From positions 14,555-38,554 of the forward strand of contig JANYDL010000034.1 of the NCBI GenBank assembly GCA_025363635.1: DNA of 24,000 nucleotides, in the 5' to 3' direction. The DNA comes from Actinomycetes bacterium. GTDB lineage: Bacteria; Actinomycetota; Actinomycetes; Nanopelagicales; Nanopelagicaceae. The notes under the pieces were generated by a model, which worked only from the letters and a program-made list of their open reading frames with translations, was not told where the DNA came from and searched no databases. A program made the translations under genes and the position numbers. This document shows positions 1 through 24,000 of this stretch, in pieces. Positions within the stretch are counted from its first letter, which is position 1, and the number at the start of each line of letters is the position of its first letter.

Positions 1-2
1 TG

Positions 3-980
3 ATTGGGTATCACCCTACGGATTCACTCGTTTTAGTATCCCTCAAGGACCAGGCAGTTGTAATGGCGATGCGGGTCGACTATCCCGGTTCTGCTAATCC
101 TGATGAGTGTGATGCCTTCGTTTCACACTTGTCTCGCAATGAGGCAGACGCCGCCCTCATTGTTGCCTATCTTCCCGATGAGGTTACTGACGGTATCGAT
201 CTCGTTATTGCCCTTACTCAAGCGCTTTCACGAGCGCAGATCGATCTCAAGGAGGCTCTTGTGATATCTCATGGTCGTTGGCGCTCAACTCTGTGTGAAG
301 ATCTGGAATGTTGCCCGCTCGAAGGCAAACTTTTACCTGATATCGCTTCTTCGCGAATTGCTGCCGAAAAAGTTAGCACTGGCAAAGTAATGCCTTTTGC
401 AGATGAAAAGGAGTTGGCAGATTCACTTGCGCCGGCCCCATTGGCTTTTGATGAGTCGTTCATGGAGAGGGTAAAGAGCGCGGCGATTTGTGCTGAGAAT
501 CCGAAGTTGAGCACCCTTCAAAGACTCGGTGCCGTAAGTGTGATCGATTTAGCCTCACGATTTATTGCAGGTTCAGTAGGCTTGAACATCGAATCAGACC
601 AAGAACTTTCAGCATGTGTGCTCGGGGCACTTAACGATATTCAAGTTCGAGACTTTGCCCTGGGCTCTCACACGGATGCAACTCACGAGGTTTATTGGCA
701 AATGTGGCGTTATCTCTTGCGTATAGCGCCCGTAGGATTTGTAGCCCCTGTCGCGACCCTCTTTGCTGCCACCTCGTATGAGCGGGGTGAAGGCGCATTG
801 GCTCAACGGGCGTTAGACAGAGCAGTGGCCGATGATGCGACCTACTCATTGGCCTCACTGCTGAGAAGGGTATTTAGCGCCGGATGGCCACCTGAGTCTT
901 TTGCGGCCATGCGTAAAGAACTTCACCCAAAAGTATGTGCGGGAATTTTCGAGAACCCTCCTGGCTCGACTCCTCTATAG
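3..980 (+). CDS. Conserved actinobacterial hypothetical protein, DUF4192-like; 5' end lies outside the window
   Basis: The ORF track lists 63..980, but the same frame stays open back to nt 3 (IGYHPTDSLVLVSLKDQAVV precedes the listed Met), so the gene is cut by the window edge. The G-x-HP-x-x-SLVLV N-terminal block and a position next to the principal sigma factor match my memory of DUF4192 proteins. The family call is from memory only. Confidence 0.5.
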   Translation: MGYHPTDSLVLVSLKDQAVVMAMRVDYPGSANPDECDAFVSHLSRNEADAALIVAYLPDEVTDGIDLVIALTQALSRAQIDLKEALVISHGRWRSTLCEDLECCPLEGKLLPDIASSRIAAEKVSTGKVMPFADEKELADSLAPAPLAFDESFMERVKSAAICAENPKLSTLQRLGAVSVIDLASRFIAGSVGLNIESDQELSACVLGALNDIQVRDFALGSHTDATHEVYWQMWRYLLRIAPVGFVAPVATLFAATSYERGEGALAQRALDRAVADDATYSLASLLRRVFSAGWPPESFAAMRKELHPKVCAGIFENPPGSTPL

Positions 981-1030
981 AGATTCCACGCTTTGAAATT
1001 GGTTCGGGCAAGGGCGTAAGATTTCACCCA

Positions 1031-1143
1031 GGTCACGAGTTCCAGGTACGAGCCCCAGCTCACTGGACGGCAACCCTCCATCGCGGCGGGGTGCTCTGGG
1101 TGAAGACCGGGTCGGTGGCTTGAGCACCGGCAAGTGCGGAAGG
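1031..1143 (+). promoter_or_regulatory. SAM-IV riboswitch (S-adenosylmethionine sensing leader) controlling metX
   Basis: The sequence GGTCACGAGTTCCAG...GAGCCCCAGCTCACTGGACGGCAACCCTCCATCGCGGCGGGGTGCTCTGGGTGAAGACCGGGTCGGTGGCTTGAGCACCGGCAAGTGCGGAAGG matches the conserved SAM-IV blocks nearly base for base: GGUCAxGAGU, CCAG..CUGG, CGGCAACCCUCCA, GCGGxGGGGUGC, GGGUGAxGACC and GGCAAGxGCGG. It includes the P1 pairing GGTC/GACC and the hairpin GGTG-N7-CACC. It sits directly 5' of a methionine-pathway gene, and its 3' end (GGAAGG, 1138-1143) is the only SD-like element for metX. Confidence 0.85.
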
Positions 1144-1149
1144 CTTGTG

Positions 1150-2253
1150 ATGACACATCTATCGCCAGAGGTCACGGGTGCTTGGCTCGAAACCCACGAT
1201 GTCGGGGAGCGAAAATTTCTCTCTATCGGCTCGCTCACTTTGGAAAGTGGAGAGGTGCTGCAGGCTGTCACCATCGCCTACCAAAGTTGGGGGGTACTTA
1301 ACGAATCACGTGATAACGCGATTTTGGTGAATCACGCGATGACCGGATGGTCAGATGTGCCAGGCTGGTGGCCCTCGATGGTGGGGCCAGGCTTGCCATT
1401 TGATACTGATAAGTATTTTGTCGTCTGTCCTAATGTTATTGGTGGCTGCCAAGGCAGTACAGGTCCATCTTCTTTGGGCCCGGATGGAGGTAGATACGGA
1501 TCACGCTTTCCCGTGGTGACCATCCGCGACATGGTCGCGGCCGAGGTGGCCTTTAGCGACGCACTTGGTATTACGCGCTATCAATTAGCCGTTGGTCCCT
1601 CCTTAGGGGGGATGAGAGCCCTGGAGTGGGCGGTTCAATTTCCACATCGAGTGGGAGCAATCTGCACTATTGGTTCATCGGCGGTCGCTACAGGGGATCA
1701 AATTGGTACAGCATCGATCCAAATCCGTGCAATTAAGAGTGACCCGCATTTTTATGGTGGTGATTATTACTCTCACCCCGCAGGGCCCAATGAAGGAATG
1801 GGCATCGCGCGCAGGATTGCTCATTTGACTTATCGGACAGAGGCAGAGATGGATGTGCGTTTTGGACGAGAACTTCAAGGCGATGACACGGGGCGATACG
1901 CCGTGGAGTCATATTTGGACCACCAAGCCAGTAAATTAGCCCGACGTTTCGACGCTAACACCTATATCTGCCTCACCGAGGCGATGAACTCGCACGACAT
2001 AGGAAGAGAGAGGGCAGGTGTGGCCGCGGCGCTCGCCGGCATTACGGTCCCCGTGGTCGTCGTGTCGATCGATACAGATAGGCTCTTTCCGCCTCGGCTT
2101 CAGGCAGAGATCGCTGAATTGGTTCCGCAATCCGAACTCATCTCAATTTCCTCGCCCTTCGGCCACGATGGTTTCCTCGTAGAAGTTGAAGCCGTCGGAG
2201 AAATCATCAGAGATGCTTTAGCTCGAAGCATAGGTTCGGGACCTGCGCATTGA
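1150..2253 (+). CDS. metX: Homoserine O-acetyltransferase (MetX/MetXA, alpha/beta hydrolase)
   Basis: The translation carries typical MetX blocks: NAILVNHAMTG, GWWPSMVGPG.PFDTDKYFVVCPNVIGGCQGSTGPSS, VGPSLGGMRALEW and the C-terminal SPFGHDGFL. The listed TTG start at 1120 lies inside the riboswitch. ATG 1150 (or GTG 1147) follows the GGAAGG SD. Confidence 0.9.
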   Translation: MTHLSPEVTGAWLETHDVGERKFLSIGSLTLESGEVLQAVTIAYQSWGVLNESRDNAILVNHAMTGWSDVPGWWPSMVGPGLPFDTDKYFVVCPNVIGGCQGSTGPSSLGPDGGRYGSRFPVVTIRDMVAAEVAFSDALGITRYQLAVGPSLGGMRALEWAVQFPHRVGAICTIGSSAVATGDQIGTASIQIRAIKSDPHFYGGDYYSHPAGPNEGMGIARRIAHLTYRTEAEMDVRFGRELQGDDTGRYAVESYLDHQASKLARRFDANTYICLTEAMNSHDIGRERAGVAAALAGITVPVVVVSIDTDRLFPPRLQAEIAELVPQSELISISSPFGHDGFLVEVEAVGEIIRDALARSIGSGPAH

Positions 2254-2270
2254 GCCCGCGGATGTGCAAT

Positions 2271-2299
2271 TTACCTGTGGATAATTTATAATATAGATA
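2271..2299 (+). promoter_or_regulatory. AT-rich block with -10-like hexamers; candidate sigA promoter
   Basis: TTACCTGTGGATAATTTATAATATAGATA contains GATAAT (2280-2285) and a perfect TATAAT (2287-2292), about 65 nt upstream of the sigA GTG. I see no convincing -35 element, so this is only a candidate. Confidence 0.3.
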
Positions 2300-2357
2300 T
2301 CGCTTCTTCGCACCCGGTGATCCCGATCTAGGTGATGAAGTCAAACAAAGGACTGAT

Positions 2358-4004
2358 GTGGCTGCTCTTAGTGCGCTCAAAAACAAGACAAAGGCTTCTT
2401 CACCCAAGAAATCTTCTTCTCCAGTCAAGAAAACAGTTGCTAAAAAAGCGGCGGTAAAAAAAGTTGCAACGAAAAAGGCGCCCGCTAAGAAGGCAGCAGC
2501 GAAGAAAGTTGCGCCGGTCAAATTTCTTGCGAAGAAAGAACTTACTGTCGCCGACATTCGTTCTATCGTGGTAGCAAAGGACGCCTTACTTCGTCAGAAG
2601 GCTGTGGATGCTGAAGTACTTAGCAGAGGTATCACAAGTTTGGGGCGGATTCCCAAGGCCGTAGATAAAGCACTAGTTGATGAAGCGCGCGAACTTCATG
2701 CCTCGATTCCTGTGATGCTAGAGAAGATGCGAAAGCAAGGGTTAAGCCCCAACAGAATGCTTAAGAAATCTGAATACGCACTTGTTGCGCCGGAACCGGC
2801 GGTTGCACCCATTGTGTCGCAGTTGGCAACTCCGGTCGCTGTAACTTCTGCGAAATCAGAGATTCCTGCTGTTGCGAAAATAGATGGAGAAGATGTCGAA
2901 CTCGAAGATGTCGAACTCGAAGATCTTGAAGCCTTGGTGGCAGAAGTTGCCGCTGATGAACCAGTGGAAGATAAGGCTGCGGCACCACGCGTTGTAAACC
3001 TTGCTGAAGAGAGCAATGGAAACGAAGAGGATGCATTCACCCTTAAGGCCTCCGAAGAAGATGATGCTCCCGCCCAGACTGTAATGACTGCTGGGGCTAC
3101 TGCAGACCCCGTAAAGGACTACCTCAAACAGATTGGTCGTGTTGCGCTTCTCAATGCTGAATTAGAAGTAGAACTTGCAACCCGAATTGAGGCAGGACTA
3201 TTTGCCGAAGAAAAAATTTCAACAGATAAGAAATTAGATAAGAAACTCAAGCGTGAACTTGAGTGGATCGCAGAAGATGGACGTCGCGCGAAGAACCACT
3301 TACTGGAGGCAAACCTTCGTTTGGTTGTTTCACTTGCTAAGCGTTACACGGGCCGTGGCATGCTATTCCTGGACCTTATTCAAGAGGGCAATCTTGGACT
3401 TATTCGTGCCGTTGAGAAATTCGATTACACAAAAGGCTACAAATTTTCAACATATGCGACGTGGTGGATCAGACAAGCCATTACACGCGCGATGGCAGAT
3501 CAAGCTCGTACGATTCGTATTCCAGTTCATATGGTTGAAGTCATCAATAAATTAGCCCGTGTACAGCGTCAAATGTTGCAAGACCTAGGTCGCGAACCAA
3601 CTCCTGAAGAATTAGCTAAAGAGTTGGATATGACACCCGAAAAGGTTGTCGAGGTACAAAAGTATGGGAGAGAGCCAATTTCGCTGCATACTCCACTGGG
3701 CGAAGAAGGCGATTCTGAATTTGGTGATTTGATTGAAGATTCAGAGGCAGTAGTACCAGCGGACGCTGTTTCATTTACATTGCTTCAAGAACAATTGCAT
3801 TCAGTGCTCGATACTCTTTCAGAGCGAGAAGCCGGTGTTGTTGCAATGCGTTTTGGCTTGACCGATGGTCAACCTAAAACTCTTGACGAAATTGGCAAGG
3901 TATATGGCGTTACTCGTGAACGAATTCGTCAGATCGAGTCAAAGACGATGTCTAAATTGCGCCACCCATCCCGTTCGCAAGTTCTTCGTGACTACCTCGA
4001 TTAG
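2358..4004 (+). CDS. sigA: Principal RNA polymerase sigma factor (sigma-70 group 1, HrdB/SigA)
   Basis: Regions 1.2 to 4.2 are almost invariant with actinobacterial HrdB/SigA: [94 protein letters not shown], and the C-terminal [32 protein letters not shown]. The N-terminus is a Lys/Ala-rich AKKA repeat followed by an acidic linker, as in Streptomyces HrdB. Confidence 0.97.
2889..2930 (+). repeat. In-frame 15-bp tandem repeat in the acidic linker of sigA
   Basis: GAAGATGTCGAACTC occurs at 2889-2903 and identically at 2904-2918. A diverged partial third unit GAAGATCTTGAA follows. Together they encode [14 protein letters not shown]. Confidence 0.9.
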
Positions 4005-4012
4005 GAGGGGCA

Positions 4013-4237
4013 ATGAGTGAAAAAGTAACCATTAAAGTGAGGCCAAACGGTTCCATACGGATAACCGGTACAGCCGATTTCGTAGACGAAGCGGGATCTG
4101 TCATCAGGACAGAGACAAATTTTTCATTGTGCCGATGCGGAGGCTCACAAAATATGCCTTTTTGCGATAGCTCACATAAAGTTAATAATTTCCAGGCCCC
4201 TGCTTATAGTGGCGAAAATCAGATAGAAGGGGCTTGA
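4013..4237 (+). CDS. CDGSH-type iron-sulfur domain protein (mitoNEET-like 2Fe-2S fold)
   Basis: The translation contains C-R-C-G-G-S-Q-N-M-P-F-C-D-S-S-H, which is the CxCxxSxxxPxCD(G/S)SH signature. A strong SD (AGGAGGGG) lies 8 nt after the sigA stop. Confidence 0.85.
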   Translation: MSEKVTIKVRPNGSIRITGTADFVDEAGSVIRTETNFSLCRCGGSQNMPFCDSSHKVNNFQAPAYSGENQIEGA

Positions 4238-4434
4238 ACTAACTTTTCCGTCTCGTCTTGGATGTGAGCTACGAGCGGCTTAAGACCAACCGCGTACTCC
4301 TTGGCATGATGTCCACAAAAGAGGAGTTCGCCACCTGAGAGAAGAACCGCGCGGACATAAGCCTGAGCGCCGCAACGATCACAGCGATCCACAGCATTAA
4401 GGGGAGTGGCTTCCAGAATCATCTGTTCAGTCAT
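4219..4434 (-). CDS. Small conserved actinobacterial Cys-motif protein (CDRCGAxA...FCxHH; Rv2708c/DUF7455-like)
   Basis: The motif DRCDRCGAQAYVRAVLLSGGELLFCGHHAKEY is one I recognise from small proteins in actinobacterial sigA/sigB neighbourhoods. The start is placed at the second Met of MTMTEQ (ATG 4434), 6 nt after AAGGAG. The longer track ORF to 4500 has no SD. The 3' end overlaps the convergent CDGSH gene by 19 nt. Confidence 0.6.
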   Translation of the reverse strand: MTEQMILEATPLNAVDRCDRCGAQAYVRAVLLSGGELLFCGHHAKEYAVGLKPLVAHIQDETEKLVQAPSI

Positions 4435-4672
4435 TGTCATCTCCTTGTCGTGCGACCCAAGTGTGGGGAGTGGGTTGTCCACTAGGTAGTGAACATTCAA
4501 CCACCTATTACTTATTCCCGTTGTTAATTCTAAATTAAATCGGATTTTTCTTGATCTATTGTGCGCAGAATCTCGATATGTGGGCTCTTTCTCAGGAAGT
4601 GTTCATACTTGCAGTCGATTCTTGGGCGCGTTGAGAGAGATTGGCTCGTGCATTTCGCTAGCCTTTGCGCCC

Positions 4673-6754
4673 GTGAGTAAAGCAAATGCGAGTGCACAAC
4701 CTGCTGAGGTGAGTTATACCGCCAAGGATTTAGCTGTACTTGAAGGCTTGGATGCCGTCCGCAAACGACCTGGAATGTATATCGGTTCGACGGATTCTCG
4801 AGGATTACTGCACTGTCTTTGGGAAATAATCGACAATGCAGTGGACGAGGCGCTCGCAGGATTTTGCAAGAAGATTGATATCAATCTTGAAGCAGACGGC
4901 TCGGTGGAGGTGCACGATGATGGTCGAGGAATCCCCGTAGATAAGGAGCCAAAGACTGGGTTAACCGGCGTTGAGGTCGTGTTGACGAAATTGCATGCCG
5001 GTGGAAAATTCGGTGGCGGATCTTATGCAGCATCCGGAGGACTTCACGGGGTCGGTGCTTCAGTTGTAAATGCTCTAGCATCTCGCCTCGATGCAGAGGT
5101 CGATAGAGATGGCAAAATTTATTGGATGTCGTTTCAACGAGGCGTGGCAGGTATTTTTGATGGGGATGGTCCTCGAGCACCTTTTACGCCCACTTCAGGT
5201 CTTCGCAAGATTGGAACTGTTCCGAGAAAAGTGACCGGCACACGTATTAAATGGTGGAGCGATAAACAGATTTTTCTCAAAGAGGCAGAACTCGAACTCG
5301 AAGAAATTTATGCTCGCGCCCGTCAAACATCCTATCTCGTGCCGGGATTGACTTTGATAGTTAACGATAATCGCGACAAAGTCAGAACGTCAGAGACTTT
5401 TTATCATAAGGGTGGGATTTCCGAGTACTGCACATTCTTGCAACCTGATGAACCCATTGGGGATGTCATTCGGCTCAGCGGTGGTGGACATTATTCAGAG
5501 ACCGTTCCAGTTCTTGATGAGCAAGGCCACATGGTCTCGACTGAGGTAGAGCGAGATATGGGCGTTGACATTGCCATGAAATGGGGGAATGGATTCGAAA
5601 CGACAAATCGATCCTTCGTCAACATAATTGCGACCCCCAAGGGGGGCACCCATATGCAGGGATTTGAACGGGCGATCACGAAAGCATTCAATGAAGTTTT
5701 ACGATCGACAAAAACTCTGAAGAATAATGAAGCCGATGTTGTTAAGGATGACATTATGGAAGGGCTCACCGCTGTTATTACAGTGCGAATGTCAGAGCCA
5801 CAATTTGAGGGACAAACAAAGGAAGTTTTAGGAACTGCTGCGGCTACTCGCATCGTTGCTTCTGTTATTTCGGATGAAATGAAGGCGTTTTTTTCTACGA
5901 CAAAGAGGATTGATAAAGCTAACGGTCGCCTAATATTGGAAAAAGTAGTGGCGGCCTCGCGCACTCGAATCTCCGCCCGCGCCCATAAAGATCTGCAGCG
6001 TCGCAAGAATGCTTTAGAGAGTTCTTCTTTGCCGACGAAATTGTCGGATTGTCGCTCCGAGGATGTTTCCCGAACCGAACTCTTTATCGTTGAGGGAGAA
6101 TCTGCGTTAGGCACAACAAAAGCGGCAAGAAACTCAGAATTTCAAGCGATATTGCCTATTCGCGGGAAGATTCTAAATGTCCAGAAGGCCTCGCTTTCCC
6201 AAATGTTAGATAACACAGAATGTGCTTCGATCATTCAGGTGATCGGCGCTGGTTCAGGTCGTTCCTTCGAATTAGACGAGGCCCGCTATGGGCGAATAAT
6301 TCTCATGTCTGATGCCGACGTCGATGGGGCTCACATTCGCTGCCTCCTTCTGACTCTTCTCTATCGTTATATGCGTCCTCTCATTGATGCTGGTCGGGTA
6401 TTTGCGGCCATCCCACCTTTGCATCGAATAGAAGTAACAGGTTCTGGTGGCAAAAAAGGCGATTTCTACTACACCTATTCCGATGAGGAAATGCGAAAAG
6501 TCTTAGGAGATCTTGCCAAAGCAGGTAAGAAGTGGAAAGAACCCCTACAGCGATATAAGGGCCTCGGTGAGATGGATGCAGATCAATTGCGTGAGACCAC
6601 TATGGATCCAGATCATCGGACGCTGCGTCGTGTCACCGTGAATGATGCCGCGGCAGCAGATTCGATGTTTGAATTATTAATGGGAAATGAAGTTGCTCCA
6701 AGGAAGGACTTCATCACGACAGCAGAGATCGATCGTGATCGAATCGACGCTTAA
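4673..6754 (+). CDS. parE: Type IIA topoisomerase ATPase subunit, ParE-like (topoisomerase IV subunit B / GyrB paralogue)
   Basis: GHKL ATPase and Toprim motifs are present: LEGLDAVRKRPGMYIGSTDSRGLLHCLWEIIDNAVDEA, GGLHGVGASVVNALS, EGESALGTTKAARNSEFQAILPIRGKILNV, and MSDADVDGAHIRCLLLTLLYRYMRPLI. The EG(D/E)SALGT variant and the location next to hrdB fit the actinobacterial ParE clade rather than gyrB. The start is uncertain. GTG 4673 gives an N-terminus of normal length, whereas the track TTG 4559 adds 38 Cys/Ser-rich residues. Confidence 0.85.
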   Translation: MSKANASAQPAEVSYTAKDLAVLEGLDAVRKRPGMYIGSTDSRGLLHCLWEIIDNAVDEALAGFCKKIDINLEADGSVEVHDDGRGIPVDKEPKTGLTGVEVVLTKLHAGGKFGGGSYAASGGLHGVGASVVNALASRLDAEVDRDGKIYWMSFQRGVAGIFDGDGPRAPFTPTSGLRKIGTVPRKVTGTRIKWWSDKQIFLKEAELELEEIYARARQTSYLVPGLTLIVNDNRDKVRTSETFYHKGGISEYCTFLQPDEPIGDVIRLSGGGHYSETVPVLDEQGHMVSTEVERDMGVDIAMKWGNGFETTNRSFVNIIATPKGGTHMQGFERAITKAFNEVLRSTKTLKNNEADVVKDDIMEGLTAVITVRMSEPQFEGQTKEVLGTAAATRIVASVISDEMKAFFSTTKRIDKANGRLILEKVVAASRTRISARAHKDLQRRKNALESSSLPTKLSDCRSEDVSRTELFIVEGESALGTTKAARNSEFQAILPIRGKILNVQKASLSQMLDNTECASIIQVIGAGSGRSFELDEARYGRIILMSDADVDGAHIRCLLLTLLYRYMRPLIDAGRVFAAIPPLHRIEVTGSGGKKGDFYYTYSDEEMRKVLGDLAKAGKKWKEPLQRYKGLGEMDADQLRETTMDPDHRTLRRVTVNDAAAADSMFELLMGNEVAPRKDFITTAEIDRDRIDA

Positions 6755-7470
6755 ACTAAATTCTTTATACCTTGAGAGAGAAATAGATCTCGGTAACGCT
6801 GTAGATCTTGGGAATTCGCCGGCGACCATGAGCGCGCCGTGGCTCGGACGCCATGAGTCATAAATGCATTTATCTTGACTCTCATATCAGTATCAATTGC
6901 TAGCAGAAAGCGCGCCGTTGATATCAGATCTTCATCGGAGTCATTTTGTGATGGAACGAGCAGGAGGCGGACTTCGAACAACTTATTTATGGAAGCAAGA
7001 AACTTGATCGAGTCCAAAACTTGTTTGTTTGAATTTCCAGTCAATTCGAAATGTTTTTCATCATCAAGGACTTTCAGATCCAACATCACCCCATCAGTCA
7101 CAGGGGCAAGTGAACGCCATACATCTTCAGGGGCGTTACCATTGCTATCTATGAACGTCGTTAGATGTTGGAGATCTGGAGTTGTTTTTATGGCCTGGAA
7201 AAGTTCCGAAATGAATTCATATTGCATAGTGGCCTCGCCACCCGAGATGGTGACACCTGAAATGTAAGGCATAGACGCGCGAATTTTGAGGAGAAGATCT
7301 TCGACTGAATAAAGTGTTGCTCGCGGAGTCTGAAGTGGAATTGTTTGAGGATTGTGACATGCTAAACAGTTGAAATTGCATCCTTGAAGGAAGAGAACAA
7401 ATCTATTGCCGGGTCCATCTACCCAAGAAAATGAAATAACATCAGCTACCAGCGCGTGGTGAGCTTTCAT
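6751..7470 (-). CDS. Glycyl-radical enzyme activating protein (radical SAM, PflA/YjjW-like)
   Basis: The N-terminal SFSWVDGPGNRFVLFLQGCNFNCLACHNP combines the activase DGPG.R...F..GC block with the CxxxCxxC cluster. GGEA serves as the SAM-binding motif. At 239 aa it has no ferredoxin insert. Its stop overlaps the convergent parE stop within TTAA (6751-6754). Confidence 0.85.
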   Translation of the reverse strand: MKAHHALVADVISFSWVDGPGNRFVLFLQGCNFNCLACHNPQTIPLQTPRATLYSVEDLLLKIRASMPYISGVTISGGEATMQYEFISELFQAIKTTPDLQHLTTFIDSNGNAPEDVWRSLAPVTDGVMLDLKVLDDEKHFELTGNSNKQVLDSIKFLASINKLFEVRLLLVPSQNDSDEDLISTARFLLAIDTDMRVKINAFMTHGVRATARSWSPANSQDLQRYRDLFLSQGIKNLV

Positions 7471-8980
7471 GGCTCATGACCCGCTTTACTTGACGTTGAT
7501 CTACATGGGAGTCGGCGACCGAGCCCGCCCCTAAATACGTACTCCCATGTCGGGCGCTGGGCATTTTAGCTAAATCAGATTTTCGCACAAGGTAGCCCGT
7601 TATTCGGATGAAGTCGTTGCTATCTAGATTAAAAGTAAAATCGCGCATCCCATTTGCGAAGGCACCACGAATTATGTCAACGACGGCTTCAGGATTTTTC
7701 ACTGCGGTTTCGTCGAAGGAGAGAATGTCGCTTATCCCAGCAGCAAAAAGGTGATGATGGCGACTCACCGTGCGAAGATGTTCGATTAGTGGCGGTTCCG
7801 TGCCGATAGGGATGCGAGTACCTGCCGTCACGCCAAGGTCAAGATCAATGCCTGATTGAGAATGCAGAAAGGCTCTCCCCGCATTTCCGTCGCAATAAGG
7901 CATGGGTCGACTGGCAACGATTTGAGCGATCGTTGACGTGATTCTGTATCCCAAATCATCGGCAATGGAACTGTGCCCGTAGGTGCCTTCTAAACCTTCT
8001 CGTCGCATTAAAATATTGACCGCTTCTGCGAGACCGAAGATGCCGAACATGGCTGAAAATTTATCTAGAGTAAGCAATCCTTCTTTTACCAGCCAATTCG
8101 AAGTATAGAAGTTAGATTCTTCGACCAAGAATCGAATGCGCGCTTCCATGAGTTCGGAAGTTAATTCCAGGTAATGTGGCAACGTTTCCGCAAAGAATTT
8201 CTCTACTCCTCCTTCGCCAGCAAGAACAGTTTCTTTCAAATTTATCCGCACCAAAGTATGCGATCCTCCGCCGATCTTGAGAGAGTTGTAACAACTTACC
8301 GCCGCATAATCAGGTCCTAGATTACTTTTCATCATCACGTCATTGATGAAGTGAGGCTTGCCGCAAGCAAAGACAGTCTGGACGGCATCTAAAACATATT
8401 CATCACTTGTTACATGAGGATCTACTTTGAGGCTTATGTTCGGTACAACCTGCAAAAGTTCGCGCTCTAAAGCAAGAATCGTCTTCGCGACGCGATTGTA
8501 AACGGGGCTGAGATTTGTATGAGCAAAGGCATCAGGAAACATGCGATCAAGAGATATCCAAAAACGCTTTAATTTGGTGTACAGATCAGCATCACTCACA
8601 TCGTTGATGTACGGGAGGAGCAGTGTGTCTAAATCTCCGAAGTACACTGGATAACCAGTAATGGAGGGAGTCTGAGAATAAATAATTAGAAGAAAAGCGA
8701 GAGCGTCATCGATATTCGCTGCTGGAGGAAGCTCCAGAAAGAGAGAACCTTCCCGCAGAGTCCTTGCATAATCAGGCAGCAGATAGCGTGGACGATAGGG
8801 AGCGCTTCCTTCAAACATGTCGCAGATGATTCTTTTTTCCAGAGCCTGCGCGCACTCGTCGCTTATGTGGGGTGGCTCGAGAAGGTTTTCGGCCAAAGTT
8901 GCCAGACCTGCCACTCGTTGCCGATAGGTGTATTTGGGGTCGGTCACCATCGCGCGAATTTGAGGCAAGGTTGGAAACAT
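7442..8980 (-). CDS. Glycyl-radical enzyme of unknown function, YjjI family (DUF3029)-like
   Basis: The protein is 512 aa. It has a C-terminal glycyl-radical fingerprint (FIRITGYLVRKSDL, the RxxGY type), a candidate thiyl Cys in AAVSCYNSLKIGGGSHTLVRINL, and a size typical of the short YjjI-type enzymes. It lies immediately upstream of, and overlaps by 29 nt, a glycyl-radical activase. The start is set at ATG 8980 (MFPTLPQ), 13 nt after AGGAG. The track ORF start at 9166 would overlap parC. Confidence 0.7.
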   Translation of the reverse strand: MFPTLPQIRAMVTDPKYTYRQRVAGLATLAENLLEPPHISDECAQALEKRIICDMFEGSAPYRPRYLLPDYARTLREGSLFLELPPAANIDDALAFLLIIYSQTPSITGYPVYFGDLDTLLLPYINDVSDADLYTKLKRFWISLDRMFPDAFAHTNLSPVYNRVAKTILALERELLQVVPNISLKVDPHVTSDEYVLDAVQTVFACGKPHFINDVMMKSNLGPDYAAVSCYNSLKIGGGSHTLVRINLKETVLAGEGGVEKFFAETLPHYLELTSELMEARIRFLVEESNFYTSNWLVKEGLLTLDKFSAMFGIFGLAEAVNILMRREGLEGTYGHSSIADDLGYRITSTIAQIVASRPMPYCDGNAGRAFLHSQSGIDLDLGVTAGTRIPIGTEPPLIEHLRTVSRHHHLFAAGISDILSFDETAVKNPEAVVDIIRGAFANGMRDFTFNLDSNDFIRITGYLVRKSDLAKMPSARHGSTYLGAGSVADSHVDQRQVKRVMSHESSPRAGS

Positions 8981-9008
8981 GATTGAAAGGGTACTCCTGG
9001 TTTTGCTT

Positions 9009-10529
9009 TTAGATTGCTTCCAGGATTGTCGTTTTTCGAGGGGAAGCGAAGGATTTCCCAACGGCGGTGAGCTCGTCGCTGACCTGCTTGCGAATATTCG
9101 CCTCAGATTTGAGCAATGTGGTGAGATTGGCAATTGTGGTTGAGAGTTCTTTTTGTTCACCTTCAAGTTCTAGTTTGGACATTTTGGTGAGTCGTCGCAA
9201 TGGCATATCTAGAATGTAGGTGGCTTGCTCTTCGTTGAGCTTGAAACTCTTCATTAACGCTTCTTTTGCCACGGCGGCATCATCACTACTTCGAATAATC
9301 TTGATGACTTTATCGATATCGATGATTGCCTTGAGCAGGCCATCAACGAGAGTTAAGCGGCCCGTGGCTTTGGCTCTTCTAAATTCAGATCGCCTTTTCA
9401 CCACTTCAATTCTGTGAGAGATAAATACTTGCAGCAACTCTTTAAGTCCTAAAGTTTGCGGCCTTCCATTTACCAGTGCGACAGCATTAATGGAGAACGT
9501 ATCTTCCATTGGAGTGAGCTTGAACAATTGTTCTAATACTGCCTCTGGTTCAAACCCATTCTTTAGCTCGATAACAACGTTTGTTCCGGTTCTACCGTCG
9601 GTGAGGTCGATGATGTCTGAGATTCCTGTAATCTTCTTTGCTTTCGCGAGATCAGCAATTCTCTCCACAACTTTTTCTGGACCGATTGTGAAAGGCAATT
9701 CCTTTATAGTTATACCCATTTTGCGAGAGGTAACTTTTCCAATTTCGACTCTCGCACGCACCTTGAAGCTTCCCTTTCCGGTTGCGTAGGCATCGCGCAC
9801 TCCCTCAACGCCCACGAGTTGACCACCAGTGGGAAAATCGGGACCAGGGACAAATTTCATAAGCTGTTTCAAAGTCGCATTGGGGTTTTCAATGAGAAAT
9901 TTGGTCGCTGCAATTACTTCGCCAAGGTTATGGGGCGCCATATTGGTCGCCATACCCACAGCAATTCCCGAACCGCCATTAACGAGCAAATTTGGGTAAG
10001 CCGCTGGCAGTACTAAAGGTTCAAGCAACTGCCCATCGTAGTTGGACCCAAAATCAACGGTGTTTTCGTCGGCTTCCGCAACCATCGCCATCGCTGAGAG
10101 TGCCAGTCTGGCTTCGGTGTAGCGCATCGCCGCCGGTCCAGCATCGAGAGAACCAAAATTCCCATGTCCATCGATAAGGGGGAGTCGCATCGAGAAGGAT
10201 TGCGCCATTCGTACGAGGGCGTCATAGATGGCTCCATCCCCGTGAGGATGCAACTTACCCATGACTTCTCCAACGACTCGAGCGCTTTTCACATGGCCTC
10301 GTTCAGGACGAAGTCCCATATCTGCCATCTGATGAAGAATCCGGCGATGGACGGGTTTTAGTCCGTCTCTGGCATCGGGGAGCGCCCTGGAATAGATGAC
10401 CGAATATGCGTATTCAAGAAAAGAGCCAGACATTTCTGAGGCAACGTCGATATCGACTATTTTTCCTGGGTATTCACCAGGTTTTGGTCCAATTGCTTTC
10501 TTGCCTTTTGTTACACGTGGAGTCGCCAT
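9009..10529 (-). CDS. parC: Type IIA topoisomerase DNA breakage-reunion subunit, ParC-like (GyrA paralogue), lacking the C-terminal beta-pinwheel domain
   Basis: Conserved blocks are FLEYAYSVIYSRALPDARDGLKPVHRRILHQM, GKLHPHGDGAIYDALVRMAQ.FS and the catalytic Tyr in GPAAMRYTEARL. The tower and coiled-coil reach ILDMPLRRLTK...LEGEQKEL. The ORF stops after SPRKTTILEAI (506 aa). In full-length ParC/GyrA of about 750-850 aa, that is where the C-terminal domain begins. Confidence 0.85.
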   Translation of the reverse strand: MATPRVTKGKKAIGPKPGEYPGKIVDIDVASEMSGSFLEYAYSVIYSRALPDARDGLKPVHRRILHQMADMGLRPERGHVKSARVVGEVMGKLHPHGDGAIYDALVRMAQSFSMRLPLIDGHGNFGSLDAGPAAMRYTEARLALSAMAMVAEADENTVDFGSNYDGQLLEPLVLPAAYPNLLVNGGSGIAVGMATNMAPHNLGEVIAATKFLIENPNATLKQLMKFVPGPDFPTGGQLVGVEGVRDAYATGKGSFKVRARVEIGKVTSRKMGITIKELPFTIGPEKVVERIADLAKAKKITGISDIIDLTDGRTGTNVVIELKNGFEPEAVLEQLFKLTPMEDTFSINAVALVNGRPQTLGLKELLQVFISHRIEVVKRRSEFRRAKATGRLTLVDGLLKAIIDIDKVIKIIRSSDDAAVAKEALMKSFKLNEEQATYILDMPLRRLTKMSKLELEGEQKELSTTIANLTTLLKSEANIRKQVSDELTAVGKSFASPRKTTILEAI

Positions 10530-10555
10530 GGCGGTGATTATGCCAAGTTCACCCT

Positions 10556-11449
10556 TTAAAGTGCGGTAGTGACGTGCGGACGAGCACCAACTATCCCAAC
10601 ACAGGTGGAAGCCGCCCTACTTCCCGCAGAAAGGCACCGGGCAAGATTGGGATCAGACAACCAATGAGCAATGAAACCACCAGCAAATGAATCACCGGCA
10701 CCCGTGGTGTCTTTGACCTCAACCATCACAGCTTCTACCTCAATTGGTGAAGCGCCTCGAATTTGACCGATTGCTCCACGCGCACCTCTCTTAATAATAA
10801 CGTTCGGGGCGGATTGTAAAAGACGAGATAGAGCTGTGGTCAATTCGCGCGATTCGGAAATAAAGAGCGCTTCATCTTCATTCAAGATTAATGTGTACAT
10901 CAGGGGTAACCAACTCTGTACCTCGGTAAGCGTGGTCTGTTGCATGCCTCCCACCGTGGTGGGATCGAAGAAGATTGGTATTCCTCTTTTGTTGATTTCA
11001 GAGATCATAGCCAGAACACCAGGTCGTGATTTCTCGTTGATGAGTGCATAACCCGATATATAAACGGCACCAAATGGATCGAGTGAAGGAAGGTCTGAGA
11101 GAGTTAACCCAGAGTTTGCTGCCGTATCGGGAAACATTGTGCGTTCGCCATGTGAGTCAACCAAGATAACTACTACGCCAGTTTGTTCGCCTTGGACAAT
11201 CGAGGTGCGAAGTTGTACCCCCGAGGCTTGCAATTCAGTAATGATGGAAGCGCCGACAACATCATCGCCTACACGAGCAATGAGGTGAACCTCTGATCCC
11301 GATTGTGCAGCCCACGAGGCAACATTTCCAGCGGCGCCTCCACCTCGAGTTGAAATTCTCGCGGGCGTATCTTCGCCAAAATTAATAGCTCCAGATAATA
11401 CTGTCATTACGTCCAACATGACATCTCCGATGCAGAGCAACGCGGCCAT
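10556..11449 (-). CDS. psuK: PfkB-family carbohydrate kinase, probable pseudouridine kinase
   Basis: The ribokinase-like fold is indicated by GGGAAGNVA near the N-terminus and DTTGAGDSFAGGF near the C-terminus. It starts 5 nt after the psuG stop, the usual psuG-psuK pairing. Substrate is inferred from context only. Confidence 0.65.
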   Translation of the reverse strand: MAALLCIGDVMLDVMTVLSGAINFGEDTPARISTRGGGAAGNVASWAAQSGSEVHLIARVGDDVVGASIITELQASGVQLRTSIVQGEQTGVVVILVDSHGERTMFPDTAANSGLTLSDLPSLDPFGAVYISGYALINEKSRPGVLAMISEINKRGIPIFFDPTTVGGMQQTTLTEVQSWLPLMYTLILNEDEALFISESRELTTALSRLLQSAPNVIIKRGARGAIGQIRGASPIEVEAVMVEVKDTTGAGDSFAGGFIAHWLSDPNLARCLSAGSRAASTCVGIVGARPHVTTAL

Positions 11450-11454
11450 CTATC

Positions 11455-12375
11455 TCAATTCAATTCTGCGCTAGCAACGGCGATTTCCGCTGCGAGAGCG
11501 GCGTTTGATTTTATGATCTCAATGTTGATACCCAGTGACTCGCCTGCACTTGTTGAATGAAAATATTCTAGGAGGAATGGAGTGACCGCTTTCCCTATAA
11601 TTCCCTGACGCGTTGCCAGATCTAATCCAGAAGCTAAAATTTGGTCATGCCTTGTTCGCTCCATTTCTTTTTGAACAGGGTTAGCCACGATAAGGGCGGC
11701 GCTATCGGTACCAAGCTGCTTACGGGCTTTGCGAATCGCGCTCACCTCTGCAACCGAATCGACTCGGTACTCAATTGCAAACCCTGAATCAGTTAAATAG
11801 AAGCCAGGGAATTGCAATGTTTTATAGCCGACAACAGCAATCGCTAGAGTTTCGAGCCGTTCAAGAGTGGCACCAACATCGAGAATTGATTTAACTCCGG
11901 CGCATACGACGGTCATATTAAGGTGCGAGAGCGCAGTGAGATCCGCTGATTCATCAAAGGAGTCATGCGCGCCACGATGAACTCCACCGAGTCCACCAGT
12001 CGCGAAGGTAAATATCCCCGCGGAGGCAGCTAAGTGCGCTGTGGCAGCGACGGTAGTGGCCGCGCTCTTGCCTTGAGCACAAATAATTGCAAGATCTCGA
12101 CTCGAGGCTTTAGCGATATCGACCCGATTAGCAATGGAGGAAAGTTCCTCGTCGTTGAGTCCAATGTGGACTGTCCCATCAATGATGGCAATAGTTGCTG
12201 GTATGGCGCCACGTTGGCGAACTATTGATTCAACCTCCCGTGCAACTTCCAAATTAATCGGTCTTGGCATCCCATGGCTGATGATGGTCGATTCAAGGGC
12301 AACAATTGGTTTTCCATTATTTAAGGCGATGGAAACCTCATCAGAATATTGAAATATATCGGGAATCTTTTTCAC
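11455..12375 (-). CDS. psuG: Pseudouridine-5'-phosphate glycosidase (YeiN/PsuG, indigoidine synthase A-like)
   Basis: The translation shows VSIALNNGKPIVALESTIISHGMPRP.NLEVA, GAIPATIAIIDG..HIGL, TATGGLGGVHRGA and DISADL-type blocks typical of PsuG. Length is 306 aa. Confidence 0.85.
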   Translation of the reverse strand: MKKIPDIFQYSDEVSIALNNGKPIVALESTIISHGMPRPINLEVAREVESIVRQRGAIPATIAIIDGTVHIGLNDEELSSIANRVDIAKASSRDLAIICAQGKSAATTVAATAHLAASAGIFTFATGGLGGVHRGAHDSFDESADLTALSHLNMTVVCAGVKSILDVGATLERLETLAIAVVGYKTLQFPGFYLTDSGFAIEYRVDSVAEVSAIRKARKQLGTDSAALIVANPVQKEMERTRHDQILASGLDLATRQGIIGKAVTPFLLEYFHSTSAGESLGINIEIIKSNAALAAEIAVASAELN

Positions 12376-12412
12376 GGCGTCACGATACTCGTTTTAGTGG
12401 CAGTATTGAACC

Positions 12413-13519
12413 GTGCATTTAGCCGACGTCACTCCTTCAATATTTGCCGGGCTCGGACTCAGCGATCCCCTTGGGAGAAATGAGTTTGTCTCAAGTCCAC
12501 AAGGGCGAGAATGCTTATTACTCGTTGATGGATTAGGTGCATCAGTCATCACAGAATTTGCGGAATATGTTCCAATTTTTGCCTCCATGAAAAGATTAAG
12601 TGATGTCGAAACTTCATTCCCTTCAACAACTGCCACGAGCCTAACTACTCTGATGACGGGAGAGATGCCGGGAGCACATGGAATGTTGGGTTACACGGTG
12701 AGAGTTCCGCGAAGTGGTGGCAGAATTCTCAATGCATTGAAATGGGACGAGCGAGTCGACCCTTCGGCATGGCAGCCGATACCAACACTTTTTGAACGAG
12801 GAGCTGCAAGTGGTATATCCGTTTCCCATGTGGCAGCAAAGCGATATGAAGATTCAGGCTTTACGCGCGCCTCGTTTCGAGGCGCGCAGTTTCGAGGCGC
12901 AAATGTCTTAACGGACATGGTTGGTGAAGCCATCAAAGCTTTAACCGCATCGCCCTCATTTGCGTATCTCTATATCAATGAACTCGATGTTGCAGGACAT
13001 AGTGATGGCGTTGGGTCTGAAAAGTGGTTAAGTGCACTCAGCTACGTGAACACAGTCATCGTTACTTTGCTCGATAACCTGCCTACCGGAGTTCGATTCT
13101 GGGTAACGGCAGACCATGGAATGGTAAATGCAAAAGAGAAAATTGTCATGGGCAAAGGCAACTCCCTTCTCGATGGTGTCACTCTAGTCGCGGGCGAACC
13201 ACGCGCTAGGCATCTTTATATTGATGAAGCGAATGCAAGTGACGAGGCGCAACCGATTGCTCAATTATGGAGAGAGAGCTTGGGAGACAAAGTAGATGTG
13301 TTCACACGTAGTGAAGCGTTAGCGGCAAACCTCTTTGGACCGATGGCCTCACTGGATGCTATAGATCGTATGGGGGACTTAATTGTTATTGCACGCGATG
13401 GATTGGTCTTAATTGATCCGGCACGTGAAGCCCTTGAATCAGCGATGGTGGGTCACCACGGCGCACTAACCGAAAGTGAAAGATTGGTTCCACTTTTGGT
13501 GTCTGAAATTGAGAAGTAA
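12413..13519 (+). CDS. Alkaline-phosphatase superfamily protein (nucleotide pyrophosphatase/phosphodiesterase-like)
   Basis: Metal-ligand and nucleophile blocks are present: LLLVDGLG, SFPSTTATSLTTLMTG..PG.HG, DVAGHSDG, TADHGMV and GHHGALT..E..VPLL. The start codon is GTG. Confidence 0.7.
   Translation: MHLADVTPSIFAGLGLSDPLGRNEFVSSPQGRECLLLVDGLGASVITEFAEYVPIFASMKRLSDVETSFPSTTATSLTTLMTGEMPGAHGMLGYTVRVPRSGGRILNALKWDERVDPSAWQPIPTLFERGAASGISVSHVAAKRYEDSGFTRASFRGAQFRGANVLTDMVGEAIKALTASPSFAYLYINELDVAGHSDGVGSEKWLSALSYVNTVIVTLLDNLPTGVRFWVTADHGMVNAKEKIVMGKGNSLLDGVTLVAGEPRARHLYIDEANASDEAQPIAQLWRESLGDKVDVFTRSEALAANLFGPMASLDAIDRMGDLIVIARDGLVLIDPAREALESAMVGHHGALTESERLVPLLVSEIEK
12865..12887. repeat. Perfect 10-bp GC-rich inverted repeat (3-nt loop) inside the AlkP-family CDS, overlapping a 15-bp tandem duplication
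   Basis: GCGCGCCTCG-TTT-CGAGGCGCGC spans 12865-12887. GTTTCGAGGCGC is then repeated at 12890-12901. The pair encodes SFRGA-QFRGA. Confidence 0.9.
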
Positions 13520-13523
13520 TCGA

Positions 13524-14327
13524 TCAGTTTTCAGGCTCTTCGGCATCCTTCTTTGAGCCGCCAAACATTATCTCGTCCCATGAGGGAACTTTTGCTCGAC
13601 CAGTAACTCCATCTCTTGCTGCATCTTCATCTGGCACTTCCCGAATTGAGACTAGACGCGGTGCTTCGTGAGATTCAATAAGACGATTTTGTTGTGGCAA
13701 TCGAGCGGCCGGGTGATTGCCATAGATGAGTCCGTGCTCGGAAGTGCTTCGTTCTTTGAGCGCGGAATCATCACCTGTTAGCCATCGCGCTGAGTCATCA
13801 AGAGGGGAGAGAACTTTTCTCATCGCGTCATAGTTCCAATCGGCAATACCAACGCCGTCTCGATTGGGAAAACTCAAGCGAATTACCCAACTCGAATCTT
13901 CCAGTCTCCAGCAATTCCAGTCGAAGGCGTTTACATCGACATTGCGAGGTGCCAGACGTGAAATAACCAGATCGAGAAAATTCAGAGGCTCTCGTCCACT
14001 TTCCTTGCGGAGAATCACTTCTTTTGCAAGGGAAATGATGTATGCGCGCTCCTGTTGAATGGGCCCCGCAAATCTCTCTACCTTTTCGATCGTCCAATCT
14101 GCGTCTCGCGCAACAGTTTCAATCGCTTCGCCGGCCCTGAGTCTTGCCTGAATCTCCTTGACCGAAATTGACTCGCCATCTGAACTTCTCACCGAAGCTA
14201 AGCGCGGTTGATTTACGGTTGCTCTCAAGGTGTCGCTGATCCGCAATGTGTATTCGCTTCCATCATTGTCGTGCAAAGATAAATAAGCGCCATCAGCACT
14301 CTTGCCTATGAGTCGAAGTTCGGTCAC
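13524..14327 (-). CDS. sepH: Septation protein SepH (DUF3071), FtsZ-interacting cell division factor
   Basis: TELRLIGKSADGAYLSLHDNDGSEYTLRISDTLRATV, IQARLRAGE, VERFAGPIQQERAYI and DWNCWRLEDSSWVIRL align block by block with Streptomyces and Mycobacterium SepH. The start is placed at GTG 14327, which overlaps the MFS stop as GTGA. The track start at 14396 adds 23 non-conserved residues inside the MFS gene. Confidence 0.85.
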   Translation of the reverse strand: MTELRLIGKSADGAYLSLHDNDGSEYTLRISDTLRATVNQPRLASVRSSDGESISVKEIQARLRAGEAIETVARDADWTIEKVERFAGPIQQERAYIISLAKEVILRKESGREPLNFLDLVISRLAPRNVDVNAFDWNCWRLEDSSWVIRLSFPNRDGVGIADWNYDAMRKVLSPLDDSARWLTGDDSALKERSTSEHGLIYGNHPAARLPQQNRLIESHEAPRLVSIREVPDEDAARDGVTGRAKVPSWDEIMFGGSKKDAEEPEN

Positions 14328-15535
14328 GAAGCCGAGCGTAACCGATTCCATGTGCCGAAGTAGGGAAGTGACATAGCAAGTGCGGCACAAAGACATCCAA
14401 GGGGAACCACAAATGCCCTTTGCGCTCCATAGTTGTCGATTGCCCAGCCGGCTAAAGCGCTAGCGAAGGCGCCCCCCAAAGGCATGCCCGCAACAACCCA
14501 CGCTAACGTTTCCGTTATTTGGCTTGGAGGTACCGATGTTTCGGCAACTCCATATGCCGCGATGATGAGCGGGGCAACTGCCAGACCGCTAGCAAAGAGC
14601 GCGATCGAAAGGAAGATTAAATTCCCTGTAAAGAGAAGCGGAATCGATAGCACGGTGAGGGCCACGAGAAAGCGCAGAAAACGTTGGGCATAGTTGAGTT
14701 TCCATTTCACAATCCCATTAATGGCAGCTGCCACTGCGCTTCCTGAAGCCCAGATCGCTAAAATGATTCCCGTGCGCGATGCAGCATGGTGGCTTTGAGC
14801 ATAGGCAACCACAGTAATTCCCACGGCGCTGAAAAAACCGCCAATAAAGATCGAGGGAAGCACTACGGCTTGAACAACGACATTTCGGAATACCGGAGAA
14901 TGAAATTCATCGGAAATGCGTGGATGTGCTGGAGGTTCGGTTTTCTTCTGCACAGCAAAAGCGGTTGTTCCAACAAGCATAAAAAATAATCCGACAATGA
15001 GCCCGGCAGACGGCGCAATCGATGTCGCACATGCAGTTGCGATTACTGGACCCAAAATGAAAACTATTTCATCCATGAGCGCTTCATAGGAATATGCGGT
15101 GTTGATGAGTGCGCGATCATCTCCCAAGGCCCACAACCAGCGACGTCGCACTAAACCGCCGGCATTAATAACTGCAGATTCCGCCGCGATGATGGCGACG
15201 AACCAGGTCCATGTAGGTGTTTTCATGGTAACAAGCACAATAAATATTGCGAGAAAGAAAGTACGTAAGGGAATTGCGATGAGCAATGTGCGTCGTTGGC
15301 CGATTCGATCAGAGGTTCGAGACCAAAATGGCAAGGAAATCGAGACGACAACCGAGGCCACTGCAGCCAAAGCACCTGCGAGAGTGTAGGAATTGCTGGC
15401 GTGGACGACAATAAAGATGAGAGCCAGAGAATCCATTGAAATCGGCATTCGAGCGATGAGGCCCGCAAGAGAGAAGCGAAGGCCGCCCGGAGTATCAAAA
15501 AGACGGGAGTAGGCCTTAAACATGAAACCGAGCAT
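14324..15535 (-). CDS. MFS-type transporter, substrate unknown
   Basis: The 403-aa protein is a continuous series of hydrophobic helices. It has an MFS-like loop motif (SDRIGQRRTLL) after the second helix. Confidence 0.8.
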   Translation of the reverse strand: MLGFMFKAYSRLFDTPGGLRFSLAGLIARMPISMDSLALIFIVVHASNSYTLAGALAAVASVVVSISLPFWSRTSDRIGQRRTLLIAIPLRTFFLAIFIVLVTMKTPTWTWFVAIIAAESAVINAGGLVRRRWLWALGDDRALINTAYSYEALMDEIVFILGPVIATACATSIAPSAGLIVGLFFMLVGTTAFAVQKKTEPPAHPRISDEFHSPVFRNVVVQAVVLPSIFIGGFFSAVGITVVAYAQSHHAASRTGIILAIWASGSAVAAAINGIVKWKLNYAQRFLRFLVALTVLSIPLLFTGNLIFLSIALFASGLAVAPLIIAAYGVAETSVPPSQITETLAWVVAGMPLGGAFASALAGWAIDNYGAQRAFVVPLGCLCAALAMSLPYFGTWNRLRSAS

Positions 15536-15556
15536 ATTGCGCGTTAGGCTTGCGAT

Positions 15557-16321
15557 ATGACCGCTGTAGCGCCTGAAGATTTACTTGCACTTGCGACTCG
15601 AATTGCTCATGAGGCCGGAGTGCTCTTGATGGATCGGCCAGAGACTTTCGAAATATCTTCCAAATCTGTGGCTATCGATATTGCAACTCAGATGGACAAA
15701 GCGAGTGAAGAATTCATTATGGAGTCAATACTTACCATTCGACCTGACGATGGAATTCTTGGTGAAGAAGGTGCGAATCGACAGTCGCAATCCGGCATTA
15801 CATGGGTGATAGATCCAGTTGATGGAACGGTAAATTATTTGTACGGGATTCCTGGTTGGAGCATCAGCATTGCTGCGAAAGATAGCGAGGGGGGGATCGC
15901 TGGAATTGTGCACTCGCCATCGATTTCATCCTCCTGGACTGCTCTCAGGGGTGGGGGAGCCAGATTCAATGGCTCAACAATTTCAGTCAATGACCCAGTG
16001 GAACTCGACAGGGCTCTCATCGGGACTGGTTTTGCCTACGATGTCCGCAAACGGGTCGAACAAGGCAGGGTTGCTGCACTACTACTGCCCCAAATTCGCG
16101 ATTTGCGCAGGATGGGCTCTGCCGCGGTGGACATATGCAATGTTGCCATGGGTCGCTTTGACGGCTACTACGAATCTGGGTTATTTGAATGGGATCGCGC
16201 AGCGGCAAGTTTGATCGCCACTGAGTCGGGCGCTCTCTTCTCCACCAATGGTGCTGGAGTGGCTTTCTGTGCTGGCCCATATCTTTACCCGCGCTTGATC
16301 GCTGCGGTAGAAGGGGGCTGA
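15557..16321 (+). CDS. suhB: Inositol monophosphatase family protein (SuhB/ImpA-like)
   Basis: The IMPase signatures are present: GEEG, WVIDPVDGT.NYLYG.P.W..SIA, and the C-terminal WD.AA block. suhB lies near sigA in mycobacteria as well. Confidence 0.85.
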   Translation: MTAVAPEDLLALATRIAHEAGVLLMDRPETFEISSKSVAIDIATQMDKASEEFIMESILTIRPDDGILGEEGANRQSQSGITWVIDPVDGTVNYLYGIPGWSISIAAKDSEGGIAGIVHSPSISSSWTALRGGGARFNGSTISVNDPVELDRALIGTGFAYDVRKRVEQGRVAALLLPQIRDLRRMGSAAVDICNVAMGRFDGYYESGLFEWDRAAASLIATESGALFSTNGAGVAFCAGPYLYPRLIAAVEGG

Positions 16322-16457
16322 AAGCCACCGATTTACGCTTCGAGGGTCCGATATGGCAGGATAAGCGCCTTACGCCAGCCCCGCGGGACCGACGTCGAGA
16401 ATTAACATCTGTAAGAATGACAAGAAGCAAGAATTATGAAAAGAATGAGGACTCACC

Positions 16458-16892
16458 ATGAACGTGCTTGATGCGGTAGACGCTGCTTCGCTTCGAACGG
16501 ATATCCCAACTTTCCGTGCAGGAGATGAACTCAAGGTGCATGTGCGCGTTATCGAGGGTAATAAGAGCCGTATTCAGGTATTTCAGGGCATCATCATTCG
16601 ACGTCAGGGCGATGGCGTGCGCGAGACCTTCACGATTCGTAAAGTTTCTTATGGCGTAGGGGTTGAACGTACTTTCCCAGTGCACACGCCCGTGATCGAG
16701 AAACTCGAAGTAGTTCGTCAAGGGGATGTACGTCGTGCCAAGTTGTACTACCTCCGCGATTTGCGTGGAAAGGCTGCCAAGATTCGCGAAAAGCGTGGAG
16801 CAGCCGAAGCGGCAGGCAAGGGCGGCTCAGCCTTATCGGCCCCCGCTGTCGAAACTGCAGTTGAGGCCGATGTACCTGCCGAGCTGGCTTAA
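16458..16892 (+). CDS. rplS: 50S ribosomal protein L19
   Basis: [61 protein letters not shown] is canonical L19. About 30 Ala/Glu-rich extra residues sit at the C-terminus. The SD GAGGA lies 7 nt upstream. Confidence 0.97.
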
Positions 16893-16900
16893 TTTCCTCA

Positions 16901-17554
16901 ATGCGGCGTAGGGGATCGGTCCTTCGCGAATTTCCAGTTTTAGTGGTTGTCGCGCTACTGGTCTCCTTGCTGATAAAAAGTTTTGTAGTTCAATTCTTTT
17001 TCATTCCTTCAGGTTCTATGCAAACCACACTGGAGATCAATGATCGCGTTGCTGTCAGCAAAGTTCCCTTTATTTCAAAAACGATAAAGCGTGGAGACAT
17101 TGTTGTATTTCACGATCCCGACCATTGGCTGGCAGATCCCACTCCAACGAATGAATCACCCGTTCTAACAAAAATTAAAGAGGCACTCATCGCTGTCGGA
17201 GTGGTCCCAAATCCTGCAAAACAGCATCTAGTCAAACGCGTAATTGGTGTAGCTGGCGACCATGTTGTGTGTTGTGACAACAAAAAACGCCTGATAGTTA
17301 ATGGCATTCCTCTTAATGAGCCTTACATCTACAAAGGTGATAATCCGAGTGACTCGAATTTCGATGTGAAAGTGCCGGCAGGCAAGTTATGGGTCATGGG
17401 TGACCATCGAGGGGCAAGTGCTGATTCACGTTTCCACACCGATGACATAAATCAGGGGATGGTTCCAGTGTCCAAAGTGGTTGGACGCGTTGTTGCTGTT
17501 ATCTGGCCAATTGGTCATCAGAAATTTTTCGGCCACTACGACGCCACTAAGTAA
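16901..17554 (+). CDS. lepB: Signal peptidase I
   Basis: There is an N-terminal TM helix, the catalytic Ser box IPSGSMQTTL, the Lys box VKRVIGVAGD, and GDHRGASADSR. Confidence 0.92.
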   Translation: MRRRGSVLREFPVLVVVALLVSLLIKSFVVQFFFIPSGSMQTTLEINDRVAVSKVPFISKTIKRGDIVVFHDPDHWLADPTPTNESPVLTKIKEALIAVGVVPNPAKQHLVKRVIGVAGDHVVCCDNKKRLIVNGIPLNEPYIYKGDNPSDSNFDVKVPAGKLWVMGDHRGASADSRFHTDDINQGMVPVSKVVGRVVAVIWPIGHQKFFGHYDATK

Positions 17555-17590
17555 TTTCTTCCTCAACGAATTTCCAGGCATATCAGAGCA

Positions 17591-18217
17591 ATGAATGAAA
17601 CGATTGAAAAACTACTTTTCTCTTCAGGCGTGCAAAGAATCGCCGGCGTCGACGAAGCAGGGCGCGGTGCTTGCGCCGGCCCGCTAGTCGTTGTCGCACT
17701 TGTTCTCCTAGATCCATTTTCTCGCGAGCTTTCTGCCGTTCGAGATTCAAAAGAACTTAGTGAGAGTTCACGTGAAGATCTTTATGATCTGATTATGGAA
17801 AATTCGATTTCCGTCTCAACTATCGAAATTTCATCATCGATCATTGATGAACGCGGTGTGCATCTTGCAAACATCGATGGAATGCGACGAGCGGTCTTGG
17901 GCCTACAGATAACACCTGACTATGTTCTTACCGATGGATATCCAATACCTGGGTTAGGCATGTCGAATCTAAGTGTTTGGAAGGGTGATCGAGTGGTGCA
18001 CTCCATTAGCGCCGCATCGATTGTCGCCAAGGTAAGGCGAGATAGATTGATGCGGGAGTTGGATAAGAAACATCCCGGGTACGGTTTTGCAACTCACAAA
18101 GGTTACTCAACTACGGCGCACCTTCAGGCGATCAAGGAATTAGGTCCGCTCGCAATTCATAGACGCTCCTTTTCAAATATTTCCGCTCTCATCAACACTG
18201 AGATGCTCTCCACATAG
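17591..18217 (+). CDS. rnhB: Ribonuclease HII
   Basis: The active-site start IAGVDEAGRGACAGPLVV is present, together with SKELS, AASI.AKV.RD..M and GYGF..HKGY.T..H. Confidence 0.92.
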   Translation: MNETIEKLLFSSGVQRIAGVDEAGRGACAGPLVVVALVLLDPFSRELSAVRDSKELSESSREDLYDLIMENSISVSTIEISSSIIDERGVHLANIDGMRRAVLGLQITPDYVLTDGYPIPGLGMSNLSVWKGDRVVHSISAASIVAKVRRDRLMRELDKKHPGYGFATHKGYSTTAHLQAIKELGPLAIHRRSFSNISALINTEMLST

Positions 18218-18268
18218 CGCCTTTTCGCCGGACCTGAGGAAATTCGGCTACTCCTAGATTTCCTCCTT

Positions 18269-18646
18269 ATGGCGCGGAATTCTTTGCATTTATCCAATCA
18301 AAGCCTTGGTGCGTTTGGTGAAGAAATTGTCGCTCTTGAATTGAAATCCCGTGGCGCGCAAATTCTTGACCGAAACTGGCGTATCAAGGAAGGAGAGATT
18401 GATCTTGTTGTACAACTTCCTAACGGTGTCATTGCCATTGTTGAAGTAAAGACGAGGAGCACTCTAGCCTTCGGCCATCCTCTCGAATCAATCACTCAAA
18501 AAAAATCGCAAAGATTGCAACGCTTAGCACTTGCATGGCTGGTGACGCATCATCGATTCGGCGATCTCTATCAAATTGATTGCGCAGCGGTTGTTGTTGA
18601 CCAGTTCGGTAAACACACCATTGATTATCGAAGTGATGTTTTGTGA
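18269..18646 (+). CDS. yraN: YraN family (UPF0102) endonuclease-like protein
   Basis: G..GE..VA..L...G..IL.RNWR...GEIDLV......I..VEVKTR is the UPF0102 pattern. The position between rnhB and comM is conserved. Confidence 0.8.
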   Translation: MARNSLHLSNQSLGAFGEEIVALELKSRGAQILDRNWRIKEGEIDLVVQLPNGVIAIVEVKTRSTLAFGHPLESITQKKSQRLQRLALAWLVTHHRFGDLYQIDCAAVVVDQFGKHTIDYRSDVL

Positions 18647-18656
18647 TATTTCGCAG

Positions 18657-20177
18657 ATGACACTTGGAATCTCGCTGGGCGTGGCCCTGATTGGCCTGAT
18701 GGGTGAGGTGGTGCGGGTTGAAGTGGACATTGCGGATGGACTCCCCGGATATTTTCTTCTAGGGTTACCCGATGCAGCGTTGACTGAATCTCGTGAACGC
18801 GTGCGATCTGCGATCGTTAACTGCTCGCAACCATGGCCGAATCGAAAAGTGACGGTTTCACTTTCTCCCGCTTGGTTGCCAAAGCGTGGATCAGGTTTTG
18901 ATGTGCCGATTGCGATTGCATTGCTGTCGGCCCAGGGGTTACTTCCTCAGGAGCGCATCTCTGAGACCATATTCATTGGAGAGTTGGGACTTGACGGAGA
19001 CATTCGCGGAGTCGGTGGAGTTCTCCCCTCCTTAATTCAGGCCTTCAAAGCAGGAATAACTCGCGCGGTCGTTCCGCAAGCCAATGCAGTTGAGGCACAG
19101 TTGCTGACTGAAATGGAGATTATTCCTACCGGTCATTTGCGCGATCTCCTATCCTGGCTGTGCACGGGGGAGCCAAATTCTTTTCCAACGCAATCATGCA
19201 AGATTGATGAAGAGTCGCCCATTTTTGATTTTTCAGAAGTAGCCGGCCAACATCTTGCGCGAACTGCCGCTGAGGTTGCTGCTGTAGGTGGACACCATAT
19301 GTTGATGATTGGACCACCCGGAGCGGGCAAAACAATGATTGCCCAGAGATTGCCTTCCATTTTGCCGAAACTTTCTCGCCAAAATTCTCTGGAAGTCGCC
19401 GCAATACATTCCCTCAGCGGTGACTTCAACCATCGATCACCTCTTTCGCAGGAACCTCCCTTTGTTTCTCCTCATCACACCGCCACGCGAGTTGCAATGG
19501 TCGGTGGTGGATCGCACAGCATTAGACCGGGAGCCTGTTCACTGGCTCACCATGGCGTTCTTTTCATCGACGAAGCGCCAGAATGTGGTGTCGGCGTACT
19601 CGATGTTTTGCGCCAACCACTTGAATCTGGGATTGTGACTATCGCGAGAGCGATTGGAAATGTCACCTATCCCGCCCGATTTATTCTGCTTCTTGCGGCT
19701 AACCCTTGCCCCTGCGGAAAGTTTACGGGACGTGGTCGCAATTGCACCTGTAGTTCACAACAAGTCAGAAGATACTTAGCCAAATTGTCCGGGCCCCTCT
19801 TGGATCGAATCGATATTCGAACACAGGTGGAACCCGTTGGACGTGTAGAAATTCTGGACTCTCAATTGAGTGAATCGAGTGCTGTGATTGCCGCTCGAGT
19901 GTCCGCTGCAAGATCCCGAAGTCAAGATCGTTTCTTGCATGAGCTTTGGAAATTGAATTGTGACATTCCTGGCCGCGCGCTTAGAACGACTTATCAACTT
20001 GATACAAAAGCAATGGCTTTTCTTCATACCGAACTTGACCGAGAAAATATCACTGCTCGAGGATTGCATAAAGTCATGAGGCTTTCGTGGAGCATCGCAG
20101 ATCTCGAAAGTCATCTACGACCCACGCTCGAAGATGCCAAGCGTGCATATCTACTGCGAGAAGGAAATCAACTATGA
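18657..20177 (+). CDS. comM: YifB/ComM family Mg-chelatase-like AAA+ ATPase
   Basis: The Lon-like N-domain reads G.VVRVEVDIADGLPGYFLLGLPDAALTESRERVRSAI. Walker A is MIGPPGAGKTM, Walker B is GVLFIDE, and the Zn-like NPCPCG...C.C motif is present. The start is set at ATG 18657 (MTLGISL). The track start at 18576 lies inside yraN. Confidence 0.9.
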   Translation: MTLGISLGVALIGLMGEVVRVEVDIADGLPGYFLLGLPDAALTESRERVRSAIVNCSQPWPNRKVTVSLSPAWLPKRGSGFDVPIAIALLSAQGLLPQERISETIFIGELGLDGDIRGVGGVLPSLIQAFKAGITRAVVPQANAVEAQLLTEMEIIPTGHLRDLLSWLCTGEPNSFPTQSCKIDEESPIFDFSEVAGQHLARTAAEVAAVGGHHMLMIGPPGAGKTMIAQRLPSILPKLSRQNSLEVAAIHSLSGDFNHRSPLSQEPPFVSPHHTATRVAMVGGGSHSIRPGACSLAHHGVLFIDEAPECGVGVLDVLRQPLESGIVTIARAIGNVTYPARFILLLAANPCPCGKFTGRGRNCTCSSQQVRRYLAKLSGPLLDRIDIRTQVEPVGRVEILDSQLSESSAVIAARVSAARSRSQDRFLHELWKLNCDIPGRALRTTYQLDTKAMAFLHTELDRENITARGLHKVMRLSWSIADLESHLRPTLEDAKRAYLLREGNQL

Positions 20178-21031
20178 AGGAGAGGGAAGCTCGGGCCATA
20201 CTTTTCGCATCGATTGAGGGTGGCTCTGAATTTTGGACTTCCGAAATAGGTTCCTTAGGGGCGGCCAAGGTTGTCGCACAATTGCTTAAAAGAAATTATG
20301 ATGACAAATTTGATAAATTGATGAATCGCATCCAGACATTGAATTCAGATGAAGTACTAAGCGAAATTCGGGGAAGTGGCTCTCTCTTTCTCACACCCGA
20401 AGACATCGCTTGGCCTAAGCGCCTCAACGATCTCGCCGCTGCCCCAATTGGAATTATCGCCAAAGGCGATATCCGTGCCTTGGAATGTTCTGCCTTGTCG
20501 ATAGTAGGAACACGCAACCCGACACATTATGGAGCCCGTGTCGCTGGCGATTTCGCCGCTGGGTTTGTAGATCGTGAATGGGTGATTGTCAGCGGTGGAG
20601 CATATGGAATCGATGGAGCTGCACATAAGGGTGCGCTGGCTGCTGAAGGGTCGACCATTGCGGTGCTGGCATGTGGAGTGAACGTTAATTACCCCGCTGC
20701 ACACGAGCGGCTTTTCCACGAAATTGTCGAAAGTGGTCTGTTGATCAGCGAAGTTATGCCGAATGTTCATGCCATTCCTGCTCGATTCTTGATGAGGAAT
20801 CGGATAATCGCTGCACTTGGTAATGCAACTATCGTTGTTGAAGCGGCATTTCGCAGTGGAGCGCTTCGAACTGCTCGGGATGCGGCTGAATTATTTCGTC
20901 CGGTTATGGCGGTCCCTGGACCTATAACATCTCCGACCAGCGAAGGATGTCACCGGCTTATCGGAGAGAGAGTTGCAGAGGTGGTTACCTCAGTTTCTGA
21001 CGCAATGGAGTTCATCACGACCTTTCGGTGA
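20174..21031 (+). CDS. dprA: DNA processing protein DprA (Smf)
   Basis: The Rossmann-like DprA core is present: SIVGTRNPT.YG, VSGGAYGIDGAAHKGAL, TIAVLACGV...YP..H..L, RF..RNRIIAAL and ..VVEAA.RSGAL.TA. The start ATG 20174 overlaps the comM stop as ATGA. Confidence 0.88.
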   Translation: MKEREARAILFASIEGGSEFWTSEIGSLGAAKVVAQLLKRNYDDKFDKLMNRIQTLNSDEVLSEIRGSGSLFLTPEDIAWPKRLNDLAAAPIGIIAKGDIRALECSALSIVGTRNPTHYGARVAGDFAAGFVDREWVIVSGGAYGIDGAAHKGALAAEGSTIAVLACGVNVNYPAAHERLFHEIVESGLLISEVMPNVHAIPARFLMRNRIIAALGNATIVVEAAFRSGALRTARDAAELFRPVMAVPGPITSPTSEGCHRLIGERVAEVVTSVSDAMEFITTFR

Positions 21032-21042
21032 GAGAATTAGGC

Positions 21043-21960
21043 ATGACTGATTTCCGCTCGGGCTTCGTTGCTATTGTGGGACGACCGAATACGGGAAAAT
21101 CCACTCTTGTTAATGCTCTAGTGGGCAACAAAGTTGTGATTACCTCTCCTCATCCAAACACCACGAGGCGCGCGATTCGCGGGATCCTTAACGGCGCAAG
21201 TTTTCAAGCAGTATTGGTTGATACCCCGGGAATCCATAAGCCAAAGACTTTATTGGGCCATCGCCTCAATGCAGTTGTGGGGGAGAGCATGGAATCGGTG
21301 GACATCATCATGATGTGCCTTCCTGCTGATGAGGCATCTAGCGCGGGTGATCAATTTATTGCTCAAGAAATCGCAAAGCATCTACGAGCAAAAAAGTTCG
21401 CGGTAATCACAAAGACGGATTTGGTGAGCAAATCGGAGTTGGCTGCTCGATTATCTGGAATTGTCGCTCTGGCGCAAAATTTCTCATGGGACGAGATTGT
21501 GCCCGTTTCTGCTTCCATCCACGATCAAGTGGATTTATTGTCACAACTGATTAGCGCAAGCCTTCCAAATGGACCAGAGTTTTATCCTCAAGGAATGTTG
21601 AGTGATCAAAATGAAGAAGAATGGATATGCGAACTTATACGCGAGGCGGCGTTAAGGGATGTACGTCAAGAGCTGCCCCATTCAATTGCTGTGACAATCG
21701 ATGAAATGTCCCAAAGAGATGCCACTGGCCCGCGCCCTTTTTATGACATACATGCAACAATTCATATAGAAAGAGATTCTCAACGTGGAATTCTTCTCGG
21801 GTACCAAGGTCAACAGCTAAAAGATATTGGTACACGTGCTCGTTCCGATATTGAGAGAATTCTCAAAGCACGAGTTTTCTTGGGTTTACATATAAAAGTT
21901 TCTAAAGATTGGCAGAAGAATACGAAATTATTAGAGAAACTCGGTTACGGAGAAAACTAG
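21043..21960 (+). CDS. era: GTPase Era
   Basis: MTDFRSGFVAIVGRPNTGKSTLVNALVG (G1), DTPG (G3) and TKTD (G4) are present, plus a C-terminal KH domain. The MT(D/E)F.SGF N-terminus matches actinobacterial Era, so ATG 21043 is preferred over GTG 21028. Confidence 0.95.
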   Translation: MTDFRSGFVAIVGRPNTGKSTLVNALVGNKVVITSPHPNTTRRAIRGILNGASFQAVLVDTPGIHKPKTLLGHRLNAVVGESMESVDIIMMCLPADEASSAGDQFIAQEIAKHLRAKKFAVITKTDLVSKSELAARLSGIVALAQNFSWDEIVPVSASIHDQVDLLSQLISASLPNGPEFYPQGMLSDQNEEEWICELIREAALRDVRQELPHSIAVTIDEMSQRDATGPRPFYDIHATIHIERDSQRGILLGYQGQQLKDIGTRARSDIERILKARVFLGLHIKVSKDWQKNTKLLEKLGYGEN

Positions 21961-21968
21961 GACCAGAA

Positions 21969-22571
21969 TTATTGACAAGTTATATTTTGGGTAGGGGATT
22001 TATTAGATGCGGAGTTGCCACTCATGGCTCTTCCCACGACAACTCGACTCACTTTTTGAGTGACTTGGTTGTAGTTTGCATCAAGAGCTTCTCGAATAGG
22101 AGCCGGTGCACTTGATTTGAGGGCTGCAAAATCAGAACCGTTAGTGATTGCTTGGAAACTTATCGAATTAGACCCCGGTTGAATCCAGACCGCGGAAGAA
22201 AATCCAGTGCATGTGAGTGAATCTTTTGTGGAAGTACTTAAATCTAGTTTGTGCATTGCGCTACACGTGAACCACGTATACAGACCGTGCGCACCAGAAC
22301 GGACCCCTTGTCCTAATAAAGTGGAGACGCAATAAAGAACGCCCGATGAGGATCCGAAGTTAGATTGCCAGTTTTTGCTCAGTTGCAATTCCGCTGTAAC
22401 AGATTGCATGTAGGAAGAAATTTGAAGTTGTGAAAAATGTCCCGTGGTTGCGTCACCGGAGGCGATCGTTGACCCCTGTGTTAGGAGCGTTGCCGCGAGT
22501 ACGAGGGCGAAACGGGAGATAAATCGTCGGGGGTGAGAGGATGACCGAAGACGAAGATGCCTCAAATCCAT
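21969..22571 (-). CDS. Secreted hypothetical protein with five Cys, no recognisable domain
   Basis: This is the only long ORF here. Its N-terminus, MDLRHLRLRSSSHPRRFISRFALVLAATLLTQGSTIASG, has a twin-arginine-like RRF motif, a hydrophobic core and an A-x-G/A-S-G cleavage-like site. The start is uncertain: ATG 22571, or TTG 22595 as in the track. I found no homology I can name. Confidence 0.55.
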   Translation of the reverse strand: MDLRHLRLRSSSHPRRFISRFALVLAATLLTQGSTIASGDATTGHFSQLQISSYMQSVTAELQLSKNWQSNFGSSSGVLYCVSTLLGQGVRSGAHGLYTWFTCSAMHKLDLSTSTKDSLTCTGFSSAVWIQPGSNSISFQAITNGSDFAALKSSAPAPIREALDANYNQVTQKVSRVVVGRAMSGNSASNKSPTQNITCQ

Positions 22572-22655
22572 TATCTGCACCACTTCCCCTATCAATTCGC
22601 TTACCGCCAGTTACCGCCGTGGCGCGGTCACTGCCTCACACGTAGAAAAAGCGAC

Positions 22656-22802
22656 TTAGCCGCAGCACCCTTGAGCGCCAGGAATCAGGTAATTTTGGAC
22701 AAAACCTGTTTTCGTTGTGGATCGTCGCGTTGTGGCCGCATCTGCTGGCGCTACTGTTAGCGCCAAAAATAAGCCTGTTAGGGTAAGAGCAATTAACTTC
22801 AC
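22656..22802 (-). CDS. Unlisted 48-codon ORF encoding a Sec-signal small secreted peptide (candidate propeptide)
   Basis: The ORF is below the track size cut-off. GTG 22802 lies 5 nt downstream of a perfect AGGAGG (22808-22813) and has an in-frame TAG four codons upstream. The translation is MKLIALTLTGLFLALTVAPADA/ATTRRSTTKTGFVQNYLIPGAQGCCG. That gives a charged N-region, a 15-residue hydrophobic core, an A-x-A (ADA) cleavage site, and a predicted 26-aa mature part ending GCCG. Confidence 0.5.
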   Translation of the reverse strand: MKLIALTLTGLFLALTVAPADAATTRRSTTKTGFVQNYLIPGAQGCCG

Positions 22803-22816
22803 GAAGTCCTCCTAAT

Positions 22817-22852
22817 GTCTTTACGTTCGGGGTCTTTACTATTTGTAAAGGA
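22817..22852. promoter_or_regulatory. Triplicated CTTTAC-core motif in the divergent promoter region; candidate operator
   Basis: GTCTTTAC occurs at 22817-22824 and again at 22832-22839. An inverted copy GTAAAGGA lies at 22845-22852. Copies 2 and 3 form CTTTAC-N5-GTAAAG. The element sits between the divergent small ORF (start 22802) and the XRE gene (start 22894). It overlaps a possible TTACTA-N17-TAACAT promoter for the XRE gene. Confidence 0.35.
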
Positions 22853-22893
22853 TAGTAGTAACATATAGCAAGATCTTGAGAAAGGGAAGCCCT

Positions 22894-24000
22894 ATGGAAT
22901 TTGGCACCAGGCTCCGGGAGTTACGGGAGAAGGTTGGACTTACCCAAGCTGAACTAGCCGAGGGGATCGCTGCCTCGAGTTACATCTCCCTTCTCGAATC
23001 TGGCAAACGCCAACCCCAAGCGGAGATGGTTGCAAAGTTCGCAGAACGGCTAGGAGTCGATAGTGAAACCCTTTCCGTAGATCAAGATGCCCAAGTCGTT
23101 TCGCTCAATCTAAATTCTGCAAAGGTTGCCTTAAGTTCTGGCGACTTGGGACTTGCTCGCGATTATGCCTCGCAAGTGATTGCCGCTTCTGTATTTCATG
23201 ATTCCTCATGGTTAGCCGCATCTGTGATTTTATTGCAGGTCAAATCTCGTGAAGGAAATTTTGAAGGCGTCCTGGATGAATTAGAACAATTGTTTAGAGT
23301 TAACGCCGACACTTCGCCAGAGTTGATGGCTCGAATCGGTAACGAAATTATTCGTGTGTGTTTTAGATCCGGAAATCTAGGCATGGGTGTACAACGCGGA
23401 GAAGAGTTGTTACGCGATTATGCGAGCGCATGGGCTGAGACTGAAGTTGTTGAACTCATGTGTCAGTTGGGTAATTGTCATTTTCATCGCGGAGACACTC
23501 CCCGAGCAATGGAAGTTGTGCGTCGTGCACTTGAACTGGCAGAGAAATGTCGTTCGCCAAAAGCAATGGTGCAGTCTTATTGGCAGTCATCAGTTCTAGC
23601 GGAGAGCCAAGGCAATTTAACTCTGGCACTAAGCCAAATAAATAACGCGATTTATTGGACAAAGTTGGCCGAACTTCATCAAGTTCTACCGATCCTCAAC
23701 GACAATGCTTCTAAGTGGATGTTGGATCTTCCAAATCCTGATCTTGAGAAGATTCACAGTTTGGCAGAAGCGGCTTATTTGGATCTTGCTTCGCAAAACA
23801 ATCCGACGAGCGCGGCATATACATGTATCACTCTCTCTGAAGTTGAATTACGACAAGGTAAGTTGGAAAGCGCCTTGATGTATGTGCGTAAAGGCCTTGC
23901 CGAACTTCCTGCAGGAGTTCCCGGACCGCGCACTAGCCTTATGTCGCAAAAAGCAAAAGTCCTTTTCCGCATGGGCAAAATCGAAGAGTCAAAGTCACAA
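22894..24000 (+). CDS. XRE-family helix-turn-helix transcriptional regulator with a long helical TPR-like C-terminal region; 3' end outside the window
   Basis: This ORF is not in the ORF track because it never reaches a stop. I translated it by hand: ATG 22894, preceded by AAAGGGAAG, is open for 369 codons to the window edge. The N-terminus MEFGTRLRELREKVGLTQAELAEGIAASSYISLLESGKRQPQAEMVAKFAERLGV is a textbook HTH_3/XRE domain. The remaining 300+ residues are repeated amphipathic helix pairs (for example ALELAEKCRSPKAMVQSYWQSSVLAESQGNLTLALSQINNAIYW and TLSEVELRQGKLESALMYVRKGL), consistent with TPR-like repeats. Confidence 0.8.
   Translation, partial: MEFGTRLRELREKVGLTQAELAEGIAASSYISLLESGKRQPQAEMVAKFAERLGVDSETLSVDQDAQVVSLNLNSAKVALSSGDLGLARDYASQVIAASVFHDSSWLAASVILLQVKSREGNFEGVLDELEQLFRVNADTSPELMARIGNEIIRVCFRSGNLGMGVQRGEELLRDYASAWAETEVVELMCQLGNCHFHRGDTPRAMEVVRRALELAEKCRSPKAMVQSYWQSSVLAESQGNLTLALSQINNAIYWTKLAELHQVLPILNDNASKWMLDLPNPDLEKIHSLAEAAYLDLASQNNPTSAAYTCITLSEVELRQGKLESALMYVRKGLAELPAGVPGPRTSLMSQKAKVLFRMGKIEESKSQ

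Follow-up and report, generated by a model that had tools for sequence, protein, structure and literature searches.

The locus studied here raises the question whether two overlapping genes, packed between the parC-like and parE-like genes of a bacterium of the family Nanopelagicaceae, encode a working glycyl radical enzyme and its activase, and how such a pair came to lie at this site. The window, by which we mean the whole 24,000-nucleotide stretch of DNA that was analysed (assembly GCA_025363635.1, contig JANYDL010000034.1), had been annotated from its letters only, and the original prediction named the pair as YjjI-type enzyme and activase. We hold with considerable confidence that the two genes constitute a working YjjI/YjjW glycyl radical system, complete in itself, and that it is carried as accessory cargo where the convergent parC-like and parE-like genes meet, at a junction that is hypervariable.

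Family membership and catalytic residues of YjjI and YjjW

The 512-aa protein had been placed in the YjjI/DUF3029 class, and profile searches match it at full length to both models of that class: TIGR04040 scores 671.2 bits (cut-off 498.3) over model positions 2–497 of 497, and PF11230 scores 643.9 bits (cut-off 23, E 1.7e-193), values that on profile evidence are far above the chance level. These sequence comparisons confirm it as a genuine, well-conserved YjjI-family glycyl radical enzyme (TIGR04040/PF11230, formerly DUF3029). The RITGY fingerprint and the VSCYNSL candidate thiyl-Cys loop of the original prediction are residues 459–463 and 228–234, respectively, and their central residues, Gly462 and Cys230, show no variation across alignments with 18 diverse and 43 close homologues. 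Among the 18 diverse members, R459 and G462 of the family glycine loop R-[IV]-[TS]-G-[YF] and S229, C230 and N232 of the S-C-Y-N loop do not vary, and C230 is the only invariant one of the five cysteines in the window protein. Both residues align with the expected catalytic positions. YjjI of E. coli K-12 (b4380), which is 45% identical to the window protein over its full length (E 4e-159), has an identical Cys loop (VSC236YNSL, where C236 corresponds to Cys230), and both proteins carry an R(I/V)TGY loop in which G465 corresponds to G462.

The activase had been called unambiguous, and this judgement holds, since YjjW matches TIGR04041 (251 bits, cut-off 250.2) and has the CX3CX2C motif (C31, C35 and C38); it also matches PF04055 (67 bits) and PF13353, and the GGE SAM motif is present as SGGEAT. 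The E. coli protein (b4379) is 46% identical to it and shares CX3CX2C, but has a 43-aa insert with eight cysteines in two CX2CX2CX3C ferredoxin motifs and 16 cysteines in all, whereas the window YjjW has only three and no insert. The TIGR04041 match passes over model positions ~38–86, and a search of the window protein for a ferredoxin-like insert with two Cys4 motifs found none. Insert-bearing activases are found in E. coli and as Firmicute, Acidimicrobiia and Trueperaceae-type copies. Because the short form is common to the Actinomycetes-class subclade, we treat the window YjjW, whose score lies just at the TIGR04041 cut-off, as a family variant. It is as short as PflA (TIGR02493 gives 148 bits, below the PflA cut-off of 231.75), and the NrdD-type activase is likewise small and without auxiliary clusters.

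Gene layout and candidate expression signals

Table 1. Features of the yjjIW locus, in window coordinates
Feature	Position	Strand	Remarks
parE-like gene, subunit B	4559..6754	+	convergent; NF004189 778 bits
yjjW, radical SAM activase, short form without ferredoxin insert	6751..7470	-	239 aa; TIGR04041
CX3CX2C (C31, C35, C38), radical SAM [4Fe-4S] cluster motif	7357..7380	-	read from sequence; invariant in the YjjW alignment
Overlap of yjjI end and yjjW start, 29 nt (putative translational coupling)	7442..7470	-	kept in relatives
yjjI	7442..8980	-	512 aa, ATG at 8980; TIGR04040 and PF11230 matches
Gly462 codon (RITG462Y), predicted glycyl radical site	7595..7597	-	invariant in alignments; equivalent to E. 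coli YjjI G465
Cys230 codon (VSC230YNSL), predicted thiyl radical Cys	8291..8293	-	only invariant family Cys; aligned by hhalign with NrdD C384
TACCCT, -10-like TANNNT hexamer, candidate leaderless promoter	8988..8993	-	7 nt upstream of yjjI ATG
AGGAG, Shine-Dalgarno-like	8994..8998	-	13 nt upstream of yjjI ATG; read from sequence
parC-like gene, subunit A, without C-terminal domain	9009..10529	-	506 aa; PF00521 498 bits; NF004044 positions 2-479 of 738

The tight spacings reported earlier for this locus are correct to the base: 28 nt separate the parC stop (TAA, 9011–9009) from the yjjI ATG at 8980, the yjjI stop (TGA, 7444–7442) and the yjjW ATG at 7470 give the 29-nt overlap, and the yjjW stop (TAA, 6753–6751) and the convergent parE stop (TAA, 6752–6754) share the four nucleotides TTAA at 6751–6754. 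The yjjI/yjjW overlap is 29 nt long in 67 of 80 related loci, and E. coli K-12 has the same gene order with an overlap of the same length; it is 7–26 nt in Firmicutes and Halanaerobiales. In 78 of 81 loci yjjW comes after yjjI; no further neighbour is conserved, and in six distant lineages the pair also stands alone. These observations speak for a self-contained module.

Of 77 related loci, 50 have a TANNNT hexamer like that in Table 1 at 6–7 nt ahead of a candidate yjjI start, compared with a rate of 2.9% at internal start-like codons used as a control. This suggests that transcription probably proceeds from a leaderless-type promoter of the pair's own, a candidate signal that we list among the differences from the E. 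coli K-12 pair. The upstream part of this putative promoter would overlap the end of parC, and read-through from parC is a possible additional route of expression; translation of yjjW would be coupled to that of yjjI through their overlap. The AGGAG sequence is present in genomes G000 and G004 and is weaker in G002. Scans of the cassette for a sigma-70 consensus and for terminators gave no signal.

Regarding the flanking genes, the true parE start is probably downstream of 4559 (the parE-like proteins of relatives are ~690 aa long). The short form of parC is present in all 32 genus genomes, and we rejected the idea that the yjjIW cassette caused the truncation of ParC for this reason.

A variable parC/parE junction and an old gene pair

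The original prediction considered the position of the pair odd, inside what it took for a conserved housekeeping neighbourhood, and proposed a comparison of the parE–parC interval in related genomes. That comparison gives a different picture of the site. Downstream of parC, 30 genus genomes carry yjjIW (3 genomes), an ABC island (5), MMPL (3), a dehydratase (3), NUDIX (5), nothing (6) or other content (5), so the junction is hypervariable in the genus: counting the empty state, its content takes at least six forms. The placement is not odd, because the junction is a hot spot, and what looked peculiar is an ordinary flexible-island site. The pair is one accessory cargo among several there, present in 5 of 32 genomes of the genus and in 17 of 201 of the order.

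The pair had also been described as inserted. This stands insofar as the interval is empty or otherwise filled in relatives (the empty site of G014 measures 268 bp), but a recent event, be it the insertion of a mobile element or the acquisition of the pair from some distant anaerobe, is very unlikely. The empty sites would fit such an event, as would the fact that the position of the pair varies between lineages: Planktophila-type genomes have it after regX3, and G012 has it within a 12-kb island. However, the locus has no integrase, transposase or flanking repeat, nor space for one; the GC content of yjjIW, 0.46–0.47, is in line with that of its surroundings; and YjjI nests in a Nanopelagicaceae subclade of an actinobacterial clade (98% and 100% support). 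Furthermore, G000, G004 and G002 form one clade by their flanking genes (98% support), and G004 shares the window's junctions at saturated synonymous divergence. Within this three-species clade the arrangement has been passed down vertically over a long time and is not recent.

That the pair is a non-functional leftover which an aerobe is in the course of losing is a reading to which we likewise give very little credence. The patchy spread of the pair (above), an in-frame stop in the yjjI of one relative (L119) and the aerobic gene complement of the genome (below) are what one might cite for it. Nonetheless, both window frames are intact, the 29-nt overlap is retained together with every catalytic residue, and close homologues are present by the hundreds in metagenomes. 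The dN values of yjjIW are low, 0.05–0.13, with synonymous sites saturated so that a dN/dS ratio is uncomputable for most pairs, and parC behaves the same way; yjjI and yjjW are under purifying selection.

Predicted fold, oxygen and possible chemistry

The AF2 model of YjjI (pLDDT 85.5, pTM 0.88) gave 140 Foldseek matches in the PDB at E ≤ 0.001, and all 50 of these that were listed are NrdD, PFL or other glycyl radical enzymes. A search of the PDB with the YjjI sequence gave no match. The top matches are NrdD structures (9dau, 1h78 and 8p27; E 6e-15, TM 0.63–0.73), followed by PFL, PflD, YbiW and glycerol dehydratase. The predicted fold is thus the 10-stranded barrel of the glycyl radical enzyme superfamily with its Gly and Cys finger loops. 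PflB has this barrel in common with the model (1mzo, E 4e-13), but its Cys-Cys pair is absent from YjjI, which is about two thirds as long.

Could YjjI then belong to the class III ribonucleotide reductases, as a divergent form that provides dNTPs without oxygen? Such an enzyme is the nearest fold to the model, a partial Pfam NRDD match (30 bits) covers residues 180–353, the Gly motif RVCGY of NrdD resembles RITGY, and hhalign aligns Cys230 with C384 of the E. coli NrdD finger loop (PMGC motif), in an alignment that ended at residue 362, with the Gly loops beyond it. However, identity to NrdD is only 12–16%, there was no match to the NCBIfam NrdD equivalog, and YjjI is ~200 aa shorter and has no ATP-cone; with C230 as its only invariant cysteine it has neither the second catalytic, redox Cys nor the Cys4 zinc site by the Gly loop that NrdD possesses. 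In addition, the host genome already has an oxygen-independent class II NrdJ (1559 bits), and E. coli retains YjjI alongside NrdD. On these comparisons YjjI is itself not a class III reductase, and the contrary is highly improbable.

That the pair acts jointly with the flanking topoisomerase genes, as its tight packing against parC and parE might be taken to mean, is scarcely credible, since the same parC and parE occur in 27 of 32 genus genomes that lack it, other lineages carry it at unrelated sites and show no co-occurrence of pair and parC/parE, and ParC is short genus-wide.

If the genes do form a functional glycyl radical system, established glycyl-radical-enzyme chemistry suggests how it would operate. 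YjjW would bind one [4Fe-4S] cluster by C31, C35 and C38 and cleave S-adenosylmethionine reductively, and the resulting 5'-deoxyadenosyl radical would take a hydrogen from YjjI Gly462. The stored glycyl radical would move to Cys230 in the finger loop of the NrdD-like barrel, and the Cys230 thiyl radical would in turn take a hydrogen from a small-molecule substrate. Glycyl radicals are destroyed by oxygen, so the system should work only in a hypoxic cell, and its presence may imply an anaerobic or micro-oxic capability of the carrier.

By its gene content the host looks like a respiratory aerobe, a small-genome freshwater actinobacterium and in this different from E. coli K-12. Its genome has three haem-copper oxidase genes and cytochrome bd only as a broken fragment; PFL and NrdD were looked for in it and not found, nor did PF01228 or PF02901 match, and yjjIW is its sole glycyl radical system. 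Cultured Nanopelagicales were undetected in anoxic samples (PMC12817590), and this, like the aerobic gene content, speaks against a working system here. In favour of one, yjjI and yjjW are induced anaerobically in Yersinia.

The class was described earlier as uncharacterised in its reaction, and according to a preprint of August 2026 this is still so: neither a glycyl radical by EPR nor a reaction is reported for any YjjI, although G465 of E. coli YjjI was labelled in live cells by a radical probe. Our working guess, which we put forward tentatively and would not be surprised to see fail, is that the substrate is a nucleoside- or ribose-derived compound. A deo operon lies beside the E. coli pair and none lies beside the window pair; among the actinobacterial loci a Bmp/PnrA transporter occurs in 6 of 81, and in one genome psuK/psuG lie 5 kb from the pair. 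Five other genomes that we examined have no nucleoside-type neighbours of the pair, and within this sample the neighbourhoods lend the nucleoside link weak support. We considered whether the pair is functionally linked to the phosphate two-component system or to psuG/psuK in the genus and rejected this, as genomes lacking the pair have those neighbours too.

The window pair is a real and largely ordinary copy of the known YjjI/YjjW system. Beyond what had been predicted, it adds a stripped activase, an overlap that recurs in E. coli, the TANNNT hexamer and an aerobic host without another glycyl radical enzyme. To our knowledge only a few E. coli glycyl radical enzymes still lack a known reaction, YjjI among them, and with every further well-conserved lineage there is more to compare: residues that do not vary, an activase that naturally lacks auxiliary clusters, and the genes nearby. 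That a streamlined, aerobic lake bacterium should have this pair as its sole glycyl radical system is ecologically mildly unexpected, and cultivable Planktophila-type carriers are indicated as test organisms. It is a long shot that oxygen-exposed freshwater plankton routinely use the actinobacterial YjjI and its single-cluster activase, in transient hypoxia or particles or in an unusually oxygen-tolerant form, to carry out undescribed radical chemistry on nucleoside- or ribose-derived compounds that they scavenge; if it were true, acI-type bacteria would have a hidden low-oxygen metabolism.

Family assignment and catalytic residues

The original prediction placed the two genes in the YjjI/DUF3029 class of glycyl radical enzymes and its activase, and HMM searches bear this out: YjjI of the window matches TIGR04040 over the whole model with 671 bits (cut-off 498) and PF11230 with 644 bits, its NRDD match being weak and partial only, and the activase matches TIGR04041 with 251 bits, barely above the cut-off of 250.2, with all other activase models far under their own cut-offs. 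The two proteins are 45% (YjjI, end to end) and 46% (YjjW) identical to those of E. coli. The predicted gene layout was recovered exactly, including the 28 nt between the parC-like stop and the yjjI ATG, the overlap of the two genes and the TTAA common to the yjjW and parE stop codons; the translated ORFs contain the quoted activase motif and, in YjjI, VSCYNSL at residues 228–234 and RITGY at 459–463.

Features of the pair and its surroundings (window positions)
Feature	Position	Strand	Remarks
yjjI	ATG 8980 to TGA 7442	(-)	512-aa ORF
yjjW	7470-6751	(-)	239-aa ORF
yjjI/yjjW overlap	7442-7470	(-)	29 nt
Candidate -10-like hexamer TACCCT	8993-8988	(-)	AGGAG just upstream
parC-like gene	9009-10529	(-)	flank
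parE-like gene	4559-6754	(+)	convergent flank
Common yjjW/parE stop codons	6751-6754		TTAA, 4 nt

The Gly and Cys proposed as catalytic do align with the expected catalytic positions. The window protein was aligned with 18 YjjI family members that share 32–58% identity with it. No Cys other than Cys230 is invariant among them; further invariant residues are R459, G462, E57, R65, Y66, H154, N181, N232, R245, E300, H373, Q375, D381, R389 and R496. G462 aligns with E. coli YjjI G465, which was tagged in living cells by a radical-trapping probe (preprint); the same preprint still describes YjjI as uncharacterised, as had been stated. Profile comparison aligns Cys230 onto E. coli NrdD Cys384, within the PMGC motif.

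A PDB sequence search with YjjI returned no homologue. An AlphaFold2 model (43 input sequences; pLDDT 85.5, pTM 0.88) resembles, among PDB folds, most closely the class III ribonucleotide reductases, with E values from 6e-15 to 1e-13, TM 0.62–0.73 and 12–16% identity; next come pyruvate formate-lyase, PflD, YbiW and glycerol dehydratase. That YjjI is itself an NrdD was rejected, since it has five Cys in total and lacks the zinc Cys4 site, the second conserved Cys and the ATP-cone. The only ribonucleotide reductase in the window's genome is NrdJ (class II, oxygen-independent).

The activase differs from that of E. coli: YjjW of the window has 3 Cys, all within the radical SAM motif, whereas E. 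coli YjjW has 16 and a 43-aa insert with two CX2CX2CX3C motifs that is missing here. Among the related loci, the short form (231–241 aa, mostly 3–5 Cys) is that of the Actinomycetes-class subclade, and the long form (277–287 aa, with ferredoxin motifs) is found in Acidimicrobiia, a Trueperaceae-type clade, Firmicutes, Anoxybacter and Atribacteria; loss of the insert thus took place inside the actinobacterial lineage.

Distribution, selection and host physiology

YjjI is a small family (488 clusters across 1.84 billion representative proteins). Its model has matches in 5 of the 32 genomes of the genus and in 17 of the 201 of the order. More than 2000 metagenome homologues were found; the best 120 are 73–92% identical, and several of these are already labelled 'YjjI family glycine radical enzyme'. 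In the YjjI tree the window protein lies in a Nanopelagicaceae subclade (98%) within an actinobacterial clade (100%) that also includes Nocardioides, Dactylosporangium, Jatrophihabitantaceae, Acidimicrobiia and two Trueperaceae bins. The latter (L117 and L122, Deinococcota MAGs) have a long ferredoxin-type activase as partner, and their position reflects either lateral transfer or binning error. The pair is under strong purifying selection, since dN is low (0.05–0.13) while synonymous sites are saturated, similar to parC. The yjjI homologue of one Actinomycetota MAG (L119:8001-9500) has a single in-frame stop codon, which could be a pseudogene mutation or a sequencing error.

YjjI/YjjW is the only glycyl radical system of the window's genome, in which no PFL-type Gly_radical domain, NrdD or second activase was found. 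This genome has three haem-copper oxidase genes, and its cytochrome bd is a broken fragment only; the single subunit I match (G000:C84:16743-16937) spans 65 residues and includes two TGA stops, the open frame there being 94 aa, and has the look of a remnant gene. Anoxic samples yielded no detection of cultured Nanopelagicales (PMC12817590), and a literature search found no report connecting glycyl radical enzymes with Nanopelagicales. In enterobacteria yjjI is induced anaerobically and groups with narG under FNR and NarL motifs.

The interval between parC and parE

The host is a freshwater Nanopelagicales genome of 1.85 Mb (98% complete). All 32 genus genomes encode a ParC-like subunit without the entire C-terminal beta-pinwheel domain (window copy and L016–L045), with open frames of 516–617 aa in 31 and one copy ending at a contig edge, so the pair did not truncate ParC; the shortening is genus-wide, regardless of downstream content. 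GyrA is normal in the genus (~830 aa) and retains six DNA_gyraseA_C repeats. The listed parE ORF (731 aa, TTG 4559) has an N-terminus ~40 aa longer than its relatives (~690 aa, start near ...SYTAKDLAVLEG; window 4559-4700 (+)), and its true start is probably further downstream.

The interval (window 6751-9011; L046–L055) is hypervariable: 30 species show at least six kinds of content, counting the empty state. Six genomes, including G014 (268 bp), have it empty; others have a NUDIX gene (5 genomes), MMPL and TetR genes (3; the one inspected completely also has a Fic gene), an IlvD/Edd-type dehydratase gene (3), an ABC-transporter island (5) or the tight yjjI-yjjW pair (the window's genome, G004 and G002). 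The empty G014 interval (L047:7977-8245) has a possible 45-codon ORF (VTTDSEKALSDYLKLHQNQ...). In G012 the pair lies within a 12-kb ABC island of the same interval (ABC, amidohydrolase, CN-hydrolase); there (L049:2427-8006) homocysteine S-methyltransferase (PF02574) and metallophosphoesterase genes come after it in the same orientation, and the divergent genes ahead of it, also present in G020, encode a CN-hydrolase, an Amidohydro_3 protein and a polyamine-type ABC transporter.

In a phylogeny built on ParC and the kinase that flanks the site, cargo kinds are largely clade-specific, and the three genomes with the tight pair form one clade (98% support). No integrase was found at the pair, there is no space for flanking repeats, and its GC content is that of its surroundings. 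Insertion into a conserved neighbourhood, as originally proposed, thus holds in so far as relatives have the interval empty or otherwise filled, but the junction is hypervariable and the insertion not recent, the junctions in G004 being identical to those of the window with synonymous sites between the two genomes saturated. The pair is old cargo at a flexible-island site.

Expression and functional setting

The only conserved neighbour of yjjI is yjjW (78 of 81 loci), and the two genes overlap by precisely 29 nt in 67 of 80 loci, as they do in E. coli. The pair is located after senX3-regX3 in Planktophila-type genomes and stands alone in six distant lineages. In 50 of 77 loci a candidate yjjI start is preceded, at a distance of 6 or 7 nt, by a TANNNT hexamer (TACCCT in the window); the rate at internal start-like codons is 2.9%, and distances of 5 or 8 nt do not occur. 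Actinobacterial leaderless promoters have this arrangement. Given this candidate promoter, we infer that the pair need not be co-transcribed with parC despite the short gap.

Partial hints from gene neighbourhoods point to nucleoside metabolism as a possible setting of YjjI: deoCABD adjoins yjjI-yjjW in E. coli, a PnrA-like Bmp transporter adjoins the pair in 6 of 81 actinobacterial loci, and psuK and psuG lie 5 kb from it in one genome; nucleoside-type neighbours were absent in five other genomes. The psuG/PfkB genes upstream of the window's parC are uninformative, because genomes of the genus have them whether or not they carry the pair.

The pair is real and intact, is maintained by selection, and belongs to a known and catalogued family without assigned function. 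Its form is a derived, actinobacterial one with a minimal activase, and it lies at a flexible site. Apart from the unassigned function of the YjjI family, it is ordinary.

Follow-up and report, generated by a model that had tools for sequence, protein, structure and literature searches.

A conserved gene pair encoding an XRE-TPR regulator and a Cys-Cys propeptide as a candidate RRNPP-like signalling module in Actinomycetota

Do Actinomycetota possess peptide signalling of the RRNPP type? The question is raised by the right-hand end of a 24,000-nt Nanopelagicaceae sequence (the window), where a preliminary description had proposed an RRNPP-like cassette. The main surveys treat such signalling as a trait of Firmicutes—they cover Firmicutes genomes only or leave Actinobacteria unmentioned—and give actinobacterial quorum sensing as small-molecule-based (PMC10075063, PMC9765709, PMC12700828). 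We found no prior description in the literature of an Actinomycetota pair of CC peptide and XRE-TPR regulator. Our follow-up leaves the proposed interpretation supported, short of proven: regulator and propeptide probably constitute a two-gene RRNPP-like peptide–receptor module (Table 1).

Table 1 Features of the candidate module and its surroundings (window coordinates).
Feature	Position	Strand	Basis or remark
Regulator, XRE-HTH + TPR, candidate cytoplasmic peptide receptor	22894..24000	+	5' 369 of 433 codons
Propeptide gene, 48 aa, MKLIALTLTGLFLALTVAPADA/ATTRRSTTKTGFVQNYLIPGAQGCCG (slash, predicted cleavage)	22656..22802	-	orthologue in 27/27 loci
Shine-Dalgarno AGGAGGA of the small ORF	22807..22813	-	four nt before GTG start
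C-terminal core IPGAQGCCG, candidate mature signal	22659..22685	-	conservation
GC-rich stem-loop, possible attenuator/terminator before p208	22608..22633	-	23 nt past peptide stop
Putative palindromic operator, 17 bp, CTTTAC-TATTT-GTAAAG	22834..22850	.	conservation
Extra half-site GTCTTTAC	22817..22824	+	direct repeat with 22832-22839; 15-bp duplication
Predicted -10 TAACAT (TANNNT type), regulator promoter	22859..22864	+	actinobacterial TANNNT consensus
Candidate -10 TATGTT, peptide gene	22860-22865	complement	overlaps TAACAT
p208/p200, Cys-containing predicted exported protein, lineage-specific accessory neighbour	21969..22571	-	homologues

The regulator has the architecture first ascribed to it, an XRE HTH with a long TPR-like C-terminal region that is cut by the window edge. 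Its full length, 433 aa, was taken from contig L042, which is 100% identical to the window across 21969-24000. The N-terminus (aa 2-58) matched the Pfam models HTH_31 (6.7e-12) and HTH_3 (2.3e-11), and these two and HTH_19, each above its cut-off, mark an XRE-family HTH of the Cro/C1 type. TPR matches above the Pfam cut-off comprised TPR_2 (33.4 bits; cut-off 27), TPR_12 (33.6; 30.1), TPR_14 and TPR_8. In the AF2 model (pLDDT 90.6), five HTH helices (residues 1-60) are followed by 18 antiparallel helices forming about nine TPR-like pairs, and the C-terminal region is thereby modelled confidently as the TPR superhelix that had been anticipated. The structural comparison suggested at the outset returned Rap–Phr, PlcR–PapR and NprR as the best bacterial matches (Foldseek: RapJ–PhrC, TMt 0.66-0.68; apo-NprR, 0.64; PlcR–PapR7–DNA, 0.63), with the highest TM-scores for RapJ–PhrC, RapI and phi3T Rap. 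Generic TPR proteins (designed CTPR, OGT, LGN) reached similar E-values, and the fold is therefore not diagnostic of RRNPP receptors. By sequence profile, a match spanning the HTH and first TPRs was obtained with a single natural PDB protein, PlcR (E 2.3e-8), and the HTH domains of PrgX and ComR were detectable as well. Family members are 59-94% identical among Nanopelagicaceae-type metagenome-assembled genomes (MAGs); the XRE-TPR superfamily of 440-470-aa proteins numbers 1135 representatives at E<=1e-10.

The divergent 48-codon ORF is likewise borne out. A GGAGG (GGGAG in one clade) is kept 4-8 nt 5' of the GTG start in its orthologues, and the encoded N-terminus comprises K2, a core that is hydrophobic over 12 aa (Kyte-Doolittle 2.3) and the sequence APADA/A. 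Rule-based checks, on which the predicted signal peptide rests together with its conservation in 35 orthologues, showed that all 35 sequences have a basic amino acid in second or third position, a hydrophobic core scoring KD 2.2-3.4 per 10 aa and an AxA site. The preliminary description had named amino-acid conservation beside orthologous regulators as a decisive test, and this is what we observed: 27 of 27 Nanopelagicaceae-type loci with usable sequence upstream of the regulator (regulators >=59% identical) have the small ORF there, at a distance of 65-95 nt, and within-clade dN/dS values of 0.07-0.3 at pS 0.3-0.6 indicate purifying selection. As judged from these sequence features, the small ORF is a genuine gene. 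Its database family holds 30 Nanopelagicaceae/Planktophila proteins, which have no Pfam domain.

Conservation within the propeptide is unevenly distributed. Orthologues measure 38-58 aa, or up to 91 aa where the pro-region, itself of variable length, is expanded by repeats, and they end in the motif [I]PG-xxx-CC, in which G and both cysteines never vary and IP hardly does. Variability within the peptide is greatest at the three positions between PG and CC (identity 0.26, as against 0.85 across the signal peptide, among the 13 members of one clade), with nine variants in the 13 sequences. Downstream of the peptide gene, most loci have a stem-loop at the same place, of differing sequence. We rejected a terminator at this position: the window stem-loop is no more stable than its shuffles (z = -1.36) and lacks a U-tract, and for these reasons the evidence for a stem-loop role is weak.

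Between the two start codons, the preliminary description had seen a triplicated motif. Its copies exist—GTCTTTAC at 22817 and 22832 and an inverted GTAAAG at 22845-22850—and they resolve into one conserved palindrome (22834-22850) plus a local 15-bp duplication. The latter is lineage-specific, missing from the nearest relatives L001 and L024 and from all other aligned loci. Every related locus has the palindrome, differing by one mismatch at most and placed 43-45 nt 5' of the regulator ATG (60 nt in two loci), and the chance expectation of an exact copy in the window is 0.00. Loci L013, L014, L016 and L035 repeat the same operator module before a second gene, and in L047 a related palindrome precedes the downstream peptide gene by 21 nt. 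A one-mismatch site within rplS (16628) is compatible with chance and was set aside. Eight nucleotides to the right of the palindrome, a TAAnnT block is kept in all loci. Promoter positions were assigned by a loose TANNNT rule, on which the direction of regulation proposed below depends as well; a sigma-70 consensus promoter scan returned no site, and no Rfam family was detected in 21900-24000.

The pairing extends well beyond close relatives. Beside seven of eight distant full-length regulator homologues (E 1e-96 to 3e-33; 42-72% GC), among them that of Kitasatospora sp. LaBMicrA B282, lies an ORF with a predicted signal peptide and a CC ending, so the co-occurrence outlasts rearrangement: the peptide gene is divergent in L044 and L048, co-directional and downstream in L045 and L047, and convergent in L023, L049 and L050. 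A uniform scan of 321.5 kb found 36 signal-peptide CC ORFs, 35 of which adjoin a regulator. Counting against an RRNPP-like reading, the peptide is absent beside the relatives L036 and L046 and the HTH-less homologues L020-22 and L037-41. The pair is spaced by 91 bp in the window, by 76-94 bp in relatives and by 50-142 bp in distant homologues. Set against the ranges used by RRNPP_detector (PMC10075063), this places the genes within the direct-neighbour interval (-60 to 400 bp), the 433-aa regulator, with its TPRs (Pfam, AF2), among receptors of 250-500 aa and the 48-aa product among propeptides of 10-100 aa. For the fifth element of that signature, Sec export of the propeptide with maturation outside the cell, the observations are the rule-based signal-peptide features given above.

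Nanopelagicaceae/Planktophila-type MAGs and Kitasatospora host the pair, and the locus is chromosomal, among housekeeping genes. At least 12 related genomes share the order era-p208-peptide-regulator. Together with a flat GC content, this conserved synteny led us to discard an accessory island after era, and the synteny break that the preliminary description had placed there gives way to a core, syntenic locus. A phage origin was also rejected: tblastn against phages found no close homologue and gave a single 28% match, on an unverified high-GC contig without a signal-peptide ORF, and a BFVD fold search returned only generic giant-virus TPR proteins.

The third gene, p208, matches its earlier portrayal as a co-directional, secreted Cys-containing protein in that a public genome annotates its ORF (21969-22571) as a 200-aa protein (P0151), with a hydrophobic N-terminus, four Cys that are invariant and two motifs, GLYTWFTCSxxH and CTGFSSxVWIxP. 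Its 105 homologues are all of Nanopelagicaceae type and each lacks a Pfam domain. Loci L012, L013, L014, L016 and L017 have regulator and peptide yet no p208, which is why we do not count it as part of the core module. A role as processing protease or modifying enzyme was rejected in view of zero Pfam, NCBIfam and PDB sequence matches, and so was a Tat signal, as the RRF of the window is not conserved in homologues. The AF2 model, of moderate quality (pLDDT 70.7), had no PDB fold match at E<0.1; it bears a faint NTF2/cystatin-like resemblance. The 150-aa protein behind a second operator, considered as a p208 homologue, is not homologous.

Recurring from Nanopelagicaceae to Kitasatospora, the pair therefore looks like a peptide-based cell-to-cell signalling system. 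In the mechanism we envisage, the precursor would be exported by Sec and cleaved after AxA by signal peptidase I, and its variable pro-region would be trimmed outside the cell. A short CC-containing C-terminal fragment would then enter through an oligopeptide ABC importer; peptide/nickel transporters are present in Nanopelagicales, and Planktophila has oppABCDF (PMC12817590). Once inside, the fragment may bind the concave face of the regulator's TPR domain and alter the occupancy of the palindrome by the regulator dimer, with the three variable residues between PG and CC possibly setting signal specificity. Since the predicted core promoter of either gene overlaps with the operator, repression relieved by the peptide, and hence autoinduction, is the likeliest logic, with activation as the alternative. 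At the deepest divergence only structural TPR positions of the receptors are invariant, so a conserved CC-binding site is not visible, which speaks against an RRNPP-like reading. We dismissed the idea that a thiol or metal links the peptide CC to C195-H196-x-H198 of the receptor, since distant CC-associated receptors do not conserve this motif.

The strongest competing account, which we regard as unlikely but worth weighing, makes the CC peptide a secreted effector—thiol, metal-binding, redox-active or antimicrobial—rather than a ligand, and has the regulator sense some other cue. With the operator lying in its promoter region, the peptide gene is probably a target of the regulator; adjacent cysteines chemically suit metal or redox chemistry, and other exported Cys proteins are co-controlled or adjacent (p208 and, behind a second operator, the 150-aa protein of L014). 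The absence of a conserved receptor residue that would explain CC recognition points the same way. Against this, only the regulator–peptide pair is conserved from Nanopelagicaceae to Kitasatospora, and export, immunity or uptake genes do not travel with it. Adjacency maintained across three orientations is rare for an ordinary regulator and its target, hypervariable residues framed by invariant ones resemble positions of ligand specificity, and the receptor shares its architecture with the peptide-binding RRNPP receptors.

Considerably less probable is that the small ORF encodes a RiPP-like precursor, its cysteines crosslinked, thioamidated or lipidated, with the regulator being cluster-situated. 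The thought is prompted by Kitasatospora, where the CC-peptide gene lies directly 3' of YcaO and TfuA, with PhyH-like and methyltransferase genes near; a stem-loop after the precursor gene is also found in many RiPP operons. YcaO/TfuA adjacency is, however, limited to that locus, and neither the window nor the 27 related loci have a conserved modifying enzyme beside the pair. In addition, p208 lacks an enzyme-like match and is dispensable, and the precursor carries a Sec-type signal with an AxA site, by rule-based check, in place of a RiPP leader. Should a modified peptide be the signal, this account would be compatible with an RRNPP-like module. Regarding the small ORF as a chance frame, or as a membrane anchor that stays uncleaved and has no link to the regulator, has next to nothing left to recommend it: the ORF is unannotated in its source genome, its exact sequence is missing from the protein collection and signal-peptide cleavage is a prediction, but purifying selection, the conservation of SD, GTG start, AxA and C-terminal motif in 35 loci and a background rate of one such ORF in 321 kb effectively refute a chance reading frame.

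Whether the RRNPP-like module found here stands for a widespread Actinomycetota family, in which Sec-exported propeptides give rise to CC-ending pheromones for XRE-TPR receptors from Nanopelagicaceae/Planktophila to Streptomycetaceae, is in our estimate evenly balanced. If so, RRNPP-type signalling logic would reach a second major phylum, this would be the first genetically encoded peptide quorum sensing with a cytoplasmic receptor outside Bacillota, and the C-terminal Cys-Cys would define a new pheromone chemotype, one that might also respond to redox state or metals. Members of the family would include Nanopelagicaceae/Planktophila, which rank among the most abundant bacterioplankton of fresh water, and one would have to ask how sparse cells with streamlined genomes profit from secreting a peptide signal. 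For planktonic cells at high dilution the benefit of quorum sensing is not obvious, which counts against an RRNPP-like reading. In Streptomycetaceae, where one pair adjoins a YcaO-TfuA cluster, it would offer a handle on gene regulation. The hypothesis is directly testable, as Planktophila cultures and a Kitasatospora isolate exist and candidate peptides can be synthesised.

Among the closest known systems are NprR–NprX and PlcR–PapR of the Bacillus cereus group, with which the pair shares an N-terminal XRE HTH followed by a TPR superhelix in a predicted cytoplasmic protein, a propeptide of about 45 aa with a Sec-type signal (rule-based here) encoded next to its receptor, and a palindromic operator. 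In size, the regulator (433 aa, about nine repeats) resembles NprR, whose crystallised chain 5dbk has 355 residues, and as in PapR the conserved, active-looking part of the propeptide is its extreme C-terminus. Unlike these systems, the locus belongs to an Actinomycetota and not a Bacillota host and its genes are divergent in the window; the sequence relationship to NprR and PlcR is at the profile level only (E about 1e-8), and the PG-xxx-CC motif has no counterpart among known pheromones. PlcR and NprR activate, whereas the overlap of operator and predicted promoters suggests repression here.

In Rgg/SHP and PrgX/cCF10–iCF10, divergent regulator and peptide genes also share a control region. 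Rgg3 and PrgX are repressors relieved by peptide, and relief of this type fits the operator geometry described above. As shp1358/rgg1358 are likewise divergent (PMC4324310), we no longer see in the divergent orientation the caveat that the preliminary description had entered. Neither SHP nor PrgQ peptides have Sec signals, and they exit through PptAB (PMC10075063), whereas the precursor here is predicted, by the same rule-based check, to carry a classical signal peptide and an AxA site. The repeat domain, unlike that of Rgg and PrgX, yields canonical TPR matches in Pfam.

Rap proteins differ from the regulator in having no HTH and acting on proteins, and AimR–AimP systems in being phage-borne, whereas this locus is chromosomal and syntenic. 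In Phr and AimP, specificity resides in short C-terminal peptides that combine a fixed frame with variable residues, a pattern that PG-xxx-CC resembles. Finally, as regards actinobacterial HTH/TPR regulators for which no peptide ligand is known, the protein shows weak Pfam/NCBIfam similarity to TPR_MalT, NsdA and the TPR region of AfsR, in each case below the family cut-off. It falls short of the MalT type (PF17874; TPR_MalT 35.6 bits against a cut-off of 45, over 75 residues) and of the NsdA family (21.7 bits against 75), and it is set apart from MalT/AfsR/NsdA-type regulators by having no NB-ARC/ATPase domain and by a predicted secreted-peptide gene that is co-conserved with the regulator family.

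The right end of the window carries the cassette noted in the preliminary description, and all ORFs named there were found. The same description had the cassette start after a synteny break at era, consistent with accessory DNA; this remark was wrong, since the order era-p208-peptide-regulator is conserved in at least 12 genomes. Elsewhere, the window holds housekeeping genes (sigma factor, gyrB/parE-like, rplS, lepB, rnhB, dprA, era), and its GC content is flat. A topoisomerase IV/gyrase subunit-A-like ORF of just 506 aa, apparently without its C-terminal domain, overlaps a YjjI-like glycyl-radical enzyme ORF (574 aa) by ~150 nt, with a radical-SAM activase gene coming after the latter; the neighbourhood is unusual, and a wrongly placed start codon in the ORF list may have produced the overlap.

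Coordinates of features in the window
Feature	Position	Strand	Remarks
Subunit-A-like, YjjI-like and activase genes	6751-10529	minus	
Operator-like site inside rplS	16628-16644		
era	21028-21960		first of four elements at the right end
p208 ORF	21969-22571	minus	200 aa (208 aa from upstream TTG)
Small ORF	22656-22802	minus	48 codons
Extra GTCTTTAC	22817		
Palindrome (operator)	22834-22850		17 bp
Regulator ORF	22894 to past the window edge at 24000	plus	91-bp spacer after small ORF

In the small ORF, AGGAGGA stands four nt before the GTG start codon, and the product reads MKLIALTLTGLFLALTVAPADA followed by ATTRRSTTKTGFVQNYLIPGAQGCCG. We collected 19 loci from one-genome-per-species contigs and 18 from metagenomes. 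In 27 loci, window included, the regulator reaches 59% identity or more and the upstream DNA extends for 240 nt or more. All 27 carry, 65-95 nt upstream of the regulator, a divergently oriented small ORF that begins with GTG behind a Shine-Dalgarno sequence, GGAGG or GGGAG. Pairwise dN/dS within clades is 0.07-0.3 at pS 0.3-0.6 (0.12 for loci L004 vs L008), from which we infer that the small ORF is a protein-coding gene under purifying selection. Conservation at the amino-acid level beside orthologous regulators, proposed earlier as a check, was thus borne out.

Peptide anatomy was derived from a 24-sequence alignment and 30 database members, all of them unnamed and lacking any Pfam domain. 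The N-terminus has a basic residue at position 2 or 3, along with a hydrophobic core and a site of the form P-A-x-A, and rule-based checks together with conservation point to export by Sec. The pro-region varies in length and sequence. In some members (among P0136 and P0139-P0150) the propeptide reaches 57-91 aa because its pro-region contains either tandem repeats, (PDRSEKADRED)n and (PAQAANPDL)n among them, or a partial core duplication (SIGGGIVMTTQSIGGGIWCC), the C-terminal GGGIWCC being unaltered; this recalls intragenic duplications reported for Phr propeptides. At the C-terminus, G and CC are invariant, mostly as IPG-xxx-CC, and one clade has GGG-x-W-CC and then a tail of 2-5 residues. 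Within a clade of 13 peptides, the signal peptide has a mean pairwise identity of 0.85 and the last 8 residues of the pro-region 0.50; IPG and CC reach 1.00, against only 0.26 (9 variants) for the three residues between them. Such a fixed frame around hypervariable extreme C-terminal positions would be expected of a specificity-bearing mature signal, and recalls PapR, Phr and AimP.

The full regulator, 433 aa, was read from a contig (GCA_043762805.1) 100% identical to the window over 21969-24000. Residues 2-58 form an XRE-type HTH (Pfam: HTH_31, 6.7e-12; HTH_3, 2.3e-11), and TPR matches exceed the Pfam cut-offs. Many homologues have 432-434 aa and 59-94% identity; where names are given, these are Nanopelagicaceae, Planktophila or 'Actinomycetota bacterium'. 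An AlphaFold2 model (pLDDT 90.6, pTM 0.78; 74-sequence alignment) places five HTH helices before 18 helices, or about nine TPR-like pairs, in agreement with the TPR superhelix anticipated for the C-terminal region. In a PDB profile search, the C-terminal repeats matched designed TPRs and OGT, and PlcR was the sole natural protein matched unbroken across the HTH and first repeats (E 2.3e-8, query 2-226); at the sequence level, PrgX and ComR matched the HTH only. The best Foldseek matches in the PDB include RapJ-PhrC (TMt 0.66-0.68), apo-NprR (0.64), PlcR-PapR7-DNA (0.63), phi3T Rap and RapI. Because unrelated TPR proteins reach E-values comparable to those of RRNPP receptors, the modelled fold appears compatible with such receptors but alone identifies none. 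A pairing of the receptor motif CHFH with the peptide CC was considered and dropped, CHFH being unconserved in distant receptors. Homologues 50-55% identical in L020-L022 and L037-L041 have no HTH (a degenerate remnant persists in L020) and lie in a different context, beside tetR, a clgR-like HTH gene, cinA and pgsA; either these copies have decayed or they are derivatives that, like Rap, do without an HTH. In locus L014 (5286-5490), the regulator gene ends in a ~30-nt stretch (caattctgggatctaagctctgata) that recurs twice downstream, around a run of masked N, through either tandem duplication or an assembly artefact.

An exhaustive profile search with the regulator returned 1135 representatives at E ≤ 1e-10, most of them 440-470 aa long and aligned end to end. 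Around eight distant full-length homologues we inspected the flanking DNA, and in seven cases an adjacent ORF combines a signal-peptide-like N-terminus with CC at or near the C-terminus.

CC-peptides beside distant regulator homologues
Locus	Query protein	GC	Orientation	Peptide or its C-terminus
L044	P0256	61%	divergent from regulator	...GVQGCC
L045	P0257	61%	co-directional, downstream of regulator	...PIPPCC
L047	P0261	63%	co-directional, downstream of regulator	...GGMPCC
L048	P0265	42%	divergent from regulator	...SDRGCC
L049	P0269	70%	convergent with regulator	...DHNWCC
L050	P0300	72%	convergent with regulator	...AGGCCVPEGSR
L023	P0119		convergent with regulator	MRRLSTVMLSVLTMFAVATGVATGPALAQGRTHGPAVHATADQKQTADFPACC

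L046 has no CC-peptide, its divergent gene being a 172-aa lipoprotein-like ORF (lipobox LTTAC); no CC-peptide gene was found in L036 (regulator 53% identical) or at the loci of the HTH-less homologues. When the collected DNA, 321.5 kb in total, was scanned uniformly, 36 ORFs of this CC type came up, 35 beside a regulator and one elsewhere. That the two genes remain adjacent while GC content shifts by 30 points and their orientation takes three forms speaks for a functional unit of two genes. L023 belongs to Kitasatospora sp. LaBMicrA B282; its regulator is 28% identical to that of the window, and its peptide bears no annotation beyond hypothetical protein. There (JBNQTI010000148.1, 60-7332), YcaO and TfuA genes flank the pair on one side and NDK-like, PhyH-like and methyltransferase genes on the other, with the CC-peptide gene downstream of YcaO-TfuA on the same strand, in what looks like a thioamide-type RiPP cluster.

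A triplicated motif had been described in the intergenic spacer. The motif is present, but resolves into a single palindrome, CTTTAC-N5-GTAAAG, conserved with at most one mismatch in all related loci and at a fixed distance from the regulator ATG, plus an extra copy produced by a 15-bp duplication in this lineage only. Eight nt to its right, a conserved TAAnnT fits the actinobacterial TANNNT -10 consensus and is the putative regulator -10; a sigma-70 consensus scan found no promoter site. On this reading, the operator would cover about -37 to -21 of the predicted regulator promoter, and about +4 to +20 of a predicted leftward peptide promoter with an overlapping TATGTT as its -10. Overlap with these predicted core promoters suggests repression. 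Directly behind the regulator gene in L013, L014, L016 and L035, a second palindrome-plus-TAAGAT module precedes the gene for a 150-aa membrane-anchored Cys protein (no Pfam domain, no similarity to p208), making at least this one further regulator target likely in the Planktophila-labelled clade. The module (L014 5580-6132; also L013 5375, L016 5392, L035 3925) consists of CTTTAC-N5-GTAAAG, 6-8 nt and TGTAAGATA. In L047 the peptide gene is preceded, at 21 nt, by a related palindrome, TGTTAC-N4-GTAACA; at L046 1402-2000, the regulator homologue (28% identical) retains an upstream CTTTAC-N5-GTAA operator. The 1-mismatch copy within rplS (CTTCACGATTCGTAAAG, the Planktophila-type clade variant) is probably fortuitous, an estimated ~0.1 being expected by chance.

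The exported protein p208 belongs to a family of at least 105 proteins restricted to the lineage of the window, none with a Pfam domain; four cysteines are invariant across the family, and two motifs are conserved. Its AlphaFold2 model is moderate (pLDDT 70.7), with no structural match at E<0.1. L012, L013, L014, L016 and L017 keep the regulator-peptide pair and miss the p208 gene, which on gene content is a lineage-specific neighbour outside the core module, possibly co-regulated with the pair. Most loci have a GC-rich stem-loop after the peptide stop; that of the window is no more stable than shuffled sequence (z = -1.36).

The genes, their conservation and pairing, the modelled fold and the operator constitute the observed part of an RRNPP-like loop, the best-supported explanation of the pair and one we consider fairly probable. 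That interpretation, put forward in the preliminary description, is considerably strengthened, computationally, by the conserved pairing, CC motif, fold and operator. The propeptide would be exported by Sec, cleaved by signal peptidase and trimmed extracellularly to a short CC-containing C-terminal peptide, which would enter through an oligopeptide importer, bind in the TPR groove of the regulator and alter its occupancy of the palindrome. Peptide/nickel transporters are reported for Nanopelagicales, and oppABCDF for Planktophila (PMC12817590). The main rival, which we judge unlikely, holds that the peptide is a mere regulated secreted effector (e.g., a thiol, metal or redox peptide) and that the TPR domain senses something else. 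A RiPP precursor, hinted at solely by the YcaO-TfuA neighbours in Kitasatospora, is improbable. A chance ORF is excluded.

Compared with known systems, the RRNPP-like locus shows the RRNPP_detector signature (PMC10075063): the propeptide is small, the receptor falls within 250-500 aa and contains TPRs, and the two genes are direct neighbours, with Sec export assigned by rule only. The divergent orientation of the propeptide gene, earlier raised as a caveat, is what Rgg/SHP pairs normally show (PMC4324310). The family as now described does not include this phylum; the RRNPP_detector survey analysed Firmicutes genomes alone (PMC10075063), and our literature search returned no paper tying RRNPP to Actinomycetota, just a statement that actinobacteria signal with small molecules. 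Specialists would be surprised to see a receptor and a propeptide with a Cys-Cys signature conserved as a pair across Actinomycetota. Judged by its genes, the pair would work like an RRNPP system, and we regard it as a putative new family-level variant rather than calling it a member.
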